In this document: one piece after another, positions 1-64,000 of the stretch
Layout: each line of letters opens with the position of its first letter
How positions within the stretch are numbered: the first letter of the stretch is position 1
Source: a virus
DNA: 64,000 bases
Direction: 5' to 3' (one strand)
IMG/VR virus record: IMGVR_UViG_3300020202_000069
Coordinates: 4,524-68,523 of that record
Notes under the pieces: generated by a model
Told to the model about the DNA's origin: nothing
The model's input: only the letters and a program-made list of their open reading frames with translations
Databases searched by the model: none
Translations under genes and position numbers: made by a program

Positions 1-2
1 CC

Positions 3-155
3 CCAAAGAGCATTTGCGCAATCGTCGGCGATGGCATGGGCGAGCCGTACTACTGCGGGCCCGATAACGGGAATCCGAACAAGCCGCCGGAGTGCGAGTT
101 TAGCGGCAAGCAGGACCAGGGCGAGTGGATCTGGTGCTGCAACTTCGAACCTTAG
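3..155 (+). CDS. 3' end of a Cys-rich, probably secreted protein (partial), convergent on the tail operon
   Basis: Frame 3 reads PKSICAIVGDGMGEPYYCGPDNGNPNKPPECEFSGKQDQGEWIWCCNFEP* and ends at TAG 153-155, overlapping the TAA of the minus-strand gene; not in the ORF track. Confidence 0.55.
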   Translation, partial: PKSICAIVGDGMGEPYYCGPDNGNPNKPPECEFSGKQDQGEWIWCCNFEP

Positions 156-1231
156 CGGAAGCCGTACCGAGCCACGTTCGCCAGATCGCCGGGGTTCTCC
201 CCCGTGGGCGTCGTGGGTGTCGCGTTCACGTAATACTTTAGTATCTCGATGATCGCGGATGTTAGAGGCTTCGCAGCCGTCAGCGGATTGTCCGCATCGG
301 AGTTATTGTGCACTTGCCCCGTAGTCGCTGACGTCCGAACTCGATGCGTCTCGTAGACGCGCTGCATGTCGGCGATCAGCACCGTGGCCGTCGCCTCATC
401 TCGAGCCTTGGCCGCTACGGGCCACGAGAACAGGTCGGGATTCAGGTGCCAGCCGCCGGTGCCCTGGATGTGGTCCACGTACTTATCGCGTATCCGGTTG
501 AGCTCCTGGATGGCGGAGATTTTCATGCCCGCTCGACCGGCCGTGAGGTCGTTCACCGCATCGGCCATGGCATGCGCAACGACGCTGGCCAGGTGTCCGT
601 TGAACCGATCCCGGAGTTCCACCGTCTTGCTTTGGATGTCCTCCCCCAGCGCGGATACAGCCACGCCCACCAGGGCCGCCACGGCAGCGAGCACCGTCGA
701 GTCGAGCGACGCCATCCGCGCGATCGTGTCGGTTGGGTTCACCAGCGAGGCGGCGCGCACGGTGCTGTCGACCGCGATGACCTGGATATCGACCGAGTGC
801 CCAAGCGCGGCCACCGTGAGCTTCTGTTTCGACCCCACGTAGACCGATCCGTCGACGAACTCCTCTACGATCCGGCGGTACTCGCCGAGTGGGTCCCCTT
901 CGTAGCTCCCCGCCGCGGCGCGCTCTCGGATCACGGTAGCCCGCACACCGTAGACACCTGCGACGTCCGGCGTGAAGGTGGTGGCCCGAGGGCCGACCAC
1001 GTACCCGCTCGCCGTGATCCCGAGCTCCGATAGCCGTGAGCCCGTGAACTGTGTGGGGACTACGATCCGACCACGCGTGTCCTTAATGGGCCCGACCTCG
1101 ATCGCGCTTTGGTCCGGCACCGACGTGATCGCGAATTCTGCGATCCTGCCCGCGATGGCGCCCGTGATGTCCAGCGAGATGGTGTCGCCGGGAGAGACGG
1201 CGGTAGGAGACGTATTGATCGAGACAGCCAT
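152..1231 (-). CDS. Virion/distal tail protein, unknown function (359 aa)
   Basis: Last gene of the late operon; closely spaced with upstream genes; beta-rich N-half. Confidence 0.75.
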   Translation of the reverse strand: MAVSINTSPTAVSPGDTISLDITGAIAGRIAEFAITSVPDQSAIEVGPIKDTRGRIVVPTQFTGSRLSELGITASGYVVGPRATTFTPDVAGVYGVRATVIRERAAAGSYEGDPLGEYRRIVEEFVDGSVYVGSKQKLTVAALGHSVDIQVIAVDSTVRAASLVNPTDTIARMASLDSTVLAAVAALVGVAVSALGEDIQSKTVELRDRFNGHLASVVAHAMADAVNDLTAGRAGMKISAIQELNRIRDKYVDHIQGTGGWHLNPDLFSWPVAAKARDEATATVLIADMQRVYETHRVRTSATTGQVHNNSDADNPLTAAKPLTSAIIEILKYYVNATPTTPTGENPGDLANVARYGFR

Positions 1232-1234
1232 GGC

Positions 1235-1828
1235 TCACCAATTCAGCAGGCCGATCCCGTTCACGCGCATCGAGGCCCCAACGGCGTCGTAGGGGAGCGT
1301 GACCGAGAGGACGATCGATCCGTAGGCGAACCAGCGAGCTTTGAGCGTGTCCACGATCCCTGCGGGGGTCAGGTTCGCCGTGACCGAGGTGACGAGGGTG
1401 CTCGTCCAGTCCGAGCCGTTCGAGGCATGGGCATCGGTCACTGTCGAAGACACGGCCTCGAAGGTATCGTTGCCGTTCGAGAACGACGTCCAGGTAGCCG
1501 TGTTGATGGACGGACACTCGAAGTAATAGAGCGTGTACGTGGCGCGCGTGATGGGCGCTGCTCCTGTGGCCACGCCCGTCGTCACGATGTGCACGCTCGA
1601 CGTCGGGTTCGTGACCGGGCTGTACGCTGCCGTCGGCGAGTTCTGGATGTACCTCGGCTTCGGTAGCTTGATGAACATCCGGCCACCGGAGGCGTTCAGC
1701 GAGCGCGTCTGGATGCGTGGAAAGGGCGTGCCGCCCGTGATGTCGGACCACGCATCGGGCGCAAGTGGATTGCCCGTGCAGGCGAGGAGTTCAGCCGGGA
1801 TCGTCTGGACGATGGTCGGAGCAGCCAC
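1235..1828 (-). CDS. Virion/distal tail protein (197 aa)
   Basis: Thr/Ser-rich, beta-like; 1-3 nt spacing to neighbours. Confidence 0.75.
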   Translation of the reverse strand: MAAPTIVQTIPAELLACTGNPLAPDAWSDITGGTPFPRIQTRSLNASGGRMFIKLPKPRYIQNSPTAAYSPVTNPTSSVHIVTTGVATGAAPITRATYTLYYFECPSINTATWTSFSNGNDTFEAVSSTVTDAHASNGSDWTSTLVTSVTANLTPAGIVDTLKARWFAYGSIVLSVTLPYDAVGASMRVNGIGLLNW

Positions 1829-1829
1829 G

Positions 1830-2585
1830 TTAGAACCTGTGCGAAGTAACGGTGTAGCGACCGGTCACGGAGTAGACCCGGAATTGCGAGCCGCTGGTGG
1901 CGTCAAAGGGATTCTTCACGAGCACCCCGTAGCGGTAGGTCGCGATCTCGATCGTCGTCGACGCGTTGACCGTGAGCGTCTGCGCCACAACGTTGGTCAG
2001 GTAATTCCCCGCGGTATGGGTATCAGCAATGTCCACCGTCGAGATCGCGGCAGGCGAAGACGTGGAAGTCCACCGGACCACGGTGTAGGCGGGTAGATTC
2101 GAGGTACCGCCCGCGACTCCCTTCGTCTGGAGCGTGACCTGATCGAAGGTCGAGGCATCCGGCGGGCGCTCGATCTCGAGGATGAAGTACCCCGCCTGCG
2201 TCTCGGTGGTGGCGAAGCCAGGGCTGATGATTGAGCCCCGTGGGATGGTATCGCCGCCGATGGTCGCGGTGACATCCGAGTCGATGATCCGCGCCGATGG
2301 CTCGTTTCCAATGGGCCCAACGTATGGGATCACCATCGCCAGCACGAGCGGGTGCTCGATGACGACCGTGCGCGAGGAGAGCTTCAGCCAGGCGGCGCTC
2401 CCGGTGCCCGAGATCCGCAGGCCCGAGGTCCCTGCGATCGCGATCTCGCTCGTCGGCGTGTACGTTCCTCCGCCGCTGCCGTCGATTGCAAGCGATTGGT
2501 TCGTGTCGATCTGGTTGATCTGCGTCGCGGTGATGGTGTCGACATCATCCGTCCAGCCGGCTGGTTTCGCTCGTGTGAATGCCAC
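1830..2585 (-). CDS. Putative tail fibre/receptor-binding protein (251 aa)
   Basis: Follows baseplate wedge genes; N-terminal MAFTRAKPAGW...QINQIDTN resembles fibre baseplate-anchor segments; beta-rich C-terminus. Confidence 0.6.
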   Translation of the reverse strand: MAFTRAKPAGWTDDVDTITATQINQIDTNQSLAIDGSGGGTYTPTSEIAIAGTSGLRISGTGSAAWLKLSSRTVVIEHPLVLAMVIPYVGPIGNEPSARIIDSDVTATIGGDTIPRGSIISPGFATTETQAGYFILEIERPPDASTFDQVTLQTKGVAGGTSNLPAYTVVRWTSTSSPAAISTVDIADTHTAGNYLTNVVAQTLTVNASTTIEIATYRYGVLVKNPFDATSGSQFRVYSVTGRYTVTSHRF

Positions 2586-2596
2586 AGATCACCCGC

Positions 2597-3250
2597 TCAC
2601 AGGAACGTCTGACCGACAATCCCCTGGTTGACGATGAAGCCTGTCCCGACGCCGATCTGAAAGGTCATCCAGGCAGGGACCAGCGCGTCGAGCATCTGAA
2701 AGCAGCGGTTTCGCAGGCTGAGGAACGCGGTATCGCTCAGGCCCGACTTGCTCATCCGGACCCCGATGATGGCGCGATTGCTTGACCATTCGTATCCAGG
2801 TGGACCCGGGTTCATGCCGGGCCAGTACGTGATCTGGTTCGCTGCGCTCACGGACACGAGCCCGAGGAATTGGGCGTCGAGGAGTTCTGCGCAGGCGTCG
2901 TAGATGTCGCTGATGGCATTGCCGACGAGGCCGCGAAACTTGGCGGCAACACGTCGCCGTCGGTCCTGCACGGTGTCCGTCGGCGTCGGGCGCAGGTTGC
3001 ACGCCTCTTCCCACGTGGTCAGCGTGTCGAGCATCTTGAGCGGTTTGAGGCTGTTTCTCAGCCGCCCATTGATGCGCCAGATCGCGGTGATGGCCACCGC
3101 GTCCGCGTATGCTTCCGCATACACCAGCGTGTCGGTCGTGACGTCCCACCCAGGAGCGAGGGCGTCGAGCATGGCGATGTGCTCAGCCTCGAGCGTGGAA
3201 AGCCCCCCGCCATAGCGCTTCGGGTAGGGATTCCGACCGAACTGCGGCAT
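2597..3250 (-). CDS. Baseplate wedge protein, Mu gp48/YmfQ (DUF2313)-like
   Basis: TLTTWEEACNL...RRRRVAAK motif typical of gp48-like proteins; downstream of baseplate J. Confidence 0.75.
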   Translation of the reverse strand: MPQFGRNPYPKRYGGGLSTLEAEHIAMLDALAPGWDVTTDTLVYAEAYADAVAITAIWRINGRLRNSLKPLKMLDTLTTWEEACNLRPTPTDTVQDRRRRVAAKFRGLVGNAISDIYDACAELLDAQFLGLVSVSAANQITYWPGMNPGPPGYEWSSNRAIIGVRMSKSGLSDTAFLSLRNRCFQMLDALVPAWMTFQIGVGTGFIVNQGIVGQTFL

Positions 3251-3251
3251 A

Positions 3252-3737
3252 TCACATCGCCCAGACTACAACCGAGACGCTGCCACCCAAATCGGTAGCG
3301 ACGCCGGCAGGGTCCACCACGTACGCAGTCACCACGTTGCTTGCAACGACGCACTGGACATGACCGAACTGCGACGCGTGCATTACCGCGCCCGCGGCGA
3401 AGGTGAACGTCCGTGTTTCCGAGACGCTCAGACTATCCGTGAACGATGCGGCCCACGTGATCTGATAGACGCCTGTCCCGGTCTTCGAGATCGTGGGGAG
3501 GTCCGCACCACCTGTGCCCGAGTGCGATCGTCCCGCAGAAGGTGTAACGGCAACGGGAGCGCCGGCAGCGCTGGTCGGGAATGCGACGATCGCCTTGATC
3601 GTCGTTCGAGACATCTGCGCCGTGTCTTCGTGGAGTCGATTGGCGTACGAGGAGCTTTGCTCGACGGTCGGGTCCTCGACCGGATACTGGTCGGAGAAGA
3701 CGCCCCCGAAGCTGTCGATCGTGCGAGGTGTGGTCAC
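3252..3737 (-). CDS. Virion protein inserted between baseplate J and gp48-like genes (161 aa)
   Basis: Tight operon spacing; beta-rich sequence. Confidence 0.7.
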   Translation of the reverse strand: MTTPRTIDSFGGVFSDQYPVEDPTVEQSSSYANRLHEDTAQMSRTTIKAIVAFPTSAAGAPVAVTPSAGRSHSGTGGADLPTISKTGTGVYQITWAASFTDSLSVSETRTFTFAAGAVMHASQFGHVQCVVASNVVTAYVVDPAGVATDLGGSVSVVVWAM

Positions 3738-3740
3738 GGC

Positions 3741-5213
3741 TTACGCCTTCCGGATCGCGAAGTGCCGCACTACCAGGATATTGGGCGGATCCGCGGTCGT
3801 GCTGGGCACAGAGGGGCTTGTGCGTGTGTTCGTGGTGCCCGTGTCGTAGGTGTTGGCGTACTCGAGATCCAGGATCTCGTCGTACTGCTCGATCACCGCA
3901 CGGCGCTGCTGAATCGTGAGGTCCGTGGGGGCCTGCACGTCCGGGCCTGGTTGACGTCGACCCCGAGGAATGATGTCGACGTTCGTGGTCTTCTGGCCAG
4001 GGCCGAGTTCGGCAAATGCCTCCATCGCCGCTTCGGTGTAGCCGACGAGGTTGACAGCCCCGGCGCTCACGTAAGCATTCGTCGGCGTGAAGCCGAAGCC
4101 GTTCTGCACGCCGAAGGTCCACGCGCCTGCACCACCGCCGATAGGACCGACGATCGTGTATTCGCGCATCGTCTCTCCGGCATAGTCCCAAATCCCGATG
4201 TTGGCGCCGACCGTTGGAGCGGTCGTGGAGTTGACCGTCGCGATCCCGGTGCCCACGTTGTAGGCCGTGATCTTCGCGTTCTCCGCGGGCCAGGGGGCGG
4301 CATCGCGCCAGCCTCCGCCCGCTCCACCCGCATTCACTGGGAGCGGCAACGTCGCCTTGAGGATCACGTCCACGTACTGCGCCGTGACCGAGGTCAGATT
4401 GAGATCGTTCTGCCCCGGCATCTGCGCCAGGATGTAGGCGCGCACAGCGTTGATCGTGGTCGAGTTGAGCGTTCGATCGCCCCCCGCCTTCGTGATCGCG
4501 ACGTCGTAGCTTGCAGGCCCACGGACCGCTGCATAGACATAGGCGGCTTCGACGCTGGACGTGCTCTCCTCGGCCCATCCGACGACCTGGCTCCAGTTCC
4601 CACCCACGGCGGGGAACGAGAGCCGGCGGATGAGCCGAGCGCGAAGTCGATCATCGTTGTCCTCGTCGGCACCGCCATCGAGGCCACCGACCTCCACCGT
4701 GCAGACCTGATTGAGCGCGCCGATGGAGGCCGAGTCCCAGGTGAGCTTCGTCCCCTCGTCCTGGTCGGTATCGAGTCCTGCATCGACGGCGATCAGCTCG
4801 ACCGAGGCGCCATTCGCGTAGGTGCCCGCGGTGATGGTCTTGTACTTCTTCCCGTTCGGCGCCGTGGCGCGGAAGTCGGCGGGGATGGTCACCGTCGCGG
4901 TGGTGACGATCTTGACGGTCCCTGTGGCAGATGCTGCGGGGCGCCGAGTGACCCCAAAGATGCCCGCAAGCTCCTCGAGTGCGTCCTCGGTTGCGTCGAG
5001 AGGACTGGAGTCCTCCAGCGCGATCTTGTTGTTGGCGATCGCGATGGCGACACGGGCGGCGAACGCATCGGCTCGGATGTACGCATCGGACCCGGGCTCG
5101 ACGTTGATCGTGAGTCCGCGCCGATTGCACAGTACGCGCAGCGTGCGCAGGATCGCGTCTCGTACCTCGCCGGGAGTCGGGTACGAGGAGTCGCCTACGG
5201 CGGGGAGAGCCAT
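3741..5213 (-). CDS. Baseplate J-like wedge protein (Mu gp47 family)
   Basis: LEELAGIFGVTRRPAASATG and GGADEDNDDRLRARL...PAVGGN motifs. Confidence 0.93.
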   Translation of the reverse strand: MALPAVGDSSYPTPGEVRDAILRTLRVLCNRRGLTINVEPGSDAYIRADAFAARVAIAIANNKIALEDSSPLDATEDALEELAGIFGVTRRPAASATGTVKIVTTATVTIPADFRATAPNGKKYKTITAGTYANGASVELIAVDAGLDTDQDEGTKLTWDSASIGALNQVCTVEVGGLDGGADEDNDDRLRARLIRRLSFPAVGGNWSQVVGWAEESTSSVEAAYVYAAVRGPASYDVAITKAGGDRTLNSTTINAVRAYILAQMPGQNDLNLTSVTAQYVDVILKATLPLPVNAGGAGGGWRDAAPWPAENAKITAYNVGTGIATVNSTTAPTVGANIGIWDYAGETMREYTIVGPIGGGAGAWTFGVQNGFGFTPTNAYVSAGAVNLVGYTEAAMEAFAELGPGQKTTNVDIIPRGRRQPGPDVQAPTDLTIQQRRAVIEQYDEILDLEYANTYDTGTTNTRTSPSVPSTTADPPNILVVRHFAIRKA

Positions 5214-5620
5214 CAGAGTTCAACCGTCTGCTGTGTATTCGTCCGCAGGTTGGTGTACGTGATCCGCTTCTGGAGCAGACCGTAGCTCGGGTTCGTGAAC
5301 TCGATTGCCTCGATGCGGATCGCGGGTGTCTTGCCCGAGGTCAGAACCGAGAGTGCAGCCTCGATGCGCTGGCGCGAAGTCTCATTGTCGCGGTCCGTGA
5401 TGAACTTGAACTCCGTGTCCGCATAGGAGACCAGGAGCAGCACCCGCTGAGCAATATCGTCCATCCCCTCGAAGTTGCCGTCGCTGTCGAGCACGTAGCG
5501 CCGGGTCACGCCGTTGATCTCGCGCGATGAGTGCAGGATCTTCGGCTTCGGCTCCTCAGGCGGAAGGACCGCCTTACCAAAGGGGCCGAGCCCGTACGGG
5601 CCAGTGCCAAAGCCGCTCAT
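5213..5620 (-). CDS. Baseplate wedge subunit, gp25/Mu gp46-like
   Basis: 135 aa directly upstream of J; IAQRVLLLV...RQRIEAALSVL pattern. Confidence 0.65.
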   Translation of the reverse strand: MSGFGTGPYGLGPFGKAVLPPEEPKPKILHSSREINGVTRRYVLDSDGNFEGMDDIAQRVLLLVSYADTEFKFITDRDNETSRQRIEAALSVLTSGKTPAIRIEAIEFTNPSYGLLQKRITYTNLRTNTQQTVEL

Positions 5621-5958
5621 ACAATCGAGAGGAACTTGTCCGAGGCCGGGCGCGTCGTCGGGTTGCCAGCAGCCTGCGAGGTCTGGAGCCCGTCGCCGTC
5701 CGCGGTGTTTGGGATCTTTGCCTTCGCGTTCGTCGTCAGCTCCGTGACGAGCCAGGAGGCGAAGTCGTTGGCGGTCGCTGCAATCCCTTGCAGGATGGGC
5801 GCTGCCTCCGAGCCAGTCGGGAAGGGCTGGCCGAATACTGCCGTTTGCGTCTGCGCACGTGCCTTTAAGAGGGTGTAGAGCGCAGTGGCCGCGGAGCCGG
5901 CAGGGAGGGTCTCCGTGCCGTCGTCGGCCACCGCCACGGGCGTCGAAGAGAGGGCCAT
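5617..5958 (-). CDS. Small baseplate-region protein (113 aa)
   Basis: Overlapping stop/start with neighbours in the baseplate cluster. Confidence 0.65.
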   Translation of the reverse strand: MALSSTPVAVADDGTETLPAGSAATALYTLLKARAQTQTAVFGQPFPTGSEAAPILQGIAATANDFASWLVTELTTNAKAKIPNTADGDGLQTSQAAGNPTTRPASDKFLSIV

Positions 5959-5959
5959 G

Positions 5960-6280
5960 TTAGTCGAGGGGGCAGAAGCCGATGTCGAGGCTCGGTAGCG
6001 CGATCGTCGGCAGCGTGAAGCCCGGTAGGGGGAAGCTGAACGAGAACGTCGGGAGCGAGATCGAGAACCCGAGGTCGATATCGAAGCTCAGCGACGGAAG
6101 GCTGATGCTCGGGAGCGTGAACCCGGGAAGCGGGAAGCTGAACGAGAACGTCGGCAAGCTCAGGCTGATCCCGAGGTCGATCTCAAACGAGAGGCTCAGC
6201 GTAGGGAGCGCGATCGTCGGCAGCGAGAAGCCTGGGATCGGCAGGCTGAACGAGGGCAGCGTGAACGAGCAGGCGCTCAT
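5960..6280 (-). CDS. Low-complexity F-x-L-P repeat protein (106 aa)
   Basis: Two near-identical 34-36 aa repeats; 1-nt spacing to both neighbours. Confidence 0.8.
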   Translation of the reverse strand: MSACSFTLPSFSLPIPGFSLPTIALPTLSLSFEIDLGISLSLPTFSFSFPLPGFTLPSISLPSLSFDIDLGFSISLPTFSFSFPLPGFTLPTIALPSLDIGFCPLD

Positions 6281-6281
6281 G

Positions 6282-6947
6282 CTACGGCGCGATCGTTACG
6301 GACTTCGAGGCTATGCCCGCCATGCCGCTCACTCCGATCAGGGCCGAGGTGAGACCTGGAGGAGGCGGGACGCCCGCAATCAGCCCGAGCGTGACGGTCG
6401 AGCATGCGGCCACGAATTGCTGCCCCAGCACCTGCACGCCGTTCGAATCGATGACGATGGCGCCACCACCGCTCACCCCCAGGGTGATCTTGTCTTTCTC
6501 GATGGCGATCTGGGCGCCGCTGTTGAGGATCGTGATCTTACCCTTTGCCCCGGCCAGATCGACGATCATCGCCTTGTCCCCATCGGTCTCGTTGACCGTG
6601 TAGAGCGTGATCCCATTGTTCGCCTTCTTCAGGAAGAGACGAGCGTCGCAGTCGCTGAGGATCGCACGGTCGCCGGGCTTGAGCGCACCGGCCTTGCTCG
6701 CGAAGCGAACATCCCGCGAACAGATCGCGCGCTTCGAGTTGCCCGAGGAGAGATAGATGGCCTGCGCACAGCCAGCATCGTCGGGGTCGTTGGGGCAGGA
6801 GACGAAGCCATCCACGCCCCAGAGCGAACACTCCGCCCCGAAGCCGGTGCCGTCGCTGAGGTCCCCGAGATTGACCCGCACCTCACCGCTACTGACGCTC
6901 GACAGAAGCACGTCGGCCACGGATGCATCCACGCCTAGGAATGCCAT
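6282..6947 (-). CDS. Baseplate central spike, Mu gp45-like
   Basis: GVDGFVSCP...GALKPGDRAI N-domain followed by short beta-repeats (IAIEKDKITLGVSGGGAIVIDSNG). Confidence 0.8.
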   Translation of the reverse strand: MAFLGVDASVADVLLSSVSSGEVRVNLGDLSDGTGFGAECSLWGVDGFVSCPNDPDDAGCAQAIYLSSGNSKRAICSRDVRFASKAGALKPGDRAILSDCDARLFLKKANNGITLYTVNETDGDKAMIVDLAGAKGKITILNSGAQIAIEKDKITLGVSGGGAIVIDSNGVQVLGQQFVAACSTVTLGLIAGVPPPPGLTSALIGVSGMAGIASKSVTIAP

Positions 6948-6948
6948 G

Positions 6949-7407
6949 CTAGGATCCCGCGTACACGTACGCCCACTGAATCGCCTTGTCGCTTCGGCGC
7001 TGCACGTAGATCGCTGCGTGCTTGCAGATTAGGGCCAGGTTGTGGTCGGACACGTAGTCAGAGGAGTTCACGCCGGGGAGCAGGTTCGCGACCTGTCCGG
7101 TTACATCAAGGGTCACGGTCCCCGACTTGTTCGCGACCGCGGCGAGGGAGAGGTACTGGATCGCCGGGGTGTCGGTCCGCTGGCTCAGATACCAGTCATA
7201 CTCATCGACACCGGCCACTGCATCGCTTGCCTGTGCGTTGCAGGTAATCGTGATCGGGAAGCTCTGAATGACCGGGATCGACAGCGAGGACGAGAACCCG
7301 GAGGCTCTCACACGTCCGACAGGCCATTCCTTGAAGCCGTCGTTGGCCGTAGCGGCTCCCACGTCGGCAAACGCCATGCGGAAGTCCTGGTAGCGCTGGA
7401 GGATCAC
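6949..7407 (-). CDS. Baseplate-region hypothetical protein (~152 aa)
   Basis: Start re-assigned to the GTG overlapping the hub stop (GTGA); alternative ATG at 7377. Confidence 0.65.
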   Translation of the reverse strand: MILQRYQDFRMAFADVGAATANDGFKEWPVGRVRASGFSSSLSIPVIQSFPITITCNAQASDAVAGVDEYDWYLSQRTDTPAIQYLSLAAVANKSGTVTLDVTGQVANLLPGVNSSDYVSDHNLALICKHAAIYVQRRSDKAIQWAYVYAGS

Positions 7408-8579
7408 TTCGGCGGGTCTCCAAGCACCAATGCGCCCTTGGGGATGAGCTTCAGGCGCGTCCTCTGGCCTCCGCGGGTGTCCTGCACGAGGACTCGCTCC
7501 AGGACCCACATGTCTTCGTGGAATCCGATCGCCGCGATGTCCACCGTCGCGATCGTGTCCACGGTCCACACGCGCCCCGTCTGCGCGATCCAGCCGTCGA
7601 CCTCGCCGCTGATGACGAACGCCTTCGAGGCCGGTACACCCAACTCGAGCTTGGCCACGCTGACCGCACGCTCGTGGTCACGGCTCGACTTGTCCCGTAC
7701 GAACTTGGGCTTGTAGATGGCTGCGCTGCTCGACTTGTAGGGCGGTCGGTCCGGGAAGAGTTCCGCCGAGGTCACGCGACCGATCGGTCGATTCGTCTGT
7801 GTCTGCGCCGCGGCATCGATCGGCTCTCCGCGCACGGTGCACTCGGAGAATTGGTCATCGTTGGTATCCTCGATCTCGATGTCCCCGATCAAATAGTCCC
7901 CCTGCCTCGGACCGCCGAAGCCGTCGACCAGTGTATAGGATGGGTCCTGGTCGTAGTCGGGTGCCTGGATCAGCAGTGTGCCTTCCGAGTCGGCGGTCAT
8001 CCGGAGTTGCACGCCGAGCCTCGTGACGATCCGCTTGATGTAGTCGTACGCCGTCTCGCCTTCATGGACGTGGGCATCGCGGATCTTGAGCGCACTCGTG
8101 GTCAGTGACGGCTTGGGGCCTCCGATGGGGCGCCCCGAGATCGCGTCCACGTGCGCGCGCGAATCGGCCACGATCTTCGTGAACCCGAACGGGCGCAGGA
8201 TGTCGAGGATTACCTGCTCAACCGGGGTGTCGGCCTGTTGCTTGATCGCGTAGTCTGGATTCGCGCTCGCCTGGTACGGCGTCACGAGCGGCGTATGGCC
8301 GTGGACCGCGAACCCAATCCCGTGCTGTCCGATCGTTGTCTGGACCGCCTGGATCAGGAAGCCGCCCTGGGAGACGCCGTTGATCAGGACGGTCACGAGC
8401 TCGCCCTTCTGGAGGCGACTATAGTATTCCTTGGCCTTGTCCCGCGTGGGGCGCGTCTCGAGCCGCAGATCCCCGAGCGGGTCGGTGTACGTGTCTCGGA
8501 GCGAGACCGCTTGCCACTGGTCGATCACGGTCCCGTCGCCGAAGTGGACCTCGACCTTTCCTCGATTCGCGAGCGTCAC
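7404..8579 (-). CDS. Baseplate hub protein, Mu gp44 (P)-like
   Basis: Position after DNA-circularisation-like gene; HVHEGETAYDYIKRIVTRLGVQL and GRVWTVDT motifs. Confidence 0.85.
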   Translation of the reverse strand: MTLANRGKVEVHFGDGTVIDQWQAVSLRDTYTDPLGDLRLETRPTRDKAKEYYSRLQKGELVTVLINGVSQGGFLIQAVQTTIGQHGIGFAVHGHTPLVTPYQASANPDYAIKQQADTPVEQVILDILRPFGFTKIVADSRAHVDAISGRPIGGPKPSLTTSALKIRDAHVHEGETAYDYIKRIVTRLGVQLRMTADSEGTLLIQAPDYDQDPSYTLVDGFGGPRQGDYLIGDIEIEDTNDDQFSECTVRGEPIDAAAQTQTNRPIGRVTSAELFPDRPPYKSSSAAIYKPKFVRDKSSRDHERAVSVAKLELGVPASKAFVISGEVDGWIAQTGRVWTVDTIATVDIAAIGFHEDMWVLERVLVQDTRGGQRTRLKLIPKGALVLGDPPK

Positions 8580-8580
8580 G

Positions 8581-9477
8581 CTACCTCCCGACGTAGTAGG
8601 TCAGCGTGGTGCCCCTGCGTACGATGGGCGACCGGAGCGCCTGGAGGTTCAGGCCCATGACCTCGCTCAAGGTGTTCCCGACGCTCCTCGCGAACGCTTC
8701 CAGCGTCGTGTCGACGCTGATCGTGGCCTGCGCTGTCGGTCGCGCCACGGTGGCCTCGAGTTGCGACCGAAGGTCAAGCGACGACGCGTACAGTGCATTC
8801 AGCGCATCGACGGCGGGGTAGTCGAGCGGGTCATCGCGCGTCCGAAAGATGTCGAGGATCGACTCGATGACCCCAAAGACCTTGTTGAACGCGCCCAGGA
8901 TCGAAAGCTTGGCGCTGAAGATCGCGCCCTTGATCTGGTTGATCAGGTCGAAAAGGCTGCTCGTGCTCTCCCCGGTTGGGTACGGTACGCCGCGCGCGGC
9001 CATGGCCTTGTCCGCTGCACGCGCGAGCGTCACCACGTCGAGTTTCTGCGGGACGAGTCCTTGCGGTCCCGCGGGATCGTCCAGCGTCTCGACCCATGTA
9101 ACATCGATGATGATGCCCGATCGGATCTCGGCGCGGACATCGAACTTGCCATTGAGGACCCGCGCACGCACCGGCCCGAGGAGCGGATGAACCAGATCCC
9201 CCGCAGAGCTGTCCAGCAGGGCATCGCGCCACTGATTCCAGAAGCCGGGGAAGACCGTCCCGTCGCCCGTGGTGTTGATAAAGAAGATCCGAGCCATGAA
9301 CTGGAACGGCATCCGACCGGTGTTGTCGTGGATCGCCCCGTCGATGTACGGGATCCGGCGCTCCGCCTGCTCGTGCTGGAACTCGCAGCCAACTAGAGAG
9401 TAGTCTGGAGCATCGAGTCCGCGCCAGGTCAGGATCGGTAGCGCCGCAATAACGTTGGCGCCGGAGACGTTGGCCAT
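8581..9477 (-). CDS. Mu gp43 (N) DNA-circularisation-like tail protein with LysM-like C-terminus
   Basis: TWRG...ERRIPYIDGAIHDNTGR...LVHPLLG N-domain; C-terminal TLEAFARSVGNTLSEVMGLN...IVRRGTTL. Confidence 0.8.
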   Translation of the reverse strand: MANVSGANVIAALPILTWRGLDAPDYSLVGCEFQHEQAERRIPYIDGAIHDNTGRMPFQFMARIFFINTTGDGTVFPGFWNQWRDALLDSSAGDLVHPLLGPVRARVLNGKFDVRAEIRSGIIIDVTWVETLDDPAGPQGLVPQKLDVVTLARAADKAMAARGVPYPTGESTSSLFDLINQIKGAIFSAKLSILGAFNKVFGVIESILDIFRTRDDPLDYPAVDALNALYASSLDLRSQLEATVARPTAQATISVDTTLEAFARSVGNTLSEVMGLNLQALRSPIVRRGTTLTYYVGR

Positions 9478-9481
9478 GGGA

Positions 9482-11689
9482 CTAACGACCGTTCACGGTG
9501 CTCGGCTGGTTCGCCGCTGCGAGTCTCTGGAGTGCACGCGTCGCATCCTCCGCGGCATTGGATAGACTGGCCATCTTGGAGTCTGCATCCATGGGAGCGC
9601 CGGTGCGGTTCTTCTCGTTGATCCTCTGCGCCGTGATCTGCTCCTGGAACTTGTGGCGCAACTCCCGTTGCTCCGACGTCTCATCGCCCATCAGGCCGTG
9701 CAAGTAGTCGTTGGAGACAATCGGGTCCGCCGGGTTCTTTGCGAGCTTGCTTGCAACGAACTTGGCCCTGAGTTCTGCGTCCTCGGCTGTAGGGTTCAGC
9801 GCCGCGTACTGCTGCGCAAAACCCTCCGGGGTCATATAGCTGAAGACATCGGCCGCTTCCCCGGTCGCCTTCTCCTTCTCGTTGAAGATGGTCGTCCGGA
9901 GATCGCGTAGTTCCTTCTGGCTGCTCCCGATCTTCTCCAGATCCTTGGCGCTGGCGGAGAACTCCGAAAGACCACGTGGAGCAAGGCGAGCATTGATGCG
10001 GTCGAGTTTCTTCTGCGCATCGGCTGCCTTTTCCGCGTGCGTCTTCTCCCGCTTGGTGATGAACCCGCTGTCCTTGAGGAATCCAGCGAACGCCGTAAGC
10101 GCCTCGACGGCGAGCCCCACGGCCTCGATAAACGGGTCCATGGCCGAGGTGTCCTCGGCTAGCTTCGTCGCGAGTTCCATGAGCGACGGCAGCACGTCCG
10201 CTGCAACCTTGGACTTGATGGACTCCCATGCGGCGTTCAGCCGACTGCTTGCGCTGCTCTGAGCTTGCGCCGCATCGTCGACAACGCCGGCCCAGGAAGC
10301 CGGAGCATTGATCGCGGCATCAAGTTGCTCTCGGAGTGCCCTGACACCGGCCGCGGTCTTCTGCTCCTCGGTAGCCTTCTGGTTCTCCTTGCCGTGTCGC
10401 TCGCGCGCCTCGTTGAACGTGGAGATCAGCGGGCTGACCGCGCGGATGCCCTCCTCGTCAAAGATCTTCTGGAGCGCCGGCAGGCTGCCCTTGTTCTTGG
10501 CGATCGCGTCCACCAGGATGTCGCGTACGTCGCGCGTCTTGCTCGTGGACCCCTTCTCGAAGACGTCGGCCCCTACGGCGCTGAGCTTTGCGGACTTTTT
10601 GATAAGCTGCCGGAACATGGCCTCTGTTGCCGTCGCGGCTTGCTCAGGCGATCCCGTAGCAGAGCGTGCGATCTGGGTGAGACCACCCAGGATCTTGAGC
10701 CCTTCAACGCCTTTATGGACACCGAATCTCGATGCAGCGGCACCGACACGTGCGAATTGAGACGCGGCGTCACGCAGCTCGAAGGCACCGGATTTTCCCT
10801 GAAAAGCAAGGGCCGCGAGCGCTTCGCGCATCTCCTCCAGACTCGTCACGTCGAATTTCTGAAAGATGTCTGCCGCAGCATTGCTAATGTCCTCGACCTT
10901 GGCTCCGGTCGCACTGGCCACGGTCGCGAACGTGGGTGAAAACCTGCGTGCGAGGTCGAGCCGTCCAGTCTTGGCCACGAATCCGGCGGCGCCCTCAGCA
11001 ATGTCCGCCGCGGCAACACCGGGGTTCGCGATAGCCGCAGCCTCAAACTCTTTGCGCAGCGTCGTGGCATTAACGAATGCCTCACCGGCACCACGCGCGT
11101 TGATGCTGACGCGGTTCACCGCATCCTGGAGCTTCATTGAGTCGCGCGCGGCAAGCCCAATCGAGGCAAGGATCCCCCCGGTGCCAGCGAGCACTCCATG
11201 ACCAGCGGCGCCCTTGATGTCGGAGAAGAGCCGTCCGATGCTCTTCTCTCGAGCAGCCCTTGTCTTGGCGGCGAGCCGAGCCGCAGCAGCCTCGCGCCGC
11301 TCCTCGAGCCGCTGCTGCTCGTTGAAGTGCCGCTGCTGGATCCGATAGACGAACCGGGACGCGCGCTCCTCCTCCCGGATCTTGGCGTCAGCCGCGCGCT
11401 TTGCCGCCCTGCTCTGCGCCTGCGCTTGGCGTTCAGCGGCTCGGCTAGCGGCTGTTGCAGCGCGCTCCTGATCGGCTGCTACGCGCTTCGCCAGGCGCTC
11501 CAGTTCCGAGACCGGACGCTTCGCCTCGCGCACGCCACGCGTTGCCGTCGATCGTGTCGCCGCGACCGTGGACGCGACCGAGGCTTCTACCGAGCGAGCG
11601 GACGCCTTCGCGGCGCGATCGATCGTCTTGAATGCGTCGGCGATCGAAGACGCGCCGGTGGCGACGAATTGGTAGCGGACAGTCGGCAC
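9482..11689 (-). CDS. Tail tape measure protein (735 aa)
   Basis: Ala-rich helical protein with GKSGAFELRDAASQF core typical of TMPs. Confidence 0.92.
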   Translation of the reverse strand: MPTVRYQFVATGASSIADAFKTIDRAAKASARSVEASVASTVAATRSTATRGVREAKRPVSELERLAKRVAADQERAATAASRAAERQAQAQSRAAKRAADAKIREEERASRFVYRIQQRHFNEQQRLEERREAAAARLAAKTRAAREKSIGRLFSDIKGAAGHGVLAGTGGILASIGLAARDSMKLQDAVNRVSINARGAGEAFVNATTLRKEFEAAAIANPGVAAADIAEGAAGFVAKTGRLDLARRFSPTFATVASATGAKVEDISNAAADIFQKFDVTSLEEMREALAALAFQGKSGAFELRDAASQFARVGAAASRFGVHKGVEGLKILGGLTQIARSATGSPEQAATATEAMFRQLIKKSAKLSAVGADVFEKGSTSKTRDVRDILVDAIAKNKGSLPALQKIFDEEGIRAVSPLISTFNEARERHGKENQKATEEQKTAAGVRALREQLDAAINAPASWAGVVDDAAQAQSSASSRLNAAWESIKSKVAADVLPSLMELATKLAEDTSAMDPFIEAVGLAVEALTAFAGFLKDSGFITKREKTHAEKAADAQKKLDRINARLAPRGLSEFSASAKDLEKIGSSQKELRDLRTTIFNEKEKATGEAADVFSYMTPEGFAQQYAALNPTAEDAELRAKFVASKLAKNPADPIVSNDYLHGLMGDETSEQRELRHKFQEQITAQRINEKNRTGAPMDADSKMASLSNAAEDATRALQRLAAANQPSTVNGR

Positions 11690-11695
11690 GGGGGA

Positions 11696-12064
11696 TTACA
11701 GGCTGTCGATCTGATCGCCGAGACCATCCACGTAGTATTCGAGTTCACGCTCGGCGTTCTCGATGGCGTCTTCCATCGCCGTGAGGCTCACGTGACGCTG
11801 CGATGTGCCGCCCTGCATGAGGTAGGACGCATGCGGAACGTCGATGGTGACCACGGTGTACGCATCACCGCCGAAAGACTGACTCTCGGCAAAGGTACGT
11901 GCCTGGGTTCTCCCGGTCCGATTCTGGTACAGGTGATTCTCGCGGCTGTACTTGGCAGCGTCTTTCCCGATCTTGTCGAGCGCTTGTGGAACTCCGCGGA
12001 GCAGCTTGGATGCAGTGGATGTCGCCTCCAGAACATCCGTGATGTCCACCGACACGGTGATCAT
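11696..12064 (-). CDS. HK97 gp10-like neck/tail-completion protein
   Basis: YQNRTGRTQ...PHASYL motif pattern; 122 aa. Confidence 0.55.
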   Translation of the reverse strand: MITVSVDITDVLEATSTASKLLRGVPQALDKIGKDAAKYSRENHLYQNRTGRTQARTFAESQSFGGDAYTVVTIDVPHASYLMQGGTSQRHVSLTAMEDAIENAERELEYYVDGLGDQIDSL

Positions 12065-12675
12065 GCTGGCTCAACCTTGTCTTCGGAAGCCGCCGCTTCC
12101 ACGAGGAGACGAAGCTCGGAAACCTTCAGGCTCAGCAGGACGACCAACTGCGTGAGCACTTCCCGAGGGAAGGTGGCCATCATCGTCTCCGGGATCGAAC
12201 TGCCGGCCGTCTTGGTGCACGCCTCGATGATCTGGTCGATGCGCTCGTCGTCGATGGTCTCGGGTGCTGGGCCCAGCTTTGCGCGCGCCTCGTTTGCAAG
12301 GTTGATCAGGACCCCGATGCGCTCGGTCTCGAGGTGCTGGCACATCCACTTGGGGCCAGGGAACGCGGGGTAGTTGGGGTTCGTGACGTCGCGACAGAAC
12401 TCGAACGCGATGAAGGCCCCCTTGGTATCCTGGAGGATCTCCTCGTCCGACTTTACCTGCTCGATGTCCCCCGCCAACTCCTGTACGTACTTGTGCGCTC
12501 CAGCGAGCGCGCGGTCCTGCTCCAGCTTGGTCGGGATCCGGATCGCGATCTGCCGGATTGAATTGCCCCCGAGCCCCATGAACCCGGACACGTCGAAGAC
12601 CATCGTCGGGCGCTCGCGTGCCTCGATGGCTCTGGCTAGCTCGCTCTTTCGTTCCTCGGGCTGCTGTTTGTTCAC
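12061..12675 (-). CDS. Tail assembly chaperone-like protein 2 (~204 aa)
   Basis: GTG start overlaps upstream TGA; frame is also open upstream across a slippery site. Confidence 0.6.
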   Translation of the reverse strand: MNKQQPEERKSELARAIEARERPTMVFDVSGFMGLGGNSIRQIAIRIPTKLEQDRALAGAHKYVQELAGDIEQVKSDEEILQDTKGAFIAFEFCRDVTNPNYPAFPGPKWMCQHLETERIGVLINLANEARAKLGPAPETIDDERIDQIIEACTKTAGSSIPETMMATFPREVLTQLVVLLSLKVSELRLLVEAAASEDKVEPA

Positions 12676-13268
12676 TGGGTGCTCTTTTTGGCAATGCGAC
12701 CCGCCACGGCACACGCCGCCCTGTAGGCCATCCACTGGCCGTCGGTGAGGTCGCAGAGAGGGATTCCGAAGTACAGATCCGGGCGCTCTGCCGCGTGCCC
12801 GAGGCCCACCTCAATGCACCGCCCCAGCGACATGGTGATGGCGATGTTGGCGGGTGCGCCTGCGCCCTCTTCTAGGCGCTTCATCCAGGTGGTGAAGTGA
12901 CTCCGGGCGTACGTAGGCGACACGCGGAGGAGGGCGTCTTCCACGGCCCTGGACAGGGCATCGAACTCCCGCGGCGCGAGCAGGAGCGGCTCGTCCGCAG
13001 AGCGGAATACGAGACCCTCCTCCGCGCACAGGGCGAGGTAGATCCGATGACTCCGAAGGCGCGAATAGCGGACCTCGAGAGACTCGAAGCTCTCTGCCGT
13101 ATCGACGGCATCGGCCTCCTCGAGACCGCGGAGCCCGCGCACATGGAGCGGCCCGTGCTCGACTCCCGGGATCTCGTAGTTGACCGGCCACGTGGGGCGC
13201 GGCGTGCGGATCAGCAGCCGAAAGAGCCGCGCTGGAGCGACGTCAGCCGGCGGCTCGCCACGCATCAC
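12672..13268 (-). CDS. Tail assembly chaperone-like protein 1 (198 aa)
   Basis: Immediately downstream of tube gene; C-terminal YFGIPLCDLTDGQWMAY. Confidence 0.6.
   Translation of the reverse strand: MMRGEPPADVAPARLFRLLIRTPRPTWPVNYEIPGVEHGPLHVRGLRGLEEADAVDTAESFESLEVRYSRLRSHRIYLALCAEEGLVFRSADEPLLLAPREFDALSRAVEDALLRVSPTYARSHFTTWMKRLEEGAGAPANIAITMSLGRCIEVGLGHAAERPDLYFGIPLCDLTDGQWMAYRAACAVAGRIAKKSTQ
12684..12690 (-). promoter_or_regulatory. Candidate -1 programmed frameshift site C AAA AAG
   Basis: In-frame GCC AAA AAG near the end of chaperone 1; the -1 frame (CAA AAA GAG) is the open frame of chaperone 2. Confidence 0.5.
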
Positions 13269-13270
13269 GG

Positions 13271-13651
13271 TCAGTCAAAGTTGCCCGGTCCGCCATGGAA
13301 CTCGAAGGAGAACTCCACGGTCTTACCGACCCCCGAGGAGATCTTCGGCTTGCGGATGAAGCCTTCGCTGATCAGCGACTTCCCGGTCGCGGCGCTCTGG
13401 AACTTCATCTCTACGATCTCCGAGTCGTTGGCCTTCTGAAAGGCGTCGAACTCGAAGCCGCTGGACGGCACTACGTTGGTCAGGTTGGCCATCACCTTCT
13501 TAGGGCTCGGGGTCTGCCCGGCGAAGCCCTTGGCAACGGTCATGACGTCTTGATCGTCGCTCTCGAGGGTGAGTTCGACCTGTTGGTTCTCCGAGAGGAG
13601 CGCGCCATTCGCGAACACGAAAAATTGATCGTACAGCGTGACCGACGCCAT
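13271..13651 (-). CDS. Tail tube protein
   Basis: 126 aa directly after the sheath gene; all-beta pattern. Confidence 0.8.
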   Translation of the reverse strand: MASVTLYDQFFVFANGALLSENQQVELTLESDDQDVMTVAKGFAGQTPSPKKVMANLTNVVPSSGFEFDAFQKANDSEIVEMKFQSAATGKSLISEGFIRKPKISSGVGKTVEFSFEFHGGPGNFD

Positions 13652-13660
13652 GGGAGGACC

Positions 13661-15217
13661 TCACTGCGCCGCGCTGACGTCGCGCAGCGTGAATTCGGCC
13701 TTGTTGTTGTGCTCGACCGCGACGAGATCGACCTGGACGCTGATACCGCCGGTGATCTTCCGCGCGACGATCGAGTTCTTTTGCTGGGTCACCGTACTGG
13801 GATCCAGAATGGGCCCCAGGTACGTTCCACCGACCGGCGCAGCGCTCGTGAGGTCGTCGATCACCGAGGCGACAAGCCCACGAACCGAGCTCGGGTACGT
13901 CGTCTTCGGGAGCGGCTTCTGCCCCTGAGGAGGATCCGCGGCGAGGAAGGGTTGACGCTGGGCGGCGTACTTCGCCTGGATCTGCTCCCAGGCAAAGTCG
14001 ATCGCGCTCGGGATATGCCCCTCGCGAACCCGGTAGTCGTTGGTAGTCGTTCCAGGCACGAGGCTCTTGCTCGTGACCTGACGAACGATGAACGGAGCGC
14101 CGAGCGTGGTGAACGAGATCGGGCAGATCCCGTTGTTGAGGGCGTTCCGGATCTCGGTCGTGGTCGGCACGTCGTTCTTATCGTTCGGCGGAGGAACGAA
14201 GAAGGGTGTCGAGTCGCCGTTCGCGTAGCCGGTGAGATTCGCGCTGGGATGCAGGATCTGCTGCTGGCGCATCACCGCGGTGCAGTGCGCTGCGAGCATG
14301 CCGGGGGTCCAGTCGTTATTTTCTTGCCACCAGAAGAAGGCGCGCGAGCTGTTGGCCGCCGAAGAGGTTGCGACCGCGATGGCCTGGGAGTTGGTACCGA
14401 CCAAACCGAAGCACACAAGCTGGCTCCTGCCATTGATCGGCAGAGCTTGTGTGGTGATGTTCGTGATGTGCTCGCCGATCCCGTTGTCGGTCGCTGTCAC
14501 GGCGCCCGTCGCGTGCTTCGGGCTGATCTGGTAGTAGAACGTGCCCGCAGTCACAGCCGCAGCGAAGGCGTTCGTGAAGTCGTCGGTGCCGCTGCCATTG
14601 GTGACCGAGCCCTTGGTGCAGGTCGAGCCGACGCTCTTGCGGTAGGTGACACGCAGACGGTTCAGGACCAGATTACCGCGGTCCCCCGTATTGGCGCAGG
14701 TGACGTCGACGATCTTGGCATCGCCGCCATTGACGGCCGCCGTGAACGGCCAGGTGCCCTGCTCGGCGTTGTTGATGGTCGAAACGAGGTTCGTGGCCTG
14801 TGTCTCAGGTGAGTCACCGGATGCGACAGCAAACGAGGCTGTGAATCCACCCCACTTGACATCGACCGTCGTCGTGTCCGTGGCTGCTGTCGCGAAGGTG
14901 AACTGCACCGTGCCCGCTGATCCGCCACCGGGCTCCGCCACCGCGATCGCGTAGATGGTCGCATTCTGATCGACCATCGTATAGGTCCGGTATTGCTGGT
15001 AGATCTCGGAGCGAGCCCCGAAACGATCCTTGCAGTCCTGATCGCTCTGGATCGGGTCTCCGATCGTGGTGGCGGTTTCGCTGCCCGCGCTGGTCTTGTT
15101 CCCATAGATCAAGACGTAGCGTTCGCCACCTGCACCGAGGGACTCGCCTGCGCCGAGGATGATCTCCCGGCGGATACTCGGGGTCGGATCGTTGGGATCG
15201 ACGCCTGTGAGAGGCAT
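13661..15217 (-). CDS. Contractile tail sheath protein (Mu gpL-like)
   Basis: 518 aa; LIYGNKT, FGARSE, ALNNGICPI motifs. Confidence 0.92.
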   Translation of the reverse strand: MPLTGVDPNDPTPSIRREIILGAGESLGAGGERYVLIYGNKTSAGSETATTIGDPIQSDQDCKDRFGARSEIYQQYRTYTMVDQNATIYAIAVAEPGGGSAGTVQFTFATAATDTTTVDVKWGGFTASFAVASGDSPETQATNLVSTINNAEQGTWPFTAAVNGGDAKIVDVTCANTGDRGNLVLNRLRVTYRKSVGSTCTKGSVTNGSGTDDFTNAFAAAVTAGTFYYQISPKHATGAVTATDNGIGEHITNITTQALPINGRSQLVCFGLVGTNSQAIAVATSSAANSSRAFFWWQENNDWTPGMLAAHCTAVMRQQQILHPSANLTGYANGDSTPFFVPPPNDKNDVPTTTEIRNALNNGICPISFTTLGAPFIVRQVTSKSLVPGTTTNDYRVREGHIPSAIDFAWEQIQAKYAAQRQPFLAADPPQGQKPLPKTTYPSSVRGLVASVIDDLTSAAPVGGTYLGPILDPSTVTQQKNSIVARKITGGISVQVDLVAVEHNNKAEFTLRDVSAAQ

Positions 15218-15220
15218 GGG

Positions 15221-15493
15221 CTATCCCTCCGCGTGCGCAAGAGCCCTGGAGGCCTCTGCGTGGTTGATGGCGATGGTCTCTCCCAGGATCTCGAGCTCGC
15301 CTTTCGAGGCGGCGCTCCGGAGGTCCTGGTGATCCGTCACGATCTCGACCGTCGGCTCGAAGAGGTCGACGTAGTTGGCATTCTTCGGCGGATCGACCTT
15401 GCGCTTCTGGCCGATGTGACGATGGCGATCATCGATGTGGGGATTCGGCACGAGCGTGCCGACCTTCCCCCGCACCTTTAGGTATCGAGGCAT
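15221..15493 (-). CDS. Small pre-sheath protein, Mu gp38/DUF2635-like
   Basis: LKVRGKVGTLVPNP start; position immediately upstream of sheath. Confidence 0.55.
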   Translation of the reverse strand: MPRYLKVRGKVGTLVPNPHIDDRHRHIGQKRKVDPPKNANYVDLFEPTVEIVTDHQDLRSAASKGELEILGETIAINHAEASRALAHAEG

Positions 15494-15533
15494 GGGTGTT
15501 TCCGCAGCGCCGCGAAGGGGCGACGCAAAAGGG

Positions 15534-16046
15534 TCAGAGCATCAGATGGGAGGCGCGGTGCAGCCAGTTCGTCCCGTCGAAGTAGCCGACGAACCGCGCG
15601 CGCTGGGAGACAGGCATCGTGCAGAGCGTGCCAGCACCAGGACCACCGTTAACGATCGCGTAGGTGTAGGCACCCACGTCGAGCCGTACAACCTCGATCC
15701 AATCTCCGTTGACGGCACCGGTAGTACCGAGGGTGAGTTGTGCGTTTCCGGTGAGCGTGCTGGCGGGGAGTACGCGGTAGCGATTTCCGCTGACGTAGAT
15801 CGTGGCATTTCCGGCAGCGAGATCAGCGCCCTTGTCGGGTCGACGCTGCCGAATCCATGTGCCCGGCGTGCCGCCCGTGTGCTCGAGGACGTTGATGTGG
15901 TCGACCGTCTCCGCGGAGCCCGGCACCCATCGGAAGACCTCGGGTAGGTCAAGCGGTATGGCGTAGTGCTCGACGCCTGGACCTTGGGCGCTCTCGATAG
16001 TGGCGATCGAGGGGAAGATGGTCGCGGCTCGACGCGGGTAGGTCAC
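15534..16046 (-). CDS. Virion protein of unknown function (~170 aa)
   Basis: Start re-assigned to GTG overlapping upstream TGA; beta-rich. Confidence 0.7.
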   Translation of the reverse strand: MTYPRRAATIFPSIATIESAQGPGVEHYAIPLDLPEVFRWVPGSAETVDHINVLEHTGGTPGTWIRQRRPDKGADLAAGNATIYVSGNRYRVLPASTLTGNAQLTLGTTGAVNGDWIEVVRLDVGAYTYAIVNGGPGAGTLCTMPVSQRARFVGYFDGTNWLHRASHLML

Positions 16047-16843
16047 AGGTCCTCGGAGCCGTCCGGCGCAGGCAGGTAGCCCTGGAGGTAGTCCGCAGCG
16101 TTGAAGAGATCGCCGGTCTCCTCCGTGCGAACCGTCACGAGGATGTCGGTCGCCACATCCTGCTCCTCGAACGTGTCGAGCCGTATGGGCTCTAGGACTC
16201 TCACGGATGCTCGTAGACACGGATGCCCGGATTGGACCCCGTACGATGAGCCGGTCCGTGGCCGTGAAACGCCGTCGCGGCCCGTGGTACTGGCAGCACT
16301 GCGCACTCCAGCTTGCACGATCTCGCTCAGGAGCCCCTCGTCTCCACCTAGATATTCTAGTTTGATAAGGTCCAAGACCTGGGCGATACCAAGACCGTTC
16401 TGATAACTCGGGTGGCCCATGCGAGAGACGGACCTTGCGAGCGCAGCATCGACGGACGTAATCAGACCCGAGTACGTGCGCACCTCGTCAATGGAGACGA
16501 TCCGATCGTACACATAGAGCAGGGTGAAGTTTCGCTGGCGAGCATCGCGAGTCGTGGTCCACTCGACGAACTCCGATCGACCTTCCTGCCACAAGAACAG
16601 TGCGGGCAGATTATGTGCAGCGATGACCGATGCCGGATTGAACGCATATCGATTTCCGGTCGGACATGCGTCGGCGACTGGGCGCTTGGTCATCGTTGCC
16701 AACTTTGCGTCCAGTGCCCACTTGATCCAGAACCCGAAGTAGTCGAGGAGCCCCGTAGTTGTAGGATCAGGGAATGCCGCGTCCGCCAAGCCGGCGGGGA
16801 CCGGCAGCGCCAGATCCGCAACAGTGCTCGCGGGGTTGGGCAT
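16043..16843 (-). CDS. Neck/tail terminator-like protein (266 aa)
   Basis: Position between head-tail adaptor and sheath; LPALFLWQEG motif. Confidence 0.55.
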   Translation of the reverse strand: MPNPASTVADLALPVPAGLADAAFPDPTTTGLLDYFGFWIKWALDAKLATMTKRPVADACPTGNRYAFNPASVIAAHNLPALFLWQEGRSEFVEWTTTRDARQRNFTLLYVYDRIVSIDEVRTYSGLITSVDAALARSVSRMGHPSYQNGLGIAQVLDLIKLEYLGGDEGLLSEIVQAGVRSAASTTGRDGVSRPRTGSSYGVQSGHPCLRASVRVLEPIRLDTFEEQDVATDILVTVRTEETGDLFNAADYLQGYLPAPDGSEDL

Positions 16844-16846
16844 GAC

Positions 16847-17026
16847 TCAGATCCGGATCGTGCTTGCGTCTTCGTCGCGAAAAGTTGTCGGGGACTCACG
16901 ACGCCTGCCCAGCCCTCGTATCGCAGCCCATCGCGCAACCTCGGCATCCGTCAGGATGGCCGCGTCGCGGCCATAGAAGGCACGGAGGTCGGGTGCGTAA
17001 TGGGCACGGATCTCGTTTACATTCAT
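16847..17026 (-). CDS. Small hypothetical protein (59 aa, below ORF-track cutoff)
   Basis: MNVNEIRAHYAPDLRAFYGRDAAILTDAEVARWAAIRGLGRRRESPTTFRDEDASTIRI fills the gap with 3-nt spacing on each side. Confidence 0.55.
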   Translation of the reverse strand: MNVNEIRAHYAPDLRAFYGRDAAILTDAEVARWAAIRGLGRRRESPTTFRDEDASTIRI

Positions 17027-17029
17027 CGC

Positions 17030-17497
17030 TCAGAATCCTGCACCATTGTCAGTCCCGTCTGCACTTGGGATCGAGAGTCGAGGTCCGGTATCAAGCACGA
17101 CCCCACCCACGTTCTTGGGGGCCGTGGTTGGGTTTGGCTGATCCGGAAGCTTCTGGATCGCTGCCTGGATCCGAAGCATCAGCTTGTCAGCACGATCCGC
17201 GCGATCCTTGGCTGCGAGTTCAAGCTTGAATTCGCGCATATAGTCCGGGTTGCGCTCATAGGAGTAGGCAACCGCGTACTCAAGAGCCGCATGCTTGACC
17301 AATTCGTCGACGGATTGGGCAAGGGGCATCCCGTAGAAGCCGATCAGGAAGCTGCGCACCATGGCCTCTGCGCGAGCGATCACTGCGGCCACGGCAGTTG
17401 TGCTCACAACACGAGTATTCGTGTCGTCGAACAGCGCCAGCATCGTTTCTGGCGACAGCGCGTTCTCGAGGTCCGTCTGGGAGATGTACGTGCCCAC
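17030..17497 (-). CDS. Head-tail adaptor, Mu gp36/DUF1320-like
   Basis: YISQTDL...VIARAEAMVRSFL...YGMPL motif. Confidence 0.88.
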   Translation of the reverse strand: MGTYISQTDLENALSPETMLALFDDTNTRVVSTTAVAAVIARAEAMVRSFLIGFYGMPLAQSVDELVKHAALEYAVAYSYERNPDYMREFKLELAAKDRADRADKLMLRIQAAIQKLPDQPNPTTAPKNVGGVVLDTGPRLSIPSADGTDNGAGF

Positions 17498-17563
17498 GAT
17501 CGTATCCGCGTCCGAGAGTCGTGGCGCATCAACTCGAGCTGAAGCGTCACGACCCTCCTACGA

Positions 17564-18670
17564 TTACTGGATCGCGCCCTTGATGTAGCCGCCGACGTTC
17601 TGGCTGATGAACTGCTCGGCGTCGTTGTGGGTGACGATGATTACCTGCGAGCCGCGGGGGCCCTTGAAGGGATTGAAGAAGGCCCGCACCGTCCAGCCGT
17701 TGGTGACGGTGCCGCCGAACTCCGTCGGAAGGCTGTTGCCCCCAGCACCGTTCCAGCGGAAGGTCTTCATGGTGGCGATATCCATCTCCGAGACATCCTG
17801 AGGAGGACGACGCCAGAGGATGACGTCGTTGGCCCAGACATAGGGATAGGCGCCGGTTGAGGGGTTCTTGGCGCGAACCTCGCAGACGTGGACGCGAGGG
17901 ATGTTGAGGAAGGCTGCGAAGGCAGCGCGCTGATCGGGGGTCGGGAGCCCCTGCACGGCCTGCTTGAAGCCGGTGAACTTCTGCACCGCGGCGTTGCGGG
18001 TGAAGGCGTTCCAGGTGATGAGGTCCATCCCCATGTCCGTGATGGGCATCAGGGCCGCTTCCTGGAGCATCTGGATATCCTTGATGGGATCGCTGCTCGA
18101 GCCGCCGTTCCACTTGAGGGTGGAATCACCCGAGAGGTCGCGGAGGTGCGTGCTCGTGAAGTTCGTCGCGCTGAACGACATGTTCTTCACGCGGACTTCC
18201 CGGTTCAGCATCAGCTTGTCCTTGACCATGCGCATCGCCGTGAACTGGATGTTCAGCGGCGCGTCCTGGTTCGAAAGGACCTCAGTCGGGATGAAGCTCC
18301 CAAGGCTGTAGCCGAGGGTGCTGTACCGAGTATTGCTCATCTTGACGCTCACCATGGGCACGTCGGCACCAGGAGCGACAACGGTGTTGTCCACCGTGGC
18401 GAGCGCATTGTCTGGATCGAACTGGTAGTAGTAGTTCGATGCGTGGTTGACCATCACGGGCGGCGCCACGGCATCGGCCATGAACTCGGCCGGAGCGTAG
18501 CCGTTGATGTAGTTCGAGAGCGCGGCGTCGATGTGCACATCGGAGACGCCGAGATCCATTTTTACGAGCTGACCGGAAGCGTCGGTCAGCGTGACCGTAT
18601 TGTTGTGCAGGTCGACCTGCCCGCCGGTGTAGCCGTAGCCGGGCGCGATCGGAATCACGTGTCCATCCAT
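17564..18670 (-). CDS. Major capsid protein
   Basis: 368 aa; DVHIDAALSNY, LMLNREVRV, KWNGGSSSDPIKDI motifs; AAGGA RBS. Confidence 0.92.
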   Translation of the reverse strand: MDGHVIPIAPGYGYTGGQVDLHNNTVTLTDASGQLVKMDLGVSDVHIDAALSNYINGYAPAEFMADAVAPPVMVNHASNYYYQFDPDNALATVDNTVVAPGADVPMVSVKMSNTRYSTLGYSLGSFIPTEVLSNQDAPLNIQFTAMRMVKDKLMLNREVRVKNMSFSATNFTSTHLRDLSGDSTLKWNGGSSSDPIKDIQMLQEAALMPITDMGMDLITWNAFTRNAAVQKFTGFKQAVQGLPTPDQRAAFAAFLNIPRVHVCEVRAKNPSTGAYPYVWANDVILWRRPPQDVSEMDIATMKTFRWNGAGGNSLPTEFGGTVTNGWTVRAFFNPFKGPRGSQVIIVTHNDAEQFISQNVGGYIKGAIQ

Positions 18671-18703
18671 GATCAGAATTCCTTTGGTTCGGCGCTCGGC
18701 CGA

Positions 18704-19123
18704 TCAGGCATTGGCGGCATGAGCGATGAGGACCGGCACGGGCTCACCGTCCGAAGCGGTGGCGAGGGCGAGTCCGATCTGACGAGTCGCTGCGCCGCAG
18801 GTCTTGACCCATCCGAGCTTGGCCGTGGTGTCGGAGGCCTGGAGGAGTTGGCCGTAGGTCACGGCGCCATTGGCCTTGACGGAGCAGACACCGGCCACGC
18901 GGACACGGCCGACTCCGCCGGCTTTGATGGTCTCAACGGTGATGCCGAGGGTACCCGCGACTCCACCGGAGGCCGTGGGCAGGACGACGCCACCCGGCTC
19001 CTTGGTGGGCGGCACGTTGGAGCCGTCCACGAGGACGACGAGGTTCGCGGCGATGTCCGAGGCGCCGTAGTTTTTGAACGTAAGATCGATGTTCGGGATG
19101 CTCCCGAATTCGGTCGCAGGCAT
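18704..19123 (-). CDS. Capsid cement/decoration protein (DUF2190-like)
   Basis: LGITVETIKAGGVGRVRVAGVCSVKANGAVTYGQLL motif; start at ATG 19123 after AGGAGA. Confidence 0.8.
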   Translation of the reverse strand: MPATEFGSIPNIDLTFKNYGASDIAANLVVLVDGSNVPPTKEPGGVVLPTASGGVAGTLGITVETIKAGGVGRVRVAGVCSVKANGAVTYGQLLQASDTTAKLGWVKTCGAATRQIGLALATASDGEPVPVLIAHAANA

Positions 19124-19256
19124 CTTGCAATCTCCTGTGAGGGGTCGATTGGCCGTCACCCCTCACGGGGTTTGGCGGAGAACGGACTCATCCCTTCGCC
19201 GTCGCGTCGAGAGCGGGCGTTGGGACGAGACAGGTAGTCGTGGAGGAGCGCGCCGC

Positions 19257-20222
19257 TTACTGCGTGCGGAGCGAGCCCTTCGCGGTGACGAAAGCGAGGT
19301 TGAGCGCCTGCTCCCTCGAGATCCCGCGCTCCTTCTGGAGGCGATCCGCGAGCGTGAGCATCTCGATGTGGCTCATCGCCTGGCCGCCGAGGGCGCCGGG
19401 GGCATCCACTGCCACGGGTTGCTGGCGCATCGTGGTGGCGCCTTGATGGGCCGCCGCACCGCCCATGAGCGCCGTGGCGCCCTGGGTCTGCGCCGGGATG
19501 CCCTGGCGCTGCGTGGCGACATTGCGAAGGAGGTGCTGCTGGGACGGCGGGACGGGCGGGTAGAGTTCGTCAAAGGTCGCGCGGTCCGCCTTGAGCAGGA
19601 TCCGCATCGCCTTCTTCTCCGCGTCTCCGAGCTTCTTGACGTCCTTGTACGTCTCGAAGGCGGTGTTCACGCGCTCCTCGACGGCCTGGTCGTCACGCCT
19701 CGCGATCTCATCACGGAGGGTCTTGACCTCGGCCTCGGCCGTTGCTGCGCGCTGCTCGGCCAGGGCGACCTTGCTCTCAGCGTCCTTGAGCTTCAGCGAC
19801 AACGCAGCGCTCTGCTCTTCGAGCTTCCTGTTGGCATCGGTCAGGGTCGTGACCTTTGCATTGGCCTCGCCGAGCTTCACTGCGATCTCGGCGCCGTTCT
19901 CGGCGGTATCTGACATGGGATGATACTCCTGTTCATGGCGCTCGAGCGCCTGTTCGATCATCTCCTCGACAGCATCGAGGATGTCGCCGATGGTCGACGT
20001 GACGGGCAGCGACATGCATGCCCGCAGATCGGCGCAGTAGGGTTTTAGGTCGACCACCTGGCCGTCCGTCTCGGCCATCAGGTCTTCGGTCGCGCATTCC
20101 GCCATGGAGCGAAGACGCGCGACCATGCACTTCATGTCGGCGTACTCCGCGAGTTCGCCCATGCGGAGCGCAGCGCGGAGACGTGCTTTCATGTCGCCTG
20201 GAGGGGCGGTCTTGTGGATCAT
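19257..20222 (-). CDS. Nested in-frame scaffolding protein (Mu Z-like)
   Basis: In-frame ATG at 20222 preceded by GGAG (CTCGGAGATACCATG) just after the protease domain. Confidence 0.55.
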   Translation of the reverse strand: MIHKTAPPGDMKARLRAALRMGELAEYADMKCMVARLRSMAECATEDLMAETDGQVVDLKPYCADLRACMSLPVTSTIGDILDAVEEMIEQALERHEQEYHPMSDTAENGAEIAVKLGEANAKVTTLTDANRKLEEQSAALSLKLKDAESKVALAEQRAATAEAEVKTLRDEIARRDDQAVEERVNTAFETYKDVKKLGDAEKKAMRILLKADRATFDELYPPVPPSQQHLLRNVATQRQGIPAQTQGATALMGGAAAHQGATTMRQQPVAVDAPGALGGQAMSHIEMLTLADRLQKERGISREQALNLAFVTAKGSLRTQ

Positions 20223-21302
20223 GGTATCTCCGAGTGCGGCGGTGGTAGTTGCCGGCGAGGAGGCTTGGGTGTCTTTGGCGGCAAGCGGCACCATGCCGTC
20301 GAGAAAGGGCTTGTTCGTGAGGCCGCCGCTGGTCATGCGGGCCCCGATCGGTTTGGCTGTCACTCGGTCCTTGGCGCCGAAGCGGATGGCCGGAGAGAAG
20401 TAGCGGTACTTCTTCTGCCGAATGTAGGTCCGAGCCGGCTCGAGCCATTCCACGAGCCCCCAGAGACCTGCGGCGCCACGGTTCTCGAGCCGTAGGATCC
20501 AGCCCTGCGCCGGAGCGCCCTCGGTTGGAATGCTCCCCTCGGCCGGCTCGGACTCGGAGGCGTGCTCGAAGTCGATCGGAATACGTCGGTTCTCGGTGGC
20601 GTCGAAGTTCCGGACGATCTCATCGAAGATCGCTGGGGTCAGCTCGAAGGGGCCAGCAGGATGCCCCCTGAACGTCCCGACCTTGGCCACCTGGATCCAG
20701 ACGAGATGGCTCGCGGCATCGCTGGCCCGGAGGCTCGCTGCTTCCGCGCGGAGAGCTGTCGCCTTGTCGGCATCGCCCGTGGTCTCGGCCTCGCTCGCCT
20801 GCACCTCCAACGCGGCAACCCGCTCGGGGTCGAGGCTCTCGGTGATAGTCTCATCGAGCTCGATGCTAGGCAGCCGAACGTCCACGCCATCGGAGCCGTG
20901 CATCACCTCGACCCGATGCCCCCCACCGGGGATCAGATCGAACCGCATGTGAAGCCGCCCGCGCCGGAGAGGAGCAGCGCTGTTCTTCGACTCCTCGTGC
21001 TGGATACCGAAACGACGGTACGCCTTCAGGATGTTGCCCCTAATGCGCTCGTAGGTAGCGCGAGGAAGGGAGGCTTTCTGCTGCTCGAGCCTCGCCATGG
21101 CATTGCGCGCATGGGAGGCATCGTGAACCGGGTAGGCCCGCTTCTCCGGCCAGGCGAAGGCGTTCTGGGGCAGCGCCTTGCGCTTCTTCGTGGAGAGCGG
21201 TTTCATGGTCTTTGGCGGAGCCATGGCGGCTTTCTTGGGGCGTACAGCGGCCACCGGCGCATCGACGTGGACGTCGCCGGGGCCGAGGTTGAACGCGGGC
21301 AC
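19257..21302 (-). CDS. Mu I-type prohead protease-scaffold fusion with extra N-terminal domain (681 aa)
   Basis: IDFEH, APAQGW, GLWGLVEW, YRYFSP protease motifs; coiled-coil C-half. Confidence 0.9.
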   Translation of the reverse strand: MPAFNLGPGDVHVDAPVAAVRPKKAAMAPPKTMKPLSTKKRKALPQNAFAWPEKRAYPVHDASHARNAMARLEQQKASLPRATYERIRGNILKAYRRFGIQHEESKNSAAPLRRGRLHMRFDLIPGGGHRVEVMHGSDGVDVRLPSIELDETITESLDPERVAALEVQASEAETTGDADKATALRAEAASLRASDAASHLVWIQVAKVGTFRGHPAGPFELTPAIFDEIVRNFDATENRRIPIDFEHASESEPAEGSIPTEGAPAQGWILRLENRGAAGLWGLVEWLEPARTYIRQKKYRYFSPAIRFGAKDRVTAKPIGARMTSGGLTNKPFLDGMVPLAAKDTQASSPATTTAALGDTMIHKTAPPGDMKARLRAALRMGELAEYADMKCMVARLRSMAECATEDLMAETDGQVVDLKPYCADLRACMSLPVTSTIGDILDAVEEMIEQALERHEQEYHPMSDTAENGAEIAVKLGEANAKVTTLTDANRKLEEQSAALSLKLKDAESKVALAEQRAATAEAEVKTLRDEIARRDDQAVEERVNTAFETYKDVKKLGDAEKKAMRILLKADRATFDELYPPVPPSQQHLLRNVATQRQGIPAQTQGATALMGGAAAHQGATTMRQQPVAVDAPGALGGQAMSHIEMLTLADRLQKERGISREQALNLAFVTAKGSLRTQ

Positions 21303-21305
21303 GGA

Positions 21306-22775
21306 CTACGCCCGGTTCTTGATCACGTAGTCGACGGTGCTGGTCTCGTTCCCGGTCGATGTGATCGTGAACGAGCCGTCCCCCTGGCCCGCCGTAAGGG
21401 TCCCGAACGAGAGATCGCCGGTCGTGCCGGCCGGAGCTCGACGGGTGAGGATCACCGTGGAGCGGGTGGCGTGCAGAATCCACAGATTGGAGATCGCTGC
21501 CGTGCCGGGAGTGCCCGAGAGCGCCGCGGAGGTGCCCCAGTATTCGCGCGGGTAGAAGGCAGGCGACGTGGTGGCGACGGTGATCGCTCCAGCCACGGTG
21601 GCGACCCAGACGGTACCCGCGAAGGTGGTGCCCTCGTTAACGAGAACCTCGGTGCCCGCCGCGAGCACCGCAGCAGCCGCCCAGTCCGATGCGCGAGTGA
21701 GCGGGGCATTGCCACCGCTTACGGCACCGACGGTGTAGATCCCATCTTGAGCGCCGGTCGTCTGGTGAGCCAGGAGGATCCGATCGCCTTCCACGAACGT
21801 GAGACCGTCGTGGGTGGCGACTGCGAACGAGTTCAGATCGGCCACGTTCGACTGGACGACGCCGCGGACCGAGCGAATCGCGCCGGCCTGCGCCGGGAGC
21901 GCGTGGACGTGATCGCTGCGCGCTAGCGAAGTGGCCGAGCCCTCTGCGTTCGCGTAGGCTACGGTGGTTGCTGCGGCCGTCGTGATGTCGTGCTTGTGGT
22001 CGGCACGAGCAAACGTAGTGGCCGCACCCGCAGAGGCAGCAGCCTTCGTCACGTTCGCCGGGGCCGCAGGTGCGGGCACAGCGTGCACGTGGTCACTGCG
22101 TGCGAGCGAGGTGGCCGAGCCTTCCGCGGCGGCATCGCCGATCGCGATCGTCCCCGCCACTGCCGTGGAGATATCGTGCTTGTGATCGCTACGGGCCAGT
22201 GTCAGCGACGTGCCGACAGCAGCAGCAGCTTTCGTGACGTCGGCGGGCGCCGTGGTGGCAAGACCTCGATGCTGCACGAACGTCAGTGTCGTGGTGTTCA
22301 GCGTGATCGCGCTGTCGACGTCGAGGATCCACTGCGTATCCGCATTGACGGAACCGCGCTCCACATAGACGATCATCTCCGGCGTCACCTCGGCGCTGGA
22401 GTCGGCGTCGGTGGCGCGCGTGAGAACCCACGGCGTGGACCCAGAGCCGAGGTTGGTCGCGGTATAGATACCGTTGTCCGCGCCGGTGCTCTGGTTCTTC
22501 ACCAGGATGCGATCGCTAGCGACCACGGTGTAACCATCGATCGCGCCGAGGGCGCCATTGCCGGTCGCGGTCAGCACGTTGCCAGACCGCGTAGCGTTGA
22601 GGTTCGCGGTCGTGGCGCAGACGACGGAGTTCTTGAAGTCCTGAGCGCCGATCGAGGCCTGGAGCGCCTCGATATCGACAACCGCAGCATCGCGAACCGA
22701 CTTCAGGGTGGCGGCGATCTCGGGCGGGTAGTTGCCGATACGCTGGGTATCGACGGCAGCAATCGTGGAAGCCAT
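21306..22775 (-). CDS. Head fibre/decoration protein with two DRILxxxQ...NGIY/DGIY domains and four ARxDHxH repeats
   Basis: Repeats visible in the translation; located between portal and protease. Confidence 0.75.
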   Translation of the reverse strand: MASTIAAVDTQRIGNYPPEIAATLKSVRDAAVVDIEALQASIGAQDFKNSVVCATTANLNATRSGNVLTATGNGALGAIDGYTVVASDRILVKNQSTGADNGIYTATNLGSGSTPWVLTRATDADSSAEVTPEMIVYVERGSVNADTQWILDVDSAITLNTTTLTFVQHRGLATTAPADVTKAAAAVGTSLTLARSDHKHDISTAVAGTIAIGDAAAEGSATSLARSDHVHAVPAPAAPANVTKAAASAGAATTFARADHKHDITTAAATTVAYANAEGSATSLARSDHVHALPAQAGAIRSVRGVVQSNVADLNSFAVATHDGLTFVEGDRILLAHQTTGAQDGIYTVGAVSGGNAPLTRASDWAAAAVLAAGTEVLVNEGTTFAGTVWVATVAGAITVATTSPAFYPREYWGTSAALSGTPGTAAISNLWILHATRSTVILTRRAPAGTTGDLSFGTLTAGQGDGSFTITSTGNETSTVDYVIKNRA

Positions 22776-22778
22776 TGC

Positions 22779-24539
22779 TTATTCCTCGTGGGAATCGGTG
22801 GTCGGTTGTATGGGGAGAGCCGGCGACCGAGGAGGCGCGCCGTTCACGGGGTCGGACTGGGGTGTCACGATCGGTGCCGACGAATCGGCAGAGGACTTGG
22901 CGGCGGACATCAAGAGTTCACGGAGGAACTGGGCAGCGCGCTCTCGCGAAAGGGCAGCCACCGCGTTCTTGACAGTCGGTGTGAGGGTGATCCCAAGATG
23001 GGCCGCAAGCGCTTGAATGCCTTCCGCCACAGAGTCAGCAGTCTCTTTGGGCGGGTCGAGCATCCCGATCTCAACCGGCTTGATGGGGGCCAGTCGGCGC
23101 GCGCCCTCCTCCGTGAGGTCAGCCAGTTTCTGGCCCAACTTGTCGGCGAGCCACTGAGCATCGGGGCCCGCGCCGAGGGCGGCCATCTTTGCTGCGCGCT
23201 CGAGGATCTGCTCCGGAGAGACCTGCTCGACGTGGATCTTGACCCCGGGGCAGAGTCGCTCTTCGCCGGGGCAATTCAGGTGGACGATCCACCAGACCAG
23301 ATCCTCTTTGAGGGCTTGCGCCAGGATCGAGGCGTCGTAGCGAGCGTTCCGGAGATCGCCCTCCTGGTGCACCTGCCCAAGGGATCGAGCGCCCTTTTCT
23401 CCAGCGTCGGTAGTGAGAGTGCCACCGCGCACCGCTTTGGAGACCTGATCGTCACAGAGCTTGACCAGGGTGAGTTGGTTGATGCTGCTACGACCACCGC
23501 CGCTCCCGCCGACCGCGGGACCCTGGAGTTCGACTCGGACGCTGGAGGGGAGTGCGGCACTCGCGAGGCCGCCTATCCCGAGTCCTTTCAGCGCAGCGTC
23601 AAGTGCGGTCCTATCGCTTTCGCCAGCATCGCGATCCTTCCCATCGGGGCCCTTGGTGTTGTAGTAGCCGAGCGCCCACGGCTTCGCGAAGCGCTCGACG
23701 TATTGGGTCGCGCCTCGCACAGCCATCTGCTTGATGGCCATGTAGTAGTCGACCTGGCGGCCAACCCCCTCACGGGTCGGATAGTCGCCTCGGTACGAGG
23801 GCCCGTCCCCGAAGATCAGGAACTTGCCCGGGTAGTCTTTGACTCGAAGACCGTAGAGACCCTCGGTTGGAAAGGCGACGGGAGCGAAGGGCAGAACGGC
23901 TCCCTGATCCCAGACGTGGAGATCCCACGCATTCTGATCCGGGTAGTTGAGCCGCCGGCTGTGGATCATCTCCAGGCCGGAGATCCACCATCCATCGTTC
24001 CGGCGATCCCACTGGATCTCCGCCGCTGTCAGCCCGTAGTAGATGCCCCAGAGGAGCGCGAAGAGCGCCTGCGACAGCGCGGGGATGGCTTGGATGCGCT
24101 GCTCGACCAGCGAGCGGATCTCTTTGGCGCGATCCTTCTCAGCATCGTTCGCATCCTCGGGAAGCTCGGCTGCCGTAATCTCGACAGAGCCTCCAGAGAC
24201 CGCCAGGATCCGTTGGGCCAAGACCGCATAGGCGTGCGGGTCTTTCTCCAGCAGCTCATTGAGGACATCGACGTACTGCTGTCGATAGCCTTGCTGGCAG
24301 AGTCGCCGAACCGAGGCGAGGTACTGGAAGGTGAGATTCGACCCGAGAAGGATCGGCCAGCGATCGATCTGGGGCCACGGCGCAACCGTGCGCTCGAGGT
24401 CATGAGTCCCATCGCGTTCCTTGCCGGGGATGCCAGAATTCGCGGGGAGGAAGCGACCGGCAAAGAGATGGCCGATTCGCTCCCCGGCCACCGAGTAGAG
24501 CTCGGCGAAGGTGGAACGTAGATTGTCGAAGAGGGCCAT
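22779..24539 (-). CDS. Portal protein (Mu gp29/DUF935 family)
   Basis: ELLEKDPHAYAVLAQRILAV, YVERFAKPWALG, SLGQVHQE motifs. Confidence 0.92.
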   Translation of the reverse strand: MALFDNLRSTFAELYSVAGERIGHLFAGRFLPANSGIPGKERDGTHDLERTVAPWPQIDRWPILLGSNLTFQYLASVRRLCQQGYRQQYVDVLNELLEKDPHAYAVLAQRILAVSGGSVEITAAELPEDANDAEKDRAKEIRSLVEQRIQAIPALSQALFALLWGIYYGLTAAEIQWDRRNDGWWISGLEMIHSRRLNYPDQNAWDLHVWDQGAVLPFAPVAFPTEGLYGLRVKDYPGKFLIFGDGPSYRGDYPTREGVGRQVDYYMAIKQMAVRGATQYVERFAKPWALGYYNTKGPDGKDRDAGESDRTALDAALKGLGIGGLASAALPSSVRVELQGPAVGGSGGGRSSINQLTLVKLCDDQVSKAVRGGTLTTDAGEKGARSLGQVHQEGDLRNARYDASILAQALKEDLVWWIVHLNCPGEERLCPGVKIHVEQVSPEQILERAAKMAALGAGPDAQWLADKLGQKLADLTEEGARRLAPIKPVEIGMLDPPKETADSVAEGIQALAAHLGITLTPTVKNAVAALSRERAAQFLRELLMSAAKSSADSSAPIVTPQSDPVNGAPPRSPALPIQPTTDSHEE

Positions 24540-24574
24540 GGCGGAGGGCCCTGGGCCCTATCGGCACAATCGAA

Positions 24575-25465
24575 TCAGCGGCGCCTGCGACCGTTCTGCG
24601 CGTTCAGCGGCACACCCGTGGCCTGTGTCGAGGTCGAAGAGAGTGCAGCCGGACCCTCGACCCTCTTGGAGAGCCCGCATTCCTCCGCGGCTCTCAGCAC
24701 AAGTTCATCGGCATCCAGACCCCGGATCTGTTCGATGTCCACATCCCAGGCTCGTCCCTGAGCCGCGAAGTGGAGCGAGGGGACCATGCTGTAGTAGGCG
24801 CCCTTGTAATGACCCGCAGCGGGGTAGACCTCGGCGTCTGTGCCCGCGACCTCGCCCCATAGCCGAGTGACCTGTTCCAGTGTCCACCGAGGCAGACGGA
24901 GCGCCGAGGCTGCTTCGGCGACAAGCTCGGTAGCACTCCGCTCCTGCCAGCCATTGGAGGCAATCCAGGCGTGTGCCGTCGATCCCCAAGGGTCGGGCGC
25001 CATCAGACTCAGCGAATCCTCACTGGCATCTGCTCGGTGCAGGGCAATCGCTGCCGACCCAGCGCGCTCTTTCCAGAGGAGCTCGACCTCGGAAACCACG
25101 GAGGCGCGGCGCGTCTTCGCGGCTGCCACGAAGAGGGAGGCATAGCCGACCGAGAGACCCATCGCGCGCATCCGAAGACTCGACGGGTCGTAGACGACCT
25201 CGGCATGGACCTCGGCGGTCGTGAGGCGGGTGCGCACCGCCTGGATCAGGCTCGGCATGCAGCCGTCCGTCGGCTCGATCAGCAGGAAGCCGATTGCCTC
25301 CGGGTCTCGCCCGCGCCCCTGCGCCGCCCGCTCAGGAAGACGCATCAAGACCCGATCCACCTCGGCTGGGTCCACGGGCGCGGAGACGGCAGACGCAGAG
25401 CGCCTGGCGGCATCCTGGGCCGCCTGAGCGGCATCAGCGAGAAGGGTGGCGAGGTGGAGGGGCAT
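24575..25465 (-). CDS. Hypothetical protein between terL and portal (296 aa)
   Basis: Long ORF, globular composition; no motif recognised. Confidence 0.65.
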   Translation of the reverse strand: MPLHLATLLADAAQAAQDAARRSASAVSAPVDPAEVDRVLMRLPERAAQGRGRDPEAIGFLLIEPTDGCMPSLIQAVRTRLTTAEVHAEVVYDPSSLRMRAMGLSVGYASLFVAAAKTRRASVVSEVELLWKERAGSAAIALHRADASEDSLSLMAPDPWGSTAHAWIASNGWQERSATELVAEAASALRLPRWTLEQVTRLWGEVAGTDAEVYPAAGHYKGAYYSMVPSLHFAAQGRAWDVDIEQIRGLDADELVLRAAEECGLSKRVEGPAALSSTSTQATGVPLNAQNGRRRR

Positions 25466-25585
25466 GCGGTGGTGCGTTCTCTACTTGTAGGCTACAATCA
25501 ACGTATGCGTCAGGGACTTGGGCCGGGGCAGAACCCCCGAAACGCTCTCAGCCATCACCGGGAGCGCGGAGAGGAGGCGCTCCTC

Positions 25586-25756
25586 GTGGTGCGGTTCTCG
25601 ACCATCGCCGCCGCAGCGGGCTGCTCGGTGGCCACCGTGAAGAAGGCCGCCGTTCAGCGCCGGCTGAACCCGAGGGATCTGGCCAGCGTGGCGGCGTTCA
25701 TCATCGCCCGACGGCCCGACCTGAGGGGCTCGCCGTCAGCCGAATCCGATCGGTGA
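25586..25756 (+). CDS. Small HTH DNA-binding protein on the strand opposite the late operon (56 aa)
   Basis: AGGAGG 8 nt before GTG; FSTIAAAAGCSVATVKK helix-turn-helix. Confidence 0.65.
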   Translation: MVRFSTIAAAAGCSVATVKKAAVQRRLNPRDLASVAAFIIARRPDLRGSPSAESDR

Positions 25757-27301
25757 TTCGTCCAGGTGGACGAGCATAGGCGGGGGCGGAGGGGGTGCGG
25801 GAGGCGGGAGCTTGCGCACCTCGTCGTAGGCATCGCTGAGGGCATCTGCGATGTCATCGTGGCCGCCCTCGGGGAACGCCTCGAGTTCGTCGATGAGTTC
25901 CTTGTTCCAAGGGCCGCGAACGAGGCAGACGCGGCCCTGGACTCCGCCTGTGCTCTGCGGAGCAGCTTGCGAGGAGAAGCCGCCGAACCGGGTCACCTTG
26001 TCGCCCGTGACCCGCGCTGTCACGACGGTGAATCCGTCGAGCTTCTGCACGTCATCCGCTGCATCGGCCTTCCCGGCCTGGCCCGGATCCTGGGCGAGAC
26101 GGATCAGGACGTCCTTGCCATCAAGCTCGGCGGTGTTCCTGATCAGCGCCTTTACGACGCCGGGGGCCGCTTGTGTACTCGCGAGATCGGCGATGTAGTA
26201 CCGGCCCGTGCTGTGCGAGTAGCCGAGTTTAACGCCTCGCGTCCAGTCAGGATCCGGATTCTGTGGGGTGGGCTCGGTGGCGGCCTTGTCCCAGGCTCGA
26301 ACGAAGCGCGTGTCGGATGGGCACGCGTCAACGATCGTGACCCACTCCAGGCGGAAGTAGCGACCCTTTCCGGGTTTTGCTAGCCAGTCGCCGCGCTCCA
26401 ATTGCGCCCTCCGAACCGGGTCGAAGTCCCGGAGTTTCGTGCGGTAGGTGGGATCCTCAGCGAGGAGAGTGGGGTTGTCCTCGAGCCGCGCCGGGATGAA
26501 GGTGCGCGAGGTCGCGTCCGGATGGCCCGGTGGAACCACGTGCTCTTCCCCGTGCTCATCGCGCCAGATCCACAGCACTTCGCCGGGCGCCGCGGGCGGG
26601 AGGGGCTTCCCGTCAGCACCTACACGAGGGGCCCGTCCGGGGATCGTGGCCTCGGGATTGAGCCACCACCGCCACCGCTTGAACACCCATTCGTGCCCGG
26701 TGCCGCCGGGGTTCGTGGTCGCTCGGACAAGGCGCGGAAGACCGGGCGAACCGGAGCGCAACCGCGACTTGATCTCGAGGTACTGGCGCTCAGTGAACTG
26801 CGTCAATTCCTCGAAGACGATGATCTGGTACTCCTGCCCTTGGTACTTCTCCCAGTCGTTCGCGTCCTCGCAGTGGTTGAAGTAGATGATGCCACCCGCG
26901 GGGAAGCGACACTCATAGGGCGGGGAGTTGATGAAGTGGGCGTCGGGGCAGGCGGGCGTGAAAGGTCGAACGCCCGTCTTCTGGCCGTACTTGTAGACCT
27001 TCTTGGCCTTGTCGAGCAGGTCTCGAAGGTCGTCGGTTCGTCGCCGAAGTACCAGCGACCGAAGATCGCTGTGACCTACCCACGGAATGGGAAGCGCCAC
27101 GGCGGACATGCTCTTCCCACCCCCAGCCGCACCGCCGAACAACACCTCATCGGCGGTCGATGTGTAGAAATCCTTCTGCGGACCCTCGTGGGGTTGCCAG
27201 ATAGGAGGGCCAGCGGCCTGGGCTAGCCGCTCTCGGGCCTTGGCCAAGAAGTCGTCGGCAATGGACGGCCCGGACCTCGTGGCCCGCTTCGATGCCGCCA
27301 T
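25736..27301 (-). CDS. terL: Terminase large subunit
   Basis: Walker A GGAAGGGKS, Walker B IIVFEELTQF, ATTNPGG, nuclease WDKA and HDDIADAL. Confidence 0.96.
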   Translation of the reverse strand: MAASKRATRSGPSIADDFLAKARERLAQAAGPPIWQPHEGPQKDFYTSTADEVLFGGAAGGGKSMSAVALPIPWVGHSDLRSLVLRRRTDDLRDLLDKAKKVYKYGQKTGVRPFTPACPDAHFINSPPYECRFPAGGIIYFNHCEDANDWEKYQGQEYQIIVFEELTQFTERQYLEIKSRLRSGSPGLPRLVRATTNPGGTGHEWVFKRWRWWLNPEATIPGRAPRVGADGKPLPPAAPGEVLWIWRDEHGEEHVVPPGHPDATSRTFIPARLEDNPTLLAEDPTYRTKLRDFDPVRRAQLERGDWLAKPGKGRYFRLEWVTIVDACPSDTRFVRAWDKAATEPTPQNPDPDWTRGVKLGYSHSTGRYYIADLASTQAAPGVVKALIRNTAELDGKDVLIRLAQDPGQAGKADAADDVQKLDGFTVVTARVTGDKVTRFGGFSSQAAPQSTGGVQGRVCLVRGPWNKELIDELEAFPEGGHDDIADALSDAYDEVRKLPPPAPPPPPPMLVHLDESPIGFG

Positions 27302-27304
27302 GGG

Positions 27305-28183
27305 TCAGGCTGCCTGCGTTTCGATCACCACGCCGCCTCCGCCATCGTCGCCACCGTTCTGGACACGCTCGATGGCGGCCACTACAGCAGCAAGGGCATC
27401 CGGAAACGGGATGAGCGTGTCGAGGATCACGTCGCGAAGCTTCTGCCAGTCCGGGGATCCGAAGAGGTTGATCGTGGTGCTTGGCGGCTGGATCTGCCCC
27501 AGAATCTTGGCCTCGAGTTCCAGGTTTCCCCGAGCCTCGCGGAGCATCAGCCCCGCGGCCTTGTAGTCGACGACGAGGACGCCCTTGCCGTTGTCGCTGC
27601 CCGCGAGGACCTGTTCGAGCAGGTCCATGGCTCGGCCTCGAAGGGCTCGAGCATCGTCGGCCAAATCGGTGGCATCCTTCTCGGCTCTTAGGGCCAAGCG
27701 GATCTGTACGCGCTCCAAGGCATCGGCCACGGTCGCCGGTGCCACTTGCAGCTTCCGGGCGATGTCGGCGTTCGACCATCCCTTCTTCCGGAGCGCCATC
27801 GCCGAGGCTTCCAGCTCGACCTGAGCGATCTTGCGAGGTGCCGTCTTCGGGTCGTCGCCAGGGTTCGGGACGTGGAGCCCCACGATGCCTGTTCCAGAGC
27901 CCGTTCCAGCGGCGTTCCGAACCGTCTTGGAACGTTCCGGCGCTCGTGGAACGGGGCGTTCTGGACGCGAGGAAGGGGGCTCTTCCTGGCCCTCTGAGGG
28001 CACCCCACCGGCTCCCCCGAGGCAATCGTTTCGGTGCCTCGACAGGCTCGACTTAGCGAGGCCGGTCCGACGCGCAATGGCGCTCAGGCTCTCGGCACCG
28101 TCCTGTCCAACCTGGAGCAAGGCGGCGTTGAGTTCCGCAGCGTCGTGGCGACCGCCGACGGGACAGCAGGGGGCGTCGGCCAT
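27305..28183 (-). CDS. Putative terminase small subunit with two HTH motifs
   Basis: SLSAIARRTGLAKSSLSRH and WSNADIARKLQVAPATV; directly upstream of terL. Confidence 0.7.
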   Translation of the reverse strand: MADAPCCPVGGRHDAAELNAALLQVGQDGAESLSAIARRTGLAKSSLSRHRNDCLGGAGGVPSEGQEEPPSSRPERPVPRAPERSKTVRNAAGTGSGTGIVGLHVPNPGDDPKTAPRKIAQVELEASAMALRKKGWSNADIARKLQVAPATVADALERVQIRLALRAEKDATDLADDARALRGRAMDLLEQVLAGSDNGKGVLVVDYKAAGLMLREARGNLELEAKILGQIQPPSTTINLFGSPDWQKLRDVILDTLIPFPDALAAVVAAIERVQNGGDDGGGGVVIETQAA

Positions 28184-28226
28184 TGGTTAGGGTAGAGGGT
28201 GCGCCGATCGTCTCGGCGCCCGTGTG

Positions 28227-28559
28227 TTAGGCCACCGCGGAGGGTAGACGTTCTCGACGGGTCTCTTGACGTACTTCCAGGGTTCGGAGGCGCTCGTTAT
28301 TTCCTTCGGCGAGTCGGTCGAGGATCTCCACGAGATCAGCTCGCTGGAGAGCCAGGTCGTCCAACGAGAATTCCTTGACCGCGAGAACCCTCAGATGCAC
28401 ACCATGAACTCCGATACGGACCTCCGTCGAGGTACGGAAGAGCGGGTGCGACCGGATCGCCAGGAGGACATCGGCGCCATTCATGTCACTACATCGCCAC
28501 CAGCGCGGCGTGATGTCGAGGTCGACCGTGGTTTGAGGATGGTAACATGTGAGGGTCAT
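28227..28559 (-). CDS. Hypothetical protein (may start at ATG 28484)
   Basis: ORF track; upstream of terS. Confidence 0.5.
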   Translation of the reverse strand: MTLTCYHPQTTVDLDITPRWWRCSDMNGADVLLAIRSHPLFRTSTEVRIGVHGVHLRVLAVKEFSLDDLALQRADLVEILDRLAEGNNERLRTLEVRQETRRERLPSAVA

Positions 28560-28917
28560 AGAGGCTCGGATAGGGATAGGTCGCCCTGGGGTCAGAAGAG
28601 GGTGCGCCGGTCTTCCCCGGAGGGCTGTGGGGTCTTCGGCGCGTAATGGGTTCTGGTCTACCAGGCGGGTCGGAGCCCCTGGTAGGCTCGGGTAGCTTCT
28701 CGCTGGATCTGGACCTGCTTACGATCCTCGAGCCAGGCGATGGCTTCGTCGCTGGTCATCGGTGAGGGCCGCGTGCAAGCGGGTGACAACGCGGCTCGAG
28801 CCTAGTAGCGATGTACGAGTGTTTTCGAGCGTGTGCAAGCCGCATGGTGCCGCATTGGTCGATTTTCTTCGTGAGGGATTTCGCGAGGTTACAGCGCATG
28901 GGCTGCACTGGACCGCA

Positions 28918-29220
28918 TCAGGATCGGGCTCGTACTCTCTTGGCGATGGCACGCGGTGGACGTTTCCGTGGAGATTCGCCGCGAGCGCGCCGTTGACCCG
29001 GGAGCTGACCGATCGCCTTGAGAGCGTGGTAGGAGTGATAGAAAAGGCTCTGCCGATCGATCCAGGCAGCTACAGCGTCCCGCCGAAGACAGGGCCTCCC
29101 GGCGTGGTCGTAGTACACGGGCAGGGGATCGAAGGGGCGGGCAGCATAGCGCTGGGCCGTGTCTTCGGAGACCTCAAGCGCTGCGGCGATATCGATCCAT
29201 TCGCGAAGGATATCGGTCAC
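28918..29220 (-). CDS. MerR/excisionase-like HTH protein
   Basis: WIDIAAALEVSEDTAQRY...LRRDAVAAWI; GTGA coupling to upstream gene. Confidence 0.7.
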   Translation of the reverse strand: MTDILREWIDIAAALEVSEDTAQRYAARPFDPLPVYYDHAGRPCLRRDAVAAWIDRQSLFYHSYHALKAIGQLPGQRRARGESPRKRPPRAIAKRVRARS

Positions 29221-30614
29221 AGGTGGTTCTCCGAAGCGAAGGAGGGACGGAGGGGAGCGGGCGGGGAGGCTGTGACGTCACGAGAGTCCTTGGCCTTTCG
29301 AGGTTTCGGCGGGATGCGTGGGATGAGTCCCCAGGCTTCAAGGGCTTCGGCGGCAGCGGCTCGAGCTCGAGCCACCAGCGCGGGAGCCTCCCCCAGGAGC
29401 AGGCGGCGGGCTTCGGGGAAGACCCAGGCCCCACCGCGGCGGAGGTGTTGGGCGCGTCGGAGCGCCTCGGTAGGCTTCAGGCGGACCCAATCTCCAGCCT
29501 CAGAGACACCGACGTCGCAGAGTTCCAGGAGGTAGCGCTCCAGGGGAGTGAGGGGGCGGCCTCCCGTGCAGATGGCGGGGCGCTCCACGGTGCCATCGGC
29601 CTTGAGTCGAACAGGGATCCACTGGCCACCCACGCGAGCAGTTTCGGCACAGGCCGTCGCATCGAGGTGGCCCGTGGGTCGATCGCTGCGGGCGAAGGCT
29701 GGCGAGGGGGGCGTGGGGTGGACAGCGATACGCCCGAAGACGACGCCCGAAGGGAGTCGGTGCTTGTACGGGACGGAGGCGATGGCAGCCAGAGGACTGG
29801 AGCCTCCGCGCGATGTCGCCTCGGGATTGACCACACCCAGGGCTGGAGCGATGGCACCTCGATACGATCCATAGGGGGTGGCTCGTACCTGCCGAAAGCG
29901 GACGATCTCGCCGAAGTCGCTGTACGTGCTCCCCCGGCGCAGCACGGCGTTGACGAGAACCGCGACGAGATCTCCGAGTACTTCGCGGAGAAGCGTCCAG
30001 ACGCGAGCGGCGAGGAAGCGATACCATCGTGGGCCCGCTTTCGGGAGCGGAGGGGATCGGCGTATCGCCTTGGCGAAGTCGTCGAGCGCGGCTTTCATCT
30101 CGTCGCATCGCCCCTCGTTGTCCGACCGCTCCGCATCGAGGTCTTCATCGCGACGGCCCAGATGTCCAGGCGCGGCCCACATCCCCAGGAAGACTCCGTT
30201 CCTGTCTCGCTCTTCGACCAGCGGGCCTGGGGCGCCCCACTCCTCCGCAAGGAGCCCCGACCGCGCGTACCGATCCCAGGACCCGACTCCACGAAGGCCC
30301 CACGCCTCCGGCGTCTCTCGGGCCGCCGCTTCGGTGTGGCAGGCCTCCCATGCTGCTGCGGGCTCGTGGTGAGCCGTGGGGACCGGTGGACAGTTCGCGG
30401 GACAGGTCAGGGCACCAGCCTCGAAGCGCGCACGGGCCCCGCAGTCCGGGCAGCGAACGACGAAGCCCGGGGAGACCATAAGACCACAGAAGGCACAGGC
30501 GAAGACGCGCCGGCCCTCGCGGAGCGATCGTGGGATAACGACGGCGGCGCACTCGGGGCAGCGACCGGGGCAGCGACCCACGTAAACATGATCGGGCGGC
30601 GAGATAGGCTGCAC
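29217..30614 (-). CDS. Zn-finger protein (465 aa), possible late-transcription regulator
   Basis: Several CxxC pairs in the N-terminus; lambda-Q-like position before the packaging genes. Confidence 0.5.
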   Translation of the reverse strand: MQPISPPDHVYVGRCPGRCPECAAVVIPRSLREGRRVFACAFCGLMVSPGFVVRCPDCGARARFEAGALTCPANCPPVPTAHHEPAAAWEACHTEAAARETPEAWGLRGVGSWDRYARSGLLAEEWGAPGPLVEERDRNGVFLGMWAAPGHLGRRDEDLDAERSDNEGRCDEMKAALDDFAKAIRRSPPLPKAGPRWYRFLAARVWTLLREVLGDLVAVLVNAVLRRGSTYSDFGEIVRFRQVRATPYGSYRGAIAPALGVVNPEATSRGGSSPLAAIASVPYKHRLPSGVVFGRIAVHPTPPSPAFARSDRPTGHLDATACAETARVGGQWIPVRLKADGTVERPAICTGGRPLTPLERYLLELCDVGVSEAGDWVRLKPTEALRRAQHLRRGGAWVFPEARRLLLGEAPALVARARAAAAEALEAWGLIPRIPPKPRKAKDSRDVTASPPAPLRPSFASENHL

Positions 30615-30736
30615 AGCGACCTCCTCTTGCCGGATGGATCCCGGCAGGGTAGTATGGGGTCGCTGGCCCGGTGACCTGGGTGAGTGAATGCGCCCTCCAT
30701 TGTTCGCGCGATGGGGGGCGCTGGTGTTTCTTGGGT

Positions 30737-31090
30737 TTAGCGCAATGTGCCCGCCTTGATCCGCTGCGTCTTGCTTAGGCTGAGGAGCACAATCCCCAGG
30801 GAGAGCCCCTCGAGGTCCTCTCGATCGATAGCGTTTTCGATGCAGAACCGAACACTATCGTCGTCCATATTGTTGTCATCCAACACGATGTGCAGGCTTC
30901 CGCCTGCGCAATTCCCAAGGTCTTCGTAGTAGCGGCGGACAAGAGGCGCCACGTCACGGGCCGTGGGCCGATAGGGATCCAGCCGCATCCCGCGAGCCCA
31001 TGCGAACAATCGACCGAGATGCACGAGAGCAAGGCGAGCGAGGACCTCTTCCGGGGATCGCGGCACCTGACAGAGGAGTGGGTCGATCAT
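30737..31090 (-). CDS. Phage hypothetical protein (GGSLHIVLDD motif)
   Basis: ORF track; motif I recall from other phage hypothetical proteins. Confidence 0.7.
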   Translation of the reverse strand: MIDPLLCQVPRSPEEVLARLALVHLGRLFAWARGMRLDPYRPTARDVAPLVRRYYEDLGNCAGGSLHIVLDDNNMDDDSVRFCIENAIDREDLEGLSLGIVLLSLSKTQRIKAGTLR

Positions 31091-31278
31091 GATCTTCTCC
31101 CCGGAGTCTCAATCAAGGCTTTCCGCACGAAGGTCTTCTCGAGGAAGTCGCGAAGCGCAACGAGTTCCGACCTGGGAAGCTTCCTCAGCGCGGCGTGCAA
31201 TCCGGCGGGCAACGTGTGCCCGGACTGCGCCGCGATGGCCCCGAGAATGTTTTCCTTGCTGCTCGGTTTCTTTGCCAT
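31087..31278 (-). CDS. Small hypothetical protein
   Basis: ATGA coupling to downstream gene. Confidence 0.55.
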   Translation of the reverse strand: MAKKPSSKENILGAIAAQSGHTLPAGLHAALRKLPRSELVALRDFLEKTFVRKALIETPGRRS

Positions 31279-31291
31279 TGGTCTTCCGAAT

Positions 31292-31504
31292 CTAGTTCGC
31301 CTTCAACTCCTCACGGAGTGCCTCAGCCATCGGGGCACCATGAGCCTTTCCGAGGCAGGCCACCGCGACCTCCCGCAACTCCGCAGGATCGACGCCTTCC
31401 TCATCCTCCAGGGCTCTCCGGACGACCATGGTGAAGAGTCGCAGGAGTCCTCGGCCTGTATCGGACCGTGGGTCAAGAGGTCGATCGCGATCGCGTGTCT
31501 TCAT
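31292..31504 (-). CDS. Small hypothetical protein
   Basis: ATGA coupling; GGAG RBS. Confidence 0.55.
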   Translation of the reverse strand: MKTRDRDRPLDPRSDTGRGLLRLFTMVVRRALEDEEGVDPAELREVAVACLGKAHGAPMAEALREELKAN

Positions 31505-31728
31505 GAGGGAGCCTCCGTGGTATGGACGGCGCGGCTCTTCAGTCTACGGACCTCCACCGGCTCTTTCAGATCGGCCGAGAGGGTTGCAGCGGCTCGCTTG
31601 GCTTGCGATCGATCGGTGTACCGACAAGCCAGAGCAAGCCGATGGGTCCAGCCTCTTCCTGAGGCGTAGTAGGGGCGTTCGGGAGAGAGTCGTCGGACGA
31701 TGTAGAGAGGGTCGTCAGTCATAGTCAT
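31501..31728 (-). CDS. Small hypothetical protein
   Basis: ORF track; GGAG RBS of the next gene lies inside its 3' end. Confidence 0.55.
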   Translation of the reverse strand: MTMTDDPLYIVRRLSPERPYYASGRGWTHRLALACRYTDRSQAKRAAATLSADLKEPVEVRRLKSRAVHTTEAPS

Positions 31729-31743
31729 TGCAAGAATCCTTCG

Positions 31744-31752
31744 ATTCTACCA
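31744..31752 (-). promoter_or_regulatory. Candidate extended -10 promoter (TG-G-TAGAAT)
   Basis: Intergenic GTGGTAGAAT about 15 nt upstream of the 31728 start. Confidence 0.4.
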
Positions 31753-31819
31753 CCCCCACACCAAGCACGAATTCATGTCAAACCACAGGGGCGATGCTCC
31801 CTTGTTCGTAGGATCGAGG

Positions 31820-32200
31820 TCATCGCTCTTCTCTTTCCCAGTCTGCGTTGGGCATGAGATCGTACGCCAGATCGTAGATGGCTCCAAGGAGCACACCGAT
31901 CTTCGTCGCGTCGCTCTTGCCGCAGAAGTGCATCTTGGAACCGTCGTAGCACTCGTCGATGCACAGATTCGAGCAGCCGTCCCACTTCACATGGCCACTC
32001 AGAAATCGTTCAGCATTCTCCAGGTCCTCGATATATCGGTCTTTCGCCGTGGAGGAGTTCTTCTTGCGAAAGAGAACCGGGTTACTCGCGGACATTTCAT
32101 ACGCTTCCACTTCGACGTAATACCCATTCTCGTCAAGACGACCCCGGATCGTGTATCCAATCTCGTGGAGGGTTCTGGTCGTCCATGCAATGTTACTCAT
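31820..32200 (-). CDS. Phage hypothetical protein (GHVKWDGCSN motif)
   Basis: ORF track; ATGA coupling. Confidence 0.7.
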   Translation of the reverse strand: MSNIAWTTRTLHEIGYTIRGRLDENGYYVEVEAYEMSASNPVLFRKKNSSTAKDRYIEDLENAERFLSGHVKWDGCSNLCIDECYDGSKMHFCGKSDATKIGVLLGAIYDLAYDLMPNADWEREER

Positions 32201-32514
32201 CGCGCCTCCGCATCGATAGCCGCATACTCCAGGTCACTCTCTTCGGTGCGGCGCTCTCGGAACTCGACTCCGAGAGCCTGTTCCAGGGCCGGCTTCACTC
32301 GCTTCAGGAAGCATTCGGCGCAGCAGTCGAGTTCGTAGTGCTGGCGCATATCCCCTTCGGGGAAGAAGTCGCCGATATTCGCCGCGATGGTGACCTCGGA
32401 CATCTCCCACCTGCGTCGGTCCTTGCTGAGGTCCTTGTGACAGAGATCGCGGGTCGCGCGGCTGATTTTCCAGTACTCCTCGACATGCTTGGGGACCATC
32501 TGCTTGTACTTCAT
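32197..32514 (-). CDS. Hypothetical Cys-containing protein
   Basis: C..CH and CCAEC motifs; ATGA coupling. Confidence 0.65.
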   Translation of the reverse strand: MKYKQMVPKHVEEYWKISRATRDLCHKDLSKDRRRWEMSEVTIAANIGDFFPEGDMRQHYELDCCAECFLKRVKPALEQALGVEFRERRTEESDLEYAAIDAEAR

Positions 32515-33044
32515 TGGGACCTTGCTCGCTCATATCGAGCGATAGCGATGTCCACATATCCCTCACCATCAAGCCTGAAGGCCAGTGAGTGGATCGCCTG
32601 CGCGTGCCCCCTGGCTCTCTTGATGGGCTCTCTGAATCCGTACGCGGGCCGGGTCGATTCGTACACCGTTAGAGCCTCCGCTGCGGCCAGAATAATGGGC
32701 TCAGTGGGCGTACGGATCTGTCCTGCCCCCGCCGACATGGCTCGCAGTGCCGCTTCTCGCTGTTCACAGAACGGGACTCCGCGCCGTCTCTCCTCTCGCA
32801 CAAGAGAGTCGATCCTGGCCCTGGAAAGGCCTACGAGAACAGCCTGCCCATCGGGCGAGAAGATGTGGGCCAGTGCAGCGGCGAGATCGACCAGGGGGCG
32901 GAGAGGATGAGGCTCACCGTGAAGACTGACCAGCCGATCCGGATCCTCCCCTGTGGCTGTCACTGGGGGATAGTGCTTGAGGATGCCGTCGATGGCGTCC
33001 TCATGCTCATCGAGTGCCTTGCGAATCTTGTCGAGCATGCCCAT
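32511..33044 (-). CDS. Hypothetical protein
   Basis: ORF track; coupled to neighbours. Confidence 0.6.
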   Translation of the reverse strand: MGMLDKIRKALDEHEDAIDGILKHYPPVTATGEDPDRLVSLHGEPHPLRPLVDLAAALAHIFSPDGQAVLVGLSRARIDSLVREERRRGVPFCEQREAALRAMSAGAGQIRTPTEPIILAAAEALTVYESTRPAYGFREPIKRARGHAQAIHSLAFRLDGEGYVDIAIARYERARSQ

Positions 33045-33050
33045 GGCTTG

Positions 33051-33386
33051 CTACCCTTCCCCGAGTTCTCGCTGGAGTTGCTTGAGTTGCTCCAGCTTCG
33101 CCGCGCGTTGCTGCTCCCGCCAAGCTTGGATGTCTTCCTGTACCTTTGACTCGATAGCAGCGCTCAGATCGTGCTCTTCTGCCACGGCAAGAAGCTGGAT
33201 GGACTCGATTTCGCGGGTCGGCTGTCGTTCGTTGGACACTTCGAAGTCGGTAATATGTACACTCGTAAGCGCCTCCTGTGTAGCCTCCTCCAGCGTGGTG
33301 GCCTCCAGCCGTTTCCAGTTGCGACCACAACCGATCGTGTAGTCACAGCCTTCGCCCACCTGCTTGATCAATGCGTAGTAGATCAT
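33051..33386 (-). CDS. Phage hypothetical protein (EGCDYTIGCG motif)
   Basis: ATG 33386 with GGAGGAG RBS. Confidence 0.7.
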   Translation of the reverse strand: MIYYALIKQVGEGCDYTIGCGRNWKRLEATTLEEATQEALTSVHITDFEVSNERQPTREIESIQLLAVAEEHDLSAAIESKVQEDIQAWREQQRAAKLEQLKQLQRELGEG

Positions 33387-33619
33387 GCTGACTCCTCCGC
33401 GATGCATCCGAGTGCTCTCCGGGCCACGGGCTCGAGTCCCGTATCGTCCGGCCATGTGTACCCAGTCTCTCCAGGAAGCAGCGACCCGACGTGGATCTCG
33501 AGTCGATGTCCTGTGCATGGGCGGCCATCACCATCGCCGTAGTCACAACCTGAAGCAAGGTCGCTCCGATCTCGATTGACAGGGGATCCATCGCAGTAGC
33601 GATCCACGAGAACCTTCAT
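33383..33619 (-). CDS. Small Cys-rich hypothetical protein
   Basis: ATGA overlaps on both sides. Confidence 0.55.
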   Translation of the reverse strand: MKVLVDRYCDGSPVNRDRSDLASGCDYGDGDGRPCTGHRLEIHVGSLLPGETGYTWPDDTGLEPVARRALGCIAEESA

Positions 33620-34485
33620 GCTGTCTCCCTCAGCCCTAGCCGCTCTCGCGACACGCGGACCGCCAAGGGGCTTATATCGATACCGATGCCGGTTCGTCTG
33701 AGCCGCTTGGCTACGACAAGGGTGGTGCCGCTCCCGCAGTAGGGATCGAGCACCGTGTCCCCCTCGTGGGAGCACGCGGAGATGATGCGTTCGAGCAATG
33801 CCTTGGGCTTCTGCGTCGGGTAGCCGGTGCGCTCTCGAGATACTGGTGCGATGATCGGGATATCCCATACGTCGGACATGCGAGATCCCGGAGATGGTTC
33901 ATCGGTAACCACTGAGCGTACACGATCGCCGTCGTTGAACTTGTACTTCTTTCGGTCGCCAAATCTGGCCATTGTGGATGGCGTCAGCGGCTCATAGAGC
34001 TGCGTCCAGCGAGGCTCCGCCTTCGGATTCCTACGATAGAGGAATAAGGCGTCATGCATGCGCTGGAACGACCGTGCCGGCGTCGGCCAGCGCCGGTAAC
34101 GCCAAATGATCTCGTTCGCGAAACACGCCGGGCCGAATACGCTATCAAGCACTCGCCTCACCTCGTGGCCGTGGGTGGGGTCTACGTGGAGCACGAGGGA
34201 CCCGTCCTCGGTTAGAAGATCGCGCGCGGCCACGAGCCGCTCCCGGAGCGCGGTCAGGTAGGCGTCGAGTGAGGGCCAGCGATCCGAGAAGGCGAATTCG
34301 CGGGGCCCTCCGCCACGAGGCTTGAAGTAAAAGTCGTCGCCCGTCTTGTAAGGCGGATCGGCGTAGGTCAGGTGGACGCGTTGATGATCATCGAATAGCC
34401 GGCGCATCACGTCAAGGTTATCGCCGAGAAAGATACCGCCGGCCCGGGAGTGAGCGGCAACAGCGCAAGCGCGGAGATCCGTCAC
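33616..34485 (-). CDS. DNA methyltransferase, N6/N4 beta class
   Basis: Motif IV DPPY precedes motif I LDPYCGSGTT; YPTQKP; start re-assigned to GTG 34485. Confidence 0.93.
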   Translation of the reverse strand: MTDLRACAVAAHSRAGGIFLGDNLDVMRRLFDDHQRVHLTYADPPYKTGDDFYFKPRGGGPREFAFSDRWPSLDAYLTALRERLVAARDLLTEDGSLVLHVDPTHGHEVRRVLDSVFGPACFANEIIWRYRRWPTPARSFQRMHDALFLYRRNPKAEPRWTQLYEPLTPSTMARFGDRKKYKFNDGDRVRSVVTDEPSPGSRMSDVWDIPIIAPVSRERTGYPTQKPKALLERIISACSHEGDTVLDPYCGSGTTLVVAKRLRRTGIGIDISPLAVRVSRERLGLRETA

Positions 34486-35171
34486 CGGCCCTCCCGGATC
34501 TTCTGGGCGCCCCGGAGAACGTGATCCATGCCAGCCCTGAAGAGGATCTCTCCGATTCGGCAGTATTCCTCCCGGAGACCCCTGTGGAGCTTGCTCCATA
34601 GGGACAGATCCCCGGGGCCATCGACGAGGCCGGAATGGATCGTTGCGTTGTGAACCATCCGCCCGAGCGTCTCCCGGTCGGGCATCTCGAGCGGCGCCTC
34701 GATCCTCGGCTCCTCACGGCGCGGCCCTGCGGCGACAGGAGCCCCGTCGGACACGGGCTGTTCGCGGGCGATCTCCTGCGCATCGGGCCCGATCTTCTCG
34801 ACCTTGTAGCCGCTCGCTCGATAAGCGTAGGCCTCCTCCTCGGTGCAGGTTGCGACGTGGCGCCCTGCTTCGGGGGTCGTGACGAGGTAACCGCGATCCT
34901 CCGTGGACGAGAGCAGATTACGGACAGTCGCCTCCAGTTCACGGACTCTCGCGATCAGGTCGGGGATGTCCTCGTAAGCGTGAGCGAGGAACTTGGCCGT
35001 GTCGAACGAGCCCGCTCCGCGTGCATCGAACTCGGCAATCGTGCGACCGTCTGCCGTCTGTACGATCAGGTCCGGCTGTGAACTCCACACGCCCCACGGC
35101 CCCGGCGCCGAGGCCTTCTTCGCTGCCTCTGCTCGCGCCTCGATCGCTGCAAGGTCGATCGTTTTCTTCAT
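34482..35171 (-). CDS. Ead/Ea22-like phage protein
   Basis: IDLAAIEARAEAA...APGPW...DIPDLIARVRELE. Confidence 0.65.
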   Translation of the reverse strand: MKKTIDLAAIEARAEAAKKASAPGPWGVWSSQPDLIVQTADGRTIAEFDARGAGSFDTAKFLAHAYEDIPDLIARVRELEATVRNLLSSTEDRGYLVTTPEAGRHVATCTEEEAYAYRASGYKVEKIGPDAQEIAREQPVSDGAPVAAGPRREEPRIEAPLEMPDRETLGRMVHNATIHSGLVDGPGDLSLWSKLHRGLREEYCRIGEILFRAGMDHVLRGAQKIREGR

Positions 35172-35281
35172 GGCTCACCCCTGACCTGAATCGGTTGAAT
35201 ACAAAGCACGAGATGGCGTGCATTCGGGTTGGCCACTCTCTTGTTGCTCATGTCGAAGTTTCCGTTGTTACAACCGGTTGG

Positions 35282-35737
35282 TCATACGGGCTCGTAGACA
35301 AGGGCACGGGCCTCTGGAAGCGCATCGAGTGCCACAACGATCAGGCGTCGGACCGCGCTCCAGTTAAGCCCACCAAGTCCACACCCGAGCGCGGGGATCG
35401 CAAGTGACCGGAGGCTCAACCGCCGCGCCTCGACAACCAACGCCTCGAGCCCGCTCTCGATGTCCGCCATGCGGCTCATCCCCCTCCAGTGGCGCTTGGT
35501 TGGGAAGTTGATGATGTAGCGTGGGTTCGCATTCCCCCGTCCGAGATCGACCGTATACATGCGCCCGGGCTGCACCTCTTCGCGCTTGCACGCCTCCGCG
35601 TAGGCACGAAAGTTCTCAGGGAAGGCACGCTTGAACTCCAGCGCTAAACCGCGCCCCATGACGCCGACGCAGTTGACCGGATTGACCAGCGCCTCCGCTT
35701 CGGCTTTCAGTATGTCGCCGCGGATGAACTCGACCAT
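35282..35737 (-). CDS. Stand-alone macrodomain, DarG-like ADP-ribose glycohydrolase
   Basis: GDIL, VNPVNCVGVMGRGLA, IINFPTK, AIPALGCGLGGL motifs. Confidence 0.92.
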   Translation of the reverse strand: MVEFIRGDILKAEAEALVNPVNCVGVMGRGLALEFKRAFPENFRAYAEACKREEVQPGRMYTVDLGRGNANPRYIINFPTKRHWRGMSRMADIESGLEALVVEARRLSLRSLAIPALGCGLGGLNWSAVRRLIVVALDALPEARALVYEPV

Positions 35738-35827
35738 GCAGCCCCCATGTCAGCGGTCCGGGGTGACCGAAGACCGATCACCCCGTGACCAGGATCGCGA
35801 GATGAGGCAGGGCGATCCTTGCAGGGA

Positions 35828-36451
35828 TCACTCCGCCGCCACCTCGTCGGACTCCATGCCGTTGCTGGTCGACTCCAGGTCGGGCTCGTAGCTCCTTGCG
35901 CCGGGAGCCTTGCGCATGATTCGGGCTGCCCCGTTGGCCTTTCCGGAGACCGGGTAGTACCGAGTTGCGCGCTTTTCGCCCTCGGTTCGGATTCTTCCCT
36001 CCTTCAGGAGCTTCTTGATCGGGAGGACGAGATCCTTGGTGGGGATCACGAGTCCCTTCCCGATCTGCTCGATGCCCTGGCCTGGGCTCGTCTTGATGTG
36101 ATCGAAGAGCTGCTCGATGAGGCTGGCGAGCTCGTCGGGGTCGCGCTTCTGCCCCTTGGCCTTCGGTGCTGAGGACTTAGATGCGCCGTTGGGCTTGGAC
36201 ACTGGAGCGACCCCGTTTGCCTTTGCGGGGCGTGCCCGAGCCACGACGGGGGCAGCGGCCGTGGTAGCGCGAGGCTTCGGGCCCGGCTTCCCCCGCGGGG
36301 CAGGGGCAGGTATCGAGGCGCTTCCGAACCCTGAGAGGGCGGCCAGCCCGATCTCCTGGGCGACCTCGACCTTGATATCGTGGTCGGCCCCGGAGATGAG
36401 GCGCTCAAGCGTCGAATCGGGAAGTTTGCGAACGATGTCAGCGATGTTCAT
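35828..36451 (-). CDS. Myxobacterial-type nucleoid-associated/wHTH DNA-binding protein
   Basis: Basic Pro/Ala/Lys linker plus KGQKR...PGQGIEQI...LPIKKL...EGEKRATRY domain. Confidence 0.75.
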   Translation of the reverse strand: MNIADIVRKLPDSTLERLISGADHDIKVEVAQEIGLAALSGFGSASIPAPAPRGKPGPKPRATTAAAPVVARARPAKANGVAPVSKPNGASKSSAPKAKGQKRDPDELASLIEQLFDHIKTSPGQGIEQIGKGLVIPTKDLVLPIKKLLKEGRIRTEGEKRATRYYPVSGKANGAARIMRKAPGARSYEPDLESTSNGMESDEVAAE

Positions 36452-36562
36452 GATGATGAATGATCTCCTGTCAGGTCAGGCTCGGGGCCGCTACGAGCGG
36501 CGTCTCCGGCCAGTGATGTCTCGGGTGAGTCCCCCGCGGTCGTATGCGGGGGGGCAATGCAT

Positions 36563-36874
36563 CTACGTCTGCGCCTCCTGCGGGCCCAGGGATGGCCTAG
36601 GAAGAGCTTTCCCCCGCCGGATGAGCTCCTGGACCAGCTCCTCGAGCGGGATGCGCCGAAGGGGCATTCCCGGCGCTGGGATAGCCATTCCCCCGGTCAG
36701 GGCTCGGGCCCGGTCGAGGTCTGCGAGCACCATCGTCAGCGGGTGCTGGTCCCCATAGCGATGGACCAGGACCTGCGAGCGTACCTCCGCCTCTACGGCC
36801 CGTAGAGCAATCATCTCTACGATCAGCGCTATCGTTGCGCGCGCATCGGGATCATCGTCGTCGGTCTGAGTCAT
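36563..36874 (-). CDS. Hypothetical protein
   Basis: ORF track; GGAG RBS. Confidence 0.55.
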   Translation of the reverse strand: MTQTDDDDPDARATIALIVEMIALRAVEAEVRSQVLVHRYGDQHPLTMVLADLDRARALTGGMAIPAPGMPLRRIPLEELVQELIRRGKALPRPSLGPQEAQT

Positions 36875-36971
36875 GGTCTGCGTCTCCGTCCGGTACCACG
36901 AACATGGTACCGGGCTTCACGTCTCCTCCTGCGTACCGGGCACACCCACCGGCACAGCCATTCTATCCAGG

Positions 36972-37238
36972 CTAGTTCTCTGCGCCAGAGGAATCATGCT
37001 TCTTAGTGCTCTTTTTCTCGGTCTGGAGAGGTGCAACAAGACACCTCGGGCATGACCGCTCCCCACGTCCCTCGACAGGAAGAGCTTCGTCCGAAGGTCC
37101 GCTCCAGGAGCAGACCGCGCAGACAAGGATCGTTATTGGGGTACCTCGACGAGGTGGAGCCGAAGCCTCGGGCCCGATCGATCCAGTGGCAGCCACAGCG
37201 GCGCCGAGATCGGGATCGGCGCGATCCGCCTTACCCAT
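36972..37238 (-). CDS. Possible Zn-ribbon protein
   Basis: CAVC...CPRC. Confidence 0.4.
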   Translation of the reverse strand: MGKADRADPDLGAAVAATGSIGPEASAPPRRGTPITILVCAVCSWSGPSDEALPVEGRGERSCPRCLVAPLQTEKKSTKKHDSSGAEN

Positions 37239-37254
37239 GAGCTCGACCTGTGCT

Positions 37255-37302
37255 AAAAGAAAAAAGCCCTGGGCATTGCTTTGGCCGGCACGCCCAGGGC
37301 TT
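37255..37302 (-). terminator. Rho-independent terminator
   Basis: Perfect 11-bp stem AAGCCCTGGGC/GCCCAGGGCTT followed by TTTTCTTTT on the minus strand. Confidence 0.75.
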
Positions 37303-37380
37303 CAACACGGAGACAGAGCGTTGGTAGCACGCTGGACTTTTTCTAGCAAGCGCCCGAGTATCGTTGCGCGTCATTTCGCG

Positions 37381-37773
37381 GTGATGCGCGCGATCGCGGC
37401 GTCGAGCCTCACGCACGTTGAGAAGCACGTCTTGATCGCCATCGAGATGCATGCTGACAACCTGACCGGGTGGGCATACCCATCGATTCACACACTCATG
37501 CTCGACACGAGCCTCTCCCGCAGCGCCGTGGAGCAGGCCATCCTGGACCTGCGCGGACCCCATGCGGACCAGGGTCGGAAGAAGAAGGGGCGCGACAGGC
37601 CGTGCTGGATCGAGTACCGGCCTTGCGCATCCAAGTACCGGACGAACCTCTTTCGGGTGCGCCCTCCGGGGCTGGACCTTGCCGCGTTCGGCATCCCCGC
37701 TGCGGGGGAAGAGGATCCGCTGAAAGCGATGGCCCGAGCCCGAGGAGAGCCTCTTGATACCGCGGCCGAGTAG
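37381..37773 (+). CDS. HTH_36-type winged-helix protein (replication-initiator N-domain-like), on the opposite strand
   Basis: LTHVEKHVLIAIEMHAD...AYPSIHTLMLDTSLSRSAVEQAILDL; start uncertain. Confidence 0.75.
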   Translation: MMRAIAASSLTHVEKHVLIAIEMHADNLTGWAYPSIHTLMLDTSLSRSAVEQAILDLRGPHADQGRKKKGRDRPCWIEYRPCASKYRTNLFRVRPPGLDLAAFGIPAAGEEDPLKAMARARGEPLDTAAE

Positions 37774-37970
37774 CGGCGGGGCGTTCTGGATCCCCCATGG
37801 TATGGACCCAATCTGCTCAAGAACTCGGTCGCGCACTCCTGTGCTCTCCCTCCGAGGTGCCGGGGGATCCCCCCGGAGCCCCCGATAGCCGACCGTTGAC
37901 GTGGATCTCATCGGGGTGCCTTGGTTTCCGCGTGGGCCAGGGGGGGTACTTCTGACAACAGACGTCTCGG

Positions 37971-38975
37971 TCATCGGCTCTTCTTCCCACGGAGCAAGAA
38001 GCCCTCTCCGTGGAGCTTCAGGATCACCCGCCCGATTGCTGGGTCGAAGCGCTCTTTCGCCGGCCGTATGACGATGCCCTCACGCACGTGATCCGCGAAC
38101 GTGCTCTTCCCCTCAGCCAACTCGCGAAGCGATGTCTTCCAGGGGCCGCGGTAGAGGATCGGTACCACGGGGAGTTCGAGCCGCGCAGCGAGCGCGAGAA
38201 AGGTGTCGAAATCGACATACGCTCGGCGCTTGCAGTCGATCGCATCGAAGAGCCGGAATCCGCGACGATCGCTCGTGGCGTCGTACTTCACCCCGCGCTC
38301 GTCGCCATAGACCTCGCCATAGATACCGAACCCCTCGACGGATCGGAGCCGCTCCTCAAGCCCGAGTCGGCGGCCGACCTCCCACCAGTGCTGACTCTGT
38401 TGGACGGTGCTCGCTGGATCTTTCCAGCACGTTCGGCTCCCGCAGTAGAGCCGACCGTAGCCGTACGTGTACCGAGCCGACTCCCCGTGGATCTTCTCGG
38501 TGATCACGACCTCTTCGCCCTCAGCAAGGACATGGGGATAGGCACGGAGCGCCGGGAGATCGGTATAGACCGGCATCAGCCCTGGGTCGCGCTCGTTCCC
38601 CTCGGTGGGCTCAGGCGCTTCGGCGCGCGTGATCCGGAGCTCGGAGGCGACGTCGCGTCCTACCTCCCACGATGGATCGGCAGGCGTGAGGATGCCCATC
38701 GAGAAGACGCCGCGAAGCTTCTTCGCCTCGATCTCGATCCATGTCGGATTCGCGTCGGTGCCCTTCGGGAGCAGGAACGACCAGCGTGGATCATCGGCCG
38801 GCACGACGGCCGTGACAGGCACGTAGACGGCCTTGTCGCCTTCCCGAAACTCGCCGGTGCGCAAGATGACGGGGTAGCCGCCCTCGCCCCCGATCCGGGT
38901 GATTGAGAGGTTGTCGGCGTTCGGGTGGCGCTCGATGGCGCCGATCTGGACAACGCGAACCTGGAACTCGCTCAT
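37971..38975 (-). CDS. RNA ligase, DRB0094/Rnl2-like family
   Basis: N-terminal HPNADNL OB-like domain; motif I TEKIHGE, GEVYG, REGIV, LK. Confidence 0.92.
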   Translation of the reverse strand: MSEFQVRVVQIGAIERHPNADNLSITRIGGEGGYPVILRTGEFREGDKAVYVPVTAVVPADDPRWSFLLPKGTDANPTWIEIEAKKLRGVFSMGILTPADPSWEVGRDVASELRITRAEAPEPTEGNERDPGLMPVYTDLPALRAYPHVLAEGEEVVITEKIHGESARYTYGYGRLYCGSRTCWKDPASTVQQSQHWWEVGRRLGLEERLRSVEGFGIYGEVYGDERGVKYDATSDRRGFRLFDAIDCKRRAYVDFDTFLALAARLELPVVPILYRGPWKTSLRELAEGKSTFADHVREGIVIRPAKERFDPAIGRVILKLHGEGFLLRGKKSR

Positions 38976-39029
38976 GGTGTGTACCTCCGTTCGGTCATCG
39001 ATTCTTGGCTCTAGTCTTGAGCTTCATGG

Positions 39030-39365
39030 TCATTCATCTGGCATGCACTTGGTGCACCAGCCTCCGCTCCAGTTGATGTGCAGAAAGCCCAGCGAGAACG
39101 AGCAATGCGGTCCATCGTAGTAGGCGTGGTGACTGCCGATCGCGAAGTGCCGCGTCAGAGAGACGGTGTAGTAATGGTTCGCTGGTCTCCACGTCTCACC
39201 ATGTCCCCCGGAGAGGATTTGGTGGGTGAACCCGATGCCCACGCCAAAAAGCGCCGACTCATCTCTCCAGAGGTCGGTCTCGAGAACCCAGCGCCAGGAT
39301 CGGCGACCCATTTCCGGATACTCGGGCTCGTCTTCCTTGGTGACCTCGGATGTCCACAGAATCAT
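39030..39365 (-). CDS. Trp-rich hypothetical protein
   Basis: ORF track; GAGG RBS. Confidence 0.6.
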   Translation of the reverse strand: MILWTSEVTKEDEPEYPEMGRRSWRWVLETDLWRDESALFGVGIGFTHQILSGGHGETWRPANHYYTVSLTRHFAIGSHHAYYDGPHCSFSLGFLHINWSGGWCTKCMPDE

Positions 39366-39371
39366 GTCGGT

Positions 39372-39683
39372 CTACCTCGAAAGGGCTTGCACGATCTGCA
39401 TCCAGCGATCGGCGTGGTGGGTGAGCGTAAAGTCGACTCCCTTGCCGTAGGGGGTCTGCACTTCGCGCATGGCTTGGATGGATCCGTAGAGCGCGCGGGC
39501 CTTGTCGCGAAGGTTCGCGGCCAGTTGGTGGGACTCCCAATAATGGCAGTCATCTGCGCGGATTGCCTCAGCAATCAGTGCTTCGATCTCGTCCATGGCG
39601 CGCATGGTCTCAATGTAGGCACGGATCCCCTCGATTTGCTCGAACGTGAGGTCGAAGAGGGTCGGCGCATCGTTGCTGTTCAT
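39372..39683 (-). CDS. Hypothetical protein
   Basis: ATGA coupling at 39680-39683. Confidence 0.6.
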   Translation of the reverse strand: MNSNDAPTLFDLTFEQIEGIRAYIETMRAMDEIEALIAEAIRADDCHYWESHQLAANLRDKARALYGSIQAMREVQTPYGKGVDFTLTHHADRWMQIVQALSR

Positions 39684-40108
39684 GCTACATCCATCGCGCC
39701 GCATGGGCGCCATTGCCCGAGCCACACCGATACCTCGTAGCGCCCTGCTCGGCGCCCAGGATCGTCATCGCTCGCAAAGAACCCGGCCCACCATCCGAGC
39801 TTCCACAGGGTCCACGCGTCGGACCCAAACCCGTAGGGGTTCTGCCAGAGACTCGCAGCCAGGACTTCATCGCGGGCAGACCCCATACCTGCCACGATGC
39901 CCGCCCTGAGTGCGGGGCGTAGTTCGGTCGGTGGGCACGAGGAGCAGAACCCGAGCTCTGCGTCGAGGTAGGTCGTCTCGGGCCCGTGGAGGATCTCGGT
40001 CCCACACCAGCGACATGACGCCGCTACGGGGCAAAGCTCCGGGGTGAAAGCGTTGTCGGCTGCTTCTCTACTCATTCGATCCCTGCGCGGAATGGGTGAG
40101 TCCTCCAT
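39680..40108 (-). CDS. Hypothetical protein with CxxC pairs and NPY...W..GW motif
   Basis: ORF track. Confidence 0.55.
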   Translation of the reverse strand: MEDSPIPRRDRMSREAADNAFTPELCPVAASCRWCGTEILHGPETTYLDAELGFCSSCPPTELRPALRAGIVAGMGSARDEVLAASLWQNPYGFGSDAWTLWKLGWWAGFFASDDDPGRRAGRYEVSVWLGQWRPCGAMDVA

Positions 40109-40115
40109 CCTGGGG

Positions 40116-40391
40116 TCAGTTCGCGGGCGTCACGAGTTCGGCCACCATGGGCGCGAATATCTCGCGGGCCGCCTCGCGGAGGGTGTCGTCCGTGGCCCGC
40201 GACAGTCGCTCGACGCGCTCGGGTGGCATACCGGCGACAACGCGAGGAATCGACGCCTGAAGGCTCTTGAGCACCTCGGGCGGGGGCTCGCCCATGCGCT
40301 GCTCGCGGCCTCGAGCACGGATCATGTCGAACGCCTCTTCTGTGAGAATACGGGCGATACGGGCACGGGGATCGGTGGTCTTGGTGGACAT
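40116..40391 (-). CDS. Hypothetical protein
   Basis: ATG 40391 after GGAG. Confidence 0.55.
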   Translation of the reverse strand: MSTKTTDPRARIARILTEEAFDMIRARGREQRMGEPPPEVLKSLQASIPRVVAGMPPERVERLSRATDDTLREAAREIFAPMVAELVTPAN

Positions 40392-40461
40392 GGTTATCAC
40401 TCCGATTCTGATGATAGGCAGGCAGGTGGAACCTGAATCAATAGAGAGTAGGATCATCGTA

Positions 40462-40677
40462 CTAGACCAGTCTCTCAAGACGTCCCGCGCGATGATCTGC
40501 CACGGCGCATGCTACGACTCGCCGGACGAGGATCTCGTCCCCCCGACCCATAGGCCGGAACCTGGCGCACATCTCGACGGCCTTCCGCGCGACGAATACC
40601 CGCTCCTCTACCGCGGATAGATGCTCTTCGGGGATGCCTCCGGCCGTGGCGAGTTCGCGAGCGATATTCACACTCAT
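40462..40677 (-). CDS. Small hypothetical protein
   Basis: ATGA coupling. Confidence 0.5.
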   Translation of the reverse strand: MSVNIARELATAGGIPEEHLSAVEERVFVARKAVEMCARFRPMGRGDEILVRRVVACAVADHRAGRLERLV

Positions 40678-40807
40678 GCTACCCTCTTCCTTTCCGCGAG
40701 TTCATTCCCCGCATACGCGAGCAGTCCGCGACCATTGAGCCGCACCCATTCACCACGCCAGTGAACCGTGGTTCTGCCGTCGCAGAGCAGTCCAACCAGT
40801 GGTTCCG

Positions 40808-41104
40808 TCACCCGCTTCCACTCCTCGAGCCGTGGGGCTGGTCCGGGCTCCCGAGGCAATGCGGGTCATCGTCCTCGACCAGCATGAAGGCCTCGATCGC
40901 TGCGCCGGGTTTCGAGATGGTTCGCCAGCGAGCACGAGTAGTCGGCACATACCCAGCATTGCGAAGCGCCTGCTCCAGGTCGTCCGAGAACTCCGCGTCG
41001 ACCTCGCGCCTTCGCTGCGCGTACTCCCAGAGAAGATCCTGCGCGGTCGGATCCTTCACGCTCAGTATGACCTCGCCTCGCAAGGTATCCAGGGGCGTGC
41101 TCAT
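40808..41104 (-). CDS. Hypothetical protein
   Basis: ATGA coupling at 41101-41104. Confidence 0.5.
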   Translation of the reverse strand: MSTPLDTLRGEVILSVKDPTAQDLLWEYAQRRREVDAEFSDDLEQALRNAGYVPTTRARWRTISKPGAAIEAFMLVEDDDPHCLGSPDQPHGSRSGSG

Positions 41105-41340
41105 GTGCTCACCCCGGCCGCCGCAAGCTGCTCCATGCAGCTCTTGCAGAACGGCGTATCGAGCGCCACCCGCACCACTCCGCAGGCGTTGCACACAATC
41201 GAGGGCCCGTTCTCGACCTCGGGCGCCTCGTGCTGGATCTCGTCGCCGGGCTCCGTTGGGTGCCATTGATTCGATTCGTAGAAGGCTCGGATCTCCGAGT
41301 AGGTCGCATTGGGGTCAGGCCATTGGATCGAGTTGCTCAT
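41101..41340 (-). CDS. Small Zn-finger protein
   Basis: CNAC...CKSC; ATGA coupling; GGAGG RBS. Confidence 0.6.
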   Translation of the reverse strand: MSNSIQWPDPNATYSEIRAFYESNQWHPTEPGDEIQHEAPEVENGPSIVCNACGVVRVALDTPFCKSCMEQLAAAGVST

Positions 41341-41777
41341 GCAGCCTCCTTCTGAGGGCGCTCGCCGCGCAGCTCGGCGCCAAGCTTTCCAAGGATCTCG
41401 GCGAGCAGAAACCGGTGGCAGTGCGAGGGGTGGACGCAGGTGCAGCACAGCGTGACCTCGGCACGTGCAAGTAGTGCATTCCAGGCAGCTCGATACCGCT
41501 TGTACGATCGGCGCATCTCCTCGACGTACGCAGGCGCGTAGCGCTCCCAGAGCGCCGACTCTTCGGTGAGGGCAACGACGAGGTTGCCGGCCTCGGCCCA
41601 TGCCTTCACATGCTTGCGAGCTTCGAGCGCCGGCCCGAGAATCTTCCACGAGGGTGCGAACGGCTCGCCAGGCGAGAGCTGCCCCGCCTTCCGCGCTCGG
41701 TCGGCGCCGGCGCGGGTGATGTCGAGGCGGTCGGGGCCGACGTAATCGACGCGCGCGGTGTAGACCTGGAGCGGCAT
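41337..41777 (-). CDS. DUF488-like protein
   Basis: FAPSWKIL...YVEEMR...VTLCC...CHRFLLAE. Confidence 0.75.
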   Translation of the reverse strand: MPLQVYTARVDYVGPDRLDITRAGADRARKAGQLSPGEPFAPSWKILGPALEARKHVKAWAEAGNLVVALTEESALWERYAPAYVEEMRRSYKRYRAAWNALLARAEVTLCCTCVHPSHCHRFLLAEILGKLGAELRGERPQKEAA

Positions 41778-41779
41778 CG

Positions 41780-42445
41780 TCAGGGACCTCCCCTCGCGTC
41801 GAGCTGGAGGATGGCTCGCAGACACGGGGTCACCACGTCGAGCAGCTCTGCCCGGACGCGCCCGGGGTCCGTCTCGGCGCCAAGCTCCGCGACCTCTTCG
41901 GTGAGCACGCGCCAGAGCGTATTGGTGCCGGCGCGGTGGGCTTCGTCGCACTTCGCCTGCCACGCTTCGACCTCGGCGCGGGTGACCACACCCGTACCCA
42001 TCCCGCCGGGGAAGCCGTTGCCGTGCTTGGTGATGGCCTGCTGGAGCAGCTCCCGAACCTCTGCGAGCAGATTATCTCTCCGGAGCTCAGTGTTCTGCAT
42101 ATCGGTTGTTCCTAAAGTTTCGATCGCGCCGCGTACATGCAGGGCGAGCCGCAAGGCATCCTCGTAAAGATGACGAACTGGCAGGCCTTCCTCGAGCGCC
42201 TGTCGGAGGTAGACGACGCCATCGAGGTACTCCTGGTAGGCATCGACGAGCGGGGCGCGGCCGTTGTGCGCCATCAGGGGCATGCCGTAGCGCTGGCGCC
42301 CGATGGCGTCGCGCTCGCACATGTCGGCGAGCATGAGCCGCGCGCTCGGTTCGTTCGACATAGGTCGGCGTTCGACATCCTCGATCACGATTTCCCAGAT
42401 GGGTCGACCGATTGACGGCTTGGGAGGGGGCTGGTCCTGGATCAC
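41780..42445 (-). CDS. Tandem MazG-like (all-alpha NTP pyrophosphohydrolase) protein
   Basis: Domain 1 RYG..L..HNGR..LVDAYQEYLDGVVY; domain 2 LTEEVAE...RAELLDV. Confidence 0.65.
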   Translation of the reverse strand: MIQDQPPPKPSIGRPIWEIVIEDVERRPMSNEPSARLMLADMCERDAIGRQRYGMPLMAHNGRAPLVDAYQEYLDGVVYLRQALEEGLPVRHLYEDALRLALHVRGAIETLGTTDMQNTELRRDNLLAEVRELLQQAITKHGNGFPGGMGTGVVTRAEVEAWQAKCDEAHRAGTNTLWRVLTEEVAELGAETDPGRVRAELLDVVTPCLRAILQLDARGGP

Positions 42446-42942
42446 GAACCGTCTCCTTGTTTGAGAAGTGGGGTTGATCGACCCGTGAGATACGTCTGGT
42501 GAATGCCGGCCTCTATCCGCTCGTACACGGTCTCCCCGTTTTCAAGCAGCAGGTTCGAGAGGAACTCCTGCTCGAAGCTGGAGGTGCCGAGTTCGATCAG
42601 CACGAGCTTCGCCTTAACCGCCAGGACGAGCGCTCTCCAGCGCTCGCGGCAGGCCTGCTCGTGAGCCTTTCGTGTCTCCTCAGGAGAGCGTGTGACGACC
42701 CGGCCGGTGCGCCTCGATCGCATCCTGGCGATGTCCTCCAGCTTGGGGAGCTGGAGGACAATCCGGTACTGCCTCACCCGTTCGAGGCCCCCACCCGAAA
42801 CGATCGTGAATTGAACTGCCACGGCACCCTTTTCTACGTCGTGGCTAGTGCTGTACTGAAGCGCACCAGCGCGCATCAACATCTGCTCGAGTTCAGCCCG
42901 GCTCTTCTCGACCGGAACTGTGGTGTTCTCTGCGTAGGGCAT
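42442..42942 (-). CDS. Conserved phage protein (YAENTTVPVEKSRAE family)
   Basis: ATG 42942 with GGAGG; FEQEFL motif. Confidence 0.75.
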   Translation of the reverse strand: MPYAENTTVPVEKSRAELEQMLMRAGALQYSTSHDVEKGAVAVQFTIVSGGGLERVRQYRIVLQLPKLEDIARMRSRRTGRVVTRSPEETRKAHEQACRERWRALVLAVKAKLVLIELGTSSFEQEFLSNLLLENGETVYERIEAGIHQTYLTGRSTPLLKQGDGS

Positions 42943-42961
42943 GGGCCCTCCTTCCCGAGGC

Positions 42962-42986
42962 TCACACTTGTGGCTCACAAGTGTGA
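42962..42986. promoter_or_regulatory. Perfect 11-bp inverted repeat, candidate operator
   Basis: TCACACTTGTG-GCT-CACAAGTGTGA in an AT-richer intergenic region. Confidence 0.55.
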
Positions 42987-43031
42987 AAGTTTTCACTTTT
43001 GTTATGCGCCGCCTTTCGCGCCCATGGTGAC

Positions 43032-43460
43032 TCACGCGACCTCCGTCCGGGTGCGCCAGATCCGAGCCTTACCGAACTCCACGCCCTGCCTTCGGGCCCA
43101 CCTGGCGAAGCGCGACCATCGGCGCCGGCAGCGTTTGATGATCTTGGCCGTAGGCTCCATGCGACGCATCTCCGCGAATGTCATCGCGAAAAATCGGTGG
43201 CTCTCTGCGTTGTCGTAGTAGCCGTGACAAACGTAGAACCCGACAAGATCGTCGGGCTCGGCGTCGTCGGGGTGGGGGTACTCCGGCACGAACGCTTGCC
43301 GGGCGAGACCCCAACTGTGGTTTGTCCGCCCGTGGAGCCGCGCCTCGTAGGCTTCCACCTTGGGGCTGATGTGCCTCTCCCACTTCATGATGAGTTTCGA
43401 CAGTTCGAGACCATCGGGAACGCGGACACCGTACAACAGCACATTGATCGACTGGCCCAT
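43032..43460 (-). CDS. Hypothetical protein
   Basis: GGAGGAGG RBS. Confidence 0.65.
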   Translation of the reverse strand: MGQSINVLLYGVRVPDGLELSKLIMKWERHISPKVEAYEARLHGRTNHSWGLARQAFVPEYPHPDDAEPDDLVGFYVCHGYYDNAESHRFFAMTFAEMRRMEPTAKIIKRCRRRWSRFARWARRQGVEFGKARIWRTRTEVA

Positions 43461-43475
43461 GTCATCCTCCTCCGC

Positions 43476-43847
43476 CTACTTCATTGACTGGTACCGACCG
43501 CGGGAAACTTTGCCGACCCTTCGGCCCTCGGCGTGGGCGAGCCGCGCAAGGGTCGTCCTGACGGAAGCGAGTTTCTCTATCCGTCCGCGTGCTTCGAGGC
43601 GAAGCACGCAGTCCTTGGCGGTGAGCGCTACTCCTGGCTCGCCGTCGAGGACTGCGCAGAGCCGATCTGGAAGCGTATCGCCGCCGCTTGTGGCGGTCTG
43701 GGGTTGAGCTTTGGACAGATCCTCTTCGGCGATGAGCCGATCGACCTCCATCTCCAGTTCGGCAAGGAGGGCGGTCAACGCCTGTGCCTTTTGGCGGTAG
43801 GCCTGGATCGCGGCGCCAAGCTGGATGATATGCTCGCGGCGGTTCAT
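43476..43847 (-). CDS. Coiled-coil plus winged-helix protein
   Basis: SVRTTLARLAH...VGKVSRGRY. Confidence 0.6.
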   Translation of the reverse strand: MNRREHIIQLGAAIQAYRQKAQALTALLAELEMEVDRLIAEEDLSKAQPQTATSGGDTLPDRLCAVLDGEPGVALTAKDCVLRLEARGRIEKLASVRTTLARLAHAEGRRVGKVSRGRYQSMK

Positions 43848-43896
43848 ACGCCTTCTCGTCTACTCTGTGGGCCCATGATACGCTGAATATCCCAGT

Positions 43897-44121
43897 TTAT
43901 GACCTTCTCCCTGCAAGCGGCTTGATCCGATCGATCAACTCCGCGATCATCATCTCCCGCCGAATTTGATTGGGTAGGCTCTTGTCGATCGTGGCATTCA
44001 CGGCGTCGATGTTCTCACGAACCATTCTGAGGCACCACGTGTAGTTCTTCTTTTCAAGAGCTGGGTCTGTATCAATCGCGTCCTGAATGGCCCGCGCGTA
44101 CTTCTTCATCTTGTCGCTCAT
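43897..44121 (-). CDS. Small hypothetical protein
   Basis: ATGA coupling to dam. Confidence 0.55.
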   Translation of the reverse strand: MSDKMKKYARAIQDAIDTDPALEKKNYTWCLRMVRENIDAVNATIDKSLPNQIRREMMIAELIDRIKPLAGRRS

Positions 44122-45020
44122 ACAGTTCTCTCCAAACGGGCGAGGTCACGCGCGGAACACTCCGAGATACCATGTCGAGGCCCGGCGCCGATCGGGACGC
44201 TGCTGGTCATCGTCTGGTAGTTCATCACGACGAGTTCCGTGACCTCCCCTCTGCTGGTGCTCTTCGCCGATACCGATCGCTGGACACTGGCCGTCAGGAT
44301 GTTCCATCCGGCGTAGAGCGCGCGCGTCTCCGGCGTGTCGGCGTTCGTGAGCATCCACCGTACTCCGCGCCGGTCGAGAACAGGCAGCCACTCTGCAAGC
44401 GCTTGCTGCTCTTTCGGTCCGAACCCATTCGCCTGGTAGCCCACGAAGTTCGCGGTCTTGCTGATCGGTACGTAGGGCGGGTCAAGGAACACGAACTCGC
44501 CCGCCCGAGCTGCGTCGAGCGCCAACTCGAACGGCATCGACTCCAGCGTCACCCCTTGAAGCAGTCGTGATGCCTCCCGGATCTTCTCCGCGTTGCAGAT
44601 CGTGGGGTTGGTGTACTTGCCAAAGGGCACGTTGAACTCACCCCGCCGGTTTACGCGGTAGAGCCCGTTGAAGCAGGTCCGGTTGAGGTAAAGGAACCAG
44701 GCGGCACGGAGCGCACGAGGAGCCTCCCGAGCCGCGTTGAAGAGCATCCGCACGCTATAGTAGGTCTGCTCGGCGTACCGCAGCGCGGAGAGCTCCTCGA
44801 TCACCGCCTCGGGATCATCTCTCACCGCCTGGTACATCGCGGTCAGGTCGGCGTTCAGGTCGCTCAGGTAGCACGGCGCTCTGCCGAGGTAGTGCCGAGC
44901 GACCGCGCCCCCACCAAGGAACGGCTCACGATAGCCAGTGACGACATCGGGCGATGGTAGTAGGTGGGCGTACTGCTCGGTCAGCCAGCGCTTAAAGCCT
45001 GCCCATTTAAGGATGTTCAT
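44118..45020 (-). CDS. dam: DNA adenine methyltransferase, Dam/D12 class
   Basis: LKWAG.K, EPFLGGGAV, YLNRTCFNGLYRVN...FNVPFG, FLDPPY. Confidence 0.95.
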   Translation of the reverse strand: MNILKWAGFKRWLTEQYAHLLPSPDVVTGYREPFLGGGAVARHYLGRAPCYLSDLNADLTAMYQAVRDDPEAVIEELSALRYAEQTYYSVRMLFNAAREAPRALRAAWFLYLNRTCFNGLYRVNRRGEFNVPFGKYTNPTICNAEKIREASRLLQGVTLESMPFELALDAARAGEFVFLDPPYVPISKTANFVGYQANGFGPKEQQALAEWLPVLDRRGVRWMLTNADTPETRALYAGWNILTASVQRSVSAKSTSRGEVTELVVMNYQTMTSSVPIGAGPRHGISECSARDLARLERTV

Positions 45021-45068
45021 GACGCGATCCCTTCAAGTGGATCTCGCTGGAGCCACCGCAGCCATGGA

Positions 45069-45260
45069 TCAAAGCCTATGACCGTAGGCTTCGTCGACGG
45101 CGCGCGCCACGATCTCGATCGTAACATCGTCGTTCCCGATCTTGGTGTTCCCGTAGGCCCAGTCGATCATCTGCTCGCGAGTCGGTCGGGCCGGCAGGCG
45201 ACCCTCGGCACGCATGCGATCGACTTCAGCCAGAAGCTCCTCGTAGCTTCGCTCTTTCAC
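45069..45260 (-). CDS. Small conserved-looking protein (63 aa, WAYGNTKI motif)
   Basis: GTG after GGAGG; first gene downstream of the promoter at 45485-45513. Confidence 0.65.
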   Translation of the reverse strand: MKERSYEELLAEVDRMRAEGRLPARPTREQMIDWAYGNTKIGNDDVTIEIVARAVDEAYGHRL

Positions 45261-45479
45261 GGAGTCCTCCGATTTGTACTAGTGGACCAAGACCGGGGGC
45301 AGCCGCATGACCGCCCGGACAAGCAGTGATCCCACCCAACACCCAAAGCCCTGGGTCGGCGTTTCTACCGCCGATCACCAGAGCCCGGGTGTGCGCCCGT
45401 TCTCGCTAGGGGACTCCTCCTTGTGTGGTTGGTGGGCGCCCAACTCTTTCTACGGTGGAGCGAACTGCACTCCGTAGTT
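45261..45479 (-). ncRNA. Candidate structured 5' leader/ncRNA (~215 nt)
   Basis: Several hand-verified stems incl. a ~21-bp hairpin, plus long-range GGAGUCC/GGACUCC pairing over the RBS. Confidence 0.45.
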
Positions 45480-45484
45480 AGCGC

Positions 45485-45513
45485 ATTATGCGCTTTGACG
45501 TCGATTCGCGCAA
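45485..45513 (-). promoter_or_regulatory. Sigma-70-type promoter TTGCGC-N17-CATAAT
   Basis: Consensus-like hexamers with 17-nt spacer, intergenic. Confidence 0.65.
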
Positions 45514-45538
45514 GCGAAAGCGCTCCTGATCCTCGTCG

Positions 45539-46024
45539 CTATCTGAGCCTCTTGGAGGCTCGCCTGGATGCGGTTACCTCGCGCCTCAGTCTGCGCTGGA
45601 GCTCCTCTATCGTCTCGCTTCCCGTCATCTCGATCACGACCTCTGCTCGTGGCTGCGCTGGATCTTCGTGGACCTCGACGAGGGCATGCACGATCCTAGC
45701 ATCGTCATGATAGGCGACGCCGTTGAGCCCGTCGGTCACGCTCTTTGCGAGGTTGTCCCAGTCGCCCCGGCGCTCGGCTCGATAGAAGCGCAGGGTCACC
45801 GAATAGGCTCCCCAGTCGGTGCGCCAGCCCTGTGTCTGGTAGACAGCGACTCGGGCCAGGGTGCGGACGTGGGCCTCGTAGGAGGCCGTCTTCTCGGGCG
45901 TGAAGGCATGAGCCCGAGTGCGCCCGTGGCTCCTGCTCACGACTATGCGAGCCCGTGCGCAGGGCACGGGAGGACCGGGGATGGTGAAGCGTAGAGAAGG
46001 CAACGGCACGGGCTTCGCGGTCAT
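45539..46024 (-). CDS. rusA: RusA-family Holliday junction resolvase
   Basis: PGPPVP..RAR, GDWDNLAKSVTDGLNG..YHDDARI. Confidence 0.9.
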   Translation of the reverse strand: MTAKPVPLPSLRFTIPGPPVPCARARIVVSRSHGRTRAHAFTPEKTASYEAHVRTLARVAVYQTQGWRTDWGAYSVTLRFYRAERRGDWDNLAKSVTDGLNGVAYHDDARIVHALVEVHEDPAQPRAEVVIEMTGSETIEELQRRLRREVTASRRASKRLR

Positions 46025-46027
46025 GTC

Positions 46028-46300
46028 CTACGGATCCTTTCCCGCCGTACCTCGAGCTGCGACCTGCTCCCGGATCCATGCGTCCGCTCGCTCCTTCGCA
46101 TCAGCCACCTTGGCAGCGGTAGCGGTTCGCTGGGTTCCGTCGGGGAGCATGGCCGTCCATCGGACATTGGGAGCTCGCCCGCGCACGGTGATGGCATCGT
46201 GGATCGCGGAGTCTTTCTGCCACTTCCTGAACCAGCACCGCTGGACGATCGGTGTCCAATTCGTGAGCCTGTAGCCGTCGAGGATGATGGGCTTGCTCAT
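46028..46300 (-). CDS. Hypothetical protein
   Basis: ORF track; GGAG RBS. Confidence 0.6.
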   Translation of the reverse strand: MSKPIILDGYRLTNWTPIVQRCWFRKWQKDSAIHDAITVRGRAPNVRWTAMLPDGTQRTATAAKVADAKERADAWIREQVAARGTAGKDP

Positions 46301-46307
46301 GGCGCCG

Positions 46308-46739
46308 CTATCTCCGTATCGCCTCTTCGATGCTCAGCACCTCAATCCCGCCGGATCTGAGTAGGTCTAGCCCCGAGGAGTCGCGGTACTGGACCCCATA
46401 CACCACTCTGGCGATTTCGGCGTTGACGATCAGCTTTGCACAGTCGCGGCACGGGCTGTGCGTCACGTACATGTGCTTCTTCTTGCCGAAGTTGTAGTCG
46501 CACTTAACCAGTGCGTTGACCTCGGCGTGGATGAACCCGCTCTTGCCTGGTTCGGTCGACTCGTGCTCGTGCGGGCCGCCCTTGTAGTTGCCATTGTAGC
46601 CGACCGACAGCATCCGGGTGTTATCGGCGGAGATGATAATGGCACCCGCCTGCAAACGCGGATCGTACGACCGGCACGCTATCGTCCGGGCGACAGCCAT
46701 CCAGGTCTCGGCCCACGTCGGTCGCGTGTGCCCTGTCAT
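46308..46739 (-). CDS. dCMP deaminase
   Basis: GYNG, HAEVNA, THSPCRDC zinc motifs. Confidence 0.93.
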   Translation of the reverse strand: MTGHTRPTWAETWMAVARTIACRSYDPRLQAGAIIISADNTRMLSVGYNGNYKGGPHEHESTEPGKSGFIHAEVNALVKCDYNFGKKKHMYVTHSPCRDCAKLIVNAEIARVVYGVQYRDSSGLDLLRSGGIEVLSIEEAIRR

Positions 46740-47491
46740 GCGTTTCTCCCCGTGATCGGATCGACGTCGGAGAGGGCGGATGGTTCAGTACCTGTAGCCT
46801 CTTTTCCAGACCTCTGGAGCCGGGCGATCTCTGCGTTCGCTTCCTCCAGCCGGCGCGCGAGTTCCGGCATCAGGACCCGAGACCCCTCAATCCAGATCCC
46901 ATCCTCCCGCTTCGGCCAGTCAGGAGCATAATCGTCGACGAGAACGACCCGTTCCTCGTCGGGGCCCACGATGCCGCCACAGCAATCCGTCGGGAGCATT
47001 TCATCGTCCTCACGCAGGATAGCCTTCCACGGCGGCTTCGTGGCGATGCGATCGAAGTCCTTCACCTTCGCGATCAGATCGGCGTCAGAGAGGTCTCTGA
47101 CCTCTTCAGGGTCGGAGAGTCTTGCGGGGATCATGGCTCGGATTCCTCGGGGCTCTTGGCGGGCTGCGTCTCCAGCCATAATCCGGTGGATCTCCGCGTC
47201 GAGGATCTGTCCCACTTCCTCGAAGGCATCTTCGCGCGCGCTTTCTCGGTCGCACCCAGCCCAATCACGACGATCGCCGTAGTCCTGGTTAGCTCGCTGA
47301 GCTGCCAGGCGAAGGATCTCGATCCGGTCCTTCAGGTCTTGAAGCACCTGGATCACGCCTGCGCTTGGCGCTCGAGCACGTCGATCCTCGTGGACAGCCG
47401 CTGCGATGGCAACTCGGAGCGCCTGAAGGATCGGATTATTCCCGCCACCGATCAGGTGTTGGGCAATAGCTTCGAGAGTCTCGAACATCAT
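46736..47491 (-). CDS. Hypothetical protein
   Basis: ATGA coupling. Confidence 0.6.
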   Translation of the reverse strand: MMFETLEAIAQHLIGGGNNPILQALRVAIAAAVHEDRRARAPSAGVIQVLQDLKDRIEILRLAAQRANQDYGDRRDWAGCDRESAREDAFEEVGQILDAEIHRIMAGDAARQEPRGIRAMIPARLSDPEEVRDLSDADLIAKVKDFDRIATKPPWKAILREDDEMLPTDCCGGIVGPDEERVVLVDDYAPDWPKREDGIWIEGSRVLMPELARRLEEANAEIARLQRSGKEATGTEPSALSDVDPITGRNA

Positions 47492-47557
47492 GAGTCAGCC
47501 GTCCTCCACCGCTAACTCGTCTGTCTGAGGTTGTAGGTCTTGTCGCTCATAGGCGGC

Positions 47558-48406
47558 TCACTTACCGCACTCGCCGTGGACCACAGCGCACGCGTCGATC
47601 CCGCTGAGACCCTGGCCGTCTGACGTCATGACCCACGACGGGCACCACCCAGCATCGACGAACCTCCGAGCGCCCAACTCCGAGCAACCCTCAGCATCGA
47701 CAAGCCATCGCACGACTTCCTCCGCGCTCGGAAAGACAGGCGAGATCGGCGATCCCTCCGAGACCGTCTCCCAAACCTGCCACCCATCTCCACTAGGCGG
47801 ATCCTCCGCCTGCCAGTTCTCGTAGACTTCTTTCACGGCAGGATCCAAGCCCTCCCCACCGCAGACCTTGCAGATGCCCCACGTTTCTACGTCAAGGCCG
47901 GCTGCACCGATCAGAGTCTTTCGGATCCGGTAAGCAGCCATGCCTCCGATAGAAGAGAGATCCTCACCGGGTGCTAGCCCCTGTACAAGCGTCGCCAACT
48001 CGTCATCGAGTGCAAGAAGCTGGGGCGGATTCTGCTGAAGATACACGTGGAGCGCTCGCATTCGCTCGCCTTCGTCCTTGATCCCGCGGATGCGAACCAT
48101 CGTGTCACGCGAGACATCGGTCCACGGCGCTTGGCCCCACTCTCTCAGGTATGGATGCGGGTAGATGCGGCCGGCTCTCTTGAAGTGCGCCTGATGATCA
48201 GGCGCACACTGCGCCGCCTCCTGGCCGAGCATAGCAATCAGACGGCACACGGCGTCGAGCCACTTGCCGGCGTTCGTGTAGCCACCATGGCAGTTGTTCT
48301 TTGTCGCCTCTGGACACTCTCGGTAATGGGGATTAACGAATCCCTTCCAGACCTTGTTCAGCGGCCAATTGAATTCTAGTGGTACCCTGCGAATCTCGCG
48401 ACCCAT
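47558..48406 (-). CDS. Conserved phage protein (MGREIRRVP family) with CxxC motifs
   Basis: WETVSEGSPISPVF motif; GGAGG-like RBS. Confidence 0.75.
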   Translation of the reverse strand: MGREIRRVPLEFNWPLNKVWKGFVNPHYRECPEATKNNCHGGYTNAGKWLDAVCRLIAMLGQEAAQCAPDHQAHFKRAGRIYPHPYLREWGQAPWTDVSRDTMVRIRGIKDEGERMRALHVYLQQNPPQLLALDDELATLVQGLAPGEDLSSIGGMAAYRIRKTLIGAAGLDVETWGICKVCGGEGLDPAVKEVYENWQAEDPPSGDGWQVWETVSEGSPISPVFPSAEEVVRWLVDAEGCSELGARRFVDAGWCPSWVMTSDGQGLSGIDACAVVHGECGK

Positions 48407-48478
48407 GCTCTCCTCCAGCGAGCCTCATCGCTCCCATAAGCGACAGGCGCGGACAATTACCCTATCACGTCTCACCGA

Positions 48479-49234
48479 CTACGCCACCGAATCCAACTCT
48501 TCTTTCGACGCTTCCAGCACGGATCGCCAGTAGACCCGATCCTGTTTGCTTCCCCTCCGCAGAGCTTCGGCGACCATCTCTAGCGCCGCGGGGCCACCTG
48601 CCTCGCACTGATAACAATGCACCGCATGCTGCACGCGGGCCCCCTTCACCGCTTTCCTGAGCAGGTCGGCCGCAATCCGATGCTCGCACGTCGAGAGGAC
48701 CCCCTCGCCATTGACGATCTTGACCACGTTGCGCATGTAGGGATCGTGGTAGGCCTCGGTTTCCGCGTAGCCACTTGCCCGCTCGATCGCGAGCCAGAAG
48801 TCCTCATCGGGAGGTTCGGCCTTGCGCATTGCTGCGCCTCGCACGAATGGGCTCTTGCCACGCACGTCGATCAGGCTCACGTCGATCACGCCCCAGCCCT
48901 GCGTGCCCGGGTAGTCGTCGACCTCGCCGGGGCTCGATAGGATTCGGCTCCAGTCGTTGACCACGAGGTAGCTCTGCGAGCAGTAAACCCGGATCTTGGC
49001 ACCCTTCGAGGGGTCCGCGGACTGTCGCCGAAAGTCGGCGCGCGAGTCCTTGATCTCGAATTCCGTCTGCGTATCGCCAGACTTGCGGCTCGAGGGCCAC
49101 AACTGGATCGCCAAAGCGTCGCACCAGCCCTTGTTGGCGAAGCCGGTAGCATTCCCGACATGGCCCACGAACCTGTACTGCGGCGGCCTGTACAGGGTCG
49201 CGAGCTTGCGACGGATCTCGGCTTCAGCGCTCAT
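48479..49234 (-). CDS. PD-(D/E)xK-like nuclease (MmcB-like)
   Basis: CDALAI...EFEIKDSRADF motif; ATGA-coupled to dnaB. Confidence 0.6.
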   Translation of the reverse strand: MSAEAEIRRKLATLYRPPQYRFVGHVGNATGFANKGWCDALAIQLWPSSRKSGDTQTEFEIKDSRADFRRQSADPSKGAKIRVYCSQSYLVVNDWSRILSSPGEVDDYPGTQGWGVIDVSLIDVRGKSPFVRGAAMRKAEPPDEDFWLAIERASGYAETEAYHDPYMRNVVKIVNGEGVLSTCEHRIAADLLRKAVKGARVQHAVHCYQCEAGGPAALEMVAEALRRGSKQDRVYWRSVLEASKEELDSVA

Positions 49235-50769
49235 CGGGTTCCCTTCTTTCCTCGCCGCTCCTCGGCCGCGGTGCGGCGCTCCTCGATAATTCGGTCCCGA
49301 TCCTCTCGGGACATGTTGTCGAAGCGGACAATATGCGGTGTAAACCACGCGAGGACGCGCCCGCATTCGCCTCCGCCGCGGCACTTGTCCACGAGCAGAT
49401 CAGCCGCCTCCGGGTCAAACACGGCGCCCGGTTCGCGGAACGTATGCGAGCGCTCGAACGCGCTCTCATTCCAGATCAGGATCACCTTGTCCGCGTCGTG
49501 GACGATCGCCTTGCACTCGCGGAGGTCTTCCTTGCGCGGAAGGCGCCCCTTCTGGTGCGCGTCGTCGTTGAGCTGCGCAAGCACGATCACGGGCACACCG
49601 AGCTCTTTTGAGAGGCCCTTGAGTCCTCGTGAAGCCGCGGCAAGCTCCTGGTCGCGCCGCTCATGCGACTGCCCGGTGTCGTCCGCGCCCATGAGTTGGA
49701 TGTAGTCCACGAGGATCACGCGGAGCCGTTGCCCGTGTTTGCGCGCTTGTGCGGCGACACGGCGCGACTTGGCGCGGATCTGGAGCGGAGAGAGCGCGGG
49801 GCGATCGTCGAAGTACACACTGTCGATCGGAAGCCGCTGGGCCGTAGCGGTGATCTCGGCCCACTCCTCCCGAGATATCTTCGACATCTGCGAGGACTTC
49901 GACCCATGGATCCTCGCCTCAGAGAACAGGGCTCGCGTTGCGAGCTCGTGCGCCGTCATCTCGTGCGAAAACACAAGCGCCGCTTGTTGATACTCCGTCG
50001 GCTCGTCCCGGTCGTTCAGGAGCATCACCTTGTGCGCCGCAGCATGGAGCACGATCTGCATTCCCATCGCGCTCTTGCCGATTCCAGAGTGCGCCGCGAT
50101 GATCGCCATCTGGCCCGGCCTGATGCCGCGGATCAAGGCGTCGAGGTCCACAAGGCCGGTCTGGATCCCGGTGTCCGGCGATTCCGACGTTAGATCGCGA
50201 AACACCTCCGCGAGAACGATGCGCAGCGTCGGGGCCTCCGTGTCCTCAGCGGCGTCGTTTGATACTGACTGAATATCCGCCTCAACGCTGTCGAGGAACG
50301 TGGCGACGTCACCGACGCCGACGTACACCTGAGCCTGCGCGTACTGGCACTTCGCCGCGAGTTGCCGGAGGCGCCATGTATCGCGCACAATGCGCGCGTG
50401 ATCGAGTACGTTCGCGACCGCCGGGGTCGCGTCCACGATCTCGGCGAGGTAGCTTGATCCGCCGATCTGCTGGAGCCGCCCGTGTTCGCGGAGCCATGCT
50501 GCGACGGCAACGATATCGGTCGGCTTCCCTTCGGTGCTCAGGGCGTAGCAGGCGCGCGCGATCCACTGGTGGGCATCGGAGTAGAATCGATCGGCCGGGA
50601 GCAAGACGGCGACCTCGGGAACCGCCTCCGGCCACAGCATACACGCGGACAAGACGGCCTTCTCGGCGCCCATGTCATGCGGTGGGATGCGCCCCTCAAT
50701 CGAGGCGGGCGCATTCGGGCGGCGCTCGCCCTGCCCGCTGCGGCGGCGCTCGTCTCGGGGTGGATTCAT
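49231..50769 (-). CDS. dnaB: Replicative DNA helicase
   Basis: PPHDMGAEKAVL N-domain, GKS Walker A, DYIQLM, LAQLN, DADKV. Confidence 0.95.
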   Translation of the reverse strand: MNPPRDERRRSGQGERRPNAPASIEGRIPPHDMGAEKAVLSACMLWPEAVPEVAVLLPADRFYSDAHQWIARACYALSTEGKPTDIVAVAAWLREHGRLQQIGGSSYLAEIVDATPAVANVLDHARIVRDTWRLRQLAAKCQYAQAQVYVGVGDVATFLDSVEADIQSVSNDAAEDTEAPTLRIVLAEVFRDLTSESPDTGIQTGLVDLDALIRGIRPGQMAIIAAHSGIGKSAMGMQIVLHAAAHKVMLLNDRDEPTEYQQAALVFSHEMTAHELATRALFSEARIHGSKSSQMSKISREEWAEITATAQRLPIDSVYFDDRPALSPLQIRAKSRRVAAQARKHGQRLRVILVDYIQLMGADDTGQSHERRDQELAAASRGLKGLSKELGVPVIVLAQLNDDAHQKGRLPRKEDLRECKAIVHDADKVILIWNESAFERSHTFREPGAVFDPEAADLLVDKCRGGGECGRVLAWFTPHIVRFDNMSREDRDRIIEERRTAAEERRGKKGTR

Positions 50770-51863
50770 GCGGCGCCCCGGAGGAAAGAACGAGCCGGCA
50801 TCCCGATCGCGCTGAACAGGAGCGCGGCACGCTCCGCTGGGCTCACAGCAGGCTCGGGCAGAGCCTCGGAGATGGGCTCCGCTCGCCGCGCCCCGATGCC
50901 CGCGAGAGCGGTACGGCCAAGCGCTGCGACCGTGGCCCGGTAGCGCTGCGACGCGGCCCCGGTGGCATGCATCTCCTCGTCCTCAGCCCGGACCTCATCA
51001 AGCTTGGCTTTCTGGTCGGGCGACATCCGGACGCGGCCCGTGCGATCGAACTGGTCGAGGAGCCCACGGCAGAAGTTCCGAGCGTGGCCCCCCGGGGGGC
51101 CGGCGGCCTTCCGACGGATCAGGTCGATGTCGGACTCGCGGCCCTCGTTCGGAGCCCGGATGCTGGCCAGCATGGGGCCCGGTTTGCCATCCGGTTTGCC
51201 ATCCGGTTTGCTATTTTTGCCATCCATCGCGCGCGCGGTTTCAGGTAGCGCCTCGCCCTCTTCACCGTGATTTCTCTTTTCTTTTTCAATATTTGAAGAA
51301 GAGAGAGAAGGAAGATCATGGTTACCGGAGGCGTCTACGGTTTTGCCATCCGGTTTGCTATTTTTGCCATCGGTTTTGCCATCGGTTTTGCCATCCGGTT
51401 TGCTATTTTTGCCATCGTTTGCCATCCGGTTTTGCCATCGCCGGAGGGCTCCGGCGCGACCGGCGGCGGCACGCTTGGCGGACACATCGGGGCGGTTCGA
51501 CCCGATTCGACGAGACGGACGCGACACCTCCACGAGGGGCGCCTCGGTGGACTCGGCGGCGGTCGTCGGTAGCGGGCTCGCGGTGGCACTCCGCGGGCCG
51601 TTGTAGACGTCGAAGTCGTGGATCTGAAACCCGCCCTCTACGAGGTGGGCGAGCCCGTGCTCGTGGCCAGCACGGGCCTCTACGAGGCGCTTCCAGGTCT
51701 TCGCCCCACCGAAGTGGGCGATCATGTCCTTGGGGATAAACCCCTGCGTTCCGCGCTCGTCGCTCCATGCACCAGCGCGCACGAACGCGCCGAAGGCGGC
51801 ATCACCAGCAGCAGCGATCTTCTCATGAAACGCAGCACCTGTAGCGATCTGGAAAGCCATCAC
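50766..51863 (-). CDS. Replication initiator (lambda O-like organisation)
   Basis: N-terminal wHTH-like domain with FQIHDF..YN; internal DGK repeats encoded by DNA direct repeats; directly upstream of dnaB. Confidence 0.75.
   Translation of the reverse strand: MMAFQIATGAAFHEKIAAAGDAAFGAFVRAGAWSDERGTQGFIPKDMIAHFGGAKTWKRLVEARAGHEHGLAHLVEGGFQIHDFDVYNGPRSATASPLPTTAAESTEAPLVEVSRPSRRIGSNRPDVSAKRAAAGRAGALRRWQNRMANDGKNSKPDGKTDGKTDGKNSKPDGKTVDASGNHDLPSLSSSNIEKEKRNHGEEGEALPETARAMDGKNSKPDGKPDGKPGPMLASIRAPNEGRESDIDLIRRKAAGPPGGHARNFCRGLLDQFDRTGRVRMSPDQKAKLDEVRAEDEEMHATGAASQRYRATVAALGRTALAGIGARRAEPISEALPEPAVSPAERAALLFSAIGMPARSFLRGAA
51183..51439. repeat. Probable origin of replication: 10 TTTGCCATC iterons flanking an AT-rich, purine/pyrimidine-skewed tract
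   Basis: Copies start at 51183, 51195, 51216, 51342, 51363, 51375, 51387, 51408, 51418, 51431; tract at 51271-51315. Confidence 0.8.
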
Positions 51864-51938
51864 GTGCCCTCCCGGGACTACCGATCGGCGCCCCGATTAC
51901 TGTCCATTCACACCGATCCGCGGTACCTCGCCATGCGC

Positions 51939-52088
51939 CTACGCCGCTTCCTGGAGCGCAGCCAGGACCGCTTCGACGTCTTTGATCTGGATCATGTTGG
52001 TGGTGATCCGGCCGGCGCGGATCGCTTCGGCTAGGCGCCGAATCCGCTCGCGCTCAGCGCGTTCCCACGCAGTAGAATCAAAGATCAT
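51939..52088 (-). CDS. Small hypothetical protein (49 aa)
   Basis: ATGA coupling; GGAG RBS. Confidence 0.5.
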   Translation of the reverse strand: MIFDSTAWERAERERIRRLAEAIRAGRITTNMIQIKDVEAVLAALQEAA

Positions 52089-52390
52089 GCACTCCTCCGC
52101 GAAAGACACGTCTCCAGCACGTAGCGTCGACCCACATAGGTCCTGCCTCGGTAGGTCATACCGGGCCGGATCAGGTAGCCGCCCTTCGTGGCAAGGTGCT
52201 CCCACGGCATGGCGGGCTCGTAGTATTCACACCCCTTGACCTTCCAGACATGGACCAGGACGAGGAACGGGTCCCTCAGGGGCCTTGAGGTCTTGACCGG
52301 GTGCGTGGGTCTCTGGAGTGGCACCTGAGCGGCTCCAGAGGCGCGGAGACGATATGCCGGCCAGTGATCCTCATGCAGCGGGGGCAGCAT
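52085..52390 (-). CDS. Hypothetical protein
   Basis: ORF track. Confidence 0.5.
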   Translation of the reverse strand: MLPPLHEDHWPAYRLRASGAAQVPLQRPTHPVKTSRPLRDPFLVLVHVWKVKGCEYYEPAMPWEHLATKGGYLIRPGMTYRGRTYVGRRYVLETCLSRRSA

Positions 52391-52684
52391 CTATCTCTCC
52401 TTTTTGCGGAAGGCTGCGATCTGTTCTCGGAGGCTCTGGTCTGCGAGCCGCTCTGCGTCCTGGCGATCGCGACCGTTGCCACTCTGTCGACGGGCGTCGG
52501 GTAGGCCTGCTGCCCACCATGTACCGTCGAAGCCGCCCACGAAGGAGGCGGTCTGCTCTAGGTCGGGCTTGCGCCAAGTTCGGCGGGGGTAGTCTCCCCA
52601 GAGTTCATCGTGGGGGGCATGGTGCCATTCCGAGAGCTTCCAGCCGTCGACCACCGTGCCCGTAAGCTTTGCCGGCTTCTTCAT
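52391..52684 (-). CDS. Hypothetical protein
   Basis: ATGA coupling. Confidence 0.55.
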   Translation of the reverse strand: MKKPAKLTGTVVDGWKLSEWHHAPHDELWGDYPRRTWRKPDLEQTASFVGGFDGTWWAAGLPDARRQSGNGRDRQDAERLADQSLREQIAAFRKKER

Positions 52685-52980
52685 GAAGCCTCGTCAGCGG
52701 TGCGCACCGTAGAGGTAGCGCTGCTTCTCTTCGGGTGGCTGAGGCGCCATCGGATCCTGTCCTTGGGTCGATTCGCTTCTCGACACTTCTGGCACCTCGA
52801 GTGCCCATACCCAGGAGCTCCACAGGATCCGCATCGACCCGTATTCACGCGGCTCCAGTAGGAGCAGAAGGATCGCCCCTTGTTCCGCTCGACCTTCCAG
52901 AGAGAGGGAGGCGGATAGAAGATCCGAAGGCCACAGGCTCGGGCGATTCGGACTCGGAAGGGAGGGAGGATCAGGGGCAT
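52681..52980 (-). CDS. Small Zn-finger protein
   Basis: CGSCG...CQKC; GGAG RBS. Confidence 0.5.
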   Translation of the reverse strand: MPLILPPFRVRIARACGLRIFYPPPSLWKVERNKGRSFCSYWSRVNTGRCGSCGAPGYGHSRCQKCREANRPKDRIRWRLSHPKRSSATSTVRTADEAS

Positions 52981-54083
52981 TCGTGGGATCCTCCCGGAGT
53001 GCTGAGTCCGAAGAGGGAGTACTGCTTGGGCGACTCAGGTCGAAGGCAATGTGGCGAGAACCAGATCCGCTCACGGTACGGATTCCCATTATCAGAACCG
53101 TAGCCGCCCTGGGCCTTCCAGGCGACGCAGGTCCATGAATCCGGCATCTGATGCTCACCCTCATATCCGCATAGAGCAATGCGCAGACGTGGATGGTCAC
53201 CGTGCTCGATTGCCCATTGTCGGACCTTAGTCGAGAGTTCCTTATCGTGGTTGGCGTAGAGATCGTCGGCCCCTTCGGAGTAGGGCGGGTCCAGAAGGAC
53301 ACCGGTCAGACCATGGTCTGTGGTCACGGCCGGTGACAGGATACGGATCCAGTCACCGCAGGCGACCCGCACGCGGCGGAGGCGCGCATGTAGCTGGTTC
53401 ATGACTGCTATGATGTTTGCGGTGATGTCGCCCTGGCCCACGGTGCTCGCGTTGGCACCGCGGCCCGCATTCCATAAATGAGGAAGTTGCTCACTCGGGC
53501 CAAGGGTGCGCGCGGAGAGAACTCCGCGCGCACCCTTGGCGAGCATAGGCAGCTTCTCCGGCGGAGCATAGAACCGTGCGCCATGAATGCCTTGGCCAGC
53601 ACCGCTCAAGTGCCGCACTTGAGCGGTGCTGGCCCCCTTGACGCTGCACCAGCCACTACCGATCCAGGCGCAGAGCCCCCATACCCACCAGCCCGCAATC
53701 TTGGGATCGAAGAATTCCGGATCGCAACGCATACGAGTGCGGAACTCCTCCCTAGCCAGGAGCCACTTGTGTCGCGCATGCAGATCGGCCTCATTTACGG
53801 GCCAGTCACACCAGCGCGCCACCTCCTCGGCAATCAACATTCGTCGTCGTTCGCATTCCACGGGCTCGGGCCAGGCAACGGCTCGCCAAAAATTGGCCAG
53901 GTAGCAGTCAAGGTCGTTGACCGTCTCGATTTTTGGCTCCGTCGGTCGAGCCAGGAGAACCGCAAGACTCCCCGCGAAAGGCTCACAGTAATTACGGACG
54001 TCGCCAAGGCGCTTCCAGATCAGATCGGCCGCTCTGGACTTGCCACCGAACCAGGGGAATGGAGCGCGTAGGACCGAACTCAC
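52971..54083 (-). CDS. Second D12-class DNA adenine methyltransferase
   Basis: PFPWFGGKS, EPFAGSLAV, LDPPY. Confidence 0.9.
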   Translation of the reverse strand: MSSVLRAPFPWFGGKSRAADLIWKRLGDVRNYCEPFAGSLAVLLARPTEPKIETVNDLDCYLANFWRAVAWPEPVECERRRMLIAEEVARWCDWPVNEADLHARHKWLLAREEFRTRMRCDPEFFDPKIAGWWVWGLCAWIGSGWCSVKGASTAQVRHLSGAGQGIHGARFYAPPEKLPMLAKGARGVLSARTLGPSEQLPHLWNAGRGANASTVGQGDITANIIAVMNQLHARLRRVRVACGDWIRILSPAVTTDHGLTGVLLDPPYSEGADDLYANHDKELSTKVRQWAIEHGDHPRLRIALCGYEGEHQMPDSWTCVAWKAQGGYGSDNGNPYRERIWFSPHCLRPESPKQYSLFGLSTPGGSHECP

Positions 54084-54394
54084 GCCGCTCTCCTCCTGAT
54101 CTCCCGCTCCCTACACGTGAGATACCCACGGGCCCACTCGCCCGCCCTCTCCCGGATGGCTGCTATATCTGCGTACGTGGTCGCTCGCTCCCCCAGAGCT
54201 CGCACCAGGATGCTCTCGGCGGCTGCCCATACCTGTACCAGGGAATCCCCACGGGCCCATGCAGTGTGCGCATGGGCGAGGGCATCGAGACCTTTGCCGA
54301 GGTCGAGCAGGACGGCGAGGGCGAAGAGCTCGGCTTGGGTCGATCCTCGCTGGTTGGAGGCGAGGGCACGGAGGCGATCGGAGGGTAGCGTCAC
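54080..54394 (-). CDS. Hypothetical protein
   Basis: GTGA coupling; GGAGG RBS. Confidence 0.6.
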   Translation of the reverse strand: MTLPSDRLRALASNQRGSTQAELFALAVLLDLGKGLDALAHAHTAWARGDSLVQVWAAAESILVRALGERATTYADIAAIRERAGEWARGYLTCREREIRRRAA

Positions 54395-55119
54395 GCGATC
54401 ATCCTCCCGCCCAGGCGCTTGTAGTGCATCATGAACTTCTCCAGGACCTCGTTCTCGTCTTGTGGATAGAAGGGCTCACGAAGGGGCTCCACGGGAGCGC
54501 GTCGGACCCGATCATCGTGGGTCGGCATTAGGTGGATCCGCTCGGTCTCCAGGAGCACGAGATCGGCATTGTGGACGATGGGGCCGAGATCGAGTGGCAC
54601 GCCGATCGCCTCTCGCAGCGCGGCTTTTGCTTGCTGCTCCATGGTGCGGAGTGCAGCGGCGAAGGGGCTGGTCTTATCGTGCAGCACCGGCCCCGGCACA
54701 TCATAGGGCGGATAGATCTCGTGCAGGTCGTGGACGAGCCCCCAGAAGACCGTGGTCCCATCGTAGCCCTCTCGTTCCAGGTACTCGGCGACTCGAATGC
54801 TGTGCTCGGCGACCGAATAGGGGACGATCGTCTGCCCGCCCCATCGAGGGATCCGAGCGAGGGTCACGAAGTCGACGGATCGGACATCGGCCGGAGAGGG
54901 CGCTGCCGGATACCAGAGGGCGCCGCTCTTCATGGTGATGGGCCTGCCACGATCGCCTGCCCTTCGAGGCGCAACTAGATCCGCGATCTGGCGCAGGGTA
55001 TCGGCCAGGGACAGACGATCCTCCTCAGTGGCCTGATACGTCTCGACTTGGCCGAGCAGAATGGCGGCGAGAGAGGCAGCATCGCCGCCAAGGATCTGAT
55101 GGGTCACAGATGGGGTCAT
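54391..55119 (-). CDS. HD-domain phosphohydrolase, YfbR-like 5'-deoxynucleotidase
   Basis: RWGGQ...YSVAEHS...LVHDLHE..DV..P; start re-assigned to ATG 55119. Confidence 0.85.
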   Translation of the reverse strand: MTPSVTHQILGGDAASLAAILLGQVETYQATEEDRLSLADTLRQIADLVAPRRAGDRGRPITMKSGALWYPAAPSPADVRSVDFVTLARIPRWGGQTIVPYSVAEHSIRVAEYLEREGYDGTTVFWGLVHDLHEIYPPYDVPGPVLHDKTSPFAAALRTMEQQAKAALREAIGVPLDLGPIVHNADLVLLETERIHLMPTHDDRVRRAPVEPLREPFYPQDENEVLEKFMMHYKRLGGRMIA

Positions 55120-55451
55120 GCTAGTCCTCCCGATGTCGGCGACTGCCCATGGTTCGGGCAGCGAATCCCGTTGATCACGGTTCGATTCCCGCAGGCTCCA
55201 CAGAGCCCGAACGTGGTGCCACACCCATCCTCGATTCTCACAACAACAGCTCCCGCCCCATGGCATCGTGTGCAGTCCGGATGTCCACGGGTCGGGTTCT
55301 TTCGGGGCCGCTCACAGGTGCAGCGCTCGAAGAACCGGAGTTCCGTACAGGTCGCCACGTTCTCTTCGTCGATCGACCCATAGCCGACATGCGGGAGTTC
55401 ATTCCGAAGAGGTGCAGGGGATAGATGGGCGGCAAGGGCGATGATGTTCAC
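55116..55451 (-). CDS. Zn-finger protein
   Basis: CTRCHGAG, CGAC..C motifs. Confidence 0.6.
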   Translation of the reverse strand: MNIIALAAHLSPAPLRNELPHVGYGSIDEENVATCTELRFFERCTCERPRKNPTRGHPDCTRCHGAGAVVVRIEDGCGTTFGLCGACGNRTVINGIRCPNHGQSPTSGGLA

Positions 55452-55981
55452 CGCGACCCACCCTCCGGAATCAGGTCAGGTCTCCGAAGCTCCAGCTTCC
55501 GCTTCAGCTTCGCTCCCGCAATCATCTCGAGCTGGCGAACCCGCTCCCGGGTCAATCCGAGATGGCGACCAATTCGCTCCAGCTTCATCCCGCCACGATC
55601 CGCCATGTCGAGCGCACAGGTCGCGGTCATCACCTCGAGACAGACATCGCCGAGGATGCGACGGGGTTGGCCATCGGAGAAGAAGCTCCCGTTCCTCCGG
55701 AGCGGACCCTGATAGACGTACTCCACGATAGCATCAGGGCGCTCGATGTGAGCCTCCCCGTTCTCGTCCACGTAGAGGGCGAGATGGTACCGGCACCCAA
55801 CCCATGGACAGGGACGTGGCTGACCTTCGCATTCGCCTCGGGTCTTCGGTCGATCGTACCCCATCAGTTCCTCGTCCTGAGACGAGAAGTCCAGGGAGAG
55901 CTGCATGGGCTTCCTCCGCACCCCTGAGGGCGGTGCGAGAGGAGGCACTGGAGCGAGAACAGGGAGGCGACGGGGGGTCAT
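55448..55981 (-). CDS. Cys-cluster plus sigma-70 region-4 HTH protein
   Basis: RPKTRGEC...PCPWVGCRYHL and MKLERIGRHLGLTRERVRQLE. Confidence 0.8.
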   Translation of the reverse strand: MTPRRLPVLAPVPPLAPPSGVRRKPMQLSLDFSSQDEELMGYDRPKTRGECEGQPRPCPWVGCRYHLALYVDENGEAHIERPDAIVEYVYQGPLRRNGSFFSDGQPRRILGDVCLEVMTATCALDMADRGGMKLERIGRHLGLTRERVRQLEMIAGAKLKRKLELRRPDLIPEGGSR

Positions 55982-55992
55982 GGGCCCTTCTC

Positions 55993-56268
55993 CTACGACT
56001 CTGTGATCACCACATCGGTCCCGATCTGCCCGCACGCCACATCTGGAGCCATCCACGCGGCCCCCATGGGCCCCTCGCTCCAGAGGGGGATACCGATGCT
56101 GCTCTCCTCCGGATCGGGTCCCAGGATCGCCTCGAGTTCCTGGTCGGTCACAGGATCTTCGCCAATGGCGACCAGCCGATCCGAGATGCGCTCTCGCAGA
56201 GCACGGCGATCGAGACCGGGGCCAGCGTGTCGAATCTGAGATTCGATAGCGAATCGACGTGAGTTCAT
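55993..56268 (-). CDS. Hypothetical protein
   Basis: ATGA coupling. Confidence 0.5.
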   Translation of the reverse strand: MNSRRFAIESQIRHAGPGLDRRALRERISDRLVAIGEDPVTDQELEAILGPDPEESSIGIPLWSEGPMGAAWMAPDVACGQIGTDVVITES

Positions 56269-56897
56269 CTGCGCCCCTCTTTCTCGAGTCGCTCTCGCTC
56301 CGCGTGCCCTGTCCCGAGGAGAGCCATCCCGATCTCGACCATCGCGCCACCCAGTCGAACCAGGGCATCGGCGTCGCGAGACTCGAGCCTCCAGCCCTGT
56401 CCCGAGAGCTTGGCGACGAGTTGGGCAAGGCTCGCCACGGTCGTCATTCCGCGACCGGAGAGCTGGGGTACCCCGGAGACAGGCGTCGCTTCCGTGCGGG
56501 TCACAGCCTGCTGGCACGCGCTGAAGAGCATGAAGGCCGCTGCGCGCTCTTTCGCGCGACCCTCGAAGGCCAGGCGGAGACCATCCACGATCGTGGGCGG
56601 CACATCCCTCCGGGTCGGGTCGGCCTTGAGCCCCACGCGCTGCTTGTTCGTACCGAGGACCTCAGCGGCGTCCTGGTACGAGAGCCCAGCAGCCCGAAGA
56701 GCGAGACCGAAGAGCTCGGCAGCGACAGCGACAGCATCCCGCGCCTCGCCTCTGGGGTCGGGTGCTTCCCGACTCCTGACGTGGCTTTCACCGAATGACG
56801 CTAGACCGGCATCGTCATCTACTGGATCCGAACACGCAGCCGCATGCTGCGAGCCATGAACGACAAACGAAGGAACCGAGCGAAGAGCAGCGGTCAC
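56265..56897 (-). CDS. HTH regulator, CII-like position
   Basis: GLSYQDAAEVLGTNKQRV. Confidence 0.6.
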   Translation of the reverse strand: MTAALRSVPSFVVHGSQHAAACSDPVDDDAGLASFGESHVRSREAPDPRGEARDAVAVAAELFGLALRAAGLSYQDAAEVLGTNKQRVGLKADPTRRDVPPTIVDGLRLAFEGRAKERAAAFMLFSACQQAVTRTEATPVSGVPQLSGRGMTTVASLAQLVAKLSGQGWRLESRDADALVRLGGAMVEIGMALLGTGHAERERLEKEGRR

Positions 56898-56900
56898 GGT

Positions 56901-57155
56901 CTAAACCTCCTCCAGAGTCGGGGTCGTATCAGGGTTGATCTCGACGGCGACAGCCGCGAGGGCTGCGTGGACGTCGAGGTTTTGGGTAGTGGCTCCGCGC
57001 ATCGCGCACACCGCTGCATCCTCCCGGCGCTGGTCGCGCCGAGCTTGCAGGATGATCTCGTGAAGCGCGGAGGCAGCGTCGTACTCGTGCCTATACGCCC
57101 GGAGAGCGCGAACCTGCTCCAGCACACGTTCAAAGATCGGGCGATCGATAGTCAT
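56901..57155 (-). CDS. Small hypothetical protein
   Basis: Abutting ORF chain; GGAGG RBS for the next gene. Confidence 0.55.
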   Translation of the reverse strand: MTIDRPIFERVLEQVRALRAYRHEYDAASALHEIILQARRDQRREDAAVCAMRGATTQNLDVHAALAAVAVEINPDTTPTLEEV

Positions 57156-57428
57156 TCAGTGGCTTTCTCCAGCAGGCTCAGGGCGCCGGACCTCAACGGC
57201 AGTGGCACGGCTTGGATCATGGCGACGGACGACCGGGTGCTCCGCGAGGTCGAGCGCGCGCGCCGGGCGTGCTTCCGACGGAATCTGGTATGGATCGGTA
57301 CTCCGATCGGTCCGGCCAACGACAACGCGATCGCTCCTCCGCCTCAAACCCCTCAGCAGCAAGCGGATCTCGAGGAGTACCCGAGCCGCGACGGGCAGGG
57401 GTGGTGGCAGGACGCAGGGCCGATCCAT
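57156..57428 (-). CDS. Small hypothetical protein
   Basis: Abutting ORF chain. Confidence 0.45.
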   Translation of the reverse strand: MDRPCVLPPPLPVAARVLLEIRLLLRGLRRRSDRVVVGRTDRSTDPYQIPSEARPARALDLAEHPVVRRHDPSRATAVEVRRPEPAGESH

Positions 57429-57635
57429 CTACACCCCCTCCTCGGCGAGCCGCGCCCGCACGCCGTCGATGCAGACTCCGTTCTCCAGCGCTCGGGCAGC
57501 AATCTCCCAAGCACGATCGGCCCGATCTCGGGACAGGGGCGGCGAGAGGACTGTGCGCAGTCCGTCATGCTCCCGCAGCGAGACCTCGAAGCGATCTCGA
57601 TGGGGCCAGAGATGGAGGCGATCCTGAGTTGCCAT
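57429..57635 (-). CDS. Small hypothetical protein
   Basis: Abutting ORF chain; GGAGG RBS. Confidence 0.55.
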   Translation of the reverse strand: MATQDRLHLWPHRDRFEVSLREHDGLRTVLSPPLSRDRADRAWEIAARALENGVCIDGVRARLAEEGV

Positions 57636-57869
57636 CTACGGCCTACCTCCCGTGGGTCGACCGAGGACCCACCAGTCCCCGCAGCGATGGATCGCGCCAG
57701 TCACTTCCATTGTGACGGCGGCCGTAGAAATGGCGGCGTCTCGAAGAGACTTTGGAAGCCCAGCGACCCACAGGCGATCCCCGGTGCGTCGTTGTACGAG
57801 CGCCGAGAGTTGACCGCGCGGCACCGCGGTTCGCTCGCGAAGTATCTCGAGAATGGCGGCGTCCAGCAT
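57636..57869 (-). CDS. Small wHTH-like protein
   Basis: Abutting ORF chain; GGAGG RBS. Confidence 0.5.
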   Translation of the reverse strand: MLDAAILEILRERTAVPRGQLSALVQRRTGDRLWVAGLPKSLRDAAISTAAVTMEVTGAIHRCGDWWVLGRPTGGRP

Positions 57870-58244
57870 CTACTTGGCCCTCTGGCGGAGAACCTCATCG
57901 GCGCCGCTGCACGCTCGATACCGGACGTCATTGCGCCTGGTCTCTGCCAGTCGGCGATCGAGCAGGCCGAGCCGGGCCACAAGGATCGCTCGCTCGGCCT
58001 CCAGGCTCTCCCGCTCTCCGCAATTGACTGGCGCTCTACTGAGGCGCCGCAGTCGCACGCACAGGGCGCAGGAGCCGGGCGCCTCGCAGGTACCGCACCA
58101 GAGATGCCCATCGGGACCCATGCGGATCGCGTTGTAGGTGGCGCGAAGCCCTGGGTCCGCGAAGGCTCGCGCGAATGCAGGTACTACGACCGGAGCGTCG
58201 TCGTCCTCTTCGGGAGAGGTACCGTCCGGGATCAATTCAGGCAT
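57870..58244 (-). CDS. Hypothetical protein with CxxC pairs
   Basis: CGTC...CALC; GGAGG RBS. Confidence 0.55.
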   Translation of the reverse strand: MPELIPDGTSPEEDDDAPVVVPAFARAFADPGLRATYNAIRMGPDGHLWCGTCEAPGSCALCVRLRRLSRAPVNCGERESLEAERAILVARLGLLDRRLAETRRNDVRYRACSGADEVLRQRAK

Positions 58245-58247
58245 GGC

Positions 58248-58649
58248 CTACCTCCCCCCGGTTCTGCGGGCCTCGATCACGAGGCCAAGTGCACGATTGA
58301 GATCATCCTCGAGATTCCGGAACGCCTCAAGTTCAGCCGCCACCCACAGGAGTTGCGCCTCGGCTCGGTCCGCGCGTTCCCGCTGCGCGGCTCGGTCGCT
58401 CTCGATGGTGATGAGAGCCTCTTCCAGCGCGCGTACCTCGTCGCGCAAGCCATCGCGCTCCTTGCGCAACTCCAGGAGCGCCGAGTCGATCGCGTCACCC
58501 GCGACGACTATGGGCTCTTCTGGAGCGTCGGCGGGTTCGCTCGTGATCTGCGGCGGCACTGCTGTAGTGTGGTGCTGCAAGAGGCGCTGGTGCTCTGCGT
58601 GGCGAAGGATCCCGAGGTAGGGGCGTGGTTCCTGAGCTTGGTCGTCCAT
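58248..58649 (-). CDS. Coiled-coil hypothetical protein
   Basis: First gene after the cro leader; GAGG RBS. Confidence 0.6.
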   Translation of the reverse strand: MDDQAQEPRPYLGILRHAEHQRLLQHHTTAVPPQITSEPADAPEEPIVVAGDAIDSALLELRKERDGLRDEVRALEEALITIESDRAAQRERADRAEAQLLWVAAELEAFRNLEDDLNRALGLVIEARRTGGR

Positions 58650-58792
58650 GGATTGCCTCGTGGTCTCAGGGGCGCTCGTGGAGCGCGGTCTCTTTCTCTG
58701 CCGTGGATCGACACGGCGGATCGCAACGCGATCACCAGAAGCGCTGGCGAAGCGACAAGCGCTCCTGCGCTCAGGACCGCCGAGGAACTCAG

Positions 58793-59077
58793 CTATGCAG
58801 CATCCTCGCGCAGAGAACTTTTCCTGGCTGCCTGCTCAGGCTTGAGCCGGCCCTCCAAGAGGGCGCTCAGTGTCTCGAGCGTGACTCCCAGACCATGGGC
58901 CAGCGCCAGACGGAACCAGTAGCTGGTGAACCGGCTCCTGCCCCTCTCAGCGTGGACGACGCGATCGCGACCTATCTGGCCGCGATTCGCGACATCTTCC
59001 TGCGTCAGGCCCAACAGCTTCCTCAGGTCCCGGAGCCGCTCCGCAGGCGCGCCCCGGTTTTTGATCTGTGCACCCAT
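58793..59077 (-). CDS. Cro-like XRE HTH protein
   Basis: LRDLRKLLGLTQEDVANRGQIGRDRVVHAERG; divergent from the repressor. Confidence 0.85.
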   Translation of the reverse strand: MGAQIKNRGAPAERLRDLRKLLGLTQEDVANRGQIGRDRVVHAERGRSRFTSYWFRLALAHGLGVTLETLSALLEGRLKPEQAARKSSLREDAA

Positions 59078-59084
59078 GCTCGGG

Positions 59085-59113
59085 ACTATGAGCAGTATTG
59101 ATACACGTGTCAA
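59085..59113 (-). promoter_or_regulatory. PR-like promoter TTGACA-N17-CATAGT; predicted leaderless cro mRNA
   Basis: -10 ends 8 nt before ATG 59077. Confidence 0.75.
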
Positions 59114-59141
59114 GGTACCAGTGTAAAATAGGCCGCTTTTC

Positions 59142-59696
59142 GTGAAAAATCCGCCGCATACGGTGTGCACCGTGCAGAATGACACCCCCCGCGATCGTGT
59201 CCGTGCTCTCCGTGCTGCCCTGGGTCTGAGCCAGGAGCGGCTCGCGGCTGCTACGGGCGGCGAGCTGGTACGCGACGACATCGTCAAGCTTGAAAAAGGG
59301 CAGAACCAGGGGACGTCCTCACGGGTCCGACGCGGCCTTGCGATTGCCGCGGGCGTCGATCTCGTGGTGATGGACCAGTACATGGACGGAAAGATCGAAC
59401 TCGAGGAACTGATGGCGAGCCGCGCCACCCGTCCTGTCGAGCCAACGCGTCCGATCCTGCGCCAGCACCCGCGCTGGTCCGAGCTCTACCAGGAGGCCCG
59501 GCGGATCTTCCCCGAGGTGCCGCAGGAGTACGTAGACGCGATCGGGAGCCAGCCCTTCGTGTGGGGCGAGCCGGGCGACGTAGACGCGCGGCTCGTGGGC
59601 GAACTCGCCGAGCGGCTCTGGTCGTGGCACCGCCGTAAGGGTAAGCGCGTCGATGAGGCTACCCCGTCCTCTACGAAGGGCTCTGGTCGTCGATAG
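59142..59696 (+). CDS. CI-like XRE repressor (no peptidase S24 domain recognised)
   Basis: VRALRAALGLSQERLAAA...IVKLEKG HTH. Confidence 0.85.
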   Translation: MKNPPHTVCTVQNDTPRDRVRALRAALGLSQERLAAATGGELVRDDIVKLEKGQNQGTSSRVRRGLAIAAGVDLVVMDQYMDGKIELEELMASRATRPVEPTRPILRQHPRWSELYQEARRIFPEVPQEYVDAIGSQPFVWGEPGDVDARLVGELAERLWSWHRRKGKRVDEATPSSTKGSGRR

Positions 59697-59907
59697 ACGA
59701 TCGTCGGAGCAGATCCACGACGTCCACGTCCAGCGCCGCGGCGATGCGCTCGAGCCACACGAGCGTTGGCGATGCGCGTCCTCCGATCACGTTCCAGAAG
59801 TGTGAGTCGCTCACCCCCGCGCGCGCCGGGAGGTGTGTCAAGGGAATTTTTCGCCGCCTCGAAAGCTCACGAATCCGCGAAATTAGGCGGCGATGCAGAG
59901 CATCCAC
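59671..59907 (-). CDS. Second small XRE HTH protein
   Basis: LTHLPARAGVSDSHFWNVIGGRASPTLVWLERIAAALDV. Confidence 0.8.
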   Translation of the reverse strand: MDALHRRLISRIRELSRRRKIPLTHLPARAGVSDSHFWNVIGGRASPTLVWLERIAAALDVDVVDLLRRSSIDDQSPS

Positions 59908-60038
59908 CGCCCGAGCGTAGGGAGCCGACCTATATCCCCACTCCGGGATCCAGGAGTCGGCACGACAGCGCTAGCCGGATCCCTGTGCCAGGACGTACCC
60001 TAGCGCGTCGGGCGTTACCCGACTCCGGGAGGTAAAGG

Positions 60039-60482
60039 ATGCGGGAAGGTTCCCTACGTGCGTTTGTCGAAGCGGTCTTCCGTGGTGAGAAATCTCACCC
60101 TCTACTTGAGCGAGCCGAGCACCAGGGGCTTGCTGAGAATCTGATCAAGCGTACGGGTACTCACGATCCAGCGGGAGCGCTCGAGAGGCTTGGGTACCAC
60201 CCGCGCCCGTGGGATCTTCCGAGCCAGGTACCCTTCATGCTGGACGGTGACGAGTGCCTGCATGATGAGCGCGACCCAGCGCCGCTGCGTAACCTTTGCC
60301 TCTGGAGCGCTGCGGCCTACGTCCTCCTCACGCAGAGCGGGGTACCATTCAGCGCGGCCGATGTGTGGCTCCTCGTGGGCGCGCTCGTGGCGTCGCGGGA
60401 CGGTCCCTCAGGGGTCCCCGAGTGGTTCGCCAGTGCGTACACGCACACACAATTTTTACCCGTGTATATTGACACGGTGTAA
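60039..60482 (+). CDS. Degenerate ImmA/IrrE-like protein
   Basis: RNLCLWSAAAYVLL aligns by eye with RxFTLAHELGHxLL but lacks the zinc ligands. Confidence 0.45.
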   Translation: MREGSLRAFVEAVFRGEKSHPLLERAEHQGLAENLIKRTGTHDPAGALERLGYHPRPWDLPSQVPFMLDGDECLHDERDPAPLRNLCLWSAAAYVLLTQSGVPFSAADVWLLVGALVASRDGPSGVPEWFASAYTHTQFLPVYIDTV

Positions 60483-60497
60483 AGAAGGCTATAGGCT
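60469..60497 (+). promoter_or_regulatory. PL-like promoter TTGACA-N17-TAGGCT with overlapping operator-like boxes
   Basis: Consensus -35 and 17-nt spacer; near-palindrome TTGACACGGTGTAAA. Confidence 0.7.
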
Positions 60498-60523
60498 GGC
60501 TCTGTCATCGCGACGGAGCCGCC

Positions 60524-61108
60524 ATGCCTACCCACCTCGTCGACGTCGATCTCCGCAAGGCCTGCCAGCTTCTCACGGACGCCACCATCGAGATGTCCGG
60601 TCGGGACGCCCTTGTCACCACCGTGCGCTGCGACGGCGCACTCATCGCGACGATCGCGCCCCGACCTGGCTACCGCGGGCACCCCGGCGACCTCGTGGGC
60701 CGCGCTGTCGCTCGCTGCGTCGAGGTCCTGCGCTACCACCGCTTCGAGGTGCGTGCGGCGCGTAGCACCGTCACCGTGCTCGGTCGACGCCCTGCGCCCA
60801 CGGACCTCGACACCCTGATCGCCGAAGCGGACGCGAACGCAGCGGAGACGATGGCCCGGATCCAGACTGGGAGGCCCTCGCCCAAAATTGCTGCTGCGAA
60901 AGCCGCCGATGATGCGCAGTACCTCTCGTGGAAGGCGGAGCAGTGGGCTCGCAAGCTTGATCCCGCGCGCTGGGACGTAAATCGAGCCGGCCTCCTTCGA
61001 CGGATTGCGGAGGGGCATGAGGCTGTGCGCAGTCGTGCCTACCTCGCCGCGCTCGACCAGGTGATCGCAGAGAGTGGCGGCCGATGGGTGGAACCCACCG
61101 CGGCGTGA
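60524..61108 (+). CDS. Hypothetical early protein
   Basis: GGAG RBS; first gene after the PL-like promoter. Confidence 0.7.
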   Translation: MPTHLVDVDLRKACQLLTDATIEMSGRDALVTTVRCDGALIATIAPRPGYRGHPGDLVGRAVARCVEVLRYHRFEVRAARSTVTVLGRRPAPTDLDTLIAEADANAAETMARIQTGRPSPKIAAAKAADDAQYLSWKAEQWARKLDPARWDVNRAGLLRRIAEGHEAVRSRAYLAALDQVIAESGGRWVEPTAA

Positions 61109-61116
61109 GGGCGACC

Positions 61117-61695
61117 ATGAAGCTCAAAGCCCTCCGAACCCACCGGGCGATCACCTTGGCGCAGTACGAGGCCGCGCGGACCGCCCTCGAGCGCCTCGAG
61201 CAGGCCGCGCGCGACTACGGCGCCGAGGACTGGGACGCGATCGACGGCGCTGCGCGGGTATGGGATGCGCTCGATGAGTGTATTCCCCTGGATCAGCAGC
61301 ATAGGCAGGCCAGCCAGGAACTGCTCGAGGGAGCGGCCGAGAACGCCGAGGTCGAGGATCTCGAAGAGGCTGTCTACCTCGAGCGCGAGCGACGCAGGCT
61401 CGATGTCCTCTACGGCGCCGCCCGCGACATCCGGGCCACGTTCGAGGCCCTCTCGACTGCGCTCCGAGAGCAGGGTGTGAGCGCTCGTGCCGCAGACGAG
61501 GCGGGCGCGGAGGCGATCGAACTCGCGCAAAACGCGGACAGCGCCGCAGAGCTCTCAACAGAGATGACCGCCCGGCTCGCCGAGATCGATCTGGCCATCG
61601 CGACGCGAGAGGCGATCGATCGCTTCCTTGCCCGCTCGCCGCGAGATGATCGCGACGATGCCGAGCAGCGGATTCAGGAACTTGTGTTCGAGTAG
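61117..61695 (+). CDS. Acidic helical hypothetical protein
   Basis: ATG 61117 after GAGG. Confidence 0.65.
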   Translation: MKLKALRTHRAITLAQYEAARTALERLEQAARDYGAEDWDAIDGAARVWDALDECIPLDQQHRQASQELLEGAAENAEVEDLEEAVYLERERRRLDVLYGAARDIRATFEALSTALREQGVSARAADEAGAEAIELAQNADSAAELSTEMTARLAEIDLAIATREAIDRFLARSPRDDRDDAEQRIQELVFE

Positions 61696-61746
61696 GTAAC
61701 TCCCCCGGAGGCGGGGTCCTGTCGCAGGACAGGATAGGAGCAGAGC

Positions 61747-62034
61747 ATGTCAATCCGTATTGAGCGGTGGTCCACCACGCTCCTCGGCGATTCTTTCAAG
61801 GCACCGGAGCAGCGATCCCTGTGCATCCATGGCGAGGTCCACGGCCACCCAAACTTCGCGGATGGTACCTTCGTTGTAACATCGGCGGTGGTCAAGACCA
61901 TGGGACGCACGGTGCGTGTCGAGGAAGGCTATGAGATCGTGCTGGGTGGAGAGGACCCGGCATGGATCGGGTGGATGGAGTCTCAGGGGATCAGGTTCGA
62001 CCCCGAGAATCCGATCAAGTCACGGAGGGCGTAG
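61747..62034 (+). CDS. Conserved phage hypothetical protein (HGHPNFADGT.V.TS motif)
   Basis: GGAG RBS. Confidence 0.75.
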   Translation: MSIRIERWSTTLLGDSFKAPEQRSLCIHGEVHGHPNFADGTFVVTSAVVKTMGRTVRVEEGYEIVLGGEDPAWIGWMESQGIRFDPENPIKSRRA

Positions 62035-62038
62035 GACC

Positions 62039-62323
62039 ATGCTCGTAGCAGCAACGTTTCTGGCGACCCTGAGCCCAGATGTACCACGGTGGGCATTCAC
62101 CTACGACCCAACAGAGGAGGAGCTGGCAGAGGCCCGGCGCCTTCTCGGCGAGCCCCACGGCGTGCTCGCGATCGCGCAGATCCAGATCAGCCGCGGCTGG
62201 GATGGGTCGGGCTATCGGGTATCCAGGCCGATGTGGGACACGGGGCCTCTCGTGGGAGCCACGCTGGAGGAGATCGTTCGGAGAGAGCCCCAACTCTCCA
62301 CGACTAGGAGAGTGGAGCCATGA
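62039..62323 (+). CDS. Hypothetical protein
   Basis: AGGA RBS; ATGA coupling to the next gene. Confidence 0.55.
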   Translation: MLVAATFLATLSPDVPRWAFTYDPTEEELAEARRLLGEPHGVLAIAQIQISRGWDGSGYRVSRPMWDTGPLVGATLEEIVRREPQLSTTRRVEP

Positions 62324-63078
62324 CGAGCGCGGGTAAGGTCCAGCTGTTTTCGATCCGGAGTCACTGGTCAGATTTCCTGCTGTGGCAGGGCGAAGCCGCG
62401 AACCTTGCGGAGGCGGTGAGAAAGGCGCTCGATAGCGGCGCCGATCTCCGCGGCGCCGATCTGAGCCAAGCCTACCTGCACGGCGTCGACCTGCACGCTG
62501 CCGATTTGAGTGGCGCTAAGCTGACCGATACCGATCTTAGCGGTGGCAATCTGTGCGGCGCTTACCTACGTAGCGCCGACCTGTACGATGCCGACTTGAG
62601 CGGCGCTCTTCTGGCCGATGCCGACTTGAGCGGCGCTTGTCTGAGATATGCCGATCTGGAAGGTGCCAACCTGAGCGGTACTATCTTGAGCGGAACGGAT
62701 CTATGTGGAACGAACCTGCGCGGCGTCGAACTGAGTGAACACAACCTGAGACGCTCCAACCTGAGCGGCGCCAAGAGTGACTTCTTCGCCGTGCTGTCAG
62801 CTGTTCCCGCGGAGGCTCCGGCGGTCGCAGCAGCGATCCGTGAGGGGCGCGTCAATGGGTCGGTCTATCAGGGCGAATGTGCGTGCCTTGTGGGCACCAT
62901 CGCGAACGCCCTAGGCTGTGAGTATATGCAGATCCCAGGGCTCAGACCGAACGCTGATCGGCCGGCCGAGCTACTGTTCCTGGCAATCCGACTAGGCGAC
63001 ACACCCGAGACAAACCCGATCTGTCGACTCGTCCTCGAGTGGATCGAGGAATGGCAAGCAAAGGCTGGGACACCATGA
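62320..63078 (+). CDS. Pentapeptide-repeat protein with C-terminal globular domain
   Basis: About 20 A(D/N)LxG-type repeats. Confidence 0.92.
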   Translation: MTSAGKVQLFSIRSHWSDFLLWQGEAANLAEAVRKALDSGADLRGADLSQAYLHGVDLHAADLSGAKLTDTDLSGGNLCGAYLRSADLYDADLSGALLADADLSGACLRYADLEGANLSGTILSGTDLCGTNLRGVELSEHNLRRSNLSGAKSDFFAVLSAVPAEAPAVAAAIREGRVNGSVYQGECACLVGTIANALGCEYMQIPGLRPNADRPAELLFLAIRLGDTPETNPICRLVLEWIEEWQAKAGTP

Positions 63079-63824
63079 CCACCTCCGTGCACCCACTCGA
63101 AAAGATCCTTGAGCGGCTCCCCTCTCGCCCCTGCTCCGAGGGGCAAGCGTGGATCCGGTCGCTCCCCGCGACCACGCCCCCGGGGGATGCGTGGAAGTCC
63201 TGCCACGATGCCCGCTGGCTTCTCTGGCTCTGTGGACAGCTCTCGTTCGACCCACACATCTTCGCGCTCGCGGCGATCGAAATCGCAAAGACTGGTCTGC
63301 CGATCTGGGAGAGCCGGTATCCTGAGGACCGACGCCCCCACGCAGCGATCGAGACAGCGCTCGCATGGACGCGCGGGGAAGCGACGCCCGAGCAGGCGCG
63401 CGTGGCATTGCGCGCCGCGCATGATGCAGCCGACGCCACTTACGCTAACGCCGCCACACACTTCGTCGCCGGTGATCGCGCCGCGCATGATGCCGCAAGC
63501 GCTGCGTACTTCGTCGCCCTCGCCACATCGGCTGCTGCCCGTGCCGCTTACTACACGGGCGTCGCCCTCGCCAACTCCGACGCCCGCGTTGCTTACTATG
63601 TCGGCAGCGGCAGCGCCGCTGCCGACGATGCGGCCGAGTTTACTGCTGCCGCAGCCGCCGATTACACATCCGCAGCCGCCTCGGTCACTGACTTCGCCGC
63701 CGCGGACGCCGCCGCCAACCATTGGCGCGCATCGCTGGCTCACTCCGCAGATCTGGTACGATCGATCGTACCCTGGAGCGAGATCGAGCGGCGCCTGCCA
63801 GGCGATCGAAGGAGTTCACCGTGA
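63075..63824 (+). CDS. Ala-rich protein with Imm5-like segment
   Basis: DRRPHAAIETALAWTRGE; ATGA coupling. Confidence 0.7.
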   Translation: MTTSVHPLEKILERLPSRPCSEGQAWIRSLPATTPPGDAWKSCHDARWLLWLCGQLSFDPHIFALAAIEIAKTGLPIWESRYPEDRRPHAAIETALAWTRGEATPEQARVALRAAHDAADATYANAATHFVAGDRAAHDAASAAYFVALATSAAARAAYYTGVALANSDARVAYYVGSGSAAADDAAEFTAAAAADYTSAAASVTDFAAADAAANHWRASLAHSADLVRSIVPWSEIERRLPGDRRSSP

Positions 63825-64000
63825 GCCCCTCCGCGCACCCGCTTGAAGAGATCCTCGATCGGTTTCCCTCTCCGCCCCTGCCCACCTGTGAGGCGCGCGC
63901 GTGGCTCCGCTCTCTCCCTCTGAAGATGCCACCGGAGGAGGTTTGGAAGACCTGTCCTGATGGGTGCTGGATGCTCGAGTTCTGCGGTCGGATCAGGATC
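63821..64000 (+). CDS. Paralog of the preceding gene (partial, runs off the window)
   Basis: MSPSAHPLEEILDRFPS...CEARAWLRSLP vs MTTSVHPLEKILERLPS..CSEGQAWIRSLP. Confidence 0.7.
   Translation, partial: MSPSAHPLEEILDRFPSPPLPTCEARAWLRSLPLKMPPEEVWKTCPDGCWMLEFCGRIRI

What the first reader, a model, noticed from the sequence alone, without database searches (positions are those of the whole stretch)
44118..45513. Promoter-driven ~215-nt structured leader that can lock the RBS of a 63-aa gene upstream of dam
Seen on the minus strand: TTGCGC-N17-CATAAT; a 5' stem CUACGG/CCGUAG; GUUGG/CCAAC; a ~21-bp hairpin ACACCCGGGCUCUGG-UGA-UCGGCG-GUAGAAA-CGCCGA-C-CCAGGGCUUUGGGUGU; and an 8-bp stem GGGCGGUC/GGCUGCCC. 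GGAGGAGUCC (45411-45420) can pair 7/7 with GGACUCC, which overlaps the Shine-Dalgarno GGAGGACUCC-GUG (45261-45270). Established: long-range SD sequestration is typical of riboswitches, thermometers and type I toxin mRNAs. Inference: an undescribed cis-regulatory RNA or sRNA gating a small protein (WAYGNTKI motif) and Dam methylation, i.e. a conditional epigenetic or anti-restriction switch.
Basis: partly seen in the sequence, partly recalled or inferred. Interest (0 to 1): 0.65.

Follow-up and report, generated by a model that had tools for sequence, protein, structure and literature searches.

The report
Orphan structured leader before phage antitoxin-Dam genes
A 278-base non-coding gap in an uncultured, probably myxobacterial, phage holds a plausible promoter and two real RNA hairpins ahead of a small Fic-antitoxin-like gene and a Dam methylase, but nothing shows that it is a dedicated RNA switch.

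Summary
The 278-nt gap (45261-45538, minus strand) lies between RusA and a 63-aa gene and is truly non-coding.

Two elements are more than chance:
- A 54-nt, 22-bp hairpin (45339-45392): z = -5.6, 0 of 200 shuffles as stable.
- An 8-bp tetraloop hairpin (45297-45316): z = -3.5.
Both fold much better on the gene-sense strand, because all five wobble pairs are G-U on that strand.

The "RBS lock" is not supported:
- The Shine-Dalgarno is no more paired than with 200 shuffled leaders (0.28 against 0.277).
- The proposed box-box pairing has about 4% ensemble probability.

There is no Rfam match. I found no homologue in any collection I could search, so covariation cannot be tested. The -35 hexamer is weak (3 of 6).

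Best reading: an internal promoter plus a long structured 5' UTR heading an accessory, counter-defence gene block.

New point: the 63-aa protein belongs to a conserved family that in Myxococcota sits directly upstream of a Fic-domain gene. It looks like a VbhA/FicA-type antitoxin. The phage copy is an orphan and has glycine where all 30 relatives have glutamate.

The parts
45539..46024 (-). RusA-like Holliday junction resolvase gene (161 aa), the last gene before the gap
   Evidence: Pfam RusA E = 2.7e-16; phrog_140 E = 1.8e-20
45485..45513 (-). Promoter-like element TTGCGC-N17-CATAAT. The -10 lies inside the 13-bp palindrome GCGCATAATGCGC. The putative +1 is near 45478.
   Evidence: Read. It is one of only two TTGNNN-N16-18-YATANT sites in the window; the other is the cro promoter. 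It is below the consensus-scan threshold. The palindrome does not recur beyond chance.
45450..45477 (-). 5' hairpin P1 (CUACGGAG...CUCCACCGUAG). Its 5' arm, ACGGAGU, is also complementary to the SD/start region.
   Evidence: -8.9 kcal/mol, z = -2.15. Pairs with the SD region at p about 0.9 in the full-length ensemble.
45428..45444 (-). Small hairpin GUUGG/CCAAC, no better than chance
   Evidence: z = -0.51, 49 of 200 shuffles as good
45411..45420 (-). SD-like box 1, GGAGGAGUCC. No start codon follows it. It is a 9-of-10 direct repeat of the true SD box and is 7-nt complementary to it.
   Evidence: (D4). Pairing probability with the SD is about 0.04.
45339..45392 (-). Central 54-nt imperfect hairpin: 22 bp, 3 G-U pairs, a 7-nt loop, and a GAUC at the internal bulge
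   Evidence: -35.6 kcal/mol, z = -5.6, 0 of 200 shuffles. The opposite strand gives -27.6. Rank 7 of 25,576 windows.
45297..45316 (-). Hairpin P4: an 8-bp GC-rich stem with 2 G-U pairs and loop AUGC. It is followed by the U-poor tail CCGGUCUUGGUCC.
   Evidence: -13.4 kcal/mol, z = -3.5. There is no structure on the opposite strand (-5.1, z = -0.06). It was not called as an intrinsic terminator.
45279..45308 (-). 9-codon upstream ORF (MRLPPVLVH-stop). Its AUG is in the P4 loop, and its stop lies 8 nt before the SD. It may be a chance ORF.
   Evidence: Read from the in-frame translation and the sequence. Not tested.
45258..45270 (-). Shine-Dalgarno GGAGGA (45270-45265) and the GTG start (45260-45258) of the 63-aa gene
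   Evidence: The start position agrees with the N-termini of 30 homologues.
45069..45260 (-). 63-aa gene: an orphan homologue of a small-protein family that precedes Fic-domain genes in Myxococcota (VbhA/FicA-like). The phage copy has G42 in place of the otherwise conserved E42.
   Evidence: 31 homologues. A Fic gene follows directly in 12 loci. Pfam VbhA scores E = 0.0059 and 0.1 for its closest relatives. AF2 gives a three-helix model with pLDDT 86.7.
44118..45020 (-). D12-class N6-adenine DNA methyltransferase (Dam-like), 300 aa
   Evidence: Pfam MethyltransfD12 E = 7e-53; PADLOC MTase_II / orphan MTase

Best explanation
The 278-nt gap is the control region at the head of an accessory, counter-defence gene block in an uncultured phage whose host is probably a member of Myxococcota. 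It is made of a moderate sigma-70-type internal promoter (TTGCGC-N17-CATAAT) followed by a roughly 215-nt GC-rich 5' UTR.

The block runs through these genes: Fic-antitoxin-like gene, Dam methylase, DUF488 and MazG-like genes, RNA ligase, macrodomain.

The two well-formed sense-strand hairpins are a 22-bp hairpin and an 8-bp GC tetraloop hairpin. They most likely act generically on the mRNA, as stability, processing (RNase III-sized) or partial-pause and termination elements for transcripts that start here or read through from RusA. They are probably not a ligand- or signal-sensing switch. The Shine-Dalgarno can pair with upstream segments, but no more than expected for any GGAGG sequence in 64% GC RNA.

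Shown: the gap is non-coding, the hairpins are real, the structure is strand-asymmetric, and no known RNA family matches.
Inferred: promoter activity, the extent of the transcript, and the role of the hairpins.
For: - Non-coding gap inside a tightly packed run of minus-strand genes.
- The promoter motif is one of two such sites in 64 kb. Both lie in gaps on the coding strand.
- Hairpin statistics and strand asymmetry.
- SD occlusion equals that of shuffled leaders.
- No Rfam hit down to E = 10 and no tRNA or tmRNA.
- The leader is absent upstream of 14 homologues of the 63-aa gene. Most of these instead have a short leader of about 60 nt with their own conserved promoter-like motif.
- Downstream genes are accessory or counter-defence types.
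Against: - The -35 is only 3 of 6 to consensus, and the host sigma factor specificity is unknown.
- Two 7-nt SD complements and a 9-of-10 repeat of the SD box are nominally enriched (P about 0.02). This leaves room for real translational control.
- A 22-bp hairpin is more than a plain UTR needs.
- No expression data and no homologues are available, so neither the promoter nor the generic role of the hairpins is demonstrated.
Confidence: 0.5

Rival explanations
1. It is a genuine translational-control leader. The SD/start region (GGACUCCGUG) is masked by the 5' end (ACGGAGU) or by box 1 (GGAGUCC). Masking would be relieved by RNase III cleavage of the 22-bp hairpin, as in the lambda N leader, or by translation of the 9-codon upstream ORF that ends 8 nt before the SD.
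For: - Two perfect 7-nt complements to the SD region against 0.13 expected, P about 0.02.
- The 5' end pairs with the SD at p about 0.9 in the full-length ensemble.
- The hairpin is long enough to be an RNase III substrate and is sense-strand specific.
- The upstream ORF is present.
Against: - SD accessibility is the same as with shuffled leaders.
- The statistics are post hoc.
- The 5'-SD helix depends on an unverified transcription start and competes with the local P1 hairpin, which forms first.
- No conservation can be shown.
Confidence: 0.2
2. There is no active promoter. The gap is an intercistronic spacer of the long early rightward transcript that starts at the cro promoter. Its hairpins serve as processing sites, like the T7 early RNase III sites, or as a leaky U-poor terminator that divides replication and recombination genes from accessory genes.
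For: - Weak -35, and the promoter scan finds nothing.
- There is no terminator between the RusA stop and the -35, which are only 25 nt apart. Read-through into the leader is therefore expected.
- Genes on both sides are on the same strand.
Against: - The near-consensus CATAAT with TTG at 17 nt is rare in this genome, and the only other site is the cro promoter.
- P4 lacks a U tract.
Confidence: 0.2
3. It is a stand-alone small RNA gene of about 180 nt, running from the promoter to the P4 hairpin, with a trans-acting role. The downstream genes would be expressed only by read-through.
For: The layout of promoter, structured body and a terminal GC hairpin. The structure is specific to the sense strand.
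Against: - P4 has no U tail.
- No Rfam family matches.
- No second copy or target-like complementarity was noticed.
- No homologues were found.
Confidence: 0.05
4. It is a relic: a decayed gene, or a small palindromic insertion flanked by the 9-of-10 direct repeat GGAGGAGTCC / GGAGGACTCC, with no present function.
For: - A direct repeat flanks a 140-nt highly palindromic segment (D4; P about 0.02).
- The phage carries other long perfect palindromes, even inside ORFs.
- GC at every third position rises across 45285-45420.
Against: - All frames are broken by stops and do not look protein-like.
- No terminal inverted repeats are evident.
- No other copy was found in the phage or in 401 Myxococcota genomes.
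- The G-U bias towards the sense strand argues for selection at the RNA level.
Confidence: 0.05

Closest known systems
Lambda pL-N leader (about 220 nt, with an RNase III-sensitive hairpin just upstream of the N Shine-Dalgarno). Recalled from established knowledge, not tested here.
   Same: A promoter-proximal leader of about 215 nt in a temperate-type phage, with a hairpin of about 20 bp or more between the 5' end and the SD of the first gene. The SD region is able to pair with upstream RNA.
   Different: No nut-like boxA/boxB and no N homologue were identified. There is no sequence or covariance-model similarity to anything. The location is mid-operon after RusA, not next to the immunity region.
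Phage 'moron' or accessory cassettes with their own promoter
   Same: An internal promoter-like site heads genes that are not needed for the core lytic functions, here an antitoxin-like gene and a Dam methylase.
   Different: No clear terminator closes the cassette directly after Dam. The block appears to continue for several kb.
Class I Fic toxin-antitoxin modules (VbhT/VbhA, FicT/FicA); PMC3667792
   Same: The 63-aa family is about 62 aa long and sits directly upstream of a Fic-domain gene in 12 loci. It gives a weak Pfam VbhA hit. Its invariant segment NTKIEN resembles the (S/T)xxxE(G/N) inhibitory motif.
   Different: The first motif position is N, not S or T. No PDB sequence hit to VbhA was found and no fold match. 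The phage copy has no Fic partner in the window and has G instead of the glutamate. An E-to-G change abolishes inhibition in VbhA (PMC3667792).
Orphan antitoxin counter-defence genes of phages (for example anti-DarTG1, PMC11825919)
   Same: An antitoxin homologue without its toxin, carried in a phage accessory block. Fic proteins are listed among defence candidates: the bacterial partner matches the PADLOC SoFic model at E = 2e-17.
   Different: No functional evidence. Loss of the presumed inhibitory glutamate argues against simple neutralisation.

Membership tests
Any Rfam family (riboswitch, thermometer, leader, sRNA) | Covariance-model score at or near the family's gathering threshold | tested here: not met
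   cmscan of 43000-47000 at E <= 10 gave only two unrelated noise hits outside the gap. The whole window at gathering thresholds gave 0 hits.
Conserved cis-regulatory RNA (generic) | Homologous copies with compensatory base changes in the proposed helices | tested here: inconclusive
   No homologue was found in any of these searches:
- 57 related loci.
- GenBank phages.
- IMG/VR, by exact 19-mer.
- 401 Myxococcota genomes by BLAST.
- 65 sources and 151 genomes by covariance model R1.
SD-sequestering leader (thermometer or translational riboswitch type) | The SD is more occluded than expected for the composition | tested here: not met
   P(unpaired) of GGAGGA is 0.28 against 0.277 +/- 0.14 in 200 dinucleotide-shuffled leaders. 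SD-complementary 7-mers are nominally enriched, P about 0.02.
Sigma-70-type promoter | -35 and -10 hexamers close to TTGACA/TATAAT at 16-18 nt spacing | tested here: inconclusive
   3 of 6 plus 5 of 6 with a 17-nt spacer. It fails the scan threshold. It is one of only two TTGNNN-N16-18-YATANT sites, both upstream of genes.
Intrinsic terminator or attenuator | GC-rich hairpin directly followed by a U tract | tested here: not met
   No terminator-like site was called in the gap. The tail after P4 is CCGGUCUUGGUCC.
Type I toxin mRNA | A small hydrophobic toxic peptide plus an antisense RNA | tested here: not met
   The protein is a charged, soluble three-helix protein of a conserved family. No antisense promoter-like site was found.
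HK022 put / lambda nut antitermination RNA | Paired, similar RNA elements just downstream of the early promoters | tested here: not met
   Model R1 finds no second copy in the window. The shared 11-mer with 58.7 kb is at chance level: E = 3.5, with many equal matches.
VbhA/FicA class I Fic antitoxin (for the 63-aa protein) | A small gene immediately upstream of a Fic-domain gene | tested here: met
   This holds for the bacterial relatives. In 12 loci a Fic homologue starts 1-8 nt after the small gene, and its motif is HPFAGGNGRTSR. It does not hold for the phage copy, where no Fic gene is present in the window.
VbhA/FicA class I Fic antitoxin (for the 63-aa protein) | Inhibitory motif (S/T)xxxE(G/N) with the glutamate | tested here: inconclusive
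   The family has NTKIEN, so the E and N are present but N replaces S/T. The phage copy has NTKIGN, without the glutamate. The motif definition is taken from PMC3667792.
VbhA/FicA class I Fic antitoxin (for the 63-aa protein) | Significant sequence or fold similarity to VbhA | tested here: inconclusive
   Pfam VbhA gives E = 0.0059 (P0006) and 0.1 (P0004), both below the gathering score. The window protein itself gives no hit. There is no PDB sequence hit and Foldseek finds nothing.

The most novel reading that the evidence does not exclude
The leader is a previously undescribed phage cis-regulatory RNA. Its core would be the sense-strand 22-bp hairpin, flanked by two SD-mimicking or SD-complementary boxes. 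It would time translation of an orphan, glutamate-less Fic-antitoxin homologue and the co-transcribed Dam methylase, for example through RNase III processing or upstream-ORF-coupled unmasking. This would link a counter-defence block to an RNA switch.
Probability: 0.12. Interest if true: 0.6.

Novelty: new member of a known kind. Interest (0 to 1): 0.3.

Why it matters
As an RNA element it matters little at present. It is a single-genome, unconserved leader of the ordinary "promoter plus structured 5' UTR" kind.

It would matter if transcript mapping and reporters showed a real switch heading a counter-defence block.

The more useful outcome is the identification of the small gene. A conserved family of about 62 aa, unannotated in the sources that hold it and paired with Fic-domain genes in Myxococcota, has been captured by a phage without its toxin. 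The captured copy has glycine at the position of the family's conserved glutamate, the presumed counterpart of the inhibitory glutamate. This is a testable lead on how phages deal with Fic-type toxin or defence modules.

Tried and rejected
- Known RNA families: Rfam at E <= 10 on the region and at gathering thresholds on the whole window found nothing. ARAGORN found nothing.
- A hidden protein gene in the gap: all frames are broken or implausible. A rise in GC at every third position is not backed by any ORF.
- Homologues through synteny:
  - The 63-aa gene gave 1 viral, 4 genome and 17 metagenome loci. Their upstream regions are unrelated to the leader.
  - RusA gave 35 viral loci at 47% identity or less and none in 401 Myxococcota genomes. 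The nearest, L002, goes straight from RusA to a holin-like gene.
  - Dam gave 80 viral loci at 47% identity or less.
- Direct searches with the leader: GenBank phages, 3 and then 401 Myxococcota genomes (only 27-30-nt chance hits), an exact 19-mer in IMG/VR, covariance model R1, and this scan's own notes. All were negative.
- Operator-like palindromes at the promoter: no recurrence beyond chance.
- Fold search of the 63-aa model against the PDB: uninformative.
Full report
**Setting.**
The window is part of a 69.6-kb linear IMG/VR virus record estimated at 77% complete, with 64% GC. Almost all genes run on the minus strand. The order is: an immunity/cro region near 59 kb, a DnaB-type helicase (49231-50769), a dCMP deaminase (46308-46739), RusA (45539-46024), accessory genes, and finally terminase and structural genes below 28 kb. 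Homologues of the 63-aa protein come from Myxococcota and Polyangiales MAGs, so the host is probably a myxobacterium. That is an inference.

**The observation.**
The 278-nt gap 45261-45538 is really non-coding:
- The three minus-strand and the plus-strand readings are broken by stops or look nothing like proteins.
- The start of the 63-aa gene is fixed by the aligned N-termini of 30 homologues.
- The neighbouring genes are packed with spacers of 50 nt or less.

**Which parts exceed chance.**

| Element | Coordinates | Energy (kcal/mol) | z-score | Shuffles as good |
|---|---|---|---|---|
| Central 22-bp hairpin | 45339-45392 | -35.6 | -5.6 | 0 of 200 |
| P4 (8-bp stem) | 45297-45316 | -13.4 | -3.5 | 1 of 200 |
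| 5' stem P1 | 45450-45477 | -8.9 | -2.15 | 6 of 200 |
| GUUGG/CCAAC | 45428-45444 | -5.0 | -0.5 | 49 of 200 |

(All.)

- The central hairpin is the 7th most stable of 25,576 sliding 60-nt windows in the window. Several of the others lie inside ORFs, so strong hairpins are not unique to this gap.
- The whole leader is unremarkable: z = -1.65 for 231 nt and -1.97 for 196 nt.
- Both good hairpins are much weaker on the opposite strand: -27.6 for the long hairpin, and -5.1 (z = -0.06) for P4. The reason is that all five wobble pairs are G-U on the sense strand. This points to an RNA-level feature of the sense transcript rather than a DNA palindrome or an antisense RNA. The same trend holds for the whole 196 nt.

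**Promoter.**
TTGCGC-N17-CATAAT matches the consensus at 8 of 12 positions and fails the scan's threshold. The relaxed pattern TTGNNN-N16-18-YATANT occurs only twice on both strands of the 64-kb window, with 1.1 expected by chance. The two sites are this one and the cro promoter TTGACA-N17-CATAGT at 59113. Both lie in non-coding gaps and point into genes. I regard the promoter as plausible, not shown. Two palindromes overlap it, but they recur nowhere beyond chance.

**The RBS lock.**
- In the partition function of the putative transcript (45479 to +30 of the ORF), the SD hexamer is unpaired with probability 0.28. With 200 dinucleotide-shuffled leaders the mean is 0.277 +/- 0.14, and 59% of shuffles are as low or lower.
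The preferred partners are the 5' end ACGGAGU (about 0.9) and a CCCC run.
- The leader does hold two perfect 7-nt complements to the SD/start region where 0.13 are expected (P about 0.02). Box 1 is a 9-of-10 direct repeat of the SD box (P about 0.02).
- These two facts are not independent, because GGA-N-UCC is a quasi-palindrome. Both were chosen after looking at the sequence.
- Conclusion: the pairing is possible and nominally enriched, but SD masking is not beyond what any GGAGG sequence meets in 64% GC RNA.

**Comparative evidence.**
- No Rfam family matches and there is no tRNA or tmRNA.
- I looked for homologous loci through the 63-aa gene, RusA and Dam.
- I also searched directly with the leader by BLAST, nhmmer, an exact 19-mer and a single-sequence covariance model.
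- Nothing related was found.
- Most of the 14 homologues of the 63-aa gene with readable upstream DNA have a short leader of about 60 nt, with their own conserved TTGC...CTGCACATTGGTACC motif. None shows similarity to the phage leader.
- Covariation is therefore untested, not failed.

**What the small gene is.**
- The 63-aa protein belongs to a well-conserved family with 22 invariant positions, including WAYGNTKI.
- In 12 bacterial or metagenomic loci the gene is followed within 1-8 nt by a Fic-domain gene of about 218 aa. The evidence is Pfam Fic at E about 1e-17, motif HPFAGGNGRTSR, and a PADLOC SoFic match at E = 2e-17.
- Its closest relatives give weak hits to Pfam VbhA: E = 0.0059 and 0.1, both below the gathering score.
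- The invariant NTKIEN resembles the (S/T)xxxE(G/N) inhibitory motif of class I Fic antitoxins. In that family an E-to-G change abolishes inhibition (PMC3667792).
- AlphaFold gives a confident three-helix model (pLDDT 86.7). PDB sequence and fold searches were uninformative.
- The phage copy has no Fic partner in the window. It is the only one of 31 sequences with glycine at the glutamate position, and it has isoleucine at the near-invariant R48.
- It is therefore best described as an orphan Fic-antitoxin-like gene. It is not a toxin, so the type I toxin analogy does not apply.
- Orphan antitoxins as phage counter-defence have precedent (PMC11825919). Whether this one neutralises, ignores or de-represses a host Fic enzyme is unknown.

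**Mechanism.**
- Most likely (about 0.5): the gap is an internal promoter plus a long structured 5' UTR that opens an accessory, counter-defence block. The block holds the antitoxin-like gene, Dam, DUF488 and MazG-like genes, an RNA ligase and a macrodomain. The two sense-strand hairpins would act on mRNA stability, processing or pausing.
- Rival 1 (0.2): real translational control through 5'-SD or box 1-SD pairing, relieved by RNase III cleavage or by a 9-codon upstream ORF whose AUG sits in the P4 loop.
- Rival 2 (0.2): a promoter-less intercistronic spacer with a processing or leaky termination site.
- Rival 3 (0.05): a stand-alone sRNA.
- Rival 4 (0.05): a relic or insertion.

**Verdict.**
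The sequence observation is confirmed in detail and partly exceeds chance, through two hairpins with a sense-strand bias. The interpretation as an RBS-locking switch that gates Dam is not supported by the tests available. It cannot be finally excluded without homologues or experiments. As an RNA element it is an ordinary, lineage-specific leader. The identity of the small gene is the more interesting result.

Noticed in passing
window 45069-45260 (-): The 63-aa protein is an orphan member of a family that precedes Fic-domain genes in Myxococcota (VbhA/FicA-like). Only the phage copy has Gly at the conserved Glu42 (NTKIGN against NTKIEN) and Ile at the near-invariant Arg48.
   Followed up: partly
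L038, L039, L042, L044-L047, L049 upstream of the small gene (for example L044:2800-2883): The bacterial homologues share a conserved upstream motif, CTTGCAAGTTGC...CTGCACATTGGTACCGTA, about 45-90 nt before the ATG. It is probably the promoter or operator of the Fic module.
   Followed up: no
L053:1138-1767: One metagenomic relative is a fusion. A MazG/PRA-PH-like pyrophosphohydrolase domain (Pfam E = 2e-11) carries the small-protein domain at its C-terminus. The phage window also encodes a MazG-like gene downstream of the 63-aa gene.
   Followed up: no
window 53483-53556 and 53594-53634: These are the two strongest hairpins of the window (-49.8 and -41.9 kcal/mol). One is a perfect 20+20 palindrome and the other a 35-nt-arm inverted repeat. 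They lie 40 nt apart inside a 370-aa ORF, of which only the first 70 residues match D12 methyltransferase.
   Followed up: partly
window 43601-43660: A 20-bp near-perfect hairpin (-41.2 kcal/mol) lies inside the 123-aa ORF 43476-43847, two genes downstream of Dam. There is no U tract after it.
   Followed up: no
window 51363-51420 (-): Three copies of AACCGATGGCAAA-like 13-mers (51363, 51375, 51408) lie inside the 365-aa ORF just upstream of the DnaB helicase gene. They may be origin iterons within an initiator gene.
   Followed up: no
window 45279-45308 (-): A 9-codon upstream ORF (MRLPPVLVH) starts in the loop of hairpin P4 and stops 8 nt before the Shine-Dalgarno of the 63-aa gene, in the same frame.
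   Followed up: no
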